This document shows positions 1-64,000 of a DNA stretch of 64,000 nucleotides, piece after piece. Source of the stretch: Spartobacteria bacterium (lineage in GTDB: Bacteria; Verrucomicrobiota; Verrucomicrobiia; Chthoniobacterales; UBA6821). The stretch lies in NCBI GenBank assembly GCA_947487385.1, contig CANKWU010000007.1, positions 7,894 through 71,893 on the forward strand, in the 5' to 3' direction. The notes beneath the pieces were generated by a model. The model searched no databases. It saw only the letters and a list, made by a program, of their open reading frames with translations, and was not told where the DNA came from. How positions within the stretch are numbered: the stretch's first letter is position 1; each line of letters opens with the position of its first letter. Position numbers and translations under genes: made by a program.

Positions 1-331
1 TTTCTCTTTCCTCAGCCAAGGCTGCCAGTTGACCATGCAGATCAGGAGCATGGTCAAAAGGATGCCCTTGGCAGAAAACGGTGAGATCAGCCAGGGAATC
101 GTATCTCGCGATAAGATGAGTCAGGTAGGTATGGGCTTCCCTGCCTATATTCGGAAGAGGTATTTCGCACATCCCCGCCCTTCCAAGGAGACTCTGCGGC
201 AAAGCCTGGACAGACCCCTTGTTGTAGATCGAGATCCGAAACGATACTGGCACTCTTCTAAGCCACCGGAGATCCTCCTCATGGTGTGCGACCACAAGTT
301 CAACCGATCGTTGATTGGAACAAGACTTCAT
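1..331 (-). CDS. Hypothetical protein, N-terminal part only (gene runs off the left edge)
   Basis: My own minus-strand translation from the ATG at 331 reads MKSCSNQRSVELVVAHHEEDLRWLRRV...NIGREAHTYLTHLIARYDSLADLTVFCQGHPFDH... and stays open to position 1. It is absent from the ORF track because it has no stop in the window. The listed + ORF 29..379 is its antisense shadow. The GREA..YL motif weakly recalls DUF3431-type putative glycosyltransferases. Confidence 0.4.
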   Translation of the reverse strand, partial: MKSCSNQRSVELVVAHHEEDLRWLRRVPVSFRISIYNKGSVQALPQSLLGRAGMCEIPLPNIGREAHTYLTHLIARYDSLADLTVFCQGHPFDHAPDLHGQLAALAEERE

Positions 332-394
332 TTCCTTCTTTCCTTAATGAGCTTGGCTAGGGCATGCCAGATCCATTAGACATCAACTTTTACC

Positions 395-1153
395 ATGAAC
401 ATTCTAATCCTGGCAGCCGGATACGCAACACGCCTCTATCCCCTCACTGAAAACAAGGCCAAACCCCTTCTCGAAGTAGCGGGCAAGCCGATGATTGAAT
501 GGGTTCTCGATAACCTCGCTCTGATTCCCGACATCGACCGAGTCTATGTGGTAACGAACAATAAGTTCGCCGGCGCTTTCGAGGAATGGGCCGTGGAATA
601 CAAATCAAAGGGAGAGGGCGGAGCCAAGATGGAGTTTTCGATCATTAATGATGGATCCACATGCGATGCGGACAAACTTGGGGCCATCGGCGACATCCAT
701 CATGTCCTCAAAACCCAAAATATAAGCCATCAAGATCTGCTGGTCGTTGCCGGGGACAATCTCTTCAGTCAGCCAGTTCCTGAATTTGCGGAAGCCGCTA
801 AAAAATATCCTGTCACCCTAGCACTCTATGATGTCGGAAATCTTGAGGAGATTCGAAAATACAACAATGTCTCCATTGACCCCGAAGGTGTGATCACTCA
901 CTTCGAGGAAAAACCATCCCACCCCACCACCACGAAGACCGGTATCGCCCTTTATTACTACCGCAAGGATACTCTTCCCCTCATCGATACCTATGTTGCC
1001 GAGGGGAACAATCCGGATCAACCCGGACGCCTTATCCAGTGGCTCTTTCCTCGTGTCAAGGTGGGTACCTGGGATGTACCAGGAACGTGGTTCGACATCG
1101 GCAGCAAGGAGACCTTGATCGAAGCCAATGAAGTGTTCAAAAAATTCGCCTGA
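395..1153 (+). CDS. Sugar-phosphate nucleotidyltransferase (NTP_transferase family)
   Basis: The N-terminus MNILILAAGYATRLYPLTENKAKPLLEVAGKPMIEW matches the G-x-G-T-R-L / KPLL signature of glucose-1-P thymidylyl/uridylyl-transferase-like enzymes. ATG at 395. Confidence 0.8.
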   Translation: MNILILAAGYATRLYPLTENKAKPLLEVAGKPMIEWVLDNLALIPDIDRVYVVTNNKFAGAFEEWAVEYKSKGEGGAKMEFSIINDGSTCDADKLGAIGDIHHVLKTQNISHQDLLVVAGDNLFSQPVPEFAEAAKKYPVTLALYDVGNLEEIRKYNNVSIDPEGVITHFEEKPSHPTTTKTGIALYYYRKDTLPLIDTYVAEGNNPDQPGRLIQWLFPRVKVGTWDVPGTWFDIGSKETLIEANEVFKKFA

Positions 1154-1277
1154 AGCTCAGGCAAGGCAGAATGAGTAAGAATCAACCCTCCACCTCTGAG
1201 TACCGTAATAAATCACAGAACCCGAGGCAGATAAATGGCTGATTGATCCAGCGCTTCCTTAAGAAGCTCAAGCAAGC

Positions 1278-1451
1278 CTAAGCAATCTTGAGCCTCTTGC
1301 TTCCGTGGCGAGTCTTAGCAACCACGCTCCCCCGCCGGAAGAGATCTTGGATGGCAGCCAGTGTTTCGCGATCATTGCGGGCGTAGCTGGAAACTGTTGC
1401 GACCAGATCGCCTAGTGAAGTGATGTGTTTGGGGTTTGTTTGTGTTTTCAT
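1278..1451 (-). CDS. Small hypothetical protein (57 aa from internal ATG)
   Basis: ORF only (MKTQTNPKHITSLGDLVATVSSYARNDRETLAAIQDLFRRG...). No recognisable family. Confidence 0.3.
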   Translation of the reverse strand: MKTQTNPKHITSLGDLVATVSSYARNDRETLAAIQDLFRRGSVVAKTRHGSKRLKIA

Positions 1452-1621
1452 GGTTGGATCTTTCTGTTGAGTAAGACACGCCACAGGCTGAGGATGTTCA
1501 AAATTGTTATCATTAGGAAAAGGGCTCTCGACTCTTGCCCTTCGGATGATAACGGAATGGCCGGGCCTTGCTTGTCTCCAAGCTGTGGATATGCTCCATG
1601 AATCTCTAGATCAGGAATCTA

Positions 1622-2422
1622 ATGCACCTACCATCTGCCAAACGATTAACCCTCCACGGCCTGTTCGCGCCCTTTGTTCTCGGAGCACTTGCCACCTCGT
1701 CAGCAATGGCCGTCGAGACCAACCCCAGCACAGTCCTCTCTTCTGTTCCCGCCCTTGCCACAAATGCATCCGGGAATCCGGAGACACTTCTAAAACTCCT
1801 CTCGGCAGGCGGCCTCGTCATGATTCCGTTGTTGGTTCTTTCCGTGATCACCCTTGCCTTGATACTCGTCTATCTCGTGACCCTCAGGAGGGGAGCAGTG
1901 GCCGGCGCCCGATTCATGACAGTGGCCGAGACCCTGCTTGGGAAAGGAGATCTTCTGGGGCTCCTAGCCATTGCCAACAAACACCGCGACATTGCCGCCT
2001 CCATCCTTGTACGGACCCTGGACTTCGTGGCCAGCAACCCGACGGCCACTGATGAGCAACTCCGAGAAATCGCGCAGACAGAGGGAAGCAGGGAGGCCTC
2101 CCTACTGAACCAGCGTGTCGCTTGGCTTGCCGACATCGCGACCGTTGCCCCGATGCTTGGATTGCTTGGAACAGTTTTTGGTATGATCCGATCCTTTAGC
2201 GTGATGGCCAACGATGTGGCCGCCTCACGCCCGATGCTTCTGGCGGAGGGGGTAGCCGAGGCGCTCGTCGCCACAGCCGCCGGCTTGGTTGTCGGGATTC
2301 CGGCAATGATCGCCTACGCCTGGTTCCGCGGAAGGGTGCAGGAAATGATTTCTGAAATGGAAGGGGCGACTTCCCTCTTGCTGGTGAAGCTCGTCATCGC
2401 CAGAAAGCTGACGCACCGCTGA
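1622..2422 (+). CDS. MotA/TolQ/ExbB proton-channel family protein
   Basis: The motif LADIATVAPMLGLLGTVFGMIRSF and the C-terminal TM LAEGVAEALVATAAGLVVGIPA are typical of ExbB/TolQ. It is followed by an ExbD/TolR gene. Confidence 0.85.
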   Translation: MHLPSAKRLTLHGLFAPFVLGALATSSAMAVETNPSTVLSSVPALATNASGNPETLLKLLSAGGLVMIPLLVLSVITLALILVYLVTLRRGAVAGARFMTVAETLLGKGDLLGLLAIANKHRDIAASILVRTLDFVASNPTATDEQLREIAQTEGSREASLLNQRVAWLADIATVAPMLGLLGTVFGMIRSFSVMANDVAASRPMLLAEGVAEALVATAAGLVVGIPAMIAYAWFRGRVQEMISEMEGATSLLLVKLVIARKLTHR

Positions 2423-2437
2423 TTTGCACCAACCACC

Positions 2438-2878
2438 GTGAATTTCCGCACGCGCTTACAGCCGGAGCCACGGGGATTCCTGATCGCCCCGATGGTCGAT
2501 ATCCTTCTCGTGCTGCTAGGGTTCTTCATGCTCACGTGGAGCTTTGCCAGGCAGGAACGGGAACTCGACGTCCAGATGCCCTCGGCCGGCGAGGCCAAGG
2601 AGCAGAGGCGCTCCGTCGGAGAGGTGATTATCAACGTCAAGGCCGATGGTAGCCTTGTCATGAATCGTCGGAGCATGACCGCGGATGAGCTTTTGGCGGC
2701 GCTTTCACGAATTGCCGCACTCTATCCGGACCAGGCCGTGGTGCTACGCGGCGACCAGCGCGTCGACTATGGACACATCATTAAGACACTCGATCTCTGC
2801 CGGAAGGCCAATATCTGGAACATCGCCTTCGCCACGGCCAGTCCCGAAGTTTCAATGACTCCCCCCTCCCGTCTATGA
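2438..2878 (+). CDS. ExbD/TolR biopolymer transport protein
   Basis: GTG start. The single N-terminal TM (LIAPMVDILLVLLGFFM) and periplasmic domain (VVLRGDQRVDYGHIIKTLDLCRKA) follow the ExbD pattern. Confidence 0.8.
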   Translation: MNFRTRLQPEPRGFLIAPMVDILLVLLGFFMLTWSFARQERELDVQMPSAGEAKEQRRSVGEVIINVKADGSLVMNRRSMTADELLAALSRIAALYPDQAVVLRGDQRVDYGHIIKTLDLCRKANIWNIAFATASPEVSMTPPSRL

Positions 2879-5664
2879 AGAGGGCCATTTCCAACAAGAG
2901 TGCTTTTTCCAACGTCTCTCGCGACCGCACTTCCGCTGCAGCTTTTTTTTGGATCGGCCTGAGCGGACTTTCCGGACTCATGTCCACGCTCTACGCGCAG
3001 TCGCTCTCACCCGAGCCTGAAGTCCGTCGCGCCCTTCCCGTGACAGAATCCTCATATCCGACTCCGACACCGATTCCGGTCATGAGAGCTCTTCCGGTGG
3101 ATCACAATTCCATTGCTCCCTCCCTTTCAGTTTCCCCCTCGACCTCTCCTTCGAGCTCTACCACTACCGCTCCTTTGACCTCCATTCCCCGGGGATCCCG
3201 TTCATTTAATTCCTCGATTCTGGAGTCTCAACCCACTGCCCCGGCTCCGCCGCCTCCTTCCTCACCATCAGCTTCCGCATCATCCTCGAAGACGCCATCA
3301 CCCGCTCCCACGACAACAACAATAATTTCCTCTGATGCACCGGGCAGCATCCGCCTTACCCCGGGGGCGGCAGTCGATCCGTCAGCCCTGGCAACGTCAC
3401 AACTTGCGATCGCCGACGGATGCTATGCAAGGAAACAACCGGAACTGGCCATTCCCGAATATGAAAAATTCCTGATCATGGCGTCACGGAGTTCCGACGA
3501 TCGGGAACGTGCCCTGTATCGTTTGGGGGAATCACAACGCCAGATGGGCAGCATGAACGCCGCGGAGAACACCTTTCTCAAGGTGATCGCCGAATACCCG
3601 GCTGGCCAATACGTTGCCTCCTCATCATACCGCCTTGGCGAGATGAGGGAGGCGCGGAGTGAGTATTCCAATGCGGCTGATAATTTTGCGACGACTGCCA
3701 AGCGTGCCACCGATCCCAGCATCCGTCTTGCCGCGCTCTACCATCAGGCACTCTCTTTGGAAAAGAGCGGGCACCAAAAGGAGGGAGAGGTTCTTTTTCG
3801 CACGGTGGCTTCGGAAAAACAGCTCGGAACGGGACCTAATCCCTACCGCACCCCCACCCTGATGCATCTGGCCACCTTGGCTACGAACTCGGGAAACAAG
3901 CAGGAGGCTCTGGCCGATTATCGGGAAATCATGGTGACGGAAACCAAAGGAGAAACCTTTGCCCAGGCAGCTCTGAATGCAGCCCAGATCGAATCAGACC
4001 TTGGTCATCCGGAGGAGGCCCGCAAACTCCTCGAGAAAGTAGCCTCTTCCAAAGATTCTGGACGCTGGCAAAGCATTGCTTCACTCGGTGCATTGCGACT
4101 GGCCGCACAGTCCGGTGACAATGGTGCGGTCCTTCGGACTTCGGAAAGCGCCCTAGCCATCGATTCCGAAAACAAACCGGAAATCCTGCTCCTCCAAGCG
4201 AATGCCCTGAGAAAATTGGGAAAGAATGGGAAGGCCCTTGAGAACTACGATATCATCATCCGCGAGTACACCGTGAGCAAGGCCGCTTCCGAAGCTCCTT
4301 TCCAACGTCTTCTCGCGCTGCATGCCTTGAGGAGCCCTCAACTCCTCTCAGAGATCGACCAGTATCTCCTGACGGCAAGCGCTCCATCCGACAGGGCTCG
4401 AGCCCAGTTACTCAAGGCCGAGGCCACGCTCATGGCGACGAAGTATCAAGAAGCAGCCCAGCTATACCACGACCTTCCGCTTAAGGACCTGCCCCCGACC
4501 GCAAAATCCGACATCTTCTACAAGGAGGCTTGGGCGCTCATGCAAGCGAACACACAGACCACCGCAGATCAGTCCAAGCCCGTTGACTCAGCGCTCCAGG
4601 CAGAGGCGCTTGGGGCTTTGACACGCTTTATCGACTCCTTTCCGGACGACACGCGGACTCCCGCAAGCCTTGCACAGCGCGGACTCCTGAATCTCAAACA
4701 AAAAAAATTTGATGCCTCAGTGGCGGATTTTACCCTACTTGAGACCCGCTACCCGAAAGCTCCCGAACGGGAACTGGCTCTCCAACAGAAGGGCCTTCTG
4801 CTGGGTCAGCAGCAGAAGAGTGAGGAGATGGTCGCAACGTTTACCCGTCTTATTCAGGACTACCCGAAGAGCAGCGCTGCCCCTGAAGCCCATTACTGGA
4901 TCGGATTGACTGCCCTCGACCGCAAGGATTACCCCACAGCCATCGCCGAACTCACCGAAGCTCGCAAAAAAGATCCCAAACAGTTCGGAGAACGGGCTGG
5001 GCTCCGGATCCTTCTTGCCCGGTACGACCAGAATGACGTGGGAGAAGCCTCGCGTGAGGCGATGGCCTTGAAGAGCTCACTCATTCCGCCAGAGGTCGGC
5101 CGTTGGCTCGGCCTGAAAACCATGGAAGCCGGTGATCCTTCGAAAGCCGAACGCTTTCTTGCTCCTCTTGTGAATGCGGGCCTTCCCGGGAATACAGATT
5201 CAGAAATCCAAGGATCTCTGGCCCAATCCCTCATCCTACAGAATAAACTCAAAGAAGCCCAGATTCCTGCCGCTGCTTGCCTCAAGCTCGCCAAGGATCC
5301 GGCAGCCAGGGCCAAGGCTCTCCTTATGGCTGCAGCGATCCAACGCTCGCTGAAGGACTTCAACTCCGCCTCCTCGATGGTCGAGGAGGTGATGCTTCTT
5401 CAACCTGAGGGACCTATCAACGCGGAGGCTCGAATCCTGAGCGGTGATCTGCTAGTCTCAAAGCAAGACTACGTCGGCGCCGCCAAGGCATACATCACGG
5501 TCGCGGTACTTTATGACGACGCGACGATGACTCCCAAGGCGCTGGCGCGAGCCGCCGATGCCTACCGCCAGGCCGGCAATGAACCCGAGGCTCAGAAAAC
5601 GCTGGACGAACTGCACAAACGTTTTCCAAATTTTCGCAATAATCCCGGCCCGTCAAAAAAATGA
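2875..5664 (+). CDS. Membrane-anchored Pro/Ser/Thr-rich protein with long TPR-repeat domain
   Basis: Its ATG overlaps the exbD stop (ATGA at 2875-2878). It has an N-terminal hydrophobic anchor, then a low-complexity P/S/T linker of about 130 aa (nt ~3000-3400). Many TPR-like A-x-Y/A-x-x-A repeats follow (e.g. ALYRLGESQRQMGSMNAAENTFLKVIAEYP). Confidence 0.7.
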   Translation: MKRAISNKSAFSNVSRDRTSAAAFFWIGLSGLSGLMSTLYAQSLSPEPEVRRALPVTESSYPTPTPIPVMRALPVDHNSIAPSLSVSPSTSPSSSTTTAPLTSIPRGSRSFNSSILESQPTAPAPPPPSSPSASASSSKTPSPAPTTTTIISSDAPGSIRLTPGAAVDPSALATSQLAIADGCYARKQPELAIPEYEKFLIMASRSSDDRERALYRLGESQRQMGSMNAAENTFLKVIAEYPAGQYVASSSYRLGEMREARSEYSNAADNFATTAKRATDPSIRLAALYHQALSLEKSGHQKEGEVLFRTVASEKQLGTGPNPYRTPTLMHLATLATNSGNKQEALADYREIMVTETKGETFAQAALNAAQIESDLGHPEEARKLLEKVASSKDSGRWQSIASLGALRLAAQSGDNGAVLRTSESALAIDSENKPEILLLQANALRKLGKNGKALENYDIIIREYTVSKAASEAPFQRLLALHALRSPQLLSEIDQYLLTASAPSDRARAQLLKAEATLMATKYQEAAQLYHDLPLKDLPPTAKSDIFYKEAWALMQANTQTTADQSKPVDSALQAEALGALTRFIDSFPDDTRTPASLAQRGLLNLKQKKFDASVADFTLLETRYPKAPERELALQQKGLLLGQQQKSEEMVATFTRLIQDYPKSSAAPEAHYWIGLTALDRKDYPTAIAELTEARKKDPKQFGERAGLRILLARYDQNDVGEASREAMALKSSLIPPEVGRWLGLKTMEAGDPSKAERFLAPLVNAGLPGNTDSEIQGSLAQSLILQNKLKEAQIPAAACLKLAKDPAARAKALLMAAAIQRSLKDFNSASSMVEEVMLLQPEGPINAEARILSGDLLVSKQDYVGAAKAYITVAVLYDDATMTPKALARAADAYRQAGNEPEAQKTLDELHKRFPNFRNNPGPSKK

Positions 5665-6350
5665 AAACCATGAAGAGCCTTTCACTTTTTCCGCTTGTTC
5701 TTTTTTTGATTCCAGCCACCGCTCTGATGCCGAAAACACTTCTGGCTAACGCAACAAATACTCCATCAGCGACTTCCGGGACGACCACTGGGTTGGTATC
5801 CAAAGTAGCTACCAATACAGCCTTAACGAATCCACCAACTACAAATGCGCCACTCACCATGAATCCCCCCGCTCTAATCGCCCATGATCTGAGTGAAATT
5901 CATGGATCCATTTCCTTGCCAAAGGATTGGACCCTTCTTCCTGGCAAACTGCTGGAGGGAGATGTTCTTCTCGCCACCAAGGAAAATATTTCCGGGGAGA
6001 ACGATCCCTACATCACAGGCCTGAGCATGACCCTCGACCGCAACGGGGCAAAAGATTCAGGTCAGAAGGTAACGGAATACGCCATGAGTCTTGCCCGCGA
6101 AGCTCATGCCAAGGCTGGCGATGAGGCTTCTCCGCTCTGGGAGTCTCAGAGCGGATCCTTCCATGAAATTCGTTTTGATTTCCCTGTCGCGGGTGATCAA
6201 CCCCTGCAAATCACCGAGGTACTGCGCTCCTACGAAAAGACCGGAACGCTCGCCGTCATTCTCTGGCAATCCCCGAAGGAGGGAGCCGTGGCCCTTCAGG
6301 ATCTCCGGGATGCGATTCTTGCGGGCCTTATCCTTAGTGCCGAAAAATGA
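5661..6350 (+). CDS. Hypothetical secreted protein
   Basis: ATGA overlap with the upstream stop. Signal-peptide-like N-terminus (MKTMKSLSLFPLVLFLIPATA) and a T/N-rich linker. No family recognised. Confidence 0.55.
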   Translation: MKTMKSLSLFPLVLFLIPATALMPKTLLANATNTPSATSGTTTGLVSKVATNTALTNPPTTNAPLTMNPPALIAHDLSEIHGSISLPKDWTLLPGKLLEGDVLLATKENISGENDPYITGLSMTLDRNGAKDSGQKVTEYAMSLAREAHAKAGDEASPLWESQSGSFHEIRFDFPVAGDQPLQITEVLRSYEKTGTLAVILWQSPKEGAVALQDLRDAILAGLILSAEK

Positions 6351-7522
6351 GCATTTTGCGGGCCTACAAAAACCGGGGCAACCTGCCTGCGTTCCTGCTC
6401 TTTTTGTTTGCTCTGGCACTTGCCGTGGGAGGCATCGCCTTCTGGCGACTCATGCAACCCAAGCCTCTCCCACAAGTCACCCAGACACTTTCCGGTTGGT
6501 CGGCTTTGCAGGATCAAAAAGATCGTTTTTCCCATTCCTTGGCCTCAGATCGTTCACTGGAAACGATCGATCGTGAATTCACCGCTCTAGTCGAGCATGT
6601 GATCCCCTCTGTGGTCAGCATCGCTACCACGACGGCACCGGATCGCGATGTGTTGATCCGTCAATTCTTCGGCCTTAGTGGTGGTAATGTCAGCCAAAAT
6701 AGCAAGATGGGCTCCGGCATGATTGTCTCCCCGGAGGGGTACATCGTCACCAACTGGCATGTCGTCAAAGGCGCCTCCCAAGTCACAGTTCAGCTGAGTG
6801 ACGGCCGTTCTCTTCCTGCTGCGATCGCTGGCGCCGATCAACGTTCTGATATTGCTGTCCTGAAGGTTGCCACCGAAGGGCTCGAACCAATCGCCTTCGG
6901 CGACTCTGAATTGGTCAAGGTCGGCCAGATGGTCTTTGCCGTGGGCAATCCCTTCGGGCTACAGGAAACTGTAACTCAGGGGATCATCAGTGCCAAGGGA
7001 CGCCGTACCGTCAGTGAGGCCGCCAATGAGTTTTTCCAGACAAGCACCACCATTAACCCCGGCAACTCGGGCGGCCCCCTGGTCGACATCCACGGGAAGG
7101 TCATCGGCATCAACAACTTCATTATCAGCAGGAGTGGCGGCTCTGAGGGGATCGGATTTGCGATTCCCTCCAATGTGGCGCGGCGGGTCTACGAGGACAT
7201 CGTTCAGCGCGGCCGTGTTATCCATCCCTGGTTCGGAGTCGTGATGCGCCCCTTGAATGCCAGCCTTGCAAAACAGCTCGGACTACCGAATTCGAATGGA
7301 GCCTTGGTCGCCGCCACGCTTGCTGGATCGCCCGCGGAGCGGAGCGGACTTCTAGGCGGCGATGTGATTGTTTCCTTTAACGGTCACCCGATCCGTGATG
7401 GGAAAGACCTGCGCAATCGCGTGGCAGAGGCTGAAGTCGGCCCTCCCACAGGCCTAGGGGTTCTCCGTGGGGGAAGACCACTCCAGCTCAGCGTCACGAT
7501 GATTGAGGAGCCGACTGATTGA
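6347..7522 (+). CDS. HtrA/DegP-family serine protease with PDZ domain
   Basis: ATGA overlap with the upstream gene. Catalytic motifs are TNWHVV (His), DIAVLKV (Asp) and GNSGGPLVD (Ser). The C-terminal region is PDZ-like (GALVAATLAGSPAERSGLLGGDVIVSFNG). Confidence 0.9.
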   Translation: MSILRAYKNRGNLPAFLLFLFALALAVGGIAFWRLMQPKPLPQVTQTLSGWSALQDQKDRFSHSLASDRSLETIDREFTALVEHVIPSVVSIATTTAPDRDVLIRQFFGLSGGNVSQNSKMGSGMIVSPEGYIVTNWHVVKGASQVTVQLSDGRSLPAAIAGADQRSDIAVLKVATEGLEPIAFGDSELVKVGQMVFAVGNPFGLQETVTQGIISAKGRRTVSEAANEFFQTSTTINPGNSGGPLVDIHGKVIGINNFIISRSGGSEGIGFAIPSNVARRVYEDIVQRGRVIHPWFGVVMRPLNASLAKQLGLPNSNGALVAATLAGSPAERSGLLGGDVIVSFNGHPIRDGKDLRNRVAEAEVGPPTGLGVLRGGRPLQLSVTMIEEPTD

Positions 7523-7631
7523 TCCGAAACTTTTGTTCACTCCTCATCGTATCTTCACTCCTCTCCTTCCAAAATCCGGCTCTCGCGCGCTTGCGGAGTC
7601 AGGGCCTTGGGAACTAGATTATTCCTTTGTC

Positions 7632-8378
7632 ATGCTAGCAGATCCCTACACCCGAACATCAAGTGCCCCGCGCAGCGCTCGCGTCCGAGTTGCTCTCTGG
7701 GCCCTTGGGATCATCGCCCTCATCGAGTTGATCCTTGCCGCGATCGCTCTGGCTCCCCGTTTTGTTTCCGAAATACGATCCGGCACGTTCCCAGTGCAGG
7801 CTCTGGAAGCAGTATCATTGACCAATTCTGCTGCTCCTTTGATCCAACCAGCAACTCCACAGTTTCCTGCCTCTTTGCCTGTCAACCAGCAGGCCACAGC
7901 CACTTTACCAGTCAACTCCACGCTTAAGAAGATCCTAGCCGATCAGAAGGTAGAGACACCTTTCAGACAGCAACCTGCGGATGCGGCAGTCAGCGGGGAG
8001 ACATCCCTTAAGATCGTCAACGCTCGCCTCACCGATACCGAGGATGGGTCCAAGAGGCTTCAAGTAGCCATCAAGGCAAGCTCTCAGGAACAAATCGACA
8101 GCGCCCAGGAAAAGGTTCAGGTCTATTTCTATGATCAGGATGGCGATGAGATTGTTCCAAGCAAGGCACAGGTAACCTCCAAGTGGCTCAACTGGCAAAA
8201 TGGGGAGCCCCAGCTGGTTGAGGTGACTTATCTCCCCGAATCAATTGATCCCAGTGTCAAGTTTGCCGGATATGTCATCGCAGTCTATTACAAGGGGGAT
8301 CTTCAGGACTGCCGTGCTCAACCCGTACGGCTTCAGAAGCTTTTTGAGCCCAAGTACTATATCGGAACAGACGAGTGA
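7632..8378 (+). CDS. Hypothetical membrane-anchored protein
   Basis: The track ORF 7503..8378 starts at TTG inside htrA, so the first ATG at 7632 (MLADPYTR...) is preferred. It has one TM (VALWALGIIALIELILAAIALAP). No family recognised. Confidence 0.5.
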   Translation: MLADPYTRTSSAPRSARVRVALWALGIIALIELILAAIALAPRFVSEIRSGTFPVQALEAVSLTNSAAPLIQPATPQFPASLPVNQQATATLPVNSTLKKILADQKVETPFRQQPADAAVSGETSLKIVNARLTDTEDGSKRLQVAIKASSQEQIDSAQEKVQVYFYDQDGDEIVPSKAQVTSKWLNWQNGEPQLVEVTYLPESIDPSVKFAGYVIAVYYKGDLQDCRAQPVRLQKLFEPKYYIGTDE

Positions 8379-9382
8379 TGCATCGCATGACTACTGCCAT
8401 GCCCCGGGCGACCTCCCTCGCTCTCGCCTTATTTCTGGTGCTGATCGCTTTTCCACCGACTACCCTACACTCTCAAATCCTTGTTGATCTCTCCATCAAG
8501 AGGGTGCTGTATCTCGCCTACGAGCCGCTTCTGGCCACCGTGCGGATTTCCAATCTCTCCGGCAACCCTCTTCTGCTCGCCGATGTGGAGGGAAAGAAGT
8601 GGTTTGGCTTCCAGGTGGATACACTCGACGGGCGCCCCATCCCCCCTTCCAACCCCGACTACGAGATTGAACCGATCAAAGTGGGTCCCGGAGAGTCGAT
8701 CACCCGCACCATTAATCTGGTCCAACTTTACCCGCTTGCCGACTTCGGCTCTTATCGGATCAGGGCAAGCGTCTACTCTGTCGAGCTCTCCAACTATTTC
8801 AGCAGCCCTTCGCTTACCATCGAAATTACCGAAGGACGCCTTCTCTGGCAGCAGACCGTAGGAGTGCCTGCAAGGGATGGAATCCGGGGCGGCAGCCGCA
8901 CTATCAGTCTCCTCTCCCATCGCCTGACAGAGAGGACGGATCTCTACTTGAGGATCGAGGACAAGGAAGCCGGCATAGTCTACTGCACCCACCGGCTCGG
9001 GGACTACATCTCTTACGGAAAGCCCGATATCATGCTCGACGCCTCCAACACCATTCATGTTCTTCAGAACAACATCCCCCACGAGTTTATCTACACGAAG
9101 GTCGGTCTGGACGGTAAAATTCTGGACCAGCTTTCTTACACCGCTCCCAAATCACGTCCCCAACTCAAACGCTTCGAAGACGGCACCATCTCTGTGGTGG
9201 GGGGCGCCCTGTTTGATCCAAAAGCCACCCCGACTCCTGGCATCATTCCGAATCTCTCCGACCGCCCCGTACCGCTGCCAACTCCCGAGATGCCAGCCTC
9301 TACATCTGAGAAGGGCAAGAAAAAGAAGCCTAACCCGTTGCCAACCCCTGCTCCAGTTCCTGCCCCCGTTCACATCGACTAA
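8378..9382 (+). CDS. Hypothetical secreted protein with Pro/Lys-rich tail
   Basis: GTGATG overlap with the upstream stop (8375-8380). Signal peptide (ATSLALALFLVLIAF). The C-terminus reads PVPLPTPEMPASTSEKGKKKKPNPLPTPAPVPAP. No family recognised. Confidence 0.55.
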   Translation: MHRMTTAMPRATSLALALFLVLIAFPPTTLHSQILVDLSIKRVLYLAYEPLLATVRISNLSGNPLLLADVEGKKWFGFQVDTLDGRPIPPSNPDYEIEPIKVGPGESITRTINLVQLYPLADFGSYRIRASVYSVELSNYFSSPSLTIEITEGRLLWQQTVGVPARDGIRGGSRTISLLSHRLTERTDLYLRIEDKEAGIVYCTHRLGDYISYGKPDIMLDASNTIHVLQNNIPHEFIYTKVGLDGKILDQLSYTAPKSRPQLKRFEDGTISVVGGALFDPKATPTPGIIPNLSDRPVPLPTPEMPASTSEKGKKKKPNPLPTPAPVPAPVHID

Positions 9383-9445
9383 AGAACCGCTGAAGTCTCA
9401 GATCCGCTCAACTTGACTAGAAGAAGTTTCCGCCGATAAGTATTA

Positions 9446-10105
9446 GTGCTCATGTCACTCTTGTTCATAAAACGATTTCTGCAAATCAGCGGATTCAGGC
9501 AAGTCATCCAGACTGCCATAGCCTGCATGGCCATGCTTCTCATCGGCGCCTGCGCCTCCTACGACGGTCGGTTGAACTCCACAGCAACCCAGTATCTAGG
9601 GACCGATGGCTCCATTGTCACGAGAGCCTCCACGGCATCGCTGGCCGACAGAATATCCTACTGGGCGGGTGAGTCAGCGAACGGCCCTGGCCACATCATC
9701 ATCAATATCAGCCAGCAGAAACTCTTTTACTACAAGGGAGGGAAACTCGTCGGCGTCTCCGCAGTCTCAACCGGCAAGGATGGACACGACTCGCCAGTGG
9801 GTAATTTCAAAGTCCAGAAGAAGGAAAAAGAGCATGCCTCCAATCTCTACGGCGACTTCGTCGACACCTCTGGCACTGTGGTGGTAAAGAACGTCGATGC
9901 TATTAAAGACAAGCCTCCTGAAGGCACTCACTTTCAAGGCTCTTCCATGCCGTGGTTTATGCAGTTTGCTCCGGGTGTTGGAATGCACACCGGCTTCCTG
10001 CCGGGAATCCCTGATTCCCATGGTTGCATCCGTCTGCCGGACAAGATGGCCAGGATTTTCTACGATGTGACGCCGGTCGGCACTCCCGTCACGGTCGAGA
10101 AATAG
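9446..10105 (+). CDS. L,D-transpeptidase (YkuD domain), probable lipoprotein
   Basis: The catalytic motif HGCIRLP lies near the C-terminus, with a lipobox-like LLIGAC near the N-terminus. The start is ambiguous (GTG 9446 / ATG 9452). Confidence 0.8.
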   Translation: MLMSLLFIKRFLQISGFRQVIQTAIACMAMLLIGACASYDGRLNSTATQYLGTDGSIVTRASTASLADRISYWAGESANGPGHIIINISQQKLFYYKGGKLVGVSAVSTGKDGHDSPVGNFKVQKKEKEHASNLYGDFVDTSGTVVVKNVDAIKDKPPEGTHFQGSSMPWFMQFAPGVGMHTGFLPGIPDSHGCIRLPDKMARIFYDVTPVGTPVTVEK

Positions 10106-10227
10106 TGATCGGGCCATTGGCCCTATAAGCTTGAAATCAGAAGTAGGAAAAGAATCTCCGTTCTGTGACGATTATACTTTCTTCCCCCCTTCATCATTCG
10201 TACTTCCTCGTTCATCCTTAGTTAGCC

Positions 10228-11322
10228 ATGCCCTCTTCTTCGATCATCGTACCCGTTCCGCTTGAGAACTCGCCTTACGAGATCCTAATTGGCTCCGGAA
10301 TCCTTGCGGAGACCGGGGATCTTGCCTCCAAGGTCATCAATACTTGTCGTTGCGTTTTGATCTCAGATGAAATCGTCGCTGCTCTCCATGCTTCCAAAGT
10401 CCTGCAATCACTTCTAAGCACCGGCTTCGACCCTCACCTCTTGACCGTTCCAGCTGGAGAGGCTTCCAAGTCGATGGTGGTTGCCGCAGATCTCTGTGAC
10501 CGCATGATCCAGCTAGGCCTGGATCGAAAGAGTGCCGTCTTTGCGCTCGGCGGGGGCGTCGTGGGTGATCTGGCCGGATTTATAGCCTCCATCCACTATC
10601 GTGGGATCCCCGTGATCCAACTCCCAACGACGGTCGTCGCCCAAGTCGACAGCTCCATCGGAGGAAAAACAGGCGTCAACAGCCCTCTCGGAAAAAATCT
10701 GATCGGCACATTCCATCAGCCCCGCCTTGTGCTCTCTGACACCGCCACACTCTCAACCCTGCCAGATCGCATCTTCCAGGAGGGACTTGCCGAGGCTATC
10801 AAGCATGCCGTGATTGCCGATGAGCCCATGCTTGCTCTCCTGCTCGGTTTATTACCTTTTGACCGCTCCTCGGATCTGAGTCCCCTAATCGCCCGGAATG
10901 CCGCCATCAAGGCCCGGATTGTCAGCGAGGATGAGTTCGAGACCAAGGGTACACGCGCCCTACTGAACTTCGGTCATACCATCGGTCATGCTATCGAGTC
11001 CGTTGCAGGTTATGGCAAACTATCCCATGGGGAATGCGTCGCCATCGGAATGATCGCCGCTCTTGATCTCTCTGTCCGTCTTGCGGGCTTACCAAGCGAT
11101 CAGGCCAACCGCGTTAAGGAAGTGATCATGGCATGCGGTCTTCCAACCTCCATTCCGCACGATCTGCCTATCAACTCCATTTTAGCCGCCCTGGGCCGGG
11201 ACAAGAAATTCGATGCTGGCGCCATCCGCTTTATTCTAACCCCAAAACTCGGCACCGCTTTCGTCAGTGACAAGGTGACCCTTGACGATGTCACCGAGGC
11301 GATCGCTAGGATTACCACTTGA
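10228..11322 (+). CDS. aroB: 3-dehydroquinate synthase
   Basis: GGGVVGDLAGFIA, LPTTVVAQVDSSIGGKTGVN and NFGHTIGHAIE are canonical AroB motifs. Confidence 0.9.
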   Translation: MPSSSIIVPVPLENSPYEILIGSGILAETGDLASKVINTCRCVLISDEIVAALHASKVLQSLLSTGFDPHLLTVPAGEASKSMVVAADLCDRMIQLGLDRKSAVFALGGGVVGDLAGFIASIHYRGIPVIQLPTTVVAQVDSSIGGKTGVNSPLGKNLIGTFHQPRLVLSDTATLSTLPDRIFQEGLAEAIKHAVIADEPMLALLLGLLPFDRSSDLSPLIARNAAIKARIVSEDEFETKGTRALLNFGHTIGHAIESVAGYGKLSHGECVAIGMIAALDLSVRLAGLPSDQANRVKEVIMACGLPTSIPHDLPINSILAALGRDKKFDAGAIRFILTPKLGTAFVSDKVTLDDVTEAIARITT

Positions 11323-11328
11323 TCCGTA

Positions 11329-11358
11329 ATAACAACCGTGGCAACTTAAGGTTGTTAT
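11329..11358. promoter_or_regulatory. 9-bp perfect inverted repeat overlapping the phd start codon (candidate TA operator)
   Basis: ATAACAACC (11329-11337) - 12 nt - GGTTGTTAT (11350-11358). The ATG of the antitoxin gene is at 11357. Confidence 0.4.
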
Positions 11359-11584
11359 GACCCTCGAACTTAAAGTCCGCAAGATCGGTAATTCCCTTGG
11401 GGTGGTACTTCCCAAGGAGGCCCTGTCCCGTCTCAATGTGGAGGAGGGCGACACCCTAACCCTCAGCGAATCTCAGGATGGTATCCGTCTGACAGCGGCC
11501 AATCCAGCCTTTGCCGACACAATGGCCGTCTTTGAATCGCTGAGTCGTCGGTACCGAAACACCCTGCGGGAACTAGCCAAATAG
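11357..11584 (+). CDS. AbrB/SpoVT-fold antitoxin (Phd-like partner of Doc)
   Basis: MTLELKVRKIGNSLGVVLPKEAL is the classic swapped-hairpin AbrB/MazE N-terminus. It lies directly upstream of a Doc gene. Confidence 0.8.
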   Translation: MTLELKVRKIGNSLGVVLPKEALSRLNVEEGDTLTLSESQDGIRLTAANPAFADTMAVFESLSRRYRNTLRELAK

Positions 11585-11591
11585 CAATCCG

Positions 11592-11978
11592 GTGAAAGAG
11601 CCGCGATGGATCGAACGCGAGGTCTGCCTCGCGCTTCACGATATGCTTCTTTCCCAATACGGAGGATGCGCTGGACTTCGCGAATCAGGATTGCTGGATT
11701 CGGCCCTCGCCCGACCGCTCCAGCTTCTTTCCTACGGATCGCCTTCGCTCGCCGAGTTAGCAGCCTCCTACGCAGCTGGAATCATCAAAAATCATCCCTT
11801 CCTCGACGGGAACAAGCGGACAGGTTTTATGCTCGGAGCCGGTTTTCTTGAGCTCAACGGCATGGAGTTCGTGGCCTCGGAGGCCGATGCCGTGATCAAA
11901 ACCCTTGCACTAGCAGCAGGAGAGATGACCGAAGGAGCTTATGCAGTGTGGATCGAGCAGAACTGCCGTAAAGCCTAG
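11592..11978 (+). CDS. doc: Doc (death-on-curing) Fic-family toxin
   Basis: HPFLDGNKRTGF matches the Doc variant of the Fic motif HxFx(D/N)(A/G)NKR. GTG start 8 nt after the antitoxin stop. Confidence 0.85.
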   Translation: MKEPRWIEREVCLALHDMLLSQYGGCAGLRESGLLDSALARPLQLLSYGSPSLAELAASYAAGIIKNHPFLDGNKRTGFMLGAGFLELNGMEFVASEADAVIKTLALAAGEMTEGAYAVWIEQNCRKA

Positions 11979-11983
11979 AGCAC

Positions 11984-12691
11984 TTATTTGCCACGCTTAT
12001 ACTCAATGGTTCCTTTGCCCTTGAGAGGTTGGGAATCGTAGATCTGCTTGCCGTCCTCAAGGATAGATAGCGTTACGTCCGTATCATCCTCCGTACTTGT
12101 TGCTGTGATACTTTCAAAATATTGGCCGGGAAAATTACAGCTTGGAGGGTTGGAGAATATCTTTTCCTGATCAACCCCACTCGTATTCCACCTGGCATCT
12201 ACTTTCATTTTCTCCATGCCTTTACCCATAACCACAAAAGTCAATGTTTTGTCTTTAGGACCACTCCATCCGAGATCCGTACTCTTTGTCGTAATGAGAT
12301 AGTACTTTCCATTGATGACGGCATAGCCATCGCCACCAGATGTCATTCCATTTTCACCTGCGGGGGCGCAGGTAACTTTAATTTGGCCTGATGGAGGGTA
12401 CGTAGGCTCGTATTTTTTCCCGTTTACAATATTGACGAAACTTTTTCCTTCGGAGTTTGACTCAAATTTCACATCTGTAATTTTTCCGTTGGAAAAATGA
12501 AACCCCACAACAGCTTCAAGCATCTTTTTATCTGCCTCTGAACAACCATCCGTGTAGTAAAAGGATAAAAGCTTGGCTTTATCTTTTTGTTCAATCGCCC
12601 TTCGATAATTTGCCAAAAACTCTTCGCCGGTATCCGCTAGAGCTAGTTTTGGTAACAAAAAGACCAATAAAAGAGGGAAAACTTTTTTCAT
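11984..12691 (-). CDS. Hypothetical secreted protein (AT-rich gene)
   Basis: The internal ATG at 12691 gives the signal peptide MKKVFPLLLVFLLPKLALA. The sequence is visibly more AT-rich than its neighbours. No family recognised. Confidence 0.55.
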   Translation of the reverse strand: MKKVFPLLLVFLLPKLALADTGEEFLANYRRAIEQKDKAKLLSFYYTDGCSEADKKMLEAVVGFHFSNGKITDVKFESNSEGKSFVNIVNGKKYEPTYPPSGQIKVTCAPAGENGMTSGGDGYAVINGKYYLITTKSTDLGWSGPKDKTLTFVVMGKGMEKMKVDARWNTSGVDQEKIFSNPPSCNFPGQYFESITATSTEDDTDVTLSILEDGKQIYDSQPLKGKGTIEYKRGK

Positions 12692-12776
12692 TTTCCTCTG
12701 GAAATAATTACTCAAATTCCTCAGGTCAATCTGCAAAGGCGCTGGAAGCTTGGATGAATAACAAGGCGAGAGAGAA

Positions 12777-12795
12777 GCGGTAGTGTTTCTACCGC
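12777..12795 (-). terminator. Possible intrinsic terminator downstream of fabH
   Basis: GCGGTAG-tgttt-CTACCGC 7-bp stem. On the minus strand it is followed by TTCTCTCTCGCCTTGTT, which is T/C-rich and not a clean U-tract. Confidence 0.35.
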
Positions 12796-12848
12796 AAGTG
12801 ATTAGCAACGCCGCCCCGCGCCAAAATCCCAAGCCTTAGCCCAAAGGG

Positions 12849-13859
12849 CTACCACTCGACGACGGTGCTCGCCCAAGTCAACCCCCCCCCAAACACCACC
12901 ATCAGGATCTTATCACCCTGCTTGAAACGGCCTGAGCGGGCAGCCTCATCGAGGGCAATGGCGACGGCAGCGGCCGAAGTATTGCCATAGAAGTCGAGAT
13001 TAACCATGAAGCGGTCCATGGAAACTTGGAGGCGATCGGCGATAGCCTCGATGATGCGGAGATTGGCCTGGTGGGGAATAAAGCAAGCGATGTCATCGGC
13101 AGAGACACCGGCATCAGCAAGCGCCTGCTGGGAGGCATTGACCATGGCAGTCACAGCATGCTTGTAGGTCTCGCGACCGTTCATTCTCATGGTGGCGGGA
13201 TTCTCTGTGAAGGTGGGGGAGTTAGCCGGGTGAGCGCTGCCGCCGCCGGGAATATAAAGAATCTCGGCCAGCTTGCCATTGCTGCCCATGCGGGAGGAGA
13301 GGATGCCTCGTGATCCCTCGCGATGACGCAGGATGGCGGCGCCGGCACCATCCCCGAAGAGAACGCAGGTATTCCGGTCGGTCCAGTCGACAATGCCTGA
13401 GAGCTTGTCAGCGCCGATCACCAGCACGGTCTGACAGGTGCTGGAGGCGATGTACTGACGGGCTGTCTCCACGCCGAAGAGGAAGCCGGAGCAGGCGGCA
13501 GAAATGTCAAAGCAGGCGGCGTTGACAGCACCGATCTTGGTCTGCACCAAGCATGCAGTGCTAGGGAAGAACATGTCCGGAGTGCAGGTCGCGCAGATGA
13601 TCAGATCGATCTCCTCCGGGCTGATACCGGCGTTCTCTATCGCGGCTTGGGCCGCACGGGCTGCGAGTTCGCTGGTCGGTTGTTCCGGCCCGGCAATGCG
13701 GCGTTCGCGGATGCCAGTGCGTGCCTGGATCCACTCGTCACTTGTCTCAACCAGCTTCTCCAAGTCGGCGTTGGTCATCACACGGTCAGGCGCATAGCTG
13801 CCGGTACCAATGATAGAGGCGCTACGGAGGGAGCGGAGGGAGGGAGTATCAGACGGCAT
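12849..13859 (-). CDS. fabH: 3-oxoacyl-ACP synthase III
   Basis: SIIGTGSYAPDRVMTNADLEK..., the active-site ACSGF, and the C-terminal GGGLTWAS. The start is taken at ATG 13859 (MPSDTP), overlapping the plsX stop. Confidence 0.9.
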   Translation of the reverse strand: MPSDTPSLRSLRSASIIGTGSYAPDRVMTNADLEKLVETSDEWIQARTGIRERRIAGPEQPTSELAARAAQAAIENAGISPEEIDLIICATCTPDMFFPSTACLVQTKIGAVNAACFDISAACSGFLFGVETARQYIASSTCQTVLVIGADKLSGIVDWTDRNTCVLFGDGAGAAILRHREGSRGILSSRMGSNGKLAEILYIPGGGSAHPANSPTFTENPATMRMNGRETYKHAVTAMVNASQQALADAGVSADDIACFIPHQANLRIIEAIADRLQVSMDRFMVNLDFYGNTSAAAVAIALDEAARSGRFKQGDKILMVVFGGGLTWASTVVEW

Positions 13860-14937
13860 GGGAATCTTCCAAAGTTGATGTATCTGGAGCAAGGGCTGTT
13901 AAGGTGGCTGATGCAGCCTGGGCCAGATGGGCATTCTTTAAATTGTAGGCCCTAACCGCCTCAACGATGCGGGGGTTCACCTGCTGCTCGATGAACTCGG
14001 TGGCGACGCGGATTGCGTTCTTGATGGCTAGGGGTGTGCTGGATCCGTGGGCGATGATGCAGATGCCGTTCACCCCCAGCAGGGGGCTGCCGCCGTAGTT
14101 CTCGTAATTGGTTTTTTTGCGGATGGCACGGAAGGCATTCCTAGCAATCCATGCGCCGAACATCCGGAAGGGGGTTTTGGTGAGTTCGTGCTTCAACCAG
14201 CGGAAGACAGCACCGGCGGTTGCCTCGGCCGTCTTGAGGACAACATTGCCGGTGAATCCGTCGCAGAGGATCACCTCGACAGGATGCTCGAAGAGGTCAT
14301 GTCCCTCAATGTTACCACGGAAATTCAAGGAGGAGGCTTTCAGAAGTTTGAAGACATCCTTGGTGAACTCGCTTCCCTTCACATCCTCGCCACCGATCGA
14401 CATGAGGCCGATCTCGGGATTGGTGTAACCAAGGACATGTTCGGAAAGGACTGACCCCATGATCGCGTATTGGAGAAGGTGGACGGGACGGGCGTCGACA
14501 TTCGCTCCCGCATCAATGAGAACGCAGACGTTCTTCTCGGTGGGAAGGTAGGAGGCGATGCCGGGACGCTCGATTCCCTCAAGGGTGCGAAGTTTGATCG
14601 TCGTGGCCGCGACGGCTGCCCCAGTATGACCTGCACTCACGATGGCGTCTGCATCACCCTTCTTGACCAGATCAACAGCACGGGCGACGGACGAGTCTTT
14701 CTTGCGACGGACAGAATCGACGGCCGCATCGCTCATCTCCACAACCTGGGTCGTGTGGACAATCTCTATCCTAGGGTCGGTACAGCCAATCTTGGCCAAC
14801 TCGATCTTGATGGCCGTCTCGTTGCCAGTGAGGAAAAGTTTGGTGATCTTCGGGTACTCCCGGAGAGCCATAGCAGCTCCGGCGATCGTACTCTGAGGGG
14901 CGTAGTCACCCCCCATGGCATCGAGGGCAATCCTCAT
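13849..14937 (-). CDS. plsX: Phosphate acyltransferase
   Basis: MRIALDAMGGDYAP is the signature PlsX N-terminus. It sits in the conserved yceD-rpmF-plsX-fabH order. Confidence 0.9.
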   Translation of the reverse strand: MRIALDAMGGDYAPQSTIAGAAMALREYPKITKLFLTGNETAIKIELAKIGCTDPRIEIVHTTQVVEMSDAAVDSVRRKKDSSVARAVDLVKKGDADAIVSAGHTGAAVAATTIKLRTLEGIERPGIASYLPTEKNVCVLIDAGANVDARPVHLLQYAIMGSVLSEHVLGYTNPEIGLMSIGGEDVKGSEFTKDVFKLLKASSLNFRGNIEGHDLFEHPVEVILCDGFTGNVVLKTAEATAGAVFRWLKHELTKTPFRMFGAWIARNAFRAIRKKTNYENYGGSPLLGVNGICIIAHGSSTPLAIKNAIRVATEFIEQQVNPRIVEAVRAYNLKNAHLAQAASATLTALAPDTSTLEDSHAV

Positions 14938-15030
14938 GGTCCTGCGGCTACTGGTCCTGTTATCGTTACTGGGACTGTCTGATTCCTCAATGGATGAGGG
15001 TGAAGAGCAAGCCCGAGACGTTAATCCGCT

Positions 15031-15213
15031 TTATGCCACCTCGACATCAAGCACCTGACGACCGCGGTAGGTGCCGCAAGCGGTGCAGGCAGTGTGGGAA
15101 GGAAGAGGTGCGCCGCACTGGGTGCACTTGCCCAGCTTGGGGGCATGCCAGCGGTTTGCGGCCTTGCGGGTGCGAAGGCGCATCTTTGAAGTTTTACGTT
15201 TAGGTACTCCCAT
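15031..15213 (-). CDS. rpmF: 50S ribosomal protein L32 (Zn-ribbon type)
   Basis: The internal start gives MGVPKRKTSKMRLRTRKAANRWHAP...CTQCG...CTACG. The track ORF is 5'-extended. Confidence 0.9.
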   Translation of the reverse strand: MGVPKRKTSKMRLRTRKAANRWHAPKLGKCTQCGAPLPSHTACTACGTYRGRQVLDVEVA

Positions 15214-15682
15214 CGGATGGTGGTGTTTTGAGTTGGTCGAGTGCTTCCCAGATTGCAGGACGAGCCGCCTTCTCCATTGGCAAAGGAGCGGTGCGGGCAC
15301 TCGCCGGGAAACTGGCGGGGCAGGTCTTTTGTCCACCTTGGTCACATCGGGGATGTGCAGGCAGAAGGAGATGTATATCCTCCCTCACCTCGCGGGTCAA
15401 GTCCACTAATTCATTTCCGTCCAGCTCGATCTGAGTGGCGAATGAGTCGATCACGATCTCCCTCTCAAAGGTTTCAAGGCAGGAAACACAGGTCATAGCG
15501 ACCCTCTGAGCCAAAGCCCCGGTGGCAAAGAGCCCACCGTCGGAAAGTCCCACATCAAGAGAGTATTCCAAGAGGCCGATCGGTTCAGCCTCGGCCTCTT
15601 CGAGGCCCAGGGAAGCTGGGTCCTCCTCACCCTCCAGATGCAGGGTTCCTCCCTCGGGAATCTGACGGAGATGGACTTTCAT
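15200..15682 (-). CDS. yceD: YceD/DUF177 family protein
   Basis: Acidic 160-aa protein with C-x-x-C (CVSCLETFE), lying immediately upstream of rpmF as in most bacteria. Confidence 0.75.
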   Translation of the reverse strand: MKVHLRQIPEGGTLHLEGEEDPASLGLEEAEAEPIGLLEYSLDVGLSDGGLFATGALAQRVAMTCVSCLETFEREIVIDSFATQIELDGNELVDLTREVREDIHLLLPAHPRCDQGGQKTCPASFPASARTAPLPMEKAARPAIWEALDQLKTPPSDGST

Positions 15683-15831
15683 GTCCTGATCCTACCCTAA
15701 GGTTCTCAGGGATGAAAGGGATCATGAAAAATTGATCTCTGAAAAGTTAAAAAGTTACAAGGTAAGCGAATGCCTCCGAGTTCCGGATTTCCCCCGCCGC
15801 TTGAACCCTTCTAACCCTTTTTTAGCGTTCC

Positions 15832-16320
15832 TCAGTCTTTAGGAAATTTTTCTTTGAGGGCCGCAAAGACAGGAACGGAAACAAAAGGAGTCACATCGCC
15901 AGCAAGTCGCGCCACCTCCTTTACGATCCGGGAACTCAGGAAGATACAATCCTCGCGGGGCGTCAGGAAAATCGTCTCGATCTTTGGTTCGAGACGGCGG
16001 TTTGTCAGGGCCATCTGGAACTCAAACTCGAAGTCGGAGACCGCCCTTAAACCACGGATGACCACGAAGGCCTCACGACGACGGCAGAAATCGACCAGCA
16101 GCCCGTTGAGCGGCTCGACCAAAAGCCCCTCTCGTGGACCAACGCTCTTCTGAATCAGATCGACTCTCTCGGCGGTCGTGAAGAGAGGGTTCTTTGCCTC
16201 ATTGTCCGCCACGCCGATGATCACTTCGTCAAAGAGCCCGAGCGAGCGGGTGATCAGGTCGAGATGACCATTTGTGACTGGGTCAAAGCTTCCCGGGTAG
16301 ATCGCACGGCGGTGGCTCAT
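15832..16320 (-). CDS. coaD: Phosphopantetheine adenylyltransferase
   Basis: AIYPGSFDPVTNGHLDLI (T/H-x-G-H motif). The start is taken at ATG 16320 (MSHRRAIYPG). Confidence 0.9.
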   Translation of the reverse strand: MSHRRAIYPGSFDPVTNGHLDLITRSLGLFDEVIIGVADNEAKNPLFTTAERVDLIQKSVGPREGLLVEPLNGLLVDFCRRREAFVVIRGLRAVSDFEFEFQMALTNRRLEPKIETIFLTPREDCIFLSSRIVKEVARLAGDVTPFVSVPVFAALKEKFPKD

Positions 16321-16336
16321 AAAGCTAAGGAAGTGT

Positions 16337-17998
16337 CTATTCCCACTCGATGGTTGCCGGCGGCTTGCTGGAGACATCCAACACGCAGCGGTTCACACCC
16401 TTCACCTCGTTGATGATGCGGCTTGAGATCTTGGCAAGAAGGTCATAAGGAAGACGCACCCAGTCGGCCGTCATGCCGTCCTGACTCTCCACGACGCGTA
16501 GGGCGATCGTGTAGTCATAGGTGCGCTCGTCACCCATCACCCCGACCGACTGGACCGGCAGGAGAACAGCGAAGGACTGCCAGACCTTAAAGTACCAGCC
16601 CGAGGTCTTCATTTCCTGAAGAACGATCAAGTCGGCATCACGCACAATGCGGAGACGCTCCGGAGTGATCGCTCCGATGATGCGGACGGCCAAGCCGGGG
16701 CCCGGGAATGGCTGACGATCCACCACCTCCTGAGGCAGCCCCAGCTCGCGGCCCACCTCGCGGACCTCATCCTTAAAGAGCTGCCGCAATGGCTCAACGA
16801 GTTCAAATTTCATATCCTTCGGGAGACCGCCTACATTGTGGTGGCTCTTGATCAGCGAGGCGGGATTCCCGGCGATGGAGACGCTCTCGATGACATCCGG
16901 ATAGAGCGTCCCTTGGGCAAGGAATCTGAAGGGATGCTTAGAGCCCTTTGCTGATTTCCGAAGATCCTCGGCGGCATGCTCAAAAATACGGATGAATTCC
17001 GTTCCGATGATTTTGCGTTTTTTCTCTGGATCGGTGACCCCCTTGAGCTTGCCAAGGAAACGTTCGGCCCCATCGACAATCTTCAGCCGGATCTTGAAGT
17101 TCCTTCCAAAAAGTTTTCCGACAGCATCCCTCTCCCCGGAACGCAGAAGTCCATTGTCAACGAAGATGCAGGTGAGTTGATCCCCGATCGCCTTATGAAT
17201 GAGCGCCGCCGCCACGCTCGAATCCACCCCGCCGCTGAGACCGAGAATCACGCGCCCGTCACCGACCTGGTCACGGATCTGGGAGCAGATTCGATCGATG
17301 AAAGACTCCATCGTCCAGTCACTCGGACAGCCGCAGATGCCATGGAGGAAATTCTGGATGATTGCCTTCCCTTTCGGGGTGTGGTGCACCTCAGGATGAA
17401 ATTGCATCCCGTAAATCCTGCGTTTGGAGTCTGCAATGACCGCATGGGGTGCATTCTCCGTGGTTCCGATGGCAGTGAAGCCCTTGGGCAATTTTTCAAC
17501 GCGGTCGCCGTGACTGTTCCAGACATCGATCTTCTTGGGCAAACCCTTGAAGAGAGGGGAGGAGCCGATGGTGGCAAGCACCCCTTTCCCATACTCACGG
17601 TGGTTGGAGCGAGCCACAGAACCGCCGAGATCTCGGGAGAGGAGCTGCATGCCGTAGCAGATGCCGAGGATCGGCAGCCCCAGATCATAGATGGCCGGGT
17701 CGACTTTCGGAGCCATTGGCGCGTAGACGCTAGCAGGACCGCCCGAAAGGATGATCCCCTTCACCGTCCCGTCAGCGAGGATCTCGCTGGCCTTTGTCGA
17801 GTGAGGCAGGATCTCGGAAAAAACGCGACACTCACGCACACGGCGGGCAATGACCTGAGTGTATTGGGACCCGAAATCAAGGATAACAATCTTGGAAGCT
17901 GCCTTGGAAACCTTCGGTGCTTCGGGAGACTTGCTCTTTTTGAGTGACGGTTTCAAAGGCTTTTTAGATTTTATAGTTTTTGTAGACACTGTTGGCAT
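16337..17998 (-). CDS. guaA: GMP synthase (glutamine-hydrolysing) with Lys-rich N-terminal extension
   Basis: [18 protein letters not shown], the GATase Cys (ILGICYGMQ), the ATP-PPase SGGVDSS and the C-terminal TIEWE. About 38 extra N-terminal residues are rich in K/S/P. Confidence 0.9.
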
Positions 17999-18076
17999 CT
18001 CGGTCGGAAAGGATTTAGTCAGGGCTCTAGTCTTGCTGAAGGCTTCTTCTGGGCTTAGTGAGAGCTGATTGGGAGC

Positions 18077-18280
18077 TTATTGGAATTCGTTGCCGAGTTG
18101 GCCGCCCATGTCGCTCTTCATCACCTTTTCATTAAACAGATGCCCTTTACCCTCAAGCCCCTGCACAGCTGTATCGGCGACATCATCGGCATCACTTTCA
18201 GCCGTAGCGCAACCCGTCATAGAGAACAAGGGAATCACAAGGAGGATAGAGACGATAAGAATTCTGAATCGATTCATCAT
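18077..18280 (-). CDS. Small lipoprotein
   Basis: MMNRFRILIVSILLVIPLFSMTGC is a signal peptide plus lipobox. The mature part is acidic. Confidence 0.55.
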   Translation of the reverse strand: MMNRFRILIVSILLVIPLFSMTGCATAESDADDVADTAVQGLEGKGHLFNEKVMKSDMGGQLGNEFQ

Positions 18281-18447
18281 GCGACCCTAAAAGATCCGAT
18301 CCAGAAGGCAATACGGGAAGCCGAGTCAACGACTCGGCGGGGATGGGATATCGGCCATCGGGAATAGGCGTGAGAAAGCAGACCGCACCAATTCTTTTCC
18401 TGATTTGCTGAATTCCAAAACAATCGGCATCATTCTAAATCAAGTTC

Positions 18448-19044
18448 ATGAAAGGTGGCATCCCTCCCGATCTGCTCTTGGAGGCCTATGCCTCGGGTAT
18501 CTTCCCGATGGGGCTGCCAGATGGGAAGATCCATTGGTACTCGCCCGACCCCAGAGGCATTCTCCCTCTGGAGGAATTTCACACGCCTCATGGACTCAAG
18601 AGGGCCCTCAAAAACCACAGCTGGGAAATCCGTATCGACACAGTCTTTCAAGAGGTCATGCGAGCCTGTGCATCACGCGAAGAGACCTGGATCACGGAAG
18701 CGATCGAGGGGAGCTACACCCTCCTTTTTGAGAGCGGTCACGCTCACTCCGTTGAGGTCTGGCAGGACGGGAAGCTGGCAGGAGGCCTCTACGGTGTATC
18801 CATCGGAGGGGCATTCTTTGGCGAGTCGATGTTCCACCGCGTCACCGATGCCTCGAAGGTTGCACTCTGGCATCTCGTGGAGATTCTGAAAAGAGGAGGC
18901 TTCACATTGCTCGACAGCCAATGGACCACCCCCCACCTGGAACAATTTGGTGCCAGAGAAATCCCGCGGACTGACTATCTGGAAAAACTTGCTGCAGCCT
19001 TGATCCAGAAAACAACATTCTCCAAGCCTCACAATTTCCCTTGA
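18448..19044 (+). CDS. aat: Leucyl/phenylalanyl-tRNA--protein transferase
   Basis: LLEAYASGIFPM...W.SPDPRGILPL..FH and GESMFH are typical of Aat. Confidence 0.85.
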   Translation: MKGGIPPDLLLEAYASGIFPMGLPDGKIHWYSPDPRGILPLEEFHTPHGLKRALKNHSWEIRIDTVFQEVMRACASREETWITEAIEGSYTLLFESGHAHSVEVWQDGKLAGGLYGVSIGGAFFGESMFHRVTDASKVALWHLVEILKRGGFTLLDSQWTTPHLEQFGAREIPRTDYLEKLAAALIQKTTFSKPHNFP

Positions 19045-19201
19045 ACACAGAGCAAGCTGGCAAGATCAGAGCAGCATGACAGACACCCTCTTCACGATGG
19101 CCCTCTCCCTTTTGGGTGGATACCTCAACTGCTTGGCCTTCAACCGTCTTGTTGCCAAACATGATCGGATACCCGCCAAGGCTCAGTAATAATAATCCCT
19201 G

Positions 19202-20485
19202 TTAAAGAGTGGGCACCATTACGCGGATCAGCACGTTTGCGATCCCGCCGAGCAGGATAAGCGGAACAATGCTCACTTTCTTGGAGTGCAGCAAAAAGAA
19301 GGCGATCAGGGCTAGCAGTAGGGGAAGTGCTGAGGGTCGGCCTGAAGGCAGAAAGAGGGCCTCTGAAAACCAGAGGGCAAGGCAGGTCATCACAGACGTC
19401 ACCACAGCTCCTATTGCGGCAAGCCCGCCAGCCATGCGGGGATTCCGAGCAATCCCATCCAGATGGGGGGCCAGCGAAAAAATCCAAAGAAAGCTAGGCA
19501 GGAAAAGAGACCAGATGGCTGACAGGCTTCCCAATGTCGCGGAAAGTAGAGGTGACAGAATTCCCGGGGCCTTGTAGCAGCCCAGGAAAGCCACGAATTG
19601 CAGGGCGATCAGCAAAGGGCCAGGAGTTGTCTCGGCAAGACCTAGCCCGTCCATCATCTCCCCGGAGGAAAGCCATCCCCAGTCACCCGAGGCATGCAGT
19701 GAGACATAGGAGAGGGCCGCGTAGGCACCGCCGAAACTCAGCACCGCAACCTTGCCAAAGAAAAGTCCTACCTGAAACGGCATCGCCATGAACCCAAGCC
19801 AAAAGAACAGAGCCAGCATTGGAACCAGCCAAATTGCTAGAATGCTCAGGGCCATGCTTAGAGACGATAGGCAAGATCTCATCTGACTTCCCGACCTCGG
19901 TGGGGATTTCTCGGAGGACTCTTCCGGCGTCGAAGTTTTTTTCAGTAATAACCCCCCGATCAAACCGAATCCCAACACCACAACGGGATAGGGAATATGT
20001 GACAGAAAGAGACCAAAGGAAATCATGGCAATCAGTGCAAGCGGCCAACTGGTTATGGTCCGACGTGCGATCCTGAACAATGCAGAGGCAACGATCGCCA
20101 CCACAGCAGGCTTCAAGCCGTCAAAAAAGGAATGCATCAACGGCCAGTCGCGACCTGTCACATAGAGCAGACTTAGCACCCAGAGGAGTAGGACCGCAGG
20201 CAGAAGAAAGAGCACCCCGGCAGCGATTCCTCCCCGGATCCCGTGGAGACGCCACCCGAGATAGATGGCGAGTTGTTGGGCCTCCGGACCAGGCAGAAGC
20301 ATGCAAAATTGAAGAGCCCTCAGGAACTCGACTTCGTTGATCCATCCTCTTTTATCGACTACCTCGGCCTGGAGGATCGCGATCTGACCCGATGGCCCAC
20401 CGAAGCCGATACAGCCGATCTTTAACCAGAGACACACGGCCTCACCTAAGGTTGGCTTGGCTGGAGAGAGGTGGGCAACACCCAT
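19202..20485 (-). CDS. chrA: Chromate ion transporter (CHR family, two-domain)
   Basis: FGGPSGQIAILQAEVVDKRGWI in the first half and SFGGAYAALSYV in the second half mark the duplicated CHR domains. Confidence 0.8.
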   Translation of the reverse strand: MGVAHLSPAKPTLGEAVCLWLKIGCIGFGGPSGQIAILQAEVVDKRGWINEVEFLRALQFCMLLPGPEAQQLAIYLGWRLHGIRGGIAAGVLFLLPAVLLLWVLSLLYVTGRDWPLMHSFFDGLKPAVVAIVASALFRIARRTITSWPLALIAMISFGLFLSHIPYPVVVLGFGLIGGLLLKKTSTPEESSEKSPPRSGSQMRSCLSSLSMALSILAIWLVPMLALFFWLGFMAMPFQVGLFFGKVAVLSFGGAYAALSYVSLHASGDWGWLSSGEMMDGLGLAETTPGPLLIALQFVAFLGCYKAPGILSPLLSATLGSLSAIWSLFLPSFLWIFSLAPHLDGIARNPRMAGGLAAIGAVVTSVMTCLALWFSEALFLPSGRPSALPLLLALIAFFLLHSKKVSIVPLILLGGIANVLIRVMVPTL

Positions 20486-20507
20486 AACGGCTTGCTTTCG
20501 ACCCGTC

Positions 20508-23000
20508 TTATCCTTGGTTAAACAGCGGCAACTCTGCCGTCGGGTCGGGGGCTCCCTGCATCTTACGACGTGTTCCGGCCAGGGTTGGACGTCCCTCGGC
20601 GTTAAGTTCCGTTTTTTCCAGATTTGTCAGGATCTCCCACGCCCGTTCAATCACCGCGGGGGGAAGTCCCGCCAGACGAGCCACCTGGATGCCGTAGCTC
20701 CGGTCGGCTGCCCCTTGGATGATTTTTCTGAGAAAAATGATCCGGTCGTTCTGCTCCCGAACAGCAACATTCAGATTCCGAACGCCAGAACGTGTACGGG
20801 CAAGATCGGGGAGTTCATGGTAGTGGGTCGCAAAGAAGGTGCGGCATCCGGTGATATCATGCAGATACTCCGCGACGCTCCAGGCGATCGAAAGTCCATC
20901 GAAAGTCGCGGTGCCGCGTCCGATCTCATCCAGCAGGACAAGACTCCGGGAAGTGCCGTTGTGGAGAATATTCGCCGTCTCGTTCATCTCGACCATGAAT
21001 GTCGAATGTCCCCTCGAGAGATCGTCACTAGCTCCAACCCGGGTGAAGATCCGATCAGTCACACCGATCCGGGCCGACTTAGCGGGAATCCAACTTCCCA
21101 TCTGGGCCATAACGGTGAGAAGGCCGACCTGCCGAAGGTAGGTCGATTTACCGGCCATGTTCGGTCCGGTAATGATGCCCATGCGATGGTTGGCCGCATC
21201 GAGATCGGTGTCATTCGGCACAAAGGACTCTCCGCCGGCACGCTGATCGAGCACAGGATGACGCCCCTCGTGAATCTCGAGCATCATGGAATCATCCACC
21301 ACGGGACGGGCATAGCCAAAGAGTCGAGCCGTCTCTGCCAACGAGCAAAGGGTGTCGAGCGCACCTGCCGATGCTGCCGTTTCCTGCAGAGGTCTCACCT
21401 GATCCAGGACGGCGGAGCGGAGGCGTTGGAAAATTTCAATCTCGAGCGCTTTTGCCCTTTCCTCGGAACCGAGGATCCTACCCTCCATCTCCTTCAGCTC
21501 CGGGGTGATGAACCGTTCCCCTCCGGCTGTTGTCTGCTTGCGGGTGTAGTCGCCGGGAACGCTCCCAAGATTCGCCGTGGTGATCTCGATGAAATAGCCG
21601 AAGACAGCATTGAAACGGACTTTCAACGACTTGATCCCGGTGCGCTCAATCTCCGTTTCCTGCAACGCGGCAATCCAGCCCTTTCCCTCGGTGGAAGCAT
21701 TCCGGAGTTCATCCAGAGCAGCATCGAATCCAGCACGGATAATTCCTCCCTCGCGGATTGTGGGAGGAGGTTCATCGACAAGTGCGGATTGAAGAAGAAC
21801 GGTAAGTTCCGGAAGCAGATGGAGATGCTCCCCGAGTTCTCCTAGGAGGCTCCCTCCACACGAGGCAAGCGTTTCTCTAAGGGAAGGCAATGATCCCAAA
21901 GAAGAAGACAGAGTGGCAAGGTCGCGGGCATTGCCGGAATTCTGACTAAGTCGGGAGATGGAGCGCTCGATGTCACGGATTCCGCCGAGTTGATCGCGCA
22001 GATCGCCCAGCTTAATCTCTGAGGAGATCAGAAAACCTATGGCATCCTGCCGTCCGGTGATCGCGGCAGGATCAATTAACGGGCGCAGAACCCAGTCACG
22101 CAAGGTGCGGGCTCCCATCGGTGTAACGGTCTTGTCGAGCGCCCCGAGAAGGGTCATCCCCCGTCCGGCCCTCGAAGAGACAAGTTCCAGATGTCCCTGA
22201 GTGGAGGCATCCAGCAGAAGATGCTCGGCCTGCCGATAGCCCCTGAGGGAACGGAGATGCCCAGCATCGCGGCGAAGCGTGCGGGTCAAGTAATGGAGGA
22301 GAGCGCCGGCGGCGGTGATTCCAGACGGAATGTCATTCACGCCGAAGCCGTCCAAGGAGTGAACTTTGAAATGGGAAAGCAGTATCTCCTTCGAGGCCAT
22401 CGGATCGAAGAGATAGGTCTCCACCTCCTCGGGCTCAGCGAAACCAAGGGGCAACTCTTTCAATAAATTCTTACTCCCCTCGGGAACAAGAATCTCAGCG
22501 GGAGACATGCGCACCACCTCGTCTAAGACCGCCTCGGCGGAAGAGAGCTCCGTAATGTGGAACTCGCCTGTACTCAGGTCCGCACAGGCAAGGCCGAAGA
22601 GACCCCCTTCCTTGGCCGGGGGAAGAATTGCTGCGGTGAAATTATGACTTTTCTCCTCGAGTCCTGCATCTTCCAGGGTGCCTGGGCTGAGAATGCGGGT
22701 GATCTCACGTCGAACAAGTTTTCCTGGCTGGACCTCTCCCACTTGCTCGCAGAAAGCGACACGGCGACCGGCAGCAAGCAGCTTCTCCATGTAGCCGCGT
22801 GCCGCATGATAGGGGACGCCGCACATCGGCACGTCGCCGCGCTTCGTGAGTGCCACATTCAGGATCGCCGAGGCCTCCTTGGCATCGTCGAAGAACATCT
22901 CATAAAAATCACCGAGACGAAAAAGCAGGAACGTCCCCGGCGGTAGGTCGCGCCGCAGGGCGTGATACTGCTTCATCATCGGCGTTCCCTCGGCGGCCAT
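20508..23000 (-). CDS. mutS: DNA mismatch repair protein MutS
   Basis: TPMMKQYHALR at the N-terminus, Walker A GPNMAGKSTYLRQ, and STFMVEM. Confidence 0.95.
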   Translation of the reverse strand: MAAEGTPMMKQYHALRRDLPPGTFLLFRLGDFYEMFFDDAKEASAILNVALTKRGDVPMCGVPYHAARGYMEKLLAAGRRVAFCEQVGEVQPGKLVRREITRILSPGTLEDAGLEEKSHNFTAAILPPAKEGGLFGLACADLSTGEFHITELSSAEAVLDEVVRMSPAEILVPEGSKNLLKELPLGFAEPEEVETYLFDPMASKEILLSHFKVHSLDGFGVNDIPSGITAAGALLHYLTRTLRRDAGHLRSLRGYRQAEHLLLDASTQGHLELVSSRAGRGMTLLGALDKTVTPMGARTLRDWVLRPLIDPAAITGRQDAIGFLISSEIKLGDLRDQLGGIRDIERSISRLSQNSGNARDLATLSSSLGSLPSLRETLASCGGSLLGELGEHLHLLPELTVLLQSALVDEPPPTIREGGIIRAGFDAALDELRNASTEGKGWIAALQETEIERTGIKSLKVRFNAVFGYFIEITTANLGSVPGDYTRKQTTAGGERFITPELKEMEGRILGSEERAKALEIEIFQRLRSAVLDQVRPLQETAASAGALDTLCSLAETARLFGYARPVVDDSMMLEIHEGRHPVLDQRAGGESFVPNDTDLDAANHRMGIITGPNMAGKSTYLRQVGLLTVMAQMGSWIPAKSARIGVTDRIFTRVGASDDLSRGHSTFMVEMNETANILHNGTSRSLVLLDEIGRGTATFDGLSIAWSVAEYLHDITGCRTFFATHYHELPDLARTRSGVRNLNVAVREQNDRIIFLRKIIQGAADRSYGIQVARLAGLPPAVIERAWEILTNLEKTELNAEGRPTLAGTRRKMQGAPDPTAELPLFNQG

Positions 23001-23068
23001 GGTTTAGGTGATTAGTCTGAAGACTGAAGGCTAAAGGCTGTTCACGAGCCACTCTAAGAATATCGATC

Positions 23069-23857
23069 CTAGGAATTGAGGAAAGCTGTCAGAGGACTGG
23101 TCGCAATGGCATGCTCGGCGGCCATGGGCAATCCGGCAGCCACCGCTTCAGCGGCCCCCTCGACAGCCATCCGGAAAGCACGGGCCATGCGGACTGGATC
23201 ACCTGCGACGGCAATCGCGGTATTAACCAGTACGGCATCGGCCCCTAACTCCAAGGCCTCGGCTGCATGGCTAGGCGCTCCGATTCCCGCATCGACGATG
23301 ACAGGCACCGTCGCCTGCTCGATGATGATGGAGATTTGATGACGAGTCTCGAGGCCCCGGTTGCTCCCGATCGGTGAACCAAGCGGCATGACCGTCGCGG
23401 CTCCCGCTTCCTGCAGGCGCTTGGCCAGAACAGGGTCAGCATTGATGTAAGGAAGAACAGTGAACCCTTCAGCCACCAGCATCTCTGTCGCTTTCAGTGT
23501 CTCAATGGGATCTGGAAGCAGGTAGCGGGGGTCGGGATGGATCTCTAGCTTTACCCACTTCGGCAGACCTGCGGACGCGGAGAGGTGTGCCAGACGAAGA
23601 GCCTCCTCTGCCGTATTGGCGCCACTAGTGTTGGGAAGGAGGAGGTATTTCTCAGGGTCAATGAACTCCAGGATATTGGCAAAGGGATCTCCCTTCCCGG
23701 AGAGATCGGCACGGCGGAGCGCCACAGTAACGACCTGGGTGCCACTCGCGGCCAACGCCTCACTCATGACGGAGGCAGAGGAAAACTTTCCAGTTCCCAG
23801 AAAAAGGCGCGAGGAAAACTCACGCCCGGCAATGATCAGTGGCGATGCTGCAGACAT
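23069..23857 (-). CDS. thiG: Thiazole synthase
   Basis: [37 protein letters not shown] and VIVDAGIG are canonical ThiG motifs. Confidence 0.9.
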
Positions 23858-24126
23858 TTCCCCTATGCTATTGGTGAAGTGGCAACCCGTGCAAGAAACC
23901 CCGACAGTGGGAGTTTTAAATATGGTATTGCTTGCGTGCTAAAGCGTCAGGAACTCAAAAAGGGAATCTAGGCAACCGCTGAATCAATCTTAGCGAGGCG
24001 CGCTGCTTGGAATTCTGAAACTAAGGCAAGGTGATTGGGAGGGAGCGTGTGAAAATCTACCCCAACTCCTCTCCTCTCGCCAGCAGTGCACTTTTTGGAC
24101 AGCCTCTTACGGATCAACTTACCCCG

Positions 24127-26244
24127 ATGATATCCCTCAGAAAGTCTTTGGTTCCGCGATCCATCGGACAGCGTTTTGCATTGGCCATCGGGACCGGGGC
24201 CTCTGGCATCCTGATCGCACTAGCATTAGTGAATTTCATTAACGGGAGTGAGTTGCTCTTGAATCAAGCCTCACAAGAGGCGATCAGGCAGGTCCATAAT
24301 GAGATTGGCAACTGGGACGACCAAATCGAACGGATCGGAATGCTTCCGAGGGTCATCGGAGCAATCGAGGTAGATAGTCAAAGCCAGGTAACAATCCCCT
24401 TGCTGGCAACCCTGCTAAAACGTACCACCGGCAACAGCGTCTTCGGCCTTTACATGTATCGTGAGGATTTAGACTGGCATGATCCCAAGTCGTACAGCTG
24501 GGTTAACCTCAAGAGTTGGCCCAATGCCGCATCCCCTACATACCTTGCTTACGACTTTCATGATCCTACGCAAGATTGGTATCGGGGAGCGAAGGAGGGC
24601 AAAGGACTGCACGTTACTCTCCCCTATTTTGCTGCGGGCGGCTCAGAAATCAACATGATCAGCATCACTAAGGCTGTACGCGATCCCTCCGGAAAATTCA
24701 TTGGAGTGGCAGGAGCCGATGTTTCCATGGAAGAAATGGAAAAGATGATCCGGGAGATGGATCTCCGTGATTTTGGGACAAATCGTTTTGTTAAAAACGA
24801 TGATCCCAAGAGTGCTAACTCAACAAGGATGGAGAAATATCCCGTCCAATCCTCCTACCTGATCTCAAAAACAGGCGCAGTGATCATCGGTCCCGGAATC
24901 GAAACAGAAAAGAGGGCTCGCAAACCGGGGTATCAGCATCCTGAAGAAAGCATGGAAACCCTTGCTGACCATGGCCTGCAACTCGCCCCTGAACATCTCT
25001 CGCAGATTCTCTCCACAGAGACCGGTTGGCTGCGTGTCGAACAAAATGGAGACAAGCTGATTTGTTGGGCTCAAAGCAAGATTACCGGATGGAAACTTAT
25101 TCGATCGGTTCCCTACAGCATGATCATTGCGCCAGCCAGTCACTTGGCATCGGAATCTCTTGTGATTGGAGGGGTCGGGCTTTTTGTGCTGATCGGTGTC
25201 GTGTTCTTCACTGCTCGCAGGATCTCGGAACCGATCACATCACTCCAGTCCGTCGCCACAAACTTTGAGCGCGGTTCCTATGATAAAGGGAGAGATGTAC
25301 TCAGCCGGATCGAAAAACGCCCCGACGAGCTGGGTCGGTTTGCCAAGAGCTTCTCCGCCATGGCGCAGGAAATCCACCTGAGGGAAGAGAGACTCTCGGA
25401 GTGGAACACCAACCTGGAAGTGACGGTGAAAGAACGAACTTCCGATCTGGCTGCCGCCATGTCCAAAGTCGAGAAAGTGAATGCCGCCATGGAGGCTGAA
25501 CTTGCAGAGGCAGCAGCTTACTCCCGTGCCGTACTGCCTGGGAAACTGACCACGCCCGTCACCACCGACTGGGTATTCATCTCTTCTTCGCAGCTCGGTG
25601 GGGATTCCTTCGGTTATCACTGGATCGACGACGACACCTTCTCCCTTTATCTGCTCGATGTCTGCGGTCACGGCGTGGGGGCGGCCTTGCTCTCCACTAG
25701 CGTGGTGAATGTCCTCCGCTCCTCCTCCCTTGCTGACACAAACTTCCTAGATCCTGCAAATGTTCTTGCTCAACTGAATGCCGCTTTCCCGATGGAGCGG
25801 CATAACGACATGTATTTTACTGCCTGGTATGGAGTCTACACCCTCTCCAACGGCACCCTGCGCTTCGCCTGCGGCGGACACCCTCCCGCCGTGCTCGTTG
25901 CGCCGGATGGAACGATCTCCAATTTGACTGCCAAGGGCACCGTCGTAGGGGCCTTCCCCAATCCCACCTACGAAACGGCTTCGACTGAAGTAACGCCGGG
26001 CTCCAGACTCTATCTTTTCAGTGACGGAACCTATGAAATCGATCGCCCCGACTCCACAATGATGACCCATCAGGAGTTTTCCGAAATCCTCAAAGCTCCC
26101 GTCACAACAGGAACTTCCAAACTGGAAACTGTTGTCATGGAGGTGCGGAAACAGCAGCAAAAGGAGGCCTTCGCGGATGATTTCTCATTGGTGGAGTTTC
26201 TCTTCCCCGATCACAACATCCCTCCCACGGCCTCCTCGGAGTGA
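24127..26244 (+). CDS. Membrane sensor: periplasmic Cache-like domain + HAMP + PP2C/SpoIIE serine phosphatase (RsbU-like), kinase domain lost
   Basis: Two TMs flank an extracytoplasmic domain of about 300 aa. An HAMP/coiled coil follows (RPDELGRFAKSFSAMAQEI), then a SpoIIE-type phosphatase (GGDSFGYHW...LLDVCGHGVGAALLS...LYLFSDG). The start is taken at ATG 24127 by alignment with the paralog. Confidence 0.8.
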   Translation: MISLRKSLVPRSIGQRFALAIGTGASGILIALALVNFINGSELLLNQASQEAIRQVHNEIGNWDDQIERIGMLPRVIGAIEVDSQSQVTIPLLATLLKRTTGNSVFGLYMYREDLDWHDPKSYSWVNLKSWPNAASPTYLAYDFHDPTQDWYRGAKEGKGLHVTLPYFAAGGSEINMISITKAVRDPSGKFIGVAGADVSMEEMEKMIREMDLRDFGTNRFVKNDDPKSANSTRMEKYPVQSSYLISKTGAVIIGPGIETEKRARKPGYQHPEESMETLADHGLQLAPEHLSQILSTETGWLRVEQNGDKLICWAQSKITGWKLIRSVPYSMIIAPASHLASESLVIGGVGLFVLIGVVFFTARRISEPITSLQSVATNFERGSYDKGRDVLSRIEKRPDELGRFAKSFSAMAQEIHLREERLSEWNTNLEVTVKERTSDLAAAMSKVEKVNAAMEAELAEAAAYSRAVLPGKLTTPVTTDWVFISSSQLGGDSFGYHWIDDDTFSLYLLDVCGHGVGAALLSTSVVNVLRSSSLADTNFLDPANVLAQLNAAFPMERHNDMYFTAWYGVYTLSNGTLRFACGGHPPAVLVAPDGTISNLTAKGTVVGAFPNPTYETASTEVTPGSRLYLFSDGTYEIDRPDSTMMTHQEFSEILKAPVTTGTSKLETVVMEVRKQQQKEAFADDFSLVEFLFPDHNIPPTASSE
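25480..25849 (+). repeat. Near-identical 370-bp block shared with 28236..28605 (gene-conversion tract)
   Basis: By manual alignment at constant offset 2756 there are 4 mismatches in 370 bp. The flanking homologous sequence is clearly more diverged. Confidence 0.85.
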
Positions 26245-26270
26245 ATGCCTAACTAAGAAAGCGTTAACTC

Positions 26271-26385
26271 ATCGAATCTCTCCGCGAGAGGAACCAAATG
26301 CCATCCGCTTCAGCGACCGTGGCAATGCGTTCAACCTGCTTGATCGGGACGCAGTCGAGGCAGACAAACCCGATCGAGCGATTTC
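26271..26385 (+). pseudogene. Fossil of an RsbW-like HATPase_c kinase domain (out of frame, after the stop of the upstream gene)
   Basis: The segment is alignable to 29169..29273 of the paralog. It translates in another frame to AIRFSDRGNAFNLLDRDAVEADKP, against ITIRFSDHGNPFNPLDRDEVDTDKP in the intact copy. Confidence 0.8.
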
Positions 26386-26736
26386 CTAGGCCACTGAGGA
26401 GCCGATCGCAACGAGTGCCTCGTCCCGCGTAGCGCAGACGGGATACGCGGTCTCAAACTGAGCGATATCGAAAATTCTTTTCACAGAAGGCTGGAGGGCA
26501 CAAACGGCCAAACCCCCACCGACCCGCTGCAACTGCCTCCCAAGCAGGAAGAACTCGCGAAAACCAGCACTACTCACGTACTCAAGACCAGCTAGGTCGA
26601 ACACAACACCTTTAGAGCCACATGACTCGATCTCCTTAGCCACGGAGTCCTTGATCATGTTCTGCTCGGTTGCATCAAGACGCCCTTTGAGTACTACGAC
26701 AAGGATGGGACCGGCTTTTTCGAATTGCAAATCCAT
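26386..26736 (-). CDS. STAS-domain anti-sigma-factor antagonist (RsbV/SpoIIAA-like)
   Basis: 116 aa. VVVLKGRLDA...VVFDLAGLEYVSSAGFREF places the phosphorylatable Ser in the D-x-x-x-x-x-x-S-S-x-G context. Confidence 0.85.
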   Translation of the reverse strand: MDLQFEKAGPILVVVLKGRLDATEQNMIKDSVAKEIESCGSKGVVFDLAGLEYVSSAGFREFFLLGRQLQRVGGGLAVCALQPSVKRIFDIAQFETAYPVCATRDEALVAIGSSVA

Positions 26737-26867
26737 AATTCAGATTAACTCAAAACGCTCCGAGGTCAAGTACTGCTCTCTCAATGTGTCGCAAGCAGAG
26801 GCAAACAGCGCCTGAGCATCCGCTTGGCATTGACCCATGGATAAACTATCACTTGCCTAAGAAGCAA

Positions 26868-29411
26868 ATGTCCATGCTCTCTCTGAAACATTATCTAACA
26901 CCCCGATCAATCGGGCAGCAGTTCGCCCTCACCATCGGAGCCGGAGCAGGTGTGATCCTGATCGTCTTGGCAGTAGCCAACTACATCAGTGGCAGGGAGC
27001 TGCTTCTCCAGCAAACTTCACAGGAGGCACTCCGGGCGGTAAATGACGAGATCAACACGATGGATGATCTCGTCGAGAAGATGGCGATGTATCCCGAGGT
27101 CATCGCCGCCACAGAACTCTCCGGCACGAATAACGAGGGAGTTAAGGTTCCATGGCTCTCCTCTCTGCTCGTGCACTCGCCGATGCCTGCCATCTACGGG
27201 GTCTACATGGCCAGAGATTCCAAGCACTGGCAGGATCCCGATTCCGACCCGTGGGTTGACCGCAAGAGCTGCCCAAATCCGGCACACCTGAAGTACGACT
27301 TCCATGATGAGAGTCAGGACTGGTACATCGGGGCAAAGGAGGACAAAAGACTCCATGTGACTCAGCCTTATTTTGATGCGGGAGGCTCAGACATCGACAT
27401 GATCAGCATTACCAAGCCCGTTTACTCAGACGAAGGAACCTTCGTTGGGGTGGCAGGCGTCGATGTGGCTCTGGACGAAATGCGAAAAATCGTCCGGAAA
27501 ATTAACATTAGGGATTATGAAACGGATCTGACTCAGGGCGATGGGGGCGGCAAGGTCACCCTCTCTCCGAAGAGTCAGACCGTGGGTGTGCAGGAACCGC
27601 ATGAAACGGCCTATCTGGTCTCCCAAAGTGGCGCGATCATCGTCAGTCCCGAGACATCGCAGGAAAAACCTGCTTCGAAATCTGGCGAACAGGATCCGAC
27701 CAAGGCCCTGGAAGACCTGCTCAGCAACGGACTGGTCACCAGCGTTCCCGGCATCCAGAAGATTCTGGCCTCGGACAGCGGATGGCAGCGCCTCAAGGAT
27801 GGAAGTAACAAGGTGATTTACTGGGCCAAGGGCAGGACCACCGGATGGAAACTGGTGCTGGAAGTGCCTTACGAACTCATCGTGGCTCCGGCCAGAAAAT
27901 TAGCAGAACAGTCGGCGATCATCGGTGGGGCGGGGCTTTTTGTGCTGATCGGTGTCGTGTTCTTCACATCCCGCAGGGTTTCGGAGCCCATTACCGAGCT
28001 TCAGACCGTGGCTACCTCGTTTGAGAAAGGAAGCTATGACGGCGGGGCGGGGATTCTGGAACGGATCGAAAAACGCCCCGACGAGCTGGGTCGGTTTGCC
28101 AAGAGCTTCTCCGCCATGGCGCAGGAAATCCGCCTGAGGGAAGAGCGTCTCTCGGAATGGAATGCCAATCTCGAACAGACAGTCAAGGACCGCACCGCCG
28201 ACCTCGCCGCAGCCATGGAGAAGGTCAAGACGGTCAATGCCGCCATGGAGGCGGAACTTGCAGAGGCAGCAGCTTACTCCCGTGCCGTACTGCCTGGGAA
28301 ACTGACCACGCCCGTCACCACCGACTGGGTATTCATCTCTTCTTCGCAGCTCGGTGGTGATTCCTTCGGTTATCACTGGATCGACGACGACACCTTCTCC
28401 CTTTATCTGCTCGATGTCTGCGGTCACGGCGTGGGGGCTGCCTTGCTCTCCACTAGCGTGGTGAATGTCCTCCGCTCCTCCTCCCTTGCTGACACAAACT
28501 TCCTAGATCCTGCAAATGTTCTTGCTCAACTGAATGCCGCTTTCCCGATGGAGCGGCATAACAACATGTATTTTACTGCCTGGTATGGAGTCTACACCCT
28601 CTCCACCGGCATCCTACGCTTTGCCAGCGGTGGTCACCCTCCCGCCGTATTGATCGCTCCAGACGGAAACGTGCTTCATCTCTCAGCCAAGGGCGCGGTC
28701 GTGGGAGCCTTCCCCAAGCCCATCTACGAAACGGCTTTGACTCAAGTTGTGCCGGGCTCCAGACTCTATCTTTTCAGTGACGGAACCTATGAAATCGATC
28801 GCCCCGACTCCACAATGATGACGCACGAGGAATTCTCCATTATCCTCAAGGATCCTGTTGCAACAGGAACCCGTAAACTGGAATCTGTCGTCATGGAGGT
28901 GCGACAACAGCAGCAAAAGGAAGCCTTCGCTGATGATTTCTCATTGGTGGAGTTTCTCTTCCCCGATAACCAGCCTGCGTCCCATGGGGTCCTCCGATTG
29001 AAGGCCGAACTTAGCGAACTGACACGACTCCACCCGTTTCTCACCTCCTACTGCGAGAAAGAAGGTACCCCTACGGAGCAGATCTTCGACTTCGAGGTCA
29101 TCCTCGAGGAACTCGTCACCAATGTCATCAAATACGGTTGTGTTCAGGCCGGGAAGGAATGCTGCCTCATCGAACTTCTCCGCGAGGGAAACCAAATCAC
29201 CATCCGCTTCAGCGACCATGGCAATCCGTTCAACCCACTTGATCGGGACGAAGTCGACACAGACAAACCGATTGAGGAACGCGAGATCGGAGGCCTCGGC
29301 ATCCACTTCATCAAGAATCTCACCGACTCACAGAGCTACGAATACAAGGATGGAATGAACATCCTCACTCTCAACGTAACATTCACTACTTTAGCTAATG
29401 TTGATGCCTGA
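26868..29411 (+). CDS. Membrane sensor: Cache-like + HAMP + PP2C/SpoIIE phosphatase fused to C-terminal RsbW-like serine kinase (HATPase_c)
   Basis: Architecture matches 24127..26244. It adds a C-terminal domain of about 140 aa with an N-box EELVTNVIKYG, DHGNPFNP and GGLGIHFIKNL. Confidence 0.8.
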   Translation: MSMLSLKHYLTPRSIGQQFALTIGAGAGVILIVLAVANYISGRELLLQQTSQEALRAVNDEINTMDDLVEKMAMYPEVIAATELSGTNNEGVKVPWLSSLLVHSPMPAIYGVYMARDSKHWQDPDSDPWVDRKSCPNPAHLKYDFHDESQDWYIGAKEDKRLHVTQPYFDAGGSDIDMISITKPVYSDEGTFVGVAGVDVALDEMRKIVRKINIRDYETDLTQGDGGGKVTLSPKSQTVGVQEPHETAYLVSQSGAIIVSPETSQEKPASKSGEQDPTKALEDLLSNGLVTSVPGIQKILASDSGWQRLKDGSNKVIYWAKGRTTGWKLVLEVPYELIVAPARKLAEQSAIIGGAGLFVLIGVVFFTSRRVSEPITELQTVATSFEKGSYDGGAGILERIEKRPDELGRFAKSFSAMAQEIRLREERLSEWNANLEQTVKDRTADLAAAMEKVKTVNAAMEAELAEAAAYSRAVLPGKLTTPVTTDWVFISSSQLGGDSFGYHWIDDDTFSLYLLDVCGHGVGAALLSTSVVNVLRSSSLADTNFLDPANVLAQLNAAFPMERHNNMYFTAWYGVYTLSTGILRFASGGHPPAVLIAPDGNVLHLSAKGAVVGAFPKPIYETALTQVVPGSRLYLFSDGTYEIDRPDSTMMTHEEFSIILKDPVATGTRKLESVVMEVRQQQQKEAFADDFSLVEFLFPDNQPASHGVLRLKAELSELTRLHPFLTSYCEKEGTPTEQIFDFEVILEELVTNVIKYGCVQAGKECCLIELLREGNQITIRFSDHGNPFNPLDRDEVDTDKPIEEREIGGLGIHFIKNLTDSQSYEYKDGMNILTLNVTFTTLANVDA
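28236..28605 (+). repeat. Partner of the 25480..25849 near-identical block
   Basis: See 25480..25849. Confidence 0.85.
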
Positions 29412-29657
29412 TCGCTCGAGAGGAGAGCGAAGCGAGGCTTTAGTGGTTCCCTGGTAGAGCTTGATCCCACTTCCTCGGTCTCACAAATCCAATGAACTTC
29501 CTCACCCAGTTGCGAAAAAGTCATACTTCCCCGCAACGATGCTGCGGGAGAACGGGCCTTGTGAAATCTTCCCCACCTCTCATCCCACATCGCATCGGAT
29601 ATGGGAGAACTCTGTGGAACCTTGGAAATCAACGAGTTATCACTCATCTTTTAAAAT

Positions 29658-29698
29658 AACACATGTGTTCCATTAGTGCAATATAATGACATGTCATT
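29658..29698. promoter_or_regulatory. Two perfect palindromes with a shared ACATGT core flanking a TATAAT hexamer
   Basis: AACACATGTGTT lies at 29658-29669, TATAAT at 29682-29687 and AATGACATGTCATT at 29685-29698. This is 23 nt upstream of the first gene of the AT-rich block. Confidence 0.35.
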
Positions 29699-29720
29699 CT
29701 AAAATACGTTCGCTTCAAAA

Positions 29721-30131
29721 ATGATCCTTCGATACACGGCAGTATCTATCTTCGCGACCTGCTTGGTTACTGGCTGCGATGAGTCCGTGCCACTGAATTA
29801 CTCCACTCGCGCTGATGCCAATGCCGAGAGCCTTTTCGCACGAGGATGGCTACCTGAGATTATTCCGCCATCGAGTCGCAACATTTCCATGCGCAACGAA
29901 CTCGACCTGAATATCTCGAACGGTGAGTTCAGTTTCGAGCAGTCGGATCATGACGCATTCGTGACCCAGCTTGAGAGAGAGTCATCACGGGACGAGGGTG
30001 GGTCTCTCGCCTATGTCTATCACGAATGGACCTTCTGGATCAATGGCGACAAGAACCACTGCCGATTTCACATGCGCCTCACCCGGAACAAAAAACAAAG
30101 CGAACAAGACGGCACATCCAACGGCGGGTAA
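29721..30131 (+). CDS. Small lipoprotein, unknown function
   Basis: The signal peptide plus lipobox is AVSIFATCLVTGC. No family recognised. Confidence 0.6.
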   Translation: MILRYTAVSIFATCLVTGCDESVPLNYSTRADANAESLFARGWLPEIIPPSSRNISMRNELDLNISNGEFSFEQSDHDAFVTQLERESSRDEGGSLAYVYHEWTFWINGDKNHCRFHMRLTRNKKQSEQDGTSNGG

Positions 30132-30165
30132 CCTCCTTCTTTGAATTCGGGCTTCACTCTCCTCC

Positions 30166-30888
30166 GTGGATGGCCTAGACGTTCGGCTGAAAAATCTTCC
30201 TATGCCCCTAACTCAATCCTATTCGCGCGTTAAAGACGGTGTCGTGCAAGTCCTCGCCCTGAACGGCTCAACGCTTGTATCCTTCGGATCAGGTTCGGTT
30301 ATCGACGATGGATGCAAGGTTCTGACCTGTGAGCATTGCGTGATTGCTGGCACGCAGGCAGCTATCGCAGACCCAAGGAACCCAGGACGAGCACTTTTCG
30401 GTAATGCGATCTTTGTGGACAAGGCCAACGATATCGCCGTGCTAGAATTTCCAAATCCTGTCGGCACGGCTGTCGAACTCGTGAATAGCTCGAAATGTCA
30501 GATTGGGAATGGTGCCTTTGTAGTTGGATTCCCAATGGGGGTGAACGAACAAACGCTCTTTTCTGCTCACATTGCTAGCATCACTGGAAGTCACCTCCGT
30601 ATTGATGCGTCAGTGAACCACGGCAACAGCGGTGGGCCGCTTTTTGACCTCGATGGCAGGCAGATCGGCATCGTGAACGCGAAACATGGCTCACTTTCGC
30701 AGTTTCTTACACAGGTGAAGGATGCCAAGCCTGGTGCGATGATGAGTATTGGAGGGATTGATCCAGTGAAAACAATTCAAGTGCTGATACAAGAAATGCA
30801 GAAGAATCTGAATTTGGGTATTGGTTACGCAGTTCCGACCGAGAAGATAAAACCACTTCACGCCATCCTCACAAAGTGTGTTAAATAA
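30166..30888 (+). CDS. Trypsin-like (S1/S1C) serine protease without PDZ domain
   Basis: The triad context is LTCEHCV (His), NDIAVLEF (Asp) and NHGNSGGPLF (Ser). The start may be GTG 30166 or ATG 30187. Confidence 0.75.
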   Translation: MDGLDVRLKNLPMPLTQSYSRVKDGVVQVLALNGSTLVSFGSGSVIDDGCKVLTCEHCVIAGTQAAIADPRNPGRALFGNAIFVDKANDIAVLEFPNPVGTAVELVNSSKCQIGNGAFVVGFPMGVNEQTLFSAHIASITGSHLRIDASVNHGNSGGPLFDLDGRQIGIVNAKHGSLSQFLTQVKDAKPGAMMSIGGIDPVKTIQVLIQEMQKNLNLGIGYAVPTEKIKPLHAILTKCVK

Positions 30889-30892
30889 ACTC

Positions 30893-30951
30893 GCCGAACA
30901 AGTCGGTGGAGGCAACCGGCATTCGCCGGTGCCTCACCTCTGCCGTTAGCC
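30893..30951 (+). repeat. attC-like element A (59 bp)
   Basis: GCCGAAC-aagtc-GGTG(G)AGGC-a-ACCGGC-attc-GCCGGT-GCCTCACC-tctgcc-GTTAGCC. The outer boxes resemble RYYYAAC / GTTRRRY with one mismatch each. The spacers are 5 and 6 nt, the left arm has a bulged G, and no T-run follows. Confidence 0.55.
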
Positions 30952-30963
30952 TAAAACCTACAC

Positions 30964-31596
30964 ATGATGCCATCGCTTAGCGTAGCAATTTCACTTATCG
31001 CACTAGGCGTGTCGGTAATTACGGCTTGGCTTACATTTTTTCGTCGAGGTAGGCTTGTAATGACGCAGCCGACGCTGGTGTTTTTCGGGCCAGACGGACC
31101 TCAGTTCATCGGAAAAAATAAAATATACCTTCGAACACTAATATATTGCACGGCTAAGCGTGGAATTGTAATTGAGAGCCTTCACGTGACAGTGCAGAGA
31201 AACGAGTCGAAACAGAACTTCAATATATGGGTATATGGAGACAATGGAGATCTGAAGAGAGGAAGCGGTATTTTCGTCCCACAGGAGGGAATTACATTCG
31301 ACCACCATTTTCTACAACCAGCAGACGGCTCTAACTTTAAATTTAAAGCAGGTGCATACAGACTGACGGTTTTAGCCAAGCTCGTAGGTGAAGAAACTCC
31401 TAAAGAGCTGATGACGATAAAGCTCTCAATAAGTGAGTCGCAAGAACTTGCGCTTTCAAGCCCGCAAACAGCTATCTTTTTCGACTGGGGACCTGATCAG
31501 CAAAACTATCATCCTCATATTCGAAACGGCATGGATATCGATTCGGATATGAAGAAACTCATAGAATCATTTGATAAAATAAAAGGAAAAGGCTAA
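30964..31596 (+). CDS. Hypothetical single-pass membrane protein
   Basis: N-terminal TM (SLSVAISLIALGVSVITAWLTFF) followed by a soluble domain that looks beta-rich. No family recognised. Confidence 0.55.
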   Translation: MMPSLSVAISLIALGVSVITAWLTFFRRGRLVMTQPTLVFFGPDGPQFIGKNKIYLRTLIYCTAKRGIVIESLHVTVQRNESKQNFNIWVYGDNGDLKRGSGIFVPQEGITFDHHFLQPADGSNFKFKAGAYRLTVLAKLVGEETPKELMTIKLSISESQELALSSPQTAIFFDWGPDQQNYHPHIRNGMDIDSDMKKLIESFDKIKGKG

Positions 31597-31648
31597 CCAA
31601 GCGATGCAGCGAACGCCCTTCGGTCGTCGCTGATCTTGCACGTTAAAT
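31591..31648 (+). repeat. attC-like element B (58 bp)
   Basis: GGCTAAC-caagc-GAT(G)CAGCGA-acgcccttcggtcg-TCGCTGATC-ttgcac-GTTAAAT. The right box is a perfect GTTRRRY. The stop codon TAA of the upstream gene lies inside the left box. Spacer and bulge geometry match element A. Confidence 0.55.
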
Positions 31649-31665
31649 AACTCCAAGCTTTTCCT

Positions 31666-32163
31666 GTGCTAATTAGCCCATTGGCAGATGTTCCAGCGGC
31701 CATTCCTACGATGGCAAAATGGTTCTATGATGAATGGCACACCTTTGATGGTCGTTCCATCGATCAGATCACTGCCCAACTTTCAGATAATCTCAACCGC
31801 CATTCACTCCCTATCACCTTTGTGGCACATGAGAATCTTGAGATCATGGGGACTGTTTCCCTCGATATTTCGGATCTTCCGGAATTTGACTGCTATTCTC
31901 CTTGGCTCTCATCGCTCTATGTCCATGAGGGCCATCGAGGCAAAGGCGTTGCCTCTACTCTTGTCAGTCATCTCAAGCATTTTGCATGCTCAGGTGGAGT
32001 CACTCCCTTATACCTCTGGACTCCTGGCTCTACATCCCTCTACGAGCGATTAGGATGGTTTGAGATTTCAAGAAGATCTTACCGATATAAGGATATCACT
32101 ATCATGAGTTATGCCGGTTTGCATGGGTGTTCTGTACATAGTGTCGCTCAGCTCCTACGTTGA
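31666..32163 (+). CDS. GNAT-family N-acetyltransferase
   Basis: The acetyl-CoA motif A is HEGHRGKGVASTLV. The start may be GTG 31666 or ATG 31711. Confidence 0.75.
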   Translation: MLISPLADVPAAIPTMAKWFYDEWHTFDGRSIDQITAQLSDNLNRHSLPITFVAHENLEIMGTVSLDISDLPEFDCYSPWLSSLYVHEGHRGKGVASTLVSHLKHFACSGGVTPLYLWTPGSTSLYERLGWFEISRRSYRYKDITIMSYAGLHGCSVHSVAQLLR

Positions 32164-32169
32164 GGAAAA

Positions 32170-32583
32170 ATGAATATTCATTACGAAACTAATCGTGCGA
32201 TTTCTGAGCATGAATTTATCGACCTGCTTCGTCGCTCGACGTTAGCCGAACGTCGCCCCATTGATGACGCAAACTGCGTGAAAGCGATGCTTCATCATGC
32301 AAATTTGCTCTGTACTGCGTGGGACGGTACGGCGTTGGTTGGTGTAGCCCGCTCTGTTACCGATTTTGAGTATTGCTGTTACTTATCTGATTTGGCGGTT
32401 GACCAAGACTATCAGAAGAAGGGGATTGGTCGTGCGTTGATCCGACTGACACAGTCAAAGCTAGGGAAGCGAGCGAAGTTGATTCTCCTGGCGGCACCGA
32501 AGGCCGAAGCTTATTACCCTCAGATTGGGTTCGAGGCGCACCGATCCGCATGGCTTATCCCCGCTATCCAAGAACTAAAATAA
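32170..32583 (+). CDS. GNAT-family N-acetyltransferase
   Basis: Motif A is DQDYQKKGIGRALI. A GAGG sits 8 nt upstream of the ATG, and the gene is only 6 nt from the previous GNAT stop. Confidence 0.8.
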   Translation: MNIHYETNRAISEHEFIDLLRRSTLAERRPIDDANCVKAMLHHANLLCTAWDGTALVGVARSVTDFEYCCYLSDLAVDQDYQKKGIGRALIRLTQSKLGKRAKLILLAAPKAEAYYPQIGFEAHRSAWLIPAIQELK

Positions 32584-32593
32584 AAATCACGAA

Positions 32594-32635
32594 GCCAAAC
32601 CAGGCGTTAAAACATAACGCCCACGGACGTTAGCC
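32594..32635 (+). repeat. attC-like element C (short/degenerate)
   Basis: GCCAAAC-ca-GGCGTTA-aaaca-TAACGCC-cacggac-GTTAGCC. The right box is identical to that of element A, but the spacers are asymmetric (2 and 7 nt) and the length is only 42 bp. Confidence 0.3.
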
Positions 32636-32851
32636 TAATTCCTCAGCCAAGGCGGGGAAGTTTGGATGCAGGACATGACGGCTTGGAACCAAGCCTCAGG
32701 GAAGAGGCGCGGGAGACGGCCTCCCGGCAGCCCTACAGAGAGGGACTGCTTGCCGGAAGCAAGTTTGCCGTCAAAAGCCCATTAGTCATCCTACGCCGAC
32801 CGTAGGCCAACGCTGCTATCCGCCGATATCGCGAGCGCCTTCCCTTGCCAC

Positions 32852-34264
32852 TTAGATCTTGCGGAGCTGAATCGAATCAAACTTCTCATCCCCCTCAACG
32901 ATGTCGCTCATCACGATGAGCTGATCACCTTTGTTCAGGAGGCCACGGGAAAGAAGAAGTTCTTCTGCCTTTTTGACAGATTCCTCGGGAGTCGCCCCGA
33001 ATGGCATCACGAGCGGCATGACGCCCCAGTTGAGCGTGAGATGACGGGCCGTCACTTCCGAAGGGGTGATGGCGTAGATGGTTGCGTGCTCGGGACGGAT
33101 GTGGCTGGTGTAGTCGGCCATGTCGCCGTGGCGGGTCAAGACGGCAATGCTGGCATTCGCAAAGGAGTTAGCCAGCACGACACCGGAGTGTGCGGTCTTC
33201 TGGCGGGGAGTCAGCAGGGAGGTCTGCTCGGCAAAGTGGGCGCTGCCGCTACGCTCAATACGACGTGCGATCCGGTCGAGGACCTTCACGCAATCGATGG
33301 GATATTTCCCGACGGTAGTTTCTCCACTGAGCATGATGGCATCAGCCTGCTCAAAGACTGCGTTGGCGACATCGGTCACCTCGGCGCGGGTCGGGACAGG
33401 ATTTTCGATCATCGACTCCAGCATGTGCGTGGCGACAATGACCTGCTTGCCGATCTTAAGAGCTATCTTGAGAATCTTGCGCTGGATGATGGGCAGTTCC
33501 TCCATCGGGCATTCGATGCCGAGATCTCCACGGGCGATCATGACGGCATCGGTCTCCTTGATGATCTCGGCGATCAGCTTGACGGCGCTCTGATCCTCGA
33601 TCTTCGCGATGACGCGGGCCTTGCTGTTATGGAGAGCCAACACACGGCGCATCTCGACGACGTCCGAAGGTTCGCGACAGAAACTCAGGGCGACAAAGTC
33701 GACGCCCACCTCGGTGCCGACAGCAATATCAGCAAGGTCTTTTTCCGTGAGGGGGGGGAGATTGACCTTCACTCCCGGCAGATTGATATGCCTGCGGGAA
33801 CCAAGCGCTCCCGGTGTGAGTACCTCGCAGCGGATACGGTTATTGATCTTGGAAAGAACCTTGAGATGGATGACGCCATTGTCCACAAGGACCACGTCCC
33901 CCTCGTTGATGTCGTCGATCAGGCCGTCGTAGTTAACGTTGACGGAATAGAGCTCCTCACTGCGGGCACCACGGACGGTGAACTCCATGATGTCCCCAAC
34001 CTTGAGATTAAGTTTCGTCGGGAGGTCGCCGGTGCGGACAGCAGGACCCTGTGTGTCGAGGAGGATACCTACCGGCATATCAAGCTCGGCAGCGATCCCC
34101 CTGATGGTCGGGACGATCTGGCGCACCCAATCATGCTGGGCATGGCTCATGTTGAGCCTGAAGATATTGGTTCCAGCCAGGATCATCTCGCGAAGACGCT
34201 CCGGAGACTCGGTCGCAGGGCCTAGGGTACAGATAATTTTGGTTTTACGAAGAGCAATGGTCAT
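32852..34264 (-). CDS. pyk: Pyruvate kinase
   Basis: RKTKIICTLGPA, NMSHAQH and MIARGDLGIE. The start is taken at ATG 34264 (MTIALRKTKI). Confidence 0.9.
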   Translation of the reverse strand: MTIALRKTKIICTLGPATESPERLREMILAGTNIFRLNMSHAQHDWVRQIVPTIRGIAAELDMPVGILLDTQGPAVRTGDLPTKLNLKVGDIMEFTVRGARSEELYSVNVNYDGLIDDINEGDVVLVDNGVIHLKVLSKINNRIRCEVLTPGALGSRRHINLPGVKVNLPPLTEKDLADIAVGTEVGVDFVALSFCREPSDVVEMRRVLALHNSKARVIAKIEDQSAVKLIAEIIKETDAVMIARGDLGIECPMEELPIIQRKILKIALKIGKQVIVATHMLESMIENPVPTRAEVTDVANAVFEQADAIMLSGETTVGKYPIDCVKVLDRIARRIERSGSAHFAEQTSLLTPRQKTAHSGVVLANSFANASIAVLTRHGDMADYTSHIRPEHATIYAITPSEVTARHLTLNWGVMPLVMPFGATPEESVKKAEELLLSRGLLNKGDQLIVMSDIVEGDEKFDSIQLRKI

Positions 34265-34387
34265 AAAAATGGGATGGTTTGGAAATGATGTCTCGGCAGT
34301 GTCTGGGGAATCCAAAGAGCCAATCAGAGAGGCACGCTCTTGAAAAGCATCACTTCAATGAGACTCTGTAGAATTGTGCGGCGGTTG

Positions 34388-35125
34388 CTATAATCCGCTT
34401 ATCGGGACGACAAACTCTGGGCGCTGTAAAAAGGGAAGTTCGCCAAGTTTTTTAGGACGGCGGGTCTTCCTTTCTGGAATCAAACCATGCTGAAAACAAT
34501 ACTCGGAAATCGTCGCGACGATCTCTCGCGCGGTCCGTTTCCGATCAATCGAAATCCCTCCGAGTGAGGCTCCTCCGGCGTTTGCCACAGCACCCGGCAC
34601 GGAGAAGGCTCCCGCAGGGGTGAAGGCTGCCCAAGCGCCGGGAGCCAAGCCAGACCCCCCTGAGGTAAGGAGAGATAGGAATTGGGTGGATTCCTTCCCT
34701 GAGTCTGCGAAAACCTGGACCCGAGTCTCAAGCTTGGTTCCCCCAGCTCCGAACCCGACAATCGTTCTCAAGACGCGGCTCCCCTGATTCACACGATCAT
34801 AGGTGCCAGCCACGAGCCAGAAGTTTCCGCGTGGCGGCACTTTGCCTGGCTTGAGGACTTCGGCAGGAGCGACATACTTATTGAGTTGTTCAACGATCCC
34901 CTGAGCGAGAGCAAGCTTTTCGGCAGCAATGAAGGTCGTTAGGTCTTTCCCATCACGATCAACGCGAAAATTGTCGAAGGGGGCTTTGAATTCTTGGACA
35001 TAAATCCTGGCAGGAAGTTTTTTCGGGCCCTCACCCTTGGAAAAAACATTGCCGACTCCGACAGAGGCGCAACCCGTAAGAGCTACCAAGGAGACAGCAA
35101 AAAGAAAACGAAGAGAGCAGTTCAC
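34388..35125 (-). CDS. Putative lipoprotein
   Basis: A GTG at 35125 gives (M)NCSLRFLFAVSLVALTGC, a signal peptide plus lipobox. The track ORF start at 35224 would overlap the divergent neighbour. Possibly DUF4410-like (weak recollection). Confidence 0.5.
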   Translation of the reverse strand: MNCSLRFLFAVSLVALTGCASVGVGNVFSKGEGPKKLPARIYVQEFKAPFDNFRVDRDGKDLTTFIAAEKLALAQGIVEQLNKYVAPAEVLKPGKVPPRGNFWLVAGTYDRVNQGSRVLRTIVGFGAGGTKLETRVQVFADSGKESTQFLSLLTSGGSGLAPGAWAAFTPAGAFSVPGAVANAGGASLGGISIDRKRTAREIVATISEYCFQHGLIPERKTRRPKKLGELPFLQRPEFVVPISGL

Positions 35126-35197
35126 GAGACGGAAGAGATTCAAGGTCGTTGAATTTGCTCGCGAAGCCGACGATGTCCATGAAAAAAGCAGATTGCC

Positions 35198-36502
35198 ATG
35201 ACAGCCGCTGAAGTTCCTCATCATCTCCCCGGGCCCCTTCTTCTGGTCCCGTTCATTCTTCAGTTGCTGGCCATCGCCCTCATGCCGTTTCTCTCACCTC
35301 ATTGGTGGGAGCGTCATTACCCCAAGGTTGCCATGGTGCTCGGCGGATTTACAGGGGGTTACTATCTACTGATTTATCACGATGCTCCTCGCATCGGCGA
35401 GGCCCTTCATGAATATGGAAGCTTCGTGATTCTGCTGGCCTCGCTCTTTATCGTGGCTGGGGGAATCCATATAAGTATCCGAGGGGAGATGCGCCCTTCG
35501 GGAAATCTGCTCTTTCTACTCACCGGCGCGGTACTGGCTAATCTGATCGGAACGACGGGAGCCTCGATGCTTTTGATCCGTCCCTGGATTCGAATGAATA
35601 AGTATCGATTCACCGGTTTTCACACGGTTTTTTTCATCTTTCTCGTTTCGAATGTCGGTGGAGCCCTGACCCCCATCGGAGATCCGCCCCTTTTTCTAGG
35701 CTTTCTCAAGGGAGTACCCTTCTTCTGGACTCTGCTCCATCTCTGGCAACCGTGGCTCCTGGTCACTCTGGTCTTGGGCGCGATTTTCTACCTGATAGAT
35801 CGTGAGAATTTTCTCAGGGCGCCCCGCGCCGTACGCTCTGTTTTGGTGGAGGGGAAAGGAAGAGCCGGTGAGCCCTCCTTCTCTGTTGAGGGCATCGCTA
35901 ATCTGATTCCTCTGGGGGCGATCATCGGGGCCTTCTTCCTGCCAAGCCCCTGGCGCGAGGTCATCATGGCCGTCGTTGCTTTCCTCTCCTGGTATCTCAC
36001 CCCCCGACTGATCCATCAACGGAATGACTTTTCGTTCAACCCGATCAAGGAAGTGGCTTGGATTTTTCTTGGGATTTTTCTCACGATGATCCCCGCCCTT
36101 GATTATCTCGGGTACCATGCCCCTGCTCTCGCCTCTACCATGGGCATGGGAAGCACTCACTTCTATTATGCCACGGGAATTCTCTCCTCCGTTCTCGATA
36201 ATGCTCCAACTTATCTGGCCTTCCTTTCCGTGGAGATGGGCCTGCAGGGCGGTTCACTGAACCACCCCCAGGACATCATCAGGGTTGCCAGCGAAGACCC
36301 GGCACATCTGATGGCGATCTCCCTGGGAGCGGTCTTCTTCGGCGCCATGACCTATATCGGTAACGGACCGAACTTCATGGTGAGAAGCATCGTGACAGGG
36401 TCGGGCGAGAAGTGCCCAGACTTCTTCGGATACATATTCCGCTATGCACTCCCAATTCTTCTCCCGGTGCTAGCGCTGGCCGGTTGGTTGTTCCTCAGGT
36501 AG
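35198..36502 (+). CDS. Polytopic permease, ArsB/NhaD (citrate-transporter-like) superfamily; putative ion transporter
   Basis: About 11-12 predicted TMs. The N-terminus PFILQLLAIALMPFLSPHWWERHYPKV resembles proteins annotated as sodium:proton antiporters. The substrate is not inferable. Confidence 0.5.
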   Translation: MTAAEVPHHLPGPLLLVPFILQLLAIALMPFLSPHWWERHYPKVAMVLGGFTGGYYLLIYHDAPRIGEALHEYGSFVILLASLFIVAGGIHISIRGEMRPSGNLLFLLTGAVLANLIGTTGASMLLIRPWIRMNKYRFTGFHTVFFIFLVSNVGGALTPIGDPPLFLGFLKGVPFFWTLLHLWQPWLLVTLVLGAIFYLIDRENFLRAPRAVRSVLVEGKGRAGEPSFSVEGIANLIPLGAIIGAFFLPSPWREVIMAVVAFLSWYLTPRLIHQRNDFSFNPIKEVAWIFLGIFLTMIPALDYLGYHAPALASTMGMGSTHFYYATGILSSVLDNAPTYLAFLSVEMGLQGGSLNHPQDIIRVASEDPAHLMAISLGAVFFGAMTYIGNGPNFMVRSIVTGSGEKCPDFFGYIFRYALPILLPVLALAGWLFLR

Positions 36503-36511
36503 CATCATGCT

Positions 36512-37099
36512 ATGTTTACTGGACTTATTGAATCTATCGGGACCGTTCGATCGCTCGAGAAGCGCGGCGATGCCGCCCGCGTGGCTCTCGAGACTCCCTT
36601 GGCGATCGACCTCTCTGTAGGTGAAAGCCTGGCCGTCAATGGTTGCTGCCTCACCGTTACGACCAAAGATTCCGCTTCGGCAAGTTTCGATCTCCTGGGG
36701 GAGACCCTTGCACGGACAAATCTCGGTCATCTCGCTGCCGGATCACGGGTGAATCTGGAACGCGCCCTGCGAGCAGACGGCCGTTTCGGAGGACACTTTG
36801 TCCAAGGCCATATCGACACGACGGCCCAGGTCATCTCTGTAGAAAAAAAGAACGGAGATCTCCTTCTTCTGATCGAACTTCCTCCGGCGGGAGCCCCTTA
36901 CTTCATCGAAAAGGGATCAATAGCCGTGAATGGAGTTTCGCTGACCGTCTCCTCTCTCACGAACGATCACTTCGGCCTCTGGATCATACCACACACCCTT
37001 CAAGAAACAAATCTTGGCGATCTTAAGAATGGTGATCTCGTGAACCTCGAGTATGACATGCTCGCGAAATACGCGGCGCGGCAATTGGGTGACAGGTAA
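36512..37099 (+). CDS. ribE: Riboflavin synthase alpha chain
   Basis: MFTGLIESIGTV, with the duplicated lumazine-binding repeats (GESLAVNGCCLTV / GSIAVNGVSLTV). Confidence 0.9.
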   Translation: MFTGLIESIGTVRSLEKRGDAARVALETPLAIDLSVGESLAVNGCCLTVTTKDSASASFDLLGETLARTNLGHLAAGSRVNLERALRADGRFGGHFVQGHIDTTAQVISVEKKNGDLLLLIELPPAGAPYFIEKGSIAVNGVSLTVSSLTNDHFGLWIIPHTLQETNLGDLKNGDLVNLEYDMLAKYAARQLGDR

Positions 37100-37197
37100 C
37101 GAGAATGGATGATCAGGCATGCATGACCTAGCTGCCTTTCCCATGATTTTTCATCTCCCCCCATCGCCGATTACCTGAACCCTATCCCCCTCTTGTC

Positions 37198-38331
37198 ATG
37201 CTTCGCATCGCTCTCCTCATGCTCTTTCGGGATCGAGCTAAGTATGTTATGCTCATCGTCGGACTGACCTTCTGCTCTCTTCTCATGACCCAGCAGTCCT
37301 CGGTCTTTTGCGGCCTGATGCTCTGGACCTCGGCAACGGTCCGAAACATCGGGGCCAAGGTGTGGGTCTTCGATGCCAAGGTGGAGCAGGTCAACGAAGT
37401 GATCCCGCTTCGAGAGATTGAGGTCACACGGGTCCGCGGTATACCTGGAGTCGAATGGGCCGTCCCTCTCTATGTCGGCATTGAGCAGGCCCGACTCAGC
37501 GACGGATCGTTCCAGAATATTCAGTTGGTGGGACTCGACACGGCGACTTTTGTTGGTCGTCCCATGGAGATCACCAAGGGAAGGATCGAGGACCTGCGCA
37601 TGCCGGACGCCGTCATCATCGACCAAGTCGGTGTTGATAAGTTCCGAAAAAAGGGAATCACGATCGATATTGGAACCACCTTTGAGATCAACGACAAGAC
37701 GGCGCGCGTCGTGGCGCTCTGCCATGCCAACCGGAGCTTCCTCGGGCAACCATACATCTACACAACCTATGACCGGGCACTTCAGTTTGCGAAGCCCCAG
37801 CGAAAGATGATGAGCTGCGTCCTGGTAGAGCCCAAGCCAGGGGTTTCCTCCAAGGAGCTTGCTGAGAGCATCAGTGCGATTCCGGGCCTGCGAGCCTTCG
37901 AACGCGACGATCTCTTCTGGAGTACCGTGTGGTGGTATATCAAGAACACCGGCATCCCAATCTCCTTCGGCACGGTTGTTCTTATGGGAGTGATCGTTGG
38001 CATCGCAATCGCTGGGCAGACCTTCTACCTCTTCATTCTGGATAATCTCCGCTACCTCGCAGCGCTGAAGGCCATGGGTGCGCGTATGCCTATCTTGGCC
38101 GCCATGGTCTTTCTCCAATCCTTCTCCGTAGGATTTGTCGGCTTCGGTCTCGGTGTAGGGTTGACATCAATCTTCGGATACAAGGTTCTTAAAATCGAAC
38201 AGCCACCTTTTTTCATGCCGTGGCAGGTGCCGGCCTTTGTGGCAGTGATCATTATCCTTATCTGCTGTTTTTCAGCAGCAATTGGCCTTCGCCAGATCGC
38301 AAAGCTGGAGCCAGCCGTCGTCTTCAAATGA
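37198..38331 (+). CDS. ABC exporter permease, FtsX/DevC-like
   Basis: It has an N-terminal TM, a large periplasmic loop and a C-terminal FtsX-type 3-TM bundle. An ABC ATPase and an HlyD adaptor follow. Confidence 0.75.
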   Translation: MLRIALLMLFRDRAKYVMLIVGLTFCSLLMTQQSSVFCGLMLWTSATVRNIGAKVWVFDAKVEQVNEVIPLREIEVTRVRGIPGVEWAVPLYVGIEQARLSDGSFQNIQLVGLDTATFVGRPMEITKGRIEDLRMPDAVIIDQVGVDKFRKKGITIDIGTTFEINDKTARVVALCHANRSFLGQPYIYTTYDRALQFAKPQRKMMSCVLVEPKPGVSSKELAESISAIPGLRAFERDDLFWSTVWWYIKNTGIPISFGTVVLMGVIVGIAIAGQTFYLFILDNLRYLAALKAMGARMPILAAMVFLQSFSVGFVGFGLGVGLTSIFGYKVLKIEQPPFFMPWQVPAFVAVIIILICCFSAAIGLRQIAKLEPAVVFK

Positions 38332-39065
38332 GCTCTTACGAAGCATCGCAAGTAGGGTCGGGTTCCATAGCTGTGGCAGTCCGTAACGTGACGAAGATCT
38401 TTCAAAACGGTGACACCCCTACTTATGCCCTGCGTGATGTTTCCTTCGAGGCTCGGTGTGGAGAACTCACCATGATCGTCGGCCCCTCGGGTTGCGGAAA
38501 GACAACCCTACTAAGCGTGATCTGCGGGACATTGGCGATAGACTCCGGCAGCATTGAGGTCTTTGGAAAAAACTTGGGCGCCATGAGTTCCTCGGAGGTG
38601 ACCGGGTTCCGCAGTAAGAATGTGGGATTCATCTTTCAGCAGTTCAACCTGATCCCAACCCTTACCGTGGTGGAGAATGTTTCCATCCCGCTCATCCTAC
38701 AGGGTTGGAACTACCGCAAGGCCGAGGAAAAGTCTGCAGCGATCCTTAAAGATGTGGGCCTGGGCGAGCGTATTCGATCGTTTCCAAAACAGCTCTCCGG
38801 GGGGCAGCAGCAACGGGTCGCAATCTCCCGTGCCCTAGTCCATGACCCCAAACTCATCATCTGTGACGAACCGACCGCCTCACTCGATGCCAAGACCGGT
38901 CATCATGCTCTGGAACTTCTTAAGAGGAGCGCCTGCGCTCCCGATCGCTGTGTGATTGTCGTCACCCACGATAGTAGGATTTTTTCCTTCGCAGATTGGA
39001 TTGCAGAGATGGAAGATGGCAGGGTGGTAAAAAGTTGTTCCGCCTCCGAATATCATCATGCTTAA
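38328..39065 (+). CDS. ABC transporter ATP-binding protein (MacB/LolD/DevA-like)
   Basis: Its ATG overlaps the upstream stop (ATGA at 38328-38331). Walker A is GPSGCGKTT, the signature LSGGQQQRVAISRAL and Walker B LIICDEPT. Confidence 0.9.
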   Translation: MSSYEASQVGSGSIAVAVRNVTKIFQNGDTPTYALRDVSFEARCGELTMIVGPSGCGKTTLLSVICGTLAIDSGSIEVFGKNLGAMSSSEVTGFRSKNVGFIFQQFNLIPTLTVVENVSIPLILQGWNYRKAEEKSAAILKDVGLGERIRSFPKQLSGGQQQRVAISRALVHDPKLIICDEPTASLDAKTGHHALELLKRSACAPDRCVIVVTHDSRIFSFADWIAEMEDGRVVKSCSASEYHHA

Positions 39066-40050
39066 ACGTCTCAGCATTTTTCTGGCGCTTGCGGGGATCC
39101 TCGCAGTCACCCTGCTCGTGTTCCGACTGAAGAAAGCCCCGCCAACACCAATCCCCTTGGTTGAACCGTCACGAGCACCCTATGCCGACTCCATCGGGGC
39201 TCGCGGGATCGTTGAGGCGGTCAATGAGAACGTCATTGTTGCACCGATTCTGCCAGGGATGATCACGGATATCTACGTGCACGTCGGGGACTTGGTGAAA
39301 AAGGGAGCCCCCCTCTTCCGACAGGATACCCGTGATGCTGGGGCTAAAGTCAGCGCCCAGCAGGCTCAAGTCGCACTCTTGGAAGCGCGCGTCAAGGAAT
39401 CGGAGGTGCGGGTAGCCGACAAGCAGGATGATCTGGCGCGAGCTGACCGACTCCTCTCGCAGAGGGTGATTAGCGACGATGTGCAGCGGAGGAAGTATTT
39501 TGAACTTAAGTCGGCAGAGTCCTCCCTTGACTCCGCGCGCGCAGAACTCCTCCTGGCTCGCGCCCAGTTGACTCAGGCGGAAGTGACGCTCGATCTGCTC
39601 ACCGTTCGAGCACCGCGAGATGGCGAGATCCTCCGGCAGAACATGCATGAGGGGGAATACGCGGGGGTCGCTTCTTCCGATCAGAACACTCCCTCCCTAC
39701 TGCTTGGGGAAACGACGCACCTGCAGCTCCGTGCCGACGTGGATGAGGATAGTGCTTCACGAGTCCAGACGGGAGCTGTTGCCGTGGCCTACATCAAGGG
39801 GATGCACTCTGATCCCATCCCTCTCCGCTTCGTCCGGATCGAACCCTACATCACCGTGAAGAAGTCGCTCACCGGCGATAGTAGCGAGCGCGTCGACACC
39901 CGCGTCCTTCAGGTGATCTACCAGTTCGACAAGACCAAGGTGCCCGTCTATGTGGGCCAGCAGATGGATGTCTTTATCGAGGGTAAAGCCCCTAAGGATC
40001 CGCAACGCGAGAACGACAAAAAGATCCTTCTCACGCCTAAGTCATCCTGA
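39058..40050 (+). CDS. HlyD-family periplasmic adaptor (DevB-like)
   Basis: 8-nt overlap with the ATPase gene. It has an N-terminal TM, a lipoyl-like hairpin (GDLVKKGAPLFRQD), a coiled coil and a beta-barrel. Confidence 0.8.
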   Translation: MLKRLSIFLALAGILAVTLLVFRLKKAPPTPIPLVEPSRAPYADSIGARGIVEAVNENVIVAPILPGMITDIYVHVGDLVKKGAPLFRQDTRDAGAKVSAQQAQVALLEARVKESEVRVADKQDDLARADRLLSQRVISDDVQRRKYFELKSAESSLDSARAELLLARAQLTQAEVTLDLLTVRAPRDGEILRQNMHEGEYAGVASSDQNTPSLLLGETTHLQLRADVDEDSASRVQTGAVAVAYIKGMHSDPIPLRFVRIEPYITVKKSLTGDSSERVDTRVLQVIYQFDKTKVPVYVGQQMDVFIEGKAPKDPQRENDKKILLTPKSS

Positions 40051-40146
40051 GCCTGGTAAAGTCCCTCAGCCAAATGGTGTGAAGGCAAATTAACATTCAC
40101 CGGTTTTATCAGCGGAATGAGTGGGAGAGACGCCCTGCACCTACCC

Positions 40147-40872
40147 TTAAGACTTGCCGGAAAAAGGTAATTTACCTCGGACTGCTATTGGAGAACCTTC
40201 GGCAAGAAAAATGGAACTCGGCGGATAAGATAGACTTTCGACAAAAGCATTTCCATAAAGTTTGGAAACGTCTGCGTCTAATTCGTAATCAGTACATTGC
40301 TGAATATTCCAGCGTGGATGTTCCACCTGAAATTCGCAACCTTCCCGAGACTGAGCGTTATAACCCCAGTAGTGCTCAGTAATGAACTCTTCTTCCGAGC
40401 CAACCGCTATTGCCCCTAAAGGACCTACTCCCGTAGCTCGAACTGATTCCCATTGATGATTTCTTTTCCAGGAATATTCAATCCGGACTCCTGATTCGGT
40501 CACACCGATGTGGTGTTTCATCGGCAGAGCTCGATAGGGCTCACCGTAGAAAGTACGTGCAGTAAAGGCAATCGCCCACTTGGGAACCAATTCGCTGACA
40601 AAAACTACTCCCCGTCGCCAGGAATTCTTGATTTTACGCCGAACATAAAATCTTAAATTCACCTCTTCAAAATCTTTGTGAAAGGGAAATGTGAACCCCA
40701 GAACCCGAGTCTTGATGAACCTAAATCCAACGATGCTCAGATACGTTTTATTATCAAAGAAGTCCAACTCAGTACCTGAAGGCACAAGTGGCTTCAGGAC
40801 AGCAGGATCGACCACATAATTAGCCATTAAAAGGTGCCTCCATTCGGCAGTGAGGAATAGGGAAGTTTTCAA
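40147..40872 (-). CDS. DUF2071 (YqjF-like) family protein
   Basis: LFLTAEWRHLLMANYVVDPAVLKPLVPSGTELD matches my recollection of the DUF2071 N-terminus. Confidence 0.6.
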   Translation of the reverse strand: MKTSLFLTAEWRHLLMANYVVDPAVLKPLVPSGTELDFFDNKTYLSIVGFRFIKTRVLGFTFPFHKDFEEVNLRFYVRRKIKNSWRRGVVFVSELVPKWAIAFTARTFYGEPYRALPMKHHIGVTESGVRIEYSWKRNHQWESVRATGVGPLGAIAVGSEEEFITEHYWGYNAQSREGCEFQVEHPRWNIQQCTDYELDADVSKLYGNAFVESLSYPPSSIFLAEGSPIAVRGKLPFSGKS

Positions 40873-40924
40873 GGGCTACCCTTAAGTCCAGTTGAGCGAT
40901 CGTGAGATGTCGATTAAGAGTTTT

Positions 40925-42517
40925 TTAACCTGGAGTGTTAAGCGTAAGCGTCCTTTTAGGATCCTTGTTTAAGGATTTCAGAAAACTCTCTGCCTCGGCG
41001 ACGATTTTGAGACGCTCCTTGGCATCACGTTTTTGCCATGACCGGACAGGCATTGCGGTTCTGGGATTTCGGATCAAGAGCTCCTGATTCGTGTGGAAAA
41101 AATTCCAATAGAGTAGATTCAGCGGGCAGGCCCCTTTACCGCTCTTGATGCTGGGACTGAATGAACAGGTGCTGCAATAGTTGCTCATTTTATTGATGTA
41201 GGCACCACTGGCAGCATAGGGCTTGGTAGCCATGAATCCGCCATCCGCGTGCAAGGCCATTCCAAGAACGTTCGCAGCCATCACCCAATCATGGGCATCG
41301 ACATACATCTCGTTGAACCATCGAAGTGCTTCCTGAGGATTAACTCCTGCCATTAGTAAAAAGTTCCCCAGAACCATGAGCCGCTGGATGTGGTGATTGA
41401 AACCCCGGTCAAGCGTTTCCCGTAGGGCTGTGGACAAACAGTTCATCGAGGTCTCACCGGAGTAGAAGAACTCGGGGAGCGACCGTGTGGCGTTAAGACC
41501 ATTGACCGAGGCGTACTCAGGCATTTTTAGCCAGTAGACACCGTTCACAAACTCACGCCAGCCGATCACTTGCCTGATAAATCCCTCCACGGCATGGAGG
41601 GGTGCCTTCCCTTCTTTGAAGGCCTTCTCTGCCGCCAGAACGCACTCCATTGGTTCGAGTAAGCCGATGTTGAGCATTGGTGAGAGGATGGAATGAAAGA
41701 GATCGCCATCTTCCGACACCATCAAGTCCTGCCAGGTGCCGAATTCCGGCAAGCGAGATTCGATGAATTCGCGCAGAGCTGTAAGAGAATCCACCCTCGT
41801 GACCGGTAATGAAAAGTCAGCGGCTTTTCCCGGTGCATCCGGATAGATCGTTGCCAACTCACGAGCGACTTCCTGTGTGATTTCATCCTGTGGCAGTGGA
41901 TGTGACTTTTTCGGTCGCGGCATACCTGCCTTCTTCCAGTCGGCAAAGGTGGCTCGGTTCTCCTGATCGTAGTTCCACTGCCCGCCGAGTGGCTTGGAGG
42001 CATCATCGGCCTCCATCAGCAGTCCCGTGCGACGACGCATCTCGCGATAAAAGGTCTCCATGAGAAGGCGCTTCTTAACTCCTGCCATCTCTAGAAAATC
42101 TTCCCTGGAGCACAAAAACTGAGTCGTTGGGATGATTGTGAGGGGAACAGGCAACTTGGCTTCTAGGATCTTCAGCGCCAGCTGCTCGTCATAATTATTA
42201 GGCTGGGCAACAAGCAGGGATGCGGGCTTTTGATCCCTACAATGCACTTCTAAAACAGATCGCATATCAGCTGTATTCTCCAACCGGTGATACTCAACTT
42301 CCCACCCTTCTGCTTCCCGTTCCGCCGCGAAGTGTCGCATGGCAGAGAGCAAAAGCATGAGGCGATGACGATGGTAGGGCAACTTGCCGAAGGACTGCCT
42401 CGACTCCACAAAGAGGAGGCGGTCCCTACCCTTTCGGGCCGATGCGATGGCCGCATGATGCTCCGAGAGCTGATCCGGAAGGATCAAAATAGAGTGCTTT
42501 TCAGAAGAAATAGGCAT
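40925..42517 (-). CDS. Fe-S bacterial cryptochrome/photolyase (FeS-BCP, COG3046; (6-4) photolyase-like)
   Basis: It resembles the deoxyribodipyrimidine photolyase-related protein family. One Cys lies in NCLSTALRE, followed by CSTC-x12-C (CSTCSFSPSIKSGKGAC). That reproduces the C..C-x2-C-x12-C 4Fe-4S ligand spacing known for PhrB/CryB. Confidence 0.8.
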   Translation of the reverse strand: MPISSEKHSILILPDQLSEHHAAIASARKGRDRLLFVESRQSFGKLPYHRHRLMLLLSAMRHFAAEREAEGWEVEYHRLENTADMRSVLEVHCRDQKPASLLVAQPNNYDEQLALKILEAKLPVPLTIIPTTQFLCSREDFLEMAGVKKRLLMETFYREMRRRTGLLMEADDASKPLGGQWNYDQENRATFADWKKAGMPRPKKSHPLPQDEITQEVARELATIYPDAPGKAADFSLPVTRVDSLTALREFIESRLPEFGTWQDLMVSEDGDLFHSILSPMLNIGLLEPMECVLAAEKAFKEGKAPLHAVEGFIRQVIGWREFVNGVYWLKMPEYASVNGLNATRSLPEFFYSGETSMNCLSTALRETLDRGFNHHIQRLMVLGNFLLMAGVNPQEALRWFNEMYVDAHDWVMAANVLGMALHADGGFMATKPYAASGAYINKMSNYCSTCSFSPSIKSGKGACPLNLLYWNFFHTNQELLIRNPRTAMPVRSWQKRDAKERLKIVAEAESFLKSLNKDPKRTLTLNTPG

Positions 42518-42664
42518 CGGTGATTAGGAAAAAGTTTACCCCTGCCGTGAGCGATTGCAGATGTAAATAGATGAGTGTTTCGAAAGTTTTTACAATTTTA
42601 GAACCAAAACTTTAGCAAAGTGGCATGAATGACGCCAAATTGACTCCCCTGCTAGAGTTAACCC

Positions 42665-43468
42665 ATGAGCAACACTCTTACGACGACGGAAGCCTATCTT
42701 AATGAAACTCTGCAGTCGGACTTAGAGACCATTGAATTACATCCCATCTTTGGATCCGTTCAATCTGAAGCCCAACTTCGCCTCTTCATGGAAAATCATG
42801 TTTTCCCGGTTTGGGATTTCATGTCTCTGCTGAAGTTTCTGCAGGCCACCCTGGCACCTGCAACCTGGCCTTGGATGCCAAGGCCTCTGGCTCACGGTGA
42901 TCTGGTGCGCTTGATCAACGATATTGTTGTCGCAGAAGAGAGCGATAAACTTCCCAAATCCCATCAAGGAGATTCTTCTCACGCCAGCCATTTTGACCTT
43001 TACCTGATAGCCATGCGTGAGGTCGGAGCCGACACGATGCCGATTACCGAGTTCCTGAGTGTCGTGGCGTCCCGAGGTCTTGATGCGGCTCTGGAGGCAC
43101 CGATGGTTTCTGATGCATCGCGGGCTTTCATGAAGGATACTTTTGCACTCCTTAGAGAGGGTAAACCCCACAAGGTGGCGGCCGCTTTCTCTTTCGGTCG
43201 TGAAAATGTCATCCCAGGCATGTTCACCTCATTGCTCGAGAAACTTGTCATCACTGAAGACCGTGCTCCGATTTTTCATTACTACCTGAAGCGTCACGCC
43301 GAACTCGATGGCGACGAACATGGTCCAGCAGCCCTTCGTTTGGTAGCCACTCTTTGCGGAGATGATCCGGTGAAGCTGGATGAGGCAGTCCATGCTGCCA
43401 AGGCGGCGCTGGCAAGCAGGGGCCGTCTCTGGGATAGCCTTCTAGAGAGACTGCTTTCCGATCACTAG
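42665..43468 (+). CDS. DUF3050 family (heme-oxygenase-like fold) protein
   Basis: IELHPIFGSVQSEAQLRLFMENHVFPVWDFMSLLKFLQ matches my recollection of DUF3050. Confidence 0.65.
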   Translation: MSNTLTTTEAYLNETLQSDLETIELHPIFGSVQSEAQLRLFMENHVFPVWDFMSLLKFLQATLAPATWPWMPRPLAHGDLVRLINDIVVAEESDKLPKSHQGDSSHASHFDLYLIAMREVGADTMPITEFLSVVASRGLDAALEAPMVSDASRAFMKDTFALLREGKPHKVAAAFSFGRENVIPGMFTSLLEKLVITEDRAPIFHYYLKRHAELDGDEHGPAALRLVATLCGDDPVKLDEAVHAAKAALASRGRLWDSLLERLLSDH

Positions 43469-43470
43469 TC

Positions 43471-43638
43471 ATGAGGATCAACGGGAAGGTGGTTAAGAAG
43501 GCCGACTTGCCGGAGAAGATCTGCCTGCACTGCAACCGCCCTTTCGCATGGCGCAAGAAATGGGATCGTGACTGGGAGTCCATCACCTGCTGCAGCGAAG
43601 CCTGCAAGGGAGAGTTAAAGCAAAGCCGTCGCCAGTGA
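43471..43638 (+). CDS. DUF2256 zinc-ribbon protein (55 aa; not in supplied ORF track)
   Basis: My own translation reads MRINGKVVKKADLPEKICLHCNRPFAWRKKWDRDWESITCCSEACKGELKQSRRQ*. The pattern C-x2-C..F.WRKKW...W....CS..C is the DUF2256 signature. The gene sits 2 nt after DUF3050 and 2 nt before the photolyase gene. Confidence 0.8.
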   Translation: MRINGKVVKKADLPEKICLHCNRPFAWRKKWDRDWESITCCSEACKGELKQSRRQ

Positions 43639-43640
43639 TC

Positions 43641-45080
43641 ATGAGTGCTCGGGAGCGGGTTCATCTGGTCTGGCTGAAGCGGGATCTGCGCCTCCACGAT
43701 CATGCCCCACTGGCCGAGGCTTCGCGGCGGTGTGCCGCAGGAGAAAAAGCCCTCGCCCTCTATGTCCACGAGACGGACTACTGGGCTACCGACAAGGCCT
43801 CGCCGGACCAATGGGGATTTGTGGCGGAATGTCTGAGGTACCTTGCGACGAATCTTGAAAAAATTAACTGCCCGCTGCTGATCGCGAAAGCTCCCTCCGC
43901 AGAGATCGTGTTGGAATCGCTCTTTGATCACTATGGGGTTGCGGAACTCCTCTGCCATCAGGAGACGGGCAACGGCTGGACCTTTGAGCGGGATAAGCGT
44001 GTGCATTGGCTTTGCAGAGAACGAGGCATCCCGGTACGGGAATTTCTCCAGAACGCCGTAGTCCGTGGCCGGAACAGACCACCCCAGAAGCCGGAGCATC
44101 AGTCTTTCTGGAGAGAGTGGATTTCGGAAGCGCAAGCCCCGACGCCTCGCTTCTGGAGTGCCCCTTCCACTCTGCCGCCGCAGTTCGTCTCCCCCGATCT
44201 CTCGACACCGGCGAGCGTCACGCGTCAACGTGGCGGCGAGGCTATGGCTCTTGGGCTACTGGAGAGTTTCCTGAATGAGCGTTGTCTTCTGCACGCCGGA
44301 TACCGTGTGGAAATGGGAAGCCCCCTGCATGCCCATGAGGCCTGCTCGCGCCTCTCCCCGCATCTTACCTGGGGGAGTCTCTCCACAAAGCGGGCGTCTC
44401 AGGACTCCATGGCACGAGAGCCGCGCCCACCTCACGGGAGCATGATGCACCGCAACAGCTTCCACCGCCGCCTCCGCTGGAGGGATCACTTTCTACAGAA
44501 ATTCGAGTCCCTGTCATGGATGGAATTCCGCTGCATTAATAGCTCAAGGGAGAGCCTGCACCGATGGGATCAGGCCGCTTACGAGCGCTGGGCCTCGGGC
44601 ATGACGGGCTATCCCTTCATCGATGCCTGTATGCGCTCACTCAATGCCACGAAATGGATCAACTTCCGCGCCCGGGCCATGCTTGTCTCGTTTGCCTCCT
44701 ATGCGCTGAATCTCGATTGGCGGCGATTCGCTCCCCATCTCGCCCGCACATTCCTCGACTACGAACCAGGCATCCATTACAGCCAGATCCAGATGCAGGC
44801 GGGCACCACCTATGGCTCCCCTCCTAGGATCTACAATCCGATGAAGCAGTCTCTGGAGAAGGATCCTGATGGGGAATTTATCCGCCATTGGGTTCCGGAG
44901 CTTCGAGACATTTCAAGCAACGCCATTCATCTTCCCCAAGATGTCAACCGACCGGGCTATCCGGCCGCAATCGTCTCACCAGGATCGCTCTGGCGCGTCA
45001 TGCGATCAAACGGCCCAAAGACTCAGAATCCTAAGACAAAGAAATCTGAGCTTCAGCCGGAGCTATTTCTTCCCGATTGA
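43641..45080 (+). CDS. Cryptochrome/photolyase-family protein (canonical domain order)
   Basis: The N-terminal alpha/beta domain reads VHLVWLKRDLRLHDHAPL. The FAD domain reads TGYPFIDACMRSLNATKWINFRARAMLVSFA...LDYEPGIHYSQIQMQAG...IYNPMKQSLEKDPDGEFIRHWVPEL. The subclass (CPD/DASH) is not assignable by eye. Confidence 0.8.
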   Translation: MSARERVHLVWLKRDLRLHDHAPLAEASRRCAAGEKALALYVHETDYWATDKASPDQWGFVAECLRYLATNLEKINCPLLIAKAPSAEIVLESLFDHYGVAELLCHQETGNGWTFERDKRVHWLCRERGIPVREFLQNAVVRGRNRPPQKPEHQSFWREWISEAQAPTPRFWSAPSTLPPQFVSPDLSTPASVTRQRGGEAMALGLLESFLNERCLLHAGYRVEMGSPLHAHEACSRLSPHLTWGSLSTKRASQDSMAREPRPPHGSMMHRNSFHRRLRWRDHFLQKFESLSWMEFRCINSSRESLHRWDQAAYERWASGMTGYPFIDACMRSLNATKWINFRARAMLVSFASYALNLDWRRFAPHLARTFLDYEPGIHYSQIQMQAGTTYGSPPRIYNPMKQSLEKDPDGEFIRHWVPELRDISSNAIHLPQDVNRPGYPAAIVSPGSLWRVMRSNGPKTQNPKTKKSELQPELFLPD

Positions 45081-45113
45081 TGATTCTTCCAGGCGGGATA
45101 CTCTTTCAGGGAG

Positions 45114-46082
45114 ATGAGCATGGCTTCCCACTGGATCAATGCATGGCGCGGATCCCTAGCTGCCGATGCCCTGGCGATGCCTGTTCATTGGTACTACGAC
45201 ACAGGGGCCCTTCGACGTGAGTATGGTGTCGTCGACCGCTACCTTGAGCCAAAAAATCCCCATTCCGGAAGCATTCTCTGGCGTTCGGAATACCATGCAC
45301 TCAACGAGAAGGGAGATATTCTCCGCGATCAGGCCCGCTACTGGGGAGAGCGCGGGATTCATTATCATCAGTTCCTCAAGGCCGGCGAGAATACACTGAA
45401 TTACCGGCTCGCCCGGGAACTCTTCGCATTCGTGAAGGAAAGAGGTGGTTACGATCCCGATGCCTGGCTTGAGCGCTATATTACTAAAATGCTGGAGCCC
45501 GGATGGCATCGCGACACCTATGTGGAGGAGTATCACCGTGCCTTCTTCACTAGGTACGCGCAGGGTAAGAAGCCAAGAAAATGCGGAATCAGCGATGAGC
45601 ATATCGGGGGGCTAGCCACCGTACCTGCTCTTTGCGCGGCGCTATGCTCCTTGGAACAGGGGATCGAGCTTTCGGAATTGAGGGTGATCGTGAAAGAGCA
45701 TGTCGGGTTAACTCATGCCCATGCCAATGTACTACGTGCAGCAGATACCCTAGTACGCCTTCTCTGGAAGGTAACTGAAGGGATGGAAGTTCACGAGGCG
45801 ATCCGCCTTGAGGGCGGGGACTGGATCTCAGGTAAGAAATCAGATTCATGGCTCCACCAACCTGACGAGTATGTCGTCGGATCCCGCTTCAGCCCCGCCT
45901 GCTACATCGCCGATGCAATGCCTGCATCGCTCTATCTGGTCTGGAAATATTCGCGCGACTTCTCGGCAGGTATTATCGCCAACGCTATGGTCGGAGGTGA
46001 CAGCTGCCACCGCGGGGCCGTGGTAGGCAGCATCCTCGGGGCAGCTAACGGAGTGCCAGAACGGTTTTTGCTCACCCTATAA
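45114..46082 (+). CDS. ADP-ribosylglycohydrolase-family protein
   Basis: LAADALAMPVHWYY lies near the N-terminus and GGDSCHRGAVVGSILGAANG near the C-terminus. These correspond to the two metal-site regions of the ARH/DraG fold. Confidence 0.7.
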   Translation: MSMASHWINAWRGSLAADALAMPVHWYYDTGALRREYGVVDRYLEPKNPHSGSILWRSEYHALNEKGDILRDQARYWGERGIHYHQFLKAGENTLNYRLARELFAFVKERGGYDPDAWLERYITKMLEPGWHRDTYVEEYHRAFFTRYAQGKKPRKCGISDEHIGGLATVPALCAALCSLEQGIELSELRVIVKEHVGLTHAHANVLRAADTLVRLLWKVTEGMEVHEAIRLEGGDWISGKKSDSWLHQPDEYVVGSRFSPACYIADAMPASLYLVWKYSRDFSAGIIANAMVGGDSCHRGAVVGSILGAANGVPERFLLTL

Positions 46083-46100
46083 TTCGGAATTATTGATTCA

Positions 46101-47303
46101 ATGAATCCAACGCGTGAGGAGGGACTGCAAACGCTCGAGCGTTTTTTACCCCATGCCGGTATCAGCTATAGAGAGAGGCGTAATTTTGTCCCCGGAGTTG
46201 TTTCGGGGCTTTCCCCCTACGTGCGTCACCGGTTGATCACGGAAGCTGAAGTCGTCGGAGCAGTTCTTCAAAAGCATTCTTTTCAAGAAGCCGAGAAATT
46301 CATCCAGGAAATCTGCTGGCGTACCTATTGGAAGGGATGGCTGGAGATGAGGCCCTCGGTTTGGTCGGAGTATCTTGAGGCACTTCAAACGCTTAAAATC
46401 CAAATGCAAGAGGAGCCTGATGTGAATGATCGAGTCCAATCAGCCGAAAGTGGTGTTACAGGGATTGGTTGCTTTGATGACTGGGCCAACGCACTCCGTG
46501 AGACCGGATATCTTCACAACCATGTCAGGATGTGGTTTGCGAGCATCTGGGTTCATACGCTGCGTCTGCCATGGCAACTGGGAGCTGACTTCTTTATGAG
46601 GCACCTGCTGGACGGAGACCCAGCTTCCAATACCCTCTCGTGGCGCTGGGTCTGCGGACTGCAGACGCAGGGAAAGGTCTATGTGGCGACTGCCGAGAAT
46701 ATCGAGCGCTTCACGGATGGGCGTTATACTCCGCGCGGGCTTCTGGCTCAGGAAGCTCCGATGATGAGGGAGTCTTTCACAAATCACCCGCCACTCCCAC
46801 TGGCTCATCCCGATCAGCATGTTTCGGGTGAAAAAACTCTTCTGCTCATCACTGAGGAGGATCTCCACCCGGAGGATTGGGGTATTCCTCGTAGCGATGT
46901 GTTGGGAATCGTTCTTCTCGATTCGGCTGAGGCATATCCCGGGATCGCAGCGCTCCCCGTGGGATGGAAGAGCCACGCGCTCGAGGGAGCTGCCGCACGA
47001 TTGGCCGGTGAATTTCAGTGCCCTATCACGTGCCTCCAGAGTGATAAGGAATCACTATCCGCTAAACTGCGCACCCTTCTGCAGGAGTATGGAGCAGGCT
47101 GCTACAGCACCATGACTCCTCCCGTTGGCCCGACACTCAGCCTCATTGATCCGGTGCTTTCGGAACTGGTGAAGGAGGGTGTTACTGTCAGAAGACTGCG
47201 GCGTTCTTGGGATGACGCATTCTGGCCGCACGCGACCCATGGGTTTTTTAAGTTGAAGGAGCGGATTCCATCCGTTCTGAAGCAGCTGTCATTGATCCCT
47301 TGA
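46101..47303 (+). CDS. Photolyase-like protein with FAD-binding domain at the N-terminus (possible permuted CPF)
   Basis: LSPYVRHRLIT, TGYLHNHVRMWFASIW and LLDGDPASNTLSWRWVCG all lie in the first ~200 aa. The C-terminal ~185 aa read like a photolyase alpha/beta domain (KTLLLITEEDLHPEDW...). Confidence 0.65.
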   Translation: MNPTREEGLQTLERFLPHAGISYRERRNFVPGVVSGLSPYVRHRLITEAEVVGAVLQKHSFQEAEKFIQEICWRTYWKGWLEMRPSVWSEYLEALQTLKIQMQEEPDVNDRVQSAESGVTGIGCFDDWANALRETGYLHNHVRMWFASIWVHTLRLPWQLGADFFMRHLLDGDPASNTLSWRWVCGLQTQGKVYVATAENIERFTDGRYTPRGLLAQEAPMMRESFTNHPPLPLAHPDQHVSGEKTLLLITEEDLHPEDWGIPRSDVLGIVLLDSAEAYPGIAALPVGWKSHALEGAAARLAGEFQCPITCLQSDKESLSAKLRTLLQEYGAGCYSTMTPPVGPTLSLIDPVLSELVKEGVTVRRLRRSWDDAFWPHATHGFFKLKERIPSVLKQLSLIP

Positions 47304-47339
47304 TCAATGACTTATCGGCGAGACTCCCGTAGCGTTCTA

Positions 47340-47588
47340 TCACTCCAAGTCCTCATGATTCGAGGGCTTCAAACGGCGCTCCAGAAGCTTCCGGTGTTTT
47401 GTCACCCGGCCGCCAACTCGTTTTCTCCACATGGTAAAACTGGATGGCTTAAGTTCGCGGCGCATGATGTCGATCACCTCATGCTCTGCAAGACCAGTGC
47501 GTGTTTTTATTTCCTCAAACGTGGTTCGATCTTCCCACGCCAGACGAATCACCAAAGAAATCTGATCGCTTTGAATTTTTCCCTTCAT
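47340..47588 (-). CDS. TIGR03643/DUF2805 family small protein (photolyase-associated)
   Basis: RLAWEDRTTFEEIKTRTGLAEHEVIDIMRRELKPSSFTMWRKRVGGRVTKH matches the family consensus as I recall it. Confidence 0.7.
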   Translation of the reverse strand: MKGKIQSDQISLVIRLAWEDRTTFEEIKTRTGLAEHEVIDIMRRELKPSSFTMWRKRVGGRVTKHRKLLERRLKPSNHEDLE

Positions 47589-47597
47589 GGCGTGTGA

Positions 47598-48224
47598 TCA
47601 TCGGATCCCAATGAATTTACGGAAGGTGAGGTTGATCCGGGGCGTAGAGATTTTCTTGGTCTTGGGCATGGTATGCTCCCAGTGATGCTGGGTGGCTCCC
47701 TTCATCACCAGCAGGCTGCCATCTTCAAGAAGCACGGAAACGACCTCCTTGGACTTGCGGTGTTTCAGTTTAAAGATCCTTTCCGCCCCAAGGCTCACGG
47801 AGGCAATGAGAGGATTCTCGCCTAGGGTCTTTTCATCATCGCTGTGCCATCCCATTCCCTCGGAGCCGTCATGGTAAAGATTCAGCAGGCAAGAGTTGAA
47901 CTGGTGGCCGCACTCGCTCTCGACGCGCTCCTTGATCGTCACAAGAGCAGGGGTCCATGGTGCCGCGACTTTGCTTGTGCCGGAATAGGAGTAGGTGAAC
48001 TCTCCATCCCCCATCCAGGCCACTTTCCGGGAGAGGATCCTTTTCTGTCCAAAGAGGATCACCTCGTCCTGCTGCCAAGGGATCCCTGTTAGGAGCTCTT
48101 CAAAAAGACGGGACGACTCCCCCGCCCCAAAGAGCGAGGGGACATATTCGACGATCCCATCATAAGGAAGATAAGGAAGAAGTTGCCCGTTATTCACTGG
48201 CACAGAGGCCCCTGCTGGAGTCAC
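47598..48224 (-). CDS. alkB: Alpha-ketoglutarate/Fe(II)-dependent dioxygenase AlkB
   Basis: NLYHDGSEGMGWHSDDE (HxD), QHHWEH (distal His) and RINLTFRK (2OG Arg). Confidence 0.85.
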   Translation of the reverse strand: MTPAGASVPVNNGQLLPYLPYDGIVEYVPSLFGAGESSRLFEELLTGIPWQQDEVILFGQKRILSRKVAWMGDGEFTYSYSGTSKVAAPWTPALVTIKERVESECGHQFNSCLLNLYHDGSEGMGWHSDDEKTLGENPLIASVSLGAERIFKLKHRKSKEVVSVLLEDGSLLVMKGATQHHWEHTMPKTKKISTPRINLTFRKFIGIR

Positions 48225-48348
48225 GACCAGTTGGGAGGGTGATTCCAGAAACGGGGCTTGCCCACATGGCAGTGCAGTGACGTTCCGATGGCATTACCGA
48301 ACCACCGGGTCACAAAGAAAAGGAGGCGGGGAATCTGGTTCATGGGAG

Positions 48349-49560
48349 TTAGTCTAGGCTGGAGAGACGATCCTGCAGCGGTGAGATGGGATGGAAAACA
48401 GCCGTCTTGGTTGGGGAAAGGGAGATGTCGGTGGCGTTGAGTCGTTCAACCTTGGATAAGATGTCGCGTACCTCTGCAAGAGTTGCCAAGGAGGCTAGGA
48501 ATGAATCGGCACGCCGCGTCCAGAGCCTATTCAGTGTTGGCCAGACAAAGAGGGCCAAAAAGCACCATGTCGTCATAACGGCTGCTCCGCATAGCCCTGC
48601 CTGCACCGGATTTATGCTTGGCAGAAGAGATGCCGCTAAAATTCCCAGCAATGTCCAAACCGCCACGATGACCAGGATTAGGATCCACGCTCCCGATCTG
48701 CGGTAATATTCCTCACGGGCTACAAGAAGGGCAGCCTCACGCGGGGTGAGCCATTGCGCGACTGTGGTCGAGAGGGAAAGGACTCCCCGGGGGGAGATGC
48801 AACCGTTCACCGTTTCTTCATCGCCATGATCGAACCAGCGAACTGGTCTCAAGGTGATCTTCAGCGGTTTCAGCTCGAACTCAAGATTCTCCTCAAAAGC
48901 TTTCTCTAAAGAGCCTGCATCAGATGGACGGCCAGCAGGGACAAACAGAAAAAGGATCAAAATGAACGCTCCCGCGGCGAGCAGCATCGGCACAGCCCAT
49001 TGCCGAGGAACTTGATGAAACGCGGCGAAGAAAAGAAACCCAGTCCAGAGCCCCGCTAACGTGAGCAACCGGTTTCGCACCCAATCCTTCAGCCAACCAG
49101 TTTCATATTCCACGATACGATTCGCCGCACTTTCCAGGGCGCTGCCCATTAGAAGGTCAAAAGGGAGGTTCGCCAGAGTTATCAGCAGCGCCACCGAAAG
49201 TAAAACCGCCGGGACCGCTACTGGACCGGAGAGGCCACTTGCCCACCACGATGCACTGAGGGCAAGCCCCCAGATCAGCGCAAGATTGGCTCCGATCGAT
49301 GTGATGCCCGCCCAAAGACGAACGCGCTGGTAGTTACTAGGATCCACCGTGGTAGTTTGTGCAATAGAAAAGGCCGGGTCAATGACCCGGTCGCCGTCGG
49401 TTCGCTGCTTTGAAAAGACCCTCTTAACCCTGGAGAGGCAGTCGTGCGTCACTATGATAGCTCCTGCGTTGGAGGTTGTTGGATGTTTCGAATCTTTATT
49501 AGCCCAAGTATCCCAACTCTCCTCCACATGAACAACCTCCAGAAACTTCACACCTAACAC
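48349..49560 (-). CDS. Polytopic membrane protein, M48/M56-peptidase-like but lacking HExxH
   Basis: Multiple TMs. LTPREAALLVAREEYYRRSG occupies the position and context of the ...E..AVLAHElgH... zinc motif, and the C-terminus FHPISPLQDRL resembles the HPP...R tail of M48 peptidases. The true start is uncertain. Confidence 0.45.
   Translation of the reverse strand: MLGVKFLEVVHVEESWDTWANKDSKHPTTSNAGAIIVTHDCLSRVKRVFSKQRTDGDRVIDPAFSIAQTTTVDPSNYQRVRLWAGITSIGANLALIWGLALSASWWASGLSGPVAVPAVLLSVALLITLANLPFDLLMGSALESAANRIVEYETGWLKDWVRNRLLTLAGLWTGFLFFAAFHQVPRQWAVPMLLAAGAFILILFLFVPAGRPSDAGSLEKAFEENLEFELKPLKITLRPVRWFDHGDEETVNGCISPRGVLSLSTTVAQWLTPREAALLVAREEYYRRSGAWILILVIVAVWTLLGILAASLLPSINPVQAGLCGAAVMTTWCFLALFVWPTLNRLWTRRADSFLASLATLAEVRDILSKVERLNATDISLSPTKTAVFHPISPLQDRLSSLD
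49268..49390. repeat. Left copy of a 123-bp diverged direct repeat (within the 5' part of the membrane-protein gene)
   Basis: It matches 54542..54664. The first 29 bp are identical, then 72 of 94 match with no indels (manual count). Confidence 0.85.
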
Positions 49561-49682
49561 TCTGGTTGAAACGTTACCCTTACACTGTCTTAAACATTAG
49601 TGACTCCACAGGTTCTCCATTCTTAGATATGGCTGTCTCAATAAGATTTCTTTTGATAAGGAATCCCTGCCTACCAACCTTT

Positions 49683-51227
49683 ATGAAGATCGCATTATTC
49701 CCTGCGCGAATCCTTTTCGCCATTCTTGGACTGCTCATCACCGCACACTCAACGCACGCGGCCGATAAACAGAAAAAGCCCAACATTCTCATCATCTGGG
49801 GTGATGACATCGGTCAGTTCAATCTCAGTGCAGTTAACCGCGGCATGATGGGCTACCGCACACCGAATATCGACCGTATCGCCAGCGAGGGTGCTTATTT
49901 TACCGATTGGTATGGCCAGCAATCCTGCACGGCAGGACGCGCAGCCTTTATCACAGGCCAGTCACCGATCCGCACCGGCCTCACCAAAGTGGGTCTTCCA
50001 GGTGCCCCTGAAGGGATGAAAAAAGAGGATCCCACCATCGCGACCCTTCTTAGAGCGCAGGGCTATGTCACGGGCCAGTTCGGTAAGAATCACCTCGGGG
50101 ATCGGGACGACATGCTGCCGACCAGTAATGGATTTGATGAGTTTTTTGGGAATCTCTATCACCTGAATGCCGAGGAGGAGCCTGAAAACCCCGACTATCC
50201 GAAGAGTCCCGAGTTCAAAAAGAAGTTCGCCCCACGCGGCGTGATTCACAGTTATGCCGACGGCCGCATCAAGGACACAGGCCCACTGAACAAAAAACGC
50301 ATGGAGACGATTGACGACGAGGTCAACGAAAAGACCTTCGCCTTCATGGAGCGTGCGGTGAAGGAGGGTAAGCCTTTCTTTCTTTGGTGGAACTCAACAC
50401 GTATGCACATCTTCACGCACTTGAAGAAGGAGTCCGATGGCAAGACGGGACTCGGCATTTATGCGGATGGTATGGTTGAGCACGACGCCCATGTCGCTCA
50501 GTTGCTTGCTAAACTCAAGGAGCTTGGTCTTGAGGAGAACACCATCGTGATGTACTCCAGCGACAATGGTGCCGAGTCCTTCACCTGGCCAGATGGAGGT
50601 ACCACCATGTTCCGTGGGGAGAAAAACACTCAGTGGGAGGGAGGATATCGCGTGCCGACTTTCATCCGCTGGCCTGGGGTCATTAAGCCCGGCACCGTGA
50701 TTAACGATATCGGGTCCCATGAAGACATGTTGCCCACACTGCTTGCCGCTGCGGGAGAACCAGCTGTAAAGGAAGAGTTGCTCAAGGGAATGAAGGTTGC
50801 AGACACCACTTACAAAGTGCACTTGGATGGCAATAACCTCCTACCATCACTAAAAGGAGAGGCGCCGTGGCCTCGCAAGGAATTCATCTATTGGACCGAT
50901 GACGGTAGCGTTGCGGCCCTTCGGTACGATAACTGGAAGATCACCTTCCTGAAACAAAATGCCCACGGCATGAATGTCTGGCTTCATCCGTTTGAGGCGC
51001 TTAGGGCGCCAATGGTCACCAACCTTCGCATGGACCCCTTCGAACTCGCTCCGGACATTGGCATGGGTTACCAACGCTGGTATCTAGAGCACATGTTTGT
51101 TATCGCACCCGCCGCAAATTATGTGGGGGGATGGTTGCAGAGTTTCCGTGAGTTCCCTCCACGTCAAAAGCCCGGCAGCTTCAATCTTGATCGTGTGATG
51201 GAGTCCGTAACCTCGGCGAATGAGTAA
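49683..51227 (+). CDS. Arylsulfatase (Cys-type, formylglycine-dependent)
   Basis: The signal peptide starts at ATG 49683. PNILIIWGDDIG and the FGly motif SCTAGRAAFITG (C-x-A-x-R) are present, with GKNHLG as the sulfatase signature 2. Confidence 0.9.
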   Translation: MKIALFPARILFAILGLLITAHSTHAADKQKKPNILIIWGDDIGQFNLSAVNRGMMGYRTPNIDRIASEGAYFTDWYGQQSCTAGRAAFITGQSPIRTGLTKVGLPGAPEGMKKEDPTIATLLRAQGYVTGQFGKNHLGDRDDMLPTSNGFDEFFGNLYHLNAEEEPENPDYPKSPEFKKKFAPRGVIHSYADGRIKDTGPLNKKRMETIDDEVNEKTFAFMERAVKEGKPFFLWWNSTRMHIFTHLKKESDGKTGLGIYADGMVEHDAHVAQLLAKLKELGLEENTIVMYSSDNGAESFTWPDGGTTMFRGEKNTQWEGGYRVPTFIRWPGVIKPGTVINDIGSHEDMLPTLLAAAGEPAVKEELLKGMKVADTTYKVHLDGNNLLPSLKGEAPWPRKEFIYWTDDGSVAALRYDNWKITFLKQNAHGMNVWLHPFEALRAPMVTNLRMDPFELAPDIGMGYQRWYLEHMFVIAPAANYVGGWLQSFREFPPRQKPGSFNLDRVMESVTSANE

Positions 51228-51242
51228 GGGAGAAGACTCACG

Positions 51243-52226
51243 GTGATCCACCGCAACCTCTGTACGCTGGCATGCATTCTCTGGTCTGCGCTGGCGACCC
51301 ATGCGAGCGAGCCCCTGCCATCATGGAACGATAGTTCCTCGAGGAGGGCGATCCTCTCCTTTGTGGCGAAAGTCACCGATAAATCGGGAGGCAGTTTTGT
51401 GCCCCCCGCCCAGAGGATCGCCGTATTCGACAACGACGGGACACTCTGGCCAGAAAACCCGATTCCATTTCAGATGTCATTCACCATTGAGGAGATAAAA
51501 CGACAGCTCCCTCAGCACCCCGAATGGAAGTCCGATAAGGATATTCAGGCTGCTCTTTCGGGTGACTTCCCCCCTCTTCTTCGAGACCATTTCAGGGGAC
51601 TGTTACACATCATCTCTGTTGCAGGCTCCGGCATGACTACCGACGAGTTTGCTGCAAGCGTCCGTCGTTGGTTTGCCTCTGCCAAGCATCCACGATTTAA
51701 CAAGGCTTACGACGGCCTTGCGTACCAACCCATGCAGGAGTTATTGGCCTACCTGAGAGCCAATGGATTCAAAAACTACATTGTTTCCGGCGGAGGGTTG
51801 GATTTCATGCGCGCCTTCAGTGAGCGAGTTTACGGCGTTGTGCCGGAACAGGTCGTGGGATCCCACACTGCTGTCGTCTATGAATTGAGGGATAGCGGTC
51901 CCGTACTGGTCAAAACCATGAACCGTCTCTTTGTGGATGACGGCGCCGCCAAGCCAGAGGCCATTCATCAATTCATCGGACGCCGGCCTATTGCTGCCTT
52001 TGGCAATAGCGACGGAGATAAAGAGATGCTGGAATACACCACTATCGGGAATCCTCTCCCATCCCTCGGCCTGCTTATCCACCACACCGATAAGGAGAGG
52101 GAGTATGCCTATGACGCCAAGCCACAGAGCAGTGGAAAACTTATTACCGCTCTAGCAGAGGCCCCCCAGCGCGGCTGGGTTGTGACTGATATGAAAAAGG
52201 ACTGGCGGTTGATCTTTTCGGAGTAG
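51243..52226 (+). CDS. Secreted HAD-superfamily hydrolase/phosphatase
   Basis: GTG start and signal peptide. HAD motif I is VFDNDGTLW and motif IV-like is FGNSDGDKEM. Confidence 0.65.
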   Translation: MIHRNLCTLACILWSALATHASEPLPSWNDSSSRRAILSFVAKVTDKSGGSFVPPAQRIAVFDNDGTLWPENPIPFQMSFTIEEIKRQLPQHPEWKSDKDIQAALSGDFPPLLRDHFRGLLHIISVAGSGMTTDEFAASVRRWFASAKHPRFNKAYDGLAYQPMQELLAYLRANGFKNYIVSGGGLDFMRAFSERVYGVVPEQVVGSHTAVVYELRDSGPVLVKTMNRLFVDDGAAKPEAIHQFIGRRPIAAFGNSDGDKEMLEYTTIGNPLPSLGLLIHHTDKEREYAYDAKPQSSGKLITALAEAPQRGWVVTDMKKDWRLIFSE

Positions 52227-52253
52227 TGTGTGCATCGTTCCACTGCTGAAAAT

Positions 52254-53492
52254 ATGAGATCCATCCCGTTTTTATTATTACTCGGCTTACCTGTTCTATC
52301 TGCTCAGGTGGCCCCTCAGTCCAATTACGAAGTGCTTGAGCCAGTTCCTGCAGCAAACTTCATCCCTGCTGTCCTGATGACGAATACACACTGCACCGTC
52401 GCACCTATGGCGCAGACCGATGGCCTCCACCTTACCTATACTCTTCAGAGTCCTGCTGGCACTGAATCAATCGTCGGCACACAGAGCCTCATCACACGCG
52501 TCACCGAGATGAAAGCACTCGTAGCACTTGATGAAATCGATAATTCGGAGGAGTTTGGAAAGGCGCTGCTCAAGGCGGGTGCCGAAAAAGTCGGGAGCGT
52601 GAGGGATGTCGTGAAGGATCCACTTGGAACCGTCCAACGCCTCCCCCTCGGAGCCTCCCGACTCTTGGGACGCGTCTCCACCTCTGTTAAAAATGCTGCT
52701 GAAGGGAATGCCGATCCGCGCGCTGGAGCACAGCAAGTTCTGGGAGTCAGGAGAATGAAGAACGAGTTGGCCGCTCGTTTCGGAGTCAGCCCCTACTCAC
52801 GGAATGCCTTGCTTCAGAATAAGCTGGATGCCACTGCTCGGGCGATGGCGGGCGGCGCTCTCGTCGTGAACCTCTCAGGTCTCATGTTCACTGGAGGAGT
52901 TGGCACTGCCATTTCCGTAGTTGGCGTAAATCAGACACTTCAGCGCACGCTCATTGAGTCGACACCCGAGGAAATGGCAGTCAAGAACCGTGCTATACTT
53001 CTGGCGCTCAAGGCCGCTCCCGATGCGGTGGAAGGCTTTCTCTCAAATCCCTCCCTCTCACCTTGGCAGAAGACGATTCTCACTGCCGAACTGAAGGATA
53101 TTGGTCTGAATCCAGATCCCTTTCTTAGGCTTGCATCGAAGCCCGCAACCCAAGAGGAGGTTCTTGATGAGATGCAGATCATGCAAATTTTACTCAAACA
53201 CCATAAAGAGATCGCCCCCATTGTCTCCATTATCTCCATAAGTGAGGTCGCCGGCGCGCTTGCCGCACTAGATGCAAACGGCACCTTGGTCACACCAGTT
53301 AGCGCAGATCTTATTCTCTGGAGTGCAACGAAAGAGTCTGGTGCCGATGCGCTCCTGAAAATGGCAAAGGAAGATCCGAGGGTAAAACACGTGACTCTTG
53401 TCACAGATGGTCTCGTCTCGGCCCGTGCCATGGAGGAATTCGACAAACGGGGAATCTTCGCAACCCCCCAAGCTCTCGGACCCCTACGCTAA
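52254..53492 (+). CDS. Hypothetical secreted protein
   Basis: ATG 52254 gives the signal peptide MRSIPFLLLLGLPVLSAQ. No family recognised. Confidence 0.5.
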   Translation: MRSIPFLLLLGLPVLSAQVAPQSNYEVLEPVPAANFIPAVLMTNTHCTVAPMAQTDGLHLTYTLQSPAGTESIVGTQSLITRVTEMKALVALDEIDNSEEFGKALLKAGAEKVGSVRDVVKDPLGTVQRLPLGASRLLGRVSTSVKNAAEGNADPRAGAQQVLGVRRMKNELAARFGVSPYSRNALLQNKLDATARAMAGGALVVNLSGLMFTGGVGTAISVVGVNQTLQRTLIESTPEEMAVKNRAILLALKAAPDAVEGFLSNPSLSPWQKTILTAELKDIGLNPDPFLRLASKPATQEEVLDEMQIMQILLKHHKEIAPIVSIISISEVAGALAALDANGTLVTPVSADLILWSATKESGADALLKMAKEDPRVKHVTLVTDGLVSARAMEEFDKRGIFATPQALGPLR

Positions 53493-53503
53493 CTAGCTTC
53501 AGA

Positions 53504-54604
53504 ATGATTCGCTCCTTGCGGTTCTCAATGCTGGGGGTGCTTTTATTGCTGGGATGTCATCCCTCTGCACCATCCAGCGGTATGGTTTTGATCCCCGGTG
53601 GTGACTTCTTGATGGGCTCAGACGCTCCGTATGCTTTACCCAACGAGAGACCGGCTCATCAGGTGAAGGTAAAGCCCTTCTTCATGGACATTCATGCGGT
53701 CACCAATGCCGAATTTGCAAAATTCGTGAAAACCACCGGCTATATCACCGTTGGAGAGCGACCCGTCGATTGGGAGGAATTAAAAAAACAAGTGCCACCA
53801 GAAACGCCTAAGCCACCCGCCGAGACCCTTGCGCCTGGGTCGTTGGTTTTTCATCCAACCACGGGGCCTGTTGATTTACGTGATATGTCTGCGTGGTGGC
53901 AATGGCTCAATGGCGCCTCGTGGTCTCATCCAGAGGGACCCGACAGCAATATCATCGGCAGGGAAAACCACCCAGTGGTGCACATTGCTTGGGAGGATGC
54001 AAAAGCCTATGCGGCTTGGGCTGGGAAACGCCTCCCCACCGAGGCTGAATGGGAATTTGCAGCCAGGGGCGGAGTCAACGGAGAGCGCTACGCATGGGGT
54101 AACCAAGAGAGTCCTGACGGGCGTTTTATGCTGAATCGTTGGACCGGACAATTTCCCTACCACGATGATGCCTCGGATGGTTTTGCCGGCACCTCGCCAG
54201 TCGGCACTTTCCCATCAAATAGCTTCGGGCTTTATGACATGGGAGGCAATGTGTGGAACTGGTGCAGCGATATCTATCGCGCCGATGCCTTTGCTGAGGA
54301 GGCCAAAGCCGGCCTTGTTTGTTGTGACCCCACCGGGCCCAAAACCTTACAGGGTGAGAAAGCCGTTCTAGGTGACCCTTCCCCACCCATGGTTCCAGGA
54401 GCAGAACGAAGAGTGACCAAAGGAGGGTCTTTTCTCTGCCATCCCGACTACTGCGAAAGCTATCGCCCCTCCGCAAGACGTGGCACTCCACCTGACACGG
54501 GGAGTAGCCATGTTGGCTTTCGCTGCGCCAAGGATGCGAGTCCCCAGATCAGCGCAAGATTGGCTCCGATGGAGGTGATGCCAGACCAGAGGCGGGCGCG
54601 TTGA
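53504..54604 (+). CDS. Formylglycine-generating enzyme (SUMF1/FGE family sulfatase maturase)
   Basis: HPVVHIAWEDAKAYAAWAGKRLPTEAEWEFAARGG, RVTKGGSFLC and GFRCA. The last ~22 codons run into the right repeat copy. Confidence 0.9.
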   Translation: MIRSLRFSMLGVLLLLGCHPSAPSSGMVLIPGGDFLMGSDAPYALPNERPAHQVKVKPFFMDIHAVTNAEFAKFVKTTGYITVGERPVDWEELKKQVPPETPKPPAETLAPGSLVFHPTTGPVDLRDMSAWWQWLNGASWSHPEGPDSNIIGRENHPVVHIAWEDAKAYAAWAGKRLPTEAEWEFAARGGVNGERYAWGNQESPDGRFMLNRWTGQFPYHDDASDGFAGTSPVGTFPSNSFGLYDMGGNVWNWCSDIYRADAFAEEAKAGLVCCDPTGPKTLQGEKAVLGDPSPPMVPGAERRVTKGGSFLCHPDYCESYRPSARRGTPPDTGSSHVGFRCAKDASPQISARLAPMEVMPDQRRAR

Positions 54605-54664
54605 TAGTTGACTGGATCCACCGGGATAGTTTGTAAAAAAGAGAAGGCCAGGTCATTGACCCGG
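54542..54664 (-). pseudogene. Orphan fragment homologous to the 5' region of the 48349..49560 gene (right copy of the direct repeat)
   Basis: The minus-strand translation is RVNDLAFSFLQTIPVDPVNYQRARLWSGITSIGANLALIWG. The intact gene reads RVIDPAFSIAQTTTVDPSNYQRVRLWAGITSIGANLALIWG. No downstream continuation exists. Confidence 0.75.
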
Positions 54665-54701
54665 CCTTCTTCGTGAATTTGCGCTCTGGGAGAGCTGAAG
54701 A

Positions 54702-54905
54702 CTATTTTCCCTCGGCGTACCGCGCAAGACGGTTGGAGAGAATCAGGAAGGTCGGGGCCCAGAGGCCGACGAAGATCCCGAAGAGTTCGCCATGGGTACG
54801 AACCTCAAAGCTCACATCCTTGCCGCCGGCATAATACCAGATGGCGATGGAGGCGAGGACTGAGGCGAGTCCTAGAACGAAACAGAGGTGACTGAGTTGT
54901 TTCAT
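54702..54905 (-). CDS. Small two-TM membrane protein
   Basis: 67 aa with two hydrophobic helices (LCFVLGLASVLASIAIWYY; LFGIFVGLWAPTFLILS). No family recognised. Confidence 0.45.
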   Translation of the reverse strand: MKQLSHLCFVLGLASVLASIAIWYYAGGKDVSFEVRTHGELFGIFVGLWAPTFLILSNRLARYAEGK

Positions 54906-55066
54906 AACTGTTCCTTAATGATCTTCAGAACAGAAAGAAGCGAGAAAAATCTTGTAAGCAAAACGACTACTTCCGGAAATGAAACAACTCCTTCCCATGA
55001 AGAAATTTTCAGCTACTCTTTGAGCTGTAGTTAACAGTATTAATTAAATACAAACCACCACATTCC

Positions 55067-56230
55067 ATGACACTCCCGATTGCCGAGCAGATTGCCGCCC
55101 GCTCCTTTCCTCCCTTCAGCCTGGAGCGTCTTCTTAAAACGACTTTCGCCCCGAAAGAGGGCCAACGACTCTGCATCTTGATCGATCTGGAAAATCCAGC
55201 CGATATCAAGGATTTTGCCTTTCTGAACAACGCCTCGCTCACCATTCAGAAGCATGCCGTGGAGTCGTTCCACAAACCGCTCAATGGTGAGATCCTGGCC
55301 AAGATGGGACTCAAGGGTGGAGAGATCTTCGCCTACAAGCTCACAGGCGGCAGCAATCTTGATCTGCCGGATGAGGCTTTTGACCCCTCAGGCAAGCAGG
55401 TCAGTCTCTCCAAGGATGTCTATCCCAACTATGACATCATCCTTTGCATTTCGACCTACTCAGCAACTGCCCCTCTGACAGCCTTTGCCAAGCAGTACGG
55501 CTTCCGTGGAGCGACCCTGCACGGAGTAAACGAGATCATCCTCGCAAGCGGACTCGCTGTTGATTACGACGAGGTCAGCGTCGAGGCCGAGAAGCTTCGT
55601 CTTGGAGTGACCAACGCAGACTGGGTAGAGATCGAGTTCGGCTGCGAAGATAAGGACTACACTCTCCGCCTCATTCTCAATGGCCAAGAGGCCCAGAAAA
55701 GCCATGGCCTCTGCCGCGGTGACGAGCCTGATGTTGCGAATCTTCCCGCCGGAGAGGTCTACTTCGTTCCCGAGGGTGCGGAGGGATCCTTCCCCCACAA
55801 GTACGAGGATGGAACGCTCGGACTGATGACCGTAACCGGCGGCCGTATCGTGAAGGCCGAACTCATCAAGGGAAATGCTGCCACTGTTGAGGCCCACAAT
55901 GCCAAACTCATCTCCGACCCAGTCACTGGAGAACTCGGAGAGCTGGGCCTGGGCACGCAGCTCCTTCCGGTCAGCGGACGTGACATCCAGGATGAGAAAG
56001 TGCGTGGCACCATCCACGTGGCCACAGGGCGTAGCGACCATCTCGGTGGACATCTGGTTCCCTCCATGTTCACAGAGAAGAGCCATGCCACCCATGACGA
56101 CATCCTCTTTGCCCCGCACAAGACTCCTGAGATCCAGGTCAAACAGGTCCGGATGAAGCGCGGTGAGCAAAACGAGGTGCTGATCGAGAACTACGAACCC
56201 TCGGCCTACACCCACTCACTTGTAGCATGA
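55067..56230 (+). CDS. Aminopeptidase-T/M29-like protein (tentative)
   Basis: ANLPAGEVYFVPEGAEG, LGELGLGTQ and IHVATGRS resemble the NLPxGEVF / GEfgiGtN / HiAlG blocks of peptidase family M29. Confidence 0.4.
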   Translation: MTLPIAEQIAARSFPPFSLERLLKTTFAPKEGQRLCILIDLENPADIKDFAFLNNASLTIQKHAVESFHKPLNGEILAKMGLKGGEIFAYKLTGGSNLDLPDEAFDPSGKQVSLSKDVYPNYDIILCISTYSATAPLTAFAKQYGFRGATLHGVNEIILASGLAVDYDEVSVEAEKLRLGVTNADWVEIEFGCEDKDYTLRLILNGQEAQKSHGLCRGDEPDVANLPAGEVYFVPEGAEGSFPHKYEDGTLGLMTVTGGRIVKAELIKGNAATVEAHNAKLISDPVTGELGELGLGTQLLPVSGRDIQDEKVRGTIHVATGRSDHLGGHLVPSMFTEKSHATHDDILFAPHKTPEIQVKQVRMKRGEQNEVLIENYEPSAYTHSLVA

Positions 56231-56392
56231 TCGTTGTCGGCGTGGCCGGCAACGAGGGTGAATAGCTTAAAAAGGCTGTTTTACTGTTAGAAAGGCCAGG
56301 CGGCTTTCACGCCAAGGGCGCGGAGAGTCTTCCCCAAATCCTAGCTTCTAACTTCCAGTCCACGCTTCATCACTTTGATGAAAGTGGCGTCA

Positions 56393-57331
56393 TCAGATGA
56401 GCTGACTTTGCTTCTTGGCTCTTAAGAGAACCCAAGCAAGAAATACTCCTCCAAGGATCAAAAGCCAGAATTCCCCCGGCTCGGGAACGGAATCCAGGAT
56501 GGCGGAGCGGTAAGAGGCCACATCGATGCTGTAGGTAAGGTTTCCAAAGACGGCTGTGTTGTCTGGCTGCCCCGAATAGTTCTCTACCAGATCCATGATG
56601 CCAGCGAGTTGATAAGAGCCGTCGTTCATCAGCACGAAAACCCCTCCGCCGGAGTCACCAACGGCAGCCTGAGCCTCGTTAGGGATCCCGGAATCGAAAG
56701 TTGTCTGGATCATGCTCGTGGAGTTCACCGTTACCACTCCGTCTGCCTGATTGCTTCCCCAACGCTTCGAGTTTGAGGAGAGTTGCTTGTATCCTGAGGC
56801 ATTGAAAAAAACCGGGGGGCGTACCTCACTCCATGTGTAGGGGGTGGAACCCGTGTTGACGTTCCAGTAGGTCCTGGAATCGGCGCGGTCCTTTCCGTTG
56901 CCGATCATCGTCAACGTTTCGCCAGTCGCAGGAGATGTTCCCGCCAGTGTGAGATTGCTCAGCAGGGAAAGGCCGGTCCCTTGGCCCACTGTGATCTGAT
57001 AGGCATAGAGGTCGAGGCCCGCGATATTGGTGCCGCTCCCTGATACTGACTGATATACGGCACCGTTGATGGAGAAATTACGGCTTCCCCCATCGTTATA
57101 GACATGGCCTGCGGTAAGCACCCAGTTCGCGCCGCCATAAGCTCCAAGATAGACGCCCGAACCGCCGTTCACCATCCCCACATAGTTCCACCCCAGATCG
57201 CCGTTAGACCCGGAGGGGGCGTTTGTATTACCCGAACCGTTGCCCGAACCGATCACGACGGCGAACGATGAGGTTGACGAGGTGACCGTGAGGACAACCA
57301 ACAGGAAAATACAGAGTTTTCTAATGCTCAT
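56393..57331 (-). CDS. Trypsin-like serine protease with C-terminal PEP-CTERM sorting signal
   Basis: Signal peptide, then VLTAGHV (His) and AAVGDSGGGVF (Ser). The C-terminus is VPEPGEFWLLILGGVFLAWVLLRAKKQ, i.e. the PEP motif, a TM and a basic tail. Confidence 0.75.
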   Translation of the reverse strand: MSIRKLCIFLLVVLTVTSSTSSFAVVIGSGNGSGNTNAPSGSNGDLGWNYVGMVNGGSGVYLGAYGGANWVLTAGHVYNDGGSRNFSINGAVYQSVSGSGTNIAGLDLYAYQITVGQGTGLSLLSNLTLAGTSPATGETLTMIGNGKDRADSRTYWNVNTGSTPYTWSEVRPPVFFNASGYKQLSSNSKRWGSNQADGVVTVNSTSMIQTTFDSGIPNEAQAAVGDSGGGVFVLMNDGSYQLAGIMDLVENYSGQPDNTAVFGNLTYSIDVASYRSAILDSVPEPGEFWLLILGGVFLAWVLLRAKKQSQLI

Positions 57332-57376
57332 AATTAAGTCACAAAATCACAGCCTTGGAGGGGTGTCAACGGCCCA

Positions 57377-58615
57377 TTACCACTGCATCGCCTTAATGCG
57401 GGCGGCAGCCTCGAGTGCTTTCTCGCGACTGTTGAAGGCGGAGATTCGGAAGTAGCCCTCACCAGCGCGGCCAAAGCCGCTACCGGGTGTGACAACGATG
57501 TTCGCCTCATTCAGCATCCGGTCAAAGATCTGCCAGCTGGTTTGTCCGGTTGGACCATGAACCCAAATATAGGGGGCATTCACTCCTCCATAAACCTCGA
57601 GCCCGCATGACTGAACGGCATCACGCAGAATCTTAGCATTGCCCATGTAATACTCCACGAGCGAGGCAACCTCGGCACGACCCTTCTCACTATAGAGTGA
57701 GGCAGCTCCTCGCTGGGTGATATAGCTGACACCGTTGAATTTAGTCGTGAAACGGCGGTGCCAAAGCGGATGGATGGGGCGACGCTCTCCGCCCAAGCAA
57801 CATGCCGTCAGTTCCTTAGGAACCACGGTGAATGCACAGCGCGTGCCGGTGAACCCGCCGTTCTTCGAAAAGCTACGAAACTCGATCGCACACTCCCGCG
57901 CGCCGGGGATCTCGTAGATCGATCGTGGGATGGAGGAGTCGCTGATATAGGCCTCATAAGCCGCATCGAAGAGGAGAATCGATCCGTGATTCCGTGCATA
58001 GGCCACCCAGGCCTCCAGCTGTGCTCGCGTGGCGACAGCTCCCGTTGGATTATTGGGAAAACAGAGATAGATGACATCGACTTTTTCGGAGGGAATCTGG
58101 GGAACGAAGCCGTTCTCCGCCGTGCACTCCAGATAGGTGATGCCTTCGTAGGAGCCATCTTCCCTCCCCTCACCGGTGTGTCCCGCCATCACATTGGTAT
58201 CGACATAGACGGGGTAGACCGGATCCATGACGGCGATTTTATTATCGTGACCGAGGATATCGAGGATCGCGCCGCCATCGCACTTGGAGCCGTCGGAGAC
58301 AAAGATTTCATCATCCGCCACGTTGAGCCCACGATCACGGTAGTCACTCTGAGCGATTGCCGATCGGAGAAATTCGTAGCCTTGCTCGGGGCCGTAGCCG
58401 CGGAATCCCTCACGGGTCCCCATCTCATCCACAGCGGTGTGCATCGCCTCTCGCACGGCTGAAGGAAGCGGTTCGGTCACATCGCCGATGCCGCAGCGGA
58501 TCATTCGAGTAGCTGCCTCCGGATTTGCCTCCGTGAAGGCCTTCACGCGCCGTGCGATTTCAGGAAAAAGGTAACCGGCCTTGAGCTTGAGATAGTTGGA
58601 ATTGAGAGTCGCCAT
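57377..58615 (-). CDS. dapL: LL-diaminopimelate aminotransferase
   Basis: The N-terminus [23 protein letters not shown]...[13 protein letters not shown] and the PLP Lys context [10 protein letters not shown] are present. Confidence 0.85.
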
Positions 58616-58715
58616 TAGGTCTTCAAGTGAACAAAAAACCCCGCCTTGTTGCCAGCGCGGGATTGGGAATTTTTAGTTCCATGGATCTGTTGCCGCCGAC
58701 TACACATCTTCAAAC

Positions 58716-59198
58716 TCAGATCCTCTTAAGAATCTCCTCCGTAACCTGAGCAAGAGACCGTTCGATGGAGACAGTCAGAGCATCCATCGGCTCCTCCAGG
58801 GTAGAAAACTGACTCTCCAAAAGCGTCGGGGGCATGAAGTGATCAGTGCGTTTCTCGATGCGGCTTCGGATCGCCTCGCGGGACCCCTGAAGGTAGATGA
58901 AGCGCAGGGCAGGAAGACCCACGGCAAGACGGTCACGGTAAACCTGCCGGAGGGCAGAGCAGGCAAGGAAGGTATCGAGGCCATTGGAGGAGCGGTGTTT
59001 CAATTCCTCGTTGAGGAGATCTAGCCATCCCCACCGATCTTCATCGGTGAGAGGTATTCCCGCAGCCATCTTGGCCTTGTTGGCCGGTGGATGAAAATCG
59101 TCCGCATCCAAGAAATCCCCTCCCCTAGCCTCCGATAGACGGAAGGCCACGCTGCTTTTCCCGCAACCCGACACTCCCATGACGACATATAGACCCAT
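58716..59198 (-). CDS. gntK: Gluconokinase
   Basis: The P-loop GVSGCGKSS and DADDFHPPANKAKMAAGIPLTDEDRWGWL are diagnostic of GntK-type kinases. Confidence 0.8.
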   Translation of the reverse strand: MGLYVVMGVSGCGKSSVAFRLSEARGGDFLDADDFHPPANKAKMAAGIPLTDEDRWGWLDLLNEELKHRSSNGLDTFLACSALRQVYRDRLAVGLPALRFIYLQGSREAIRSRIEKRTDHFMPPTLLESQFSTLEEPMDALTVSIERSLAQVTEEILKRI

Positions 59199-59204
59199 GA
59201 CGTA

Positions 59205-60464
59205 TCAGGCCGCGACTCCGGACGCCCAAGATGCGGGGTTCTCAAGTTGGAAGAGCATCTCTCCCGCCTTCGGGACAAGCAGGATCCCCTCCTCCTCGCG
59301 GTCAGCGAAGTCCTCCAAACGGATTGATGCAGGATCACGGTAGCCCATGTTGATCCGCTCGCAGACCTCCCGTGGAATCCCGGTTGCCAGCGTGACGCGA
59401 GCCCTGCAATGCTCGACGCCGCTCTCGTAAGTGCCGACACCGCGAACATGAGTGCTGTGGGCGATGACTCCCCACGGGTAATCCTTGAAGCGCTCCCACT
59501 GGCCGAGGAAGTAGTCGCGGCAGTGGTAGCCGAGTTCTTCGATCAGCTTCCCATGCACCACGGAGACCTCGTGGATGTGGGGTGCGTAGATAATGAGTTC
59601 CCCTCCGTCGGCAAGTACCGGTTCGAGCTTGTACATGCACTTGCCGCCCACCCAGAGCTCGTCGTACATCGCTGGCGCGCATGAAAGGATTGTGTGGAAA
59701 GGGCGCGGTTTGGTGGTGATGTGAAGTTTGCGGGAGAGTTCCGAGGCCTCGTCCCAAGCCTGCTCCGGTGTGCCGGAAAAAAGACCCGCCAGACCTCCTT
59801 TGTCGACGACCATGCAGAGGCAGCGTTTCGAAATCGTCACCAGTGAGGCGGCCCTGTCGACGACCTTGCGGACAGGGGTCCATTTGTGACCGATGATCAT
59901 CGGGTTTGTGACGACGGCTCCAAGCCAGTGGAAAAAGTTCAGGATCTCCGGGCCCGCGACCCCAGGAAAGAGGTACTTGTTCCCACCTGAGAAGCCGACC
60001 ACTTCGTGGGGAAAAACCGGCCCGATGATCAGTAACTCATCGTAGTCAAAGAGGCGTGTGTTGATCGTGACAGGCACCTCCATAGCAAAGAGTCCTCCAG
60101 AGAGATTGCTGATCTCGTCAGGAGTCAGAACGCCTATCTGGCGGAGCGCAGCGGGATTGTCCCATTCATGGTTTAGGAAACCGACCTTCGCGTACTGGGT
60201 GGAGCGCTCCTCCCCGGTGATCTCCAACCGCTCACAGATCGCCTCCTCGCTCATCGGGGGATGGGTTCCGAGGGCGATCATAATATCCAAGGAAGCAACC
60301 TCGGGGGCAAGGTGGCGGTAGACCTCCTTGAAAACCATCCCGAGCGGGCACCCCCGGGTGGCGTCGGGAACAATCAGTAGGAGACGCTTGCCGCTCATGC
60401 CTTCAACAGGAAGGCCCTCCGCGACAATCCCGGCGACCTGTTCAGAGGTGAGGTGATCGCTCAT
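59205..60464 (-). CDS. LarA-like nickel-pincer-dependent 2-hydroxyacid racemase/epimerase (DUF2088)
   Basis: LLLIVPDATR is the N-terminal motif. HEVVGFSGGNKYLFPG holds the His and the NPN-tethering Lys context of LarA. Confidence 0.7.
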   Translation of the reverse strand: MSDHLTSEQVAGIVAEGLPVEGMSGKRLLLIVPDATRGCPLGMVFKEVYRHLAPEVASLDIMIALGTHPPMSEEAICERLEITGEERSTQYAKVGFLNHEWDNPAALRQIGVLTPDEISNLSGGLFAMEVPVTINTRLFDYDELLIIGPVFPHEVVGFSGGNKYLFPGVAGPEILNFFHWLGAVVTNPMIIGHKWTPVRKVVDRAASLVTISKRCLCMVVDKGGLAGLFSGTPEQAWDEASELSRKLHITTKPRPFHTILSCAPAMYDELWVGGKCMYKLEPVLADGGELIIYAPHIHEVSVVHGKLIEELGYHCRDYFLGQWERFKDYPWGVIAHSTHVRGVGTYESGVEHCRARVTLATGIPREVCERINMGYRDPASIRLEDFADREEEGILLVPKAGEMLFQLENPASWASGVAA

Positions 60465-60474
60465 CGGAAGAAAC

Positions 60475-61302
60475 TTAGATGGTCTGACTCAGGAAGCCGC
60501 CGTCCACACGCAAATCGATGCCAGTGACGAACCCGCTGGCCGCGTTGCTGGCAAGGAAGACCGCCGCACCAATAAGCTCAGAGGATGTGCCGAAGCGAGC
60601 CATCGGCGTATGCCCTAGGATGCTCGCAGCACGGGGTGTTGGGGATCCGTCGTCGTTGAAAAGGAGCTTTCGGTTCTGCTCGGCGGGGAAGAAACCTGGA
60701 GTGATCGTGTTCACCCTCACTCCCTTTGGTGCCCATTCGCGTGCCAGGAATTGGCTCAAATTTAGAACGGCGGCCTTGGCGGATGAATAGGCAACAACCC
60801 TTGAGAGGGGAAGATGCGCAGAGACGCTGGCGATATTGATGATGCTTCCTCGCCCTTTTTCGACCATGGCTCCACCGAAGACCTGGCAAGGCAGCAACGC
60901 TCCGCCGACTAGGTTGAGATCGAAACTTTTTGCCCAGTCCTTGCTACTGATCTTCTCAAAGGGGTTTTCCGGAGTCACCGTCACCGAGGGATCGTTGCCT
61001 CCGGCCGCATTGACCAAGATCGTCGGCTCGCCAAGAGCACTGTGAATCTCCTGCTGTGCTTTCTCCAGACTCTCCCTAGAAGCGGCATCGGCAGTGAAGA
61101 ACTGAGCATTTCCACCGGCATCAACAATCCGGGAGACGCATTCGGCGCCACGCTCCTCATTCCGTCCGAGGACAGCAACCTTGGCTCCTGCCGAAGCGAG
61201 CCCATCAGCCAAGGCACCTCCGAGGACACCGGTGGCACCTATCACCACGGCGACCTCTCCGGAAAGATCAAACAGGCTGAGAGAATTTGTCGATGACTTC
61301 AT
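60475..61302 (-). CDS. SDR-family oxidoreductase
   Basis: VVIGATGVLGGALA is the TGxxxGxG-type motif, with NAAG and the catalytic YSSAK. The start is taken at ATG 61302. Confidence 0.85.
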   Translation of the reverse strand: MKSSTNSLSLFDLSGEVAVVIGATGVLGGALADGLASAGAKVAVLGRNEERGAECVSRIVDAGGNAQFFTADAASRESLEKAQQEIHSALGEPTILVNAAGGNDPSVTVTPENPFEKISSKDWAKSFDLNLVGGALLPCQVFGGAMVEKGRGSIINIASVSAHLPLSRVVAYSSAKAAVLNLSQFLAREWAPKGVRVNTITPGFFPAEQNRKLLFNDDGSPTPRAASILGHTPMARFGTSSELIGAAVFLASNAASGFVTGIDLRVDGGFLSQTI

Positions 61303-61563
61303 GGACTGAATATTTGTCGATTCAAGACAAGGAGGCAACCGCCTTCATGATGGAAGGTTTTCCGAGGTTAGGGAATCGCTGATTCAATCGCATAGAGGCC
61401 GTTGCGGGAAGCCGTTGCGGATGTGAAGCAACGACCGGGCAAACAATGGGCCGCGGGCACGGAGGGCTACATCGTTTTGCTATCAGCTGAGTTGAACCAA
61501 AGTCCCGCTTATCTCCTTGCCGTGAGGCTTGTGGAGATTTCTAATCTCAGCTCCCCCAGTAAT

Positions 61564-61638
61564 GCGCGATTAGCTCAGTGGTAGAGCGCTTGCTTCACAC
61601 GCAAGAAGTCGCAGGTTCGAACCCTGCATCGCGCACCA
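61564..61638 (+). tRNA. tRNA-Val (anticodon CAC), CCA encoded
   Basis: Manual cloverleaf: acceptor GCGCGAT/ATCGCGC, D stem GCTC/GAGC, anticodon stem CTTGC/GCAAG with loop TTCACAC, and T arm GCAGG-TTCGAAC-CCTGC. 75 nt. Confidence 0.9.
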
Positions 61639-61804
61639 TTTTCTACCGAATAAATCGGCAGAATGCGATTATCCCCTGATTCATGACGAAAAAGCCCAAC
61701 CTGGCGCAGGGATTATTGATGCGGGGCTAGGCGTGTGAGCGACACTGTAGTTTTCCTACAGCGAGTAAGCAGCAACAACACCCCGCGCTAAAAGCGCAAG
61801 CCGC

Positions 61805-63655
61805 CTACTCGACGGTAACGCTTTTGGCCAGATTCCGCGGCTTATCCACATCGCACCCCAACTCCACCGCAATGTGGTAGGCAAAGATCTGGAGGACGAT
61901 CGATGTCAGGATCGGGGTCAGGATCTCAGGGGCATCAGGAATGAGAATGACATCGTCACAGACCAGCGAGAGTTCCTTCCCCTTACCCTCGGTTCCGATG
62001 GCGATCACAGGGCCACCTCGGGCCTTGACCTCCTCGATATTGCTCAAATTCTTGTGAAAGACGGCGTCGTGCGGGGCAATCACTACAGATGGGGTCTCAG
62101 GGTTAACCAAAGCGATGACTCCGTGCTTCAGTTCTGCACTGGGATAGCCCATGGCGGCGATGTAGCTGATCTCCTTGAGCTTCAGAGCACCTTCCATGGC
62201 CACGGGATAGTTAAACTGACGCCCCATAAAGAGCATCACCTTCGAATGAGCATACCGCTTCGCGATTTTGGCGATCTCAGGCTCAAGCTGGAGGACTTTC
62301 TCGATCTGGGCAGGAAGGGCCTCGAGTTCGGTGATAATACGGGTTCCAGCTGAGCTGGAGAGATTACGAATCCGGCCTAGAAGTAGGGCGATGAGGGTGA
62401 GAATCGTAACCTGGGAGGTGAAGGATTTGGTGGCGGCCACTCCGATCTCAGGGCCGGCATGCATGTAGACGCCGCCGTCACTTTCCCTCGCAATCGTGCT
62501 CGCCACGTTGTTGCAGATCCCAAGGGTTCGGTGACCCTTTCTCTTGCTCTCACGAAGGGCGGCCAGGGTGTCTGCAGTCTCGCCGCTCTGACTGAGAACA
62601 AACACCAGGGTGTCCTTGGTCATCGGAAGGTTGCGGTAGCGGAACTCGCTGGCGTACTCACACTCGGTTGGGATCTGGGCCAGACTCTCGATCAGGTACT
62701 CGCCAACCATGGCAGCATGAAAGGCAGTACCGCAGCCGCTGAGCACGATCCGCTCGATGGTGCGGAGTTCGGCATTGGACATATTGAGTCCGCCGAGTTT
62801 GGCGGTGGCCTCTTCATGGGAAAGCCGCCCACGCATCGCATCGGTGACGCTGCGGACCTGCTCGTGGATCTCCTTGAGCATGTAGTGAGGGTAGTCCCCC
62901 TTGCCCACATCCTCTTCAGTCATGTCGACCTTGGTGACGCTGTAATCAGCCCCATTCCCCTGAACTGTGGAGAGGGTAAATCCCTCGTCGGAGAGGACCG
63001 CAATCTCGTAGTCGTTCAGATAGACGACATCGCGGGTGTAACCAACGATGGCACTGACATCGCTGGCCAGGAAGTGTTCCCCCTTCCCGATGCCGAGCAC
63101 GAGCGGGCTTCCCCGGCGTGCCCCAATCAGGACTCCGGGAAGATCCGCATGCACGATGGCGATTCCATAAGTGCCTGCAACCTGACCAAGAGCCTCCCGA
63201 AGTGCGGAAACAAGAGCTCCCGGAGTACGCTCCGAACAGCGGTCAAAGGCACGTCCGACAAGATGGGCCAGGACCTCGGTGTCGGTCTGGGAGTGAAACT
63301 GATGCCCCTCCTCTTCGAGTTGTGCGCGAAGCGAGGCGTAGTTCTCAATCACGCCGTTATGGACGAGAGCCAACTTGCCGGAACGATCGAAGTGCGGGTG
63401 AGCATTCTCGCGGGTTACCTTGCCATGAGTGGCCCACCGAGTGTGACTGATGCCGGTGGAGCCGCCGATCGGATTGATGGCGATAGCCTTGCGCAGATCA
63501 TCGATACGTCCCACCTCCTTGCGCACGGAGACAATCCCCTCCTCTAGGGTGGCAACGCCGGCAGAGTCATACCCTCTGTATTCCAAACGACGAAGCCCCT
63601 CCAGAAGGATTGGGGCTGCCTCAGCACTACCGACATAGCCTACGATTCCGCACAT
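61805..63655 (-). CDS. glmS: Glutamine--fructose-6-phosphate aminotransferase
   Basis: MCGIVGYVG N-terminus, two SIS domains, and the C-terminal KPRNLAKSVTVE. Confidence 0.95.
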   Translation of the reverse strand: MCGIVGYVGSAEAAPILLEGLRRLEYRGYDSAGVATLEEGIVSVRKEVGRIDDLRKAIAINPIGGSTGISHTRWATHGKVTRENAHPHFDRSGKLALVHNGVIENYASLRAQLEEEGHQFHSQTDTEVLAHLVGRAFDRCSERTPGALVSALREALGQVAGTYGIAIVHADLPGVLIGARRGSPLVLGIGKGEHFLASDVSAIVGYTRDVVYLNDYEIAVLSDEGFTLSTVQGNGADYSVTKVDMTEEDVGKGDYPHYMLKEIHEQVRSVTDAMRGRLSHEEATAKLGGLNMSNAELRTIERIVLSGCGTAFHAAMVGEYLIESLAQIPTECEYASEFRYRNLPMTKDTLVFVLSQSGETADTLAALRESKRKGHRTLGICNNVASTIARESDGGVYMHAGPEIGVAATKSFTSQVTILTLIALLLGRIRNLSSSAGTRIITELEALPAQIEKVLQLEPEIAKIAKRYAHSKVMLFMGRQFNYPVAMEGALKLKEISYIAAMGYPSAELKHGVIALVNPETPSVVIAPHDAVFHKNLSNIEEVKARGGPVIAIGTEGKGKELSLVCDDVILIPDAPEILTPILTSIVLQIFAYHIAVELGCDVDKPRNLAKSVTVE

Positions 63656-63779
63656 AAGATTTTTTTAATAATGCCCTTTACCCTTGCTTGAGGGATTTTG
63701 AGCGATTTAAGAGGATGACAAACAGAAGGAGTCTTCGCAAGATGCTTCGGTCTCCACCAAACCATCCATTCTCAAGAAT

Positions 63780-64000
63780 ATGCAAACCAAGCATGTCATC
63801 GCCCCAGCAACCCGCACCCTGGCCATCATCATGGGTGGAGGAGCAGGCAAGCGTCTCTTTCCCCTCACCAAAGATAGGGCCAAGCCGGCCGTGCCAATCG
63901 GAGGGAAATACCGTCTCGTCGATGTGCCGATCAGCAATTGTCTGAATTCCGGCATCCGGGGCATCTATGTCCTGACGCAGTTCAACAGCACGTCTCTCCA
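63780..64000 (+). CDS. glgC: Glucose-1-phosphate adenylyltransferase, N-terminal part (runs off the right edge)
   Basis: My own translation from ATG 63780 reads [73 protein letters not shown]. This is the canonical GlgC N-terminus. It is not in the ORF track because it has no stop in the window. Confidence 0.85.

Follow-up and report, generated by a model that had tools for sequence, protein, structure and literature searches.

The locus and its genes

The window, by which we mean the whole 64,000-nt stretch of DNA analyzed, carries a sulfatase and maturase cassette between a membrane-protein gene and small67. The sequence-only reading had described the enclosed DNA as exactly four plus-strand genes, and this description holds: they encode a sulfatase, a HAD-family hydrolase, a 412-aa secreted protein, and a formylglycine-generating enzyme (FGE). 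The features of the locus are as follows.

48349-49347, minus strand: intact membrane-protein gene, 332 aa from GTG at 49347; homologues of 332-337 aa align from that start
49164-49170, no strand assigned: GGAGGTT in the intact membrane-protein gene, antisense, at about codon 61; located by motif, it matches the original end of the duplicated segment
49268-49390, minus strand: left repeat copy, belonging to the intact gene, with the inner 7 bp hairpin stem (49374-49390), the leader (49348-49373), and GTG plus the first 27 codons (49347-49267)
49391-49682, plus strand: sulfatase upstream region, 292 bp, which probably arrived with the cassette; present solely in cassette-bearing loci
49683-51227, plus strand: Cys-type S1 arylsulfatase, 514 aa, with signal peptide and CTAGR motif (Cys82); PF00884 1.8e-50, PDB 7aj0 3.7e-57
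51243-52226, plus strand: secreted HAD-family hydrolase, 327 aa; PF12710, PDB 4ovy 1.1e-99
52254-53492, plus strand: 412-aa secreted protein (ATG at 52254), from a family of 43 members
53504-54604, plus strand: FGE with lipoprotein-type signal; PF03781 1.9e-86, ending at residue 343
54536-54544, no strand assigned: GCGAGTCCC, putative scar of a deletion of ~455 bp, common to the FGE 3' end and, in antisense, to membrane-gene codons 26-28, from alignment of the window, L012, L023, and L024 to L025
54542-54664, minus strand: right repeat copy (orphan), with native leader, GTG at 54621, and, before the truncation, 27 codons from the original allele of the membrane gene
54642-54670, minus strand: complete intrinsic terminator of small67 (13-bp stem, then a T-run); the top terminator-like site in the scan
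54702-54905, minus strand: small67, native upstream neighbor of the membrane-protein gene, which it adjoins in L002-L009, L011, L013, L014, and L019

The pairing of a CTAGR sulfatase with its maturase, proposed from the letters alone, is borne out: the maturase is a genuine FGE by PF03781 and by PDB 6s07 (2e-79), in alignment with which it retains the copper-binding Cys pair; the 6s07 chain ends at GFRCAAD. Sulfatase and FGE are predicted to form a functional pair, and the cassette to encode an exported Cys-type sulfatase together with the O2-dependent enzyme that would turn its Cys82 into formylglycine. As in other bacterial pairs of this type (6s07, 2q17, 1y1e; 7aj0), an S1 domain, a C-x-A-x-R motif, and the FGE Cys pair are present and both genes are grouped in one transcriptional direction; unlike in those pairs, two extra exported proteins, the HAD hydrolase and the 412-aa protein, are encoded in between. 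The HAD gene appears dispensable, since it is deleted in L012, L024, and L039. The 412-aa protein has no match in Pfam, NCBIfam, or PDB, and its AlphaFold2 model (pLDDT 75.7) no Foldseek match in PDB; its gene sits between sulfatase and FGE in several contexts. The FGE differs from known FGEs in its lipoprotein-type signal and, in the window, in a 20-residue nonnative tail: the natural sequence reaches ...GFRCAKDASP (~54544), and the last 20 codons plus stop (54545-54604) are antisense to the orphan. Natural FGE ends elsewhere read ...AKDTSPSG-stop (L025) and ...AKDAAPAK-stop (L026), and the L038 gene has a TAG precisely at the fusion point.

The 403-aa open reading frame of the membrane-protein gene is overextended, GTG 49347 being the start according to the 332-337-aa homologues. 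Its product is a multipass membrane protein, and Pfam Peptidase_M48_N (PF16491) matches two of its homologues (P0041 and P0066). Native composition of the cassette had been named as a finding that would speak against acquisition; the composition is indeed native-like, with no shift, which points to a related Verrucomicrobium as donor and does not refute the insertion.

The direct repeat and the empty sites

Positions 49268-49390 and 54542-54664 are direct repeats lying 5,274 bp apart, and recomputation reproduces the earlier count (29 identical bp, then 72 of 94, ~82% overall), with the first 29 nt identical, 101 of 123 positions matching, and no indels. Within 47000-57000 the top score for an ungapped direct repeat is 57; 20 dinucleotide shuffles gave 12-16. 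A repeat search lengthens the pair to 138 nt at 80% identity (49262-49399 and 54536-54673); the extra 6 nt (49262-49267 and 54536-54541) are the FGE 3' end, matching via microhomology. The earlier minus-strand translations of both copies are correct. Derivation of the repeat from the membrane-protein gene is right in part: only the last 27 codons are coding, and the remaining 43 nt are terminator hairpin and leader, the repeat starting within the terminator stem of small67. That terminator is kept in all relatives compared and folds at -23.7 kcal/mol (z = -4.1) in the window and -29.5 kcal/mol (z = -5.4) in L003. In the left copy the joint runs through the 5' arm of this stem, natively 13-14 bp long, so that a hairpin of just 7 bp (z = -1.7) is left. 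The right copy had been called an orphan gene fragment, and rightly so: its frame runs 25 codons further through the FGE antisense and then stops, while it keeps its native position 80 bp downstream of small67, the same as in cassette-less relatives. Differences between the copies (dN/dS 0.07; 11 of 15 at third codon positions) carry what appears to be a strong signature of purifying selection. Taken alone, the identity of just 82% between the window copies is also compatible with a donor-derived homologue.

In at least 12 relatives (those listed above for small67), small67 lies ~85 bp from the membrane-protein gene with no cassette between them, which is the adjacency that the earlier reading had proposed to look for. 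These empty sites confirm, at the level of sequence comparison, that the four-gene cassette is an insertion separating two conserved genes in the genome of a freshwater, uncultured Verrucomicrobium. The cassette occupies the same site in 7 independent contigs from separate assemblies (window, L012, L023, L024, L025, L038, and L039), and the left joint lies at an identical position in all 6 that span it (window, L012, L023, L024, L025, and L039), reading in the window, on the minus strand, ...GGCGA/CCGGGTCA, with the slash at the joint. All comparison data are metagenome contigs or MAGs, and the left flank of L038 could be chimeric. The window itself is a metagenome scaffold, in which the 29-nt identical core might be imagined as the site of a chimeric join; however, the architecture recurs across different samples and across assemblers (ENA, JGI, and NCBI MAGs), including contigs of 228 kb and 511 kb, and the junctions are common at base level, so that an artefact of assembly is hardly conceivable.

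Alternatively, the cassette state could be old, many cassette-less relatives having lost it through recombination between the direct repeats with restoration of a clean single copy. Direct repeats of 123-227 nt would permit scarless RecA-type excision, and the right flanks of L003 and L006 are as near to the window as that of L025 (p387 95%, small67 98.5%). Even so, the orphan and a truncated foreign gene (described below) would still demand an insertion. Moreover, AlkB identity is 94-95% among cassette-bearing contigs and at most 79% for every cassette-less one, which fits a narrow clade, and AlkB of L003 and L006 is distant (77%), hence these are not recent excision products. We give this history little chance.

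A probably older right junction and source-type loci

The right junction of L025 preserves an intermediate state, in which the FGE reaches its natural stop and is followed by a spacer of ~170 bp, then by the 5' part of a nitroreductase gene with a frameshift (PF00881 1.6e-9, covering profile positions 1-46 of 167), and finally by a ~224-nt orphan that extends to about codon 61. Nitroreductase and membrane-gene sequences overlap at the joint by 13 nt, GGAGGTTTGCCAG (12620-12632 of L025), with a perfect 7-nt core, GGAGGTT. The duplicated segment would originally have been ~224-227 nt, the 123 nt of the window being the remainder after the ~455-bp deletion. That the L025 state is older than the window state is strongly supported, as a matter of inferred polarity, because it restores both the natural FGE end and colinear membrane-gene sequence. 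In L029 and L030, which represent other chromosomal contexts, the gene order runs from sulfatase through FGE and a ~160-bp spacer to an intact nitroreductase; the L030 sulfatase is 97.6% identical to that of the window, and its nitroreductase is 93% identical to the L025 fragment. For the left joint, no donor sequence was recovered, there being a scaffold gap in L030 and the 292-bp segment occurring in no sampled source locus; microhomology at this joint and the absence of a membrane-gene anchor in the donor are therefore conjectural.

These junctions bear on two further explanations. Phage 21 and e14 integrate by means of an integrase and defined att sites into E. coli icd, replacing its 3' end and leaving a duplicated, diverged gene end. 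The locus resembles icd in that an identical core gives way to diverged homologous sequence, the target gene is intact, and a diverged orphan end with mostly synonymous differences flanks the insert; the repeats could accordingly be read as attL and attR of a genomic island that supplied the new 5' end of its target. Unlike at icd, however, it is the 5' end that is duplicated, the insert ends are arbitrary, one of them being the truncated nitroreductase gene, and the divergence would have come later by allele exchange. No integrase, transposase, or tRNA was found in or near the cassette, nor terminal inverted repeats besides the hairpin palindrome. The left edge of the repeat is the secondary deletion scar, which places the 29-nt core off the crossover boundary, and elsewhere the cassette genes occupy ordinary chromosomal contexts. 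Site-specific integration is thus at odds with the locus in the very features that define such elements, and most improbable.

A tandem duplication of the whole membrane-protein gene, followed by replacement of the body of one copy with the cassette, was the second route suggested from the letters, and would likewise leave a 5' fragment beside an intact copy. It finds no support and is very unlikely: no relative has tandem membrane-protein genes, the cassette supplied the DNA that lies upstream of the hairpin of the intact copy, no traces of a membrane-gene 3' end or of AlkB are present, and the orphan ends at the microhomology with the nitroreductase gene. The explanation that we favor amounts instead to a short duplication of ~225 nt arising with the insertion itself.

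Allele exchange and the proposed insertion

The two copies of the repeat are best explained as having diverged through later replacement of the intact gene by another allele, rather than by decay or as a donor homologue. The membrane-gene allele of the window is of the L002/L003 type, and its difference from L012 is confined to that gene, identity being 51-78% across it and 88-97% from AlkB onward. The window orphan shares 93-95% identity with its counterparts in L024, L038, and L039 and 88% with the functional allele of L025, whose intact membrane-protein gene is of the window's orphan type. L012, L024, and L039 carry a type-B leader in each of their two copies, as does L025 in its intact copy, and the 9-mer GCGAGTCCC occurs in the type-B membrane-gene allele. 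Copy-to-copy identity within genomes ranges from 80 to 96%, with L023 at 96%. The earlier argument that synonymous differences imply a functional homologue before truncation keeps its first half, the purifying signature, but an allele swap accounts for the divergence and a donor homologue is unneeded.

Arbitrary insert ends, one of them inside the nitroreductase gene, together with a microhomology joint, point to illegitimate recombination or template switching, and not to a homologous flanking gene, through which the sequence-only reading had proposed that the cassette was acquired. Spelled out for this locus, that proposal would have the cassette come linked to a diverged membrane-gene homologue, with one crossover there and the other end joined illegitimately at GGAGGTT, in which case the intact copy should be donor-derived and the orphan recipient-derived. 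The window copies are indeed different alleles with low dN/dS, the region recombines frequently, and just one end shows a microhomology joint, the pattern of homology-facilitated illegitimate recombination (work in the reference list of PMC8116780). Nevertheless, the left joint cuts the small67 terminator stem, so that the anchor would begin with sequence of the small67-membrane gene arrangement; a donor would have had to carry the cassette at that same junction beforehand, which simply pushes the problem back; and a membrane-gene homologue lies beside the cassette in none of the sampled source-type loci. The orphan-type intact copy of L025, the leaders shared within L012, L024, and L039, and the near-identical copies of L023 also argue against this route, which we regard as unlikely.

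We consider it probable that the locus arose by one ancestral insertion with staggered joints, accomplished without an element-encoded recombinase and followed by a deletion and an allele swap. In this single event, a ~5.6-kb piece of another Verrucomicrobial chromosome, comprising the sulfatase upstream region, sulfatase, HAD gene, 412-aa protein gene, FGE, spacer, and the first ~58 codons of the nitroreductase, would have been placed between small67 and the membrane-protein gene. One joint would have formed at the 7-nt microhomology GGAGGTT between the nitroreductase gene and membrane-gene codon ~61, the other ~225 nt upstream, within the 5' arm of the small67 terminator hairpin. Because the recipient joints were staggered, the segment from hairpin to codon 61 would have come to lie on both sides of the insert, the duplicate beside small67 becoming the orphan and the one ahead of the gene body keeping the membrane-protein gene intact. 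We infer that the process was most likely a single replicative template switch, with exit at the microhomology and re-entry at the hairpin, or else two illegitimate recombination events of incoming DNA with the same outcome. Later, on the branch to the window, a deletion of ~455 bp between 8-9-nt repeats (GCGAGTCCC) would have taken out everything from the last three FGE codons and stop, through the spacer and the nitroreductase fragment, to orphan codons ~29-61. What remained was the repeat of 123 nt and, at the end of the FGE, a 20-residue antisense tail. In a separate event, the intact membrane-protein gene would have been swapped by homologous recombination for a diverged allele of another lineage, which would explain why most differences between the copies are synonymous. 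The empty sites, both joints, the L025 intermediate, the gene order of the source-type loci, and the mosaic of alleles are observed in the sequences; the initial identity of the copies, like the order of these events, is a reading by parsimony over a highly mosaic set of lineages. The cassette would then represent a well-documented yet ordinary case of gene gain through illegitimate recombination.

Like the homology-facilitated events represented in the PMC8116780 reference list, this insertion involves foreign chromosomal DNA with arbitrary ends, no dedicated recombinase, and a joint at a short G+C-rich microhomology. Unlike them, it would be a natural, ancient event reconstructed from genomes and not an experiment, its staggered recipient joints would have duplicated rather than deleted the target, and any homologous anchor would be hypothetical. 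Junction microhomology, insertion of a segment from a distant template, and a flanking duplication produced by re-entry behind the point of exit are also elements of MMBIR/FoSTeS as outlined by Hastings et al. 2009 (PMC2621351), a model made for eukaryotic copy-number variants; here, by contrast, the template would have come from another genome or a distant locus, with re-entry at a terminator hairpin.

Insertion of the sulfatase cassette

Two direct repeats spaced 5,274 bp apart enclose four plus-strand genes, as a sequence-only reading had stated: a sulfatase, a HAD hydrolase, a secreted 412-aa protein and a formylglycine-generating enzyme (FGE), together referred to as the cassette.

Features of the region (window positions)
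48349-49347, minus strand, membrane-protein gene
49268-49390, intact repeat copy, at the 5' end of that gene
52254-53492, plus strand, secreted 412-aa protein
53504-54604, plus strand, FGE as publicly called
54542-54664, orphan repeat copy
54702-54905, minus strand, 67-aa gene (small67), native upstream neighbor of the membrane gene

The repeats are identical at 101 of 123 positions with no indels, the first 29 nt matching throughout, and a repeat search lengthens the pair to 138 nt at 80%. The top ungapped direct-repeat score in 47000-57000 is 57, versus 12-16 in 20 dinucleotide-preserving shuffles; the repeat is real, and the minus-strand translations that the earlier reading gave for its two copies are correct.

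We mapped the window proteins by tblastn onto 21 related genome loci, the relatives being Chthoniobacterales/"Spartobacteria" MAGs. In the related loci L002-L009, L011, L013, L014 and L019, the genes follow one another as p387(-), small67, membrane gene, AlkB and DUF2805; the cassette is absent, and about 85 bp separate small67 from the membrane gene. In the window, the orphan copy is contiguous with small67 just as in these cassette-less genomes, its GTG lying 80 bp from the small67 stop. Whether small67 adjoins the membrane gene in relatives lacking the cassette was a check proposed by the earlier reading; it does, and the cassette is confirmed as an insertion. The cassette occupies the same site in seven contigs from separate samples and assemblies (the window, L012, L023, L024, L025, L038 and L039), and the left joint, ...GGCGA|CCGGGTCA, is common to all six of those that include the left side; these observations rule out an assembly artefact and argue for one ancestral insertion event. 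AlkB is 94-95% identical among cassette-bearing contigs versus no more than 79% for all others.

Membrane-protein homologues are 332-337 aa long, their alignment begins only at residue ~69-72 of the 403-aa ORF, and an alignment of 12 relatives places the gene start at the GTG at 49347. Because this GTG is the start, the repeat, read 5' to 3' on the minus strand, comprises a partial hairpin, a leader of ~26 nt, and the GTG start with 27 codons. The hairpin, GGCCGGGTCAtTGACCCGGCC followed by a T-run, lies 28 nt past the small67 stop and is conserved in all relatives in the alignment of 12; with its G+C-rich stem-loop, U-run and placement after a gene, it has the characteristics of a Rho-independent terminator, and its two copies are the two best terminator-like sites of the region in a terminator scan. 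The native fold has a 13-14-bp stem, both in the orphan copy (-23.7 kcal/mol, z = -4.1) and in the cassette-less L003 (-29.5 kcal/mol, z = -5.4). The intact copy retains just the inner 7 bp of the stem (z = -1.7), and therefore the left insertion joint cuts the 5' arm of the small67 terminator.

Right junction and source of the inserted DNA

The right junction of L025 very probably represents an older state. The FGE in this contig has a natural end (...GFRCAKDTSPSG*; compare ...AKDAAPAK* in L026 and GFRCAAD at the close of the solved T. curvata enzyme) and is followed by a spacer of ~170 bp, a nitroreductase 5' fragment and the antisense of a longer membrane-gene orphan. The nitroreductase fragment comprises the first ~58 codons, frameshifted (PF00881, 1.6e-9, profile positions 1-46 of 167), and the orphan, roughly 224 nt including indels, covers the hairpin and the membrane gene up to about codon 61. 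The two alignments share 13 nt, GGAGGTTTGCCAG, identical to both parents at 11-12 of 13 positions, with a perfect 7-nt microhomology, GGAGGTT, that also stands at 49164-49170 in the intact membrane gene of the window.

About 455 bp present in L025 are missing from the window, L012, L023, L024, L038 and L039. The deletion endpoints are ...GAT GCGAGTCCC in FGE and an identical 8-9-mer antisense to codons 26-28 of an orphan-type membrane-gene allele. This deletion shortened the repeat to 123 nt, from a duplication of about 225 nt in L025, and joined FGE to 20 antisense-encoded residues and a stop within the repeat, which in the window replace the last three codons and stop of the native C-terminus. 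In L038 (12150-12160, equivalent to window 54545-54547), a CAG to TAG change falls exactly at the FGE/orphan fusion point and gives an FGE of near natural length (...AKDASP*). The 20-residue tail therefore looks dispensable, and FGE function is probably retained despite the altered C-terminus, since the folded domain is complete and L038 removes the tail. The orphan GTG start is TTG in the same contig.

The public gene calls reflect these joints. The membrane gene (48349-49560) is given 403 aa instead of about 332 aa, over-extending through the leader, the hairpin and cassette-borne DNA, and FGE (53504-54604) is given a chimeric tail at its C-terminus. The insertion has set these two traps for annotation, and they are its practical lesson.

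Loci related to the cassette were reached through the small family (43 members) of the 412-aa protein.

Gene orders at cassette-related loci, with identities in brackets
L029: SelO, sulfatase (90%), 412-aa protein (69%), FGE (82%), ~160-bp spacer, intact nitroreductase (79% to the L025 fragment), peptidase M15
L030: sulfatase (97.6%), HAD (internally deleted), 412-aa protein (83%), FGE (mostly deleted), nitroreductase (93% to the L025 fragment)
L031, L032: S8 peptidase, sulfatase, HAD, 412-aa protein, FGE
L034: sulfatase, FGE
L036, L037: sulfatase, HAD, FGE

Judged by the gene order of L029 and L030, the insert derives from an L029/L030-like locus of a chromosome and was cut within the nitroreductase gene. 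None of the sampled loci yielded the donor sequence at the left joint: L030 has a scaffold gap there, and none of the others shares the 292 bp at 49391-49682. The atypical composition that might betray foreign DNA, a check put forward by the sequence-only reading, did not materialize; the tetranucleotide distance of the cassette falls at the 72nd percentile of 5-kb windows and its GC is 0.537 versus 0.547, making it indistinguishable from the rest of the window, as expected with a related donor.

Mechanism of insertion and divergence of the repeats

In the recipient, about 225 nt separate the two novel joints that the insertion created, and they are ordered so that the interval between them is duplicated. 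Microhomology (GGAGGTT) is present at one joint, the insert ends are arbitrary, no recombinase is found, and the later deletion ran between microhomologies. A single replicative template switch probably produced this arrangement: synthesis would have exited the membrane gene at GGAGGTT, copied about 5.6 kb of foreign DNA and re-entered at the hairpin of the small67 terminator. The same product would come from incoming DNA joined at both ends by illegitimate recombination. These mechanistic concepts are drawn from PMC2621351 and from the reference list of PMC8116780.

Element-borne entry was considered and rejected. Pfam and NCBIfam searches of the four cassette genes and their neighbors revealed no integrase, transposase or tyrosine/serine recombinase; no tRNA target lies near the cassette, the sole tRNA of the window being at 61564; and one insert end is the truncated nitroreductase gene, hence not a defined att end. 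Together with the ordinary composition, these results dispose of an integrase-mediated island or prophage-like element. A transposon or IS insertion is likewise rejected, as there is no transposase, the hairpin palindrome within the direct repeats, the only inverted repeat across the cassette, is not a terminal one, and the duplicated stretch is 123 nt long, or about 225 nt in L025, rather than a short target-site duplication.

Homology-facilitated illegitimate recombination, in which a donor membrane gene serves as the anchor, is the main rival, though a less probable one. It requires a donor already bearing the left joint, and a membrane-gene homologue stands beside the cassette in none of the sampled source-type loci. 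The allele pattern also fits it less well and favors duplication of the recipient's own sequence. Of the sequence-only proposal that a sulfatase module was acquired through a homologous flanking gene, the acquisition therefore stands, given the empty sites, while the anchor agrees less well with the alleles.

That pattern is as follows. Identity between the window and L012 is 88-97% from AlkB onward and drops to 51-78% over the membrane gene, with the switch points at both gene ends. The window intact copy is of the L002/L003 type, 88-90% identical to those loci and 96-98% to both L023 copies. The window orphan clusters with its counterparts in L024, L038 and L039 (93-95%), its nearest functional allele being the intact gene of L025 (88%), and both copies carry the orphan-type leader in L012, L024 and L039. 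Within genomes, the two copies are 80% identical in L025, 82% in the window, 90% in L024 and L039, and 96% in L023. Differences among the 27 coding codons fall at third positions in 11 of 15 cases (dN/dS 0.07), a pattern absent from every other frame.

The switch points at the gene ends suggest repeated replacement of membrane-gene alleles, possibly under diversifying selection. In the simplest reading, the recipient's own segment would have been duplicated, with the orphan keeping roughly the original allele; homologous recombination would later have put other alleles in the place of the intact gene, and some gene conversion would have taken place between copies. On such allele replacement, the synonymous-biased differences would reflect divergence of functional alleles in different lineages, not decay. 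The earlier view that the copies diverged as functional sequence is in line with the dN/dS, and the donor homologue it invoked is not required by the alleles. In a comparison of window 48349-49347 with L012, L024, L025 and L039, the membrane-gene alleles are deeply diverged, with ~63% amino acid identity in genomes that are 94-100% identical in the adjoining genes. Some membrane-protein homologues match Peptidase_M48_N; the window copy matches no Pfam family.

A further reading, which we consider improbable, is that the locus is a recombination hot spot centred on the membrane gene, where diversifying selection drives the exchange of its alleles among lineages, the orphan trades sequence with the intact gene, and the flanking repeats make the sulfatase operon excisable by RecA and thus gained and lost in populations. 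The two L023 copies look homogenised (96% identical). Were this so, the operon would be a reversible module.

This gain of an operon, probably by illegitimate recombination, in uncultured Verrucomicrobiota is unusually well resolved and conceptually ordinary; it leaves specialists' view of horizontal gene transfer unchanged. It is a clean natural example of bacteria acquiring a working operon without obvious mobile elements, and environmental genomes of uncultured freshwater members of the phylum supply the empty sites, both joints, an intermediate, a locus of the source type and the subsequent decay. Staggered microhomology-mediated insertion can spare a target gene by duplicating its 5' end, and divergence between flanking repeats need not signal a homologue of foreign origin, since later replacement of alleles can leave the same picture.

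Cassette proteins, decay and other variable segments

The sulfatase matches PF00884 (1.8e-50, residues 72-397 of the 553-aa ORF) and, as best solved structure, arylsulfatase 7aj0 (3.7e-57); it carries a CTAGR motif of the C/S-x-P/A-x-R type, with the Cys at residue 82 of the 514-aa protein. It has no NCBIfam equivalog at or above cut-off and is predicted to be an exported, formylglycine-dependent member of the S1 family. FGE matches PF03781 (1.9e-86), and its top PDB matches are all FGE/SUMF1 (6s07, 2e-79) with PorK/GldK at just 1e-24; NCBIfam matches to GldK, SenA and EgtB fall far under their cut-offs, and the domain is closer to FGEs proper than to the EgtB, GldK or PvdO relatives. The catalytic cysteine pair (C-x3-Y-C) is conserved, GGSFLCHPDYCESYR aligning to GGSFLCHESYCNRYR of 6s07, which marks the protein as a predicted genuine aerobic copper-dependent FGE. 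It bears a lipoprotein-type signal; signal peptides of the cassette proteins were judged by eye. Among solved structures, 4ovy is a close relative of the HAD hydrolase. The 412-aa protein, which has no match in Pfam, NCBIfam or PDB and none in PDB by Foldseek, is an uncharacterised candidate partner for the sulfatase system.

Its family recurs with sulfatase, HAD or FGE genes across contexts (L026, L029, L031, L033). A DUF2805 gene lies 1-3 kb from sulfatase, 412-aa-protein or FGE genes in four contexts (window 47340-47588, L026 10414-10659, L031 13355-13606 and L033 2149-2400), the other copies being 62-63% identical to that of the window; this may be coincidence or old linkage.

The cassette decays differently between lineages. 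In L012, L024 and L039, just the final 23 codons of HAD survive; in L030 (9135-11417), FGE is almost wholly deleted and HAD internally deleted. In L038 (7440-7600), which has a different left flank, the sulfatase is cut at residue 87, just past CTAGR, and fused in line to an Acyl_transf_3 gene, either a real rearrangement or a chimeric contig.

An extra insert of ~330 bp upstream of the sulfatase in L024 (7883-8146), L012 and L039, absent from the window, L023 and L025, has a perfect 27-nt inverted repeat, TGAATCTGGAACTCAGGAACTCAGGAA, with arms 84 nt apart, and is edged on each side by CGAATCTT; these features resemble those of a small non-autonomous (MITE-like) element. The FAD_binding_7 (cryptochrome/photolyase-like) gene at 46101-47303 is a second mosaic segment, 59-62% identical to L012, L024, L025 and L039 and 70-73% to L003, L006, L007, L008, L010 and L013, a pattern opposite to that of the adjoining genes. 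A trypsin-like protein with a PEP-CTERM-type C-terminus (56393-57331) also varies among relatives: it has no match between p387 and the aminotransferase gene in L003-L006, L008 and L019, a copy 61-72% identical is present in L007, L024, L025, L038 and L039, and the sole counterpart in L012 and L013 is a gene of 29-30% identity on the opposite strand.
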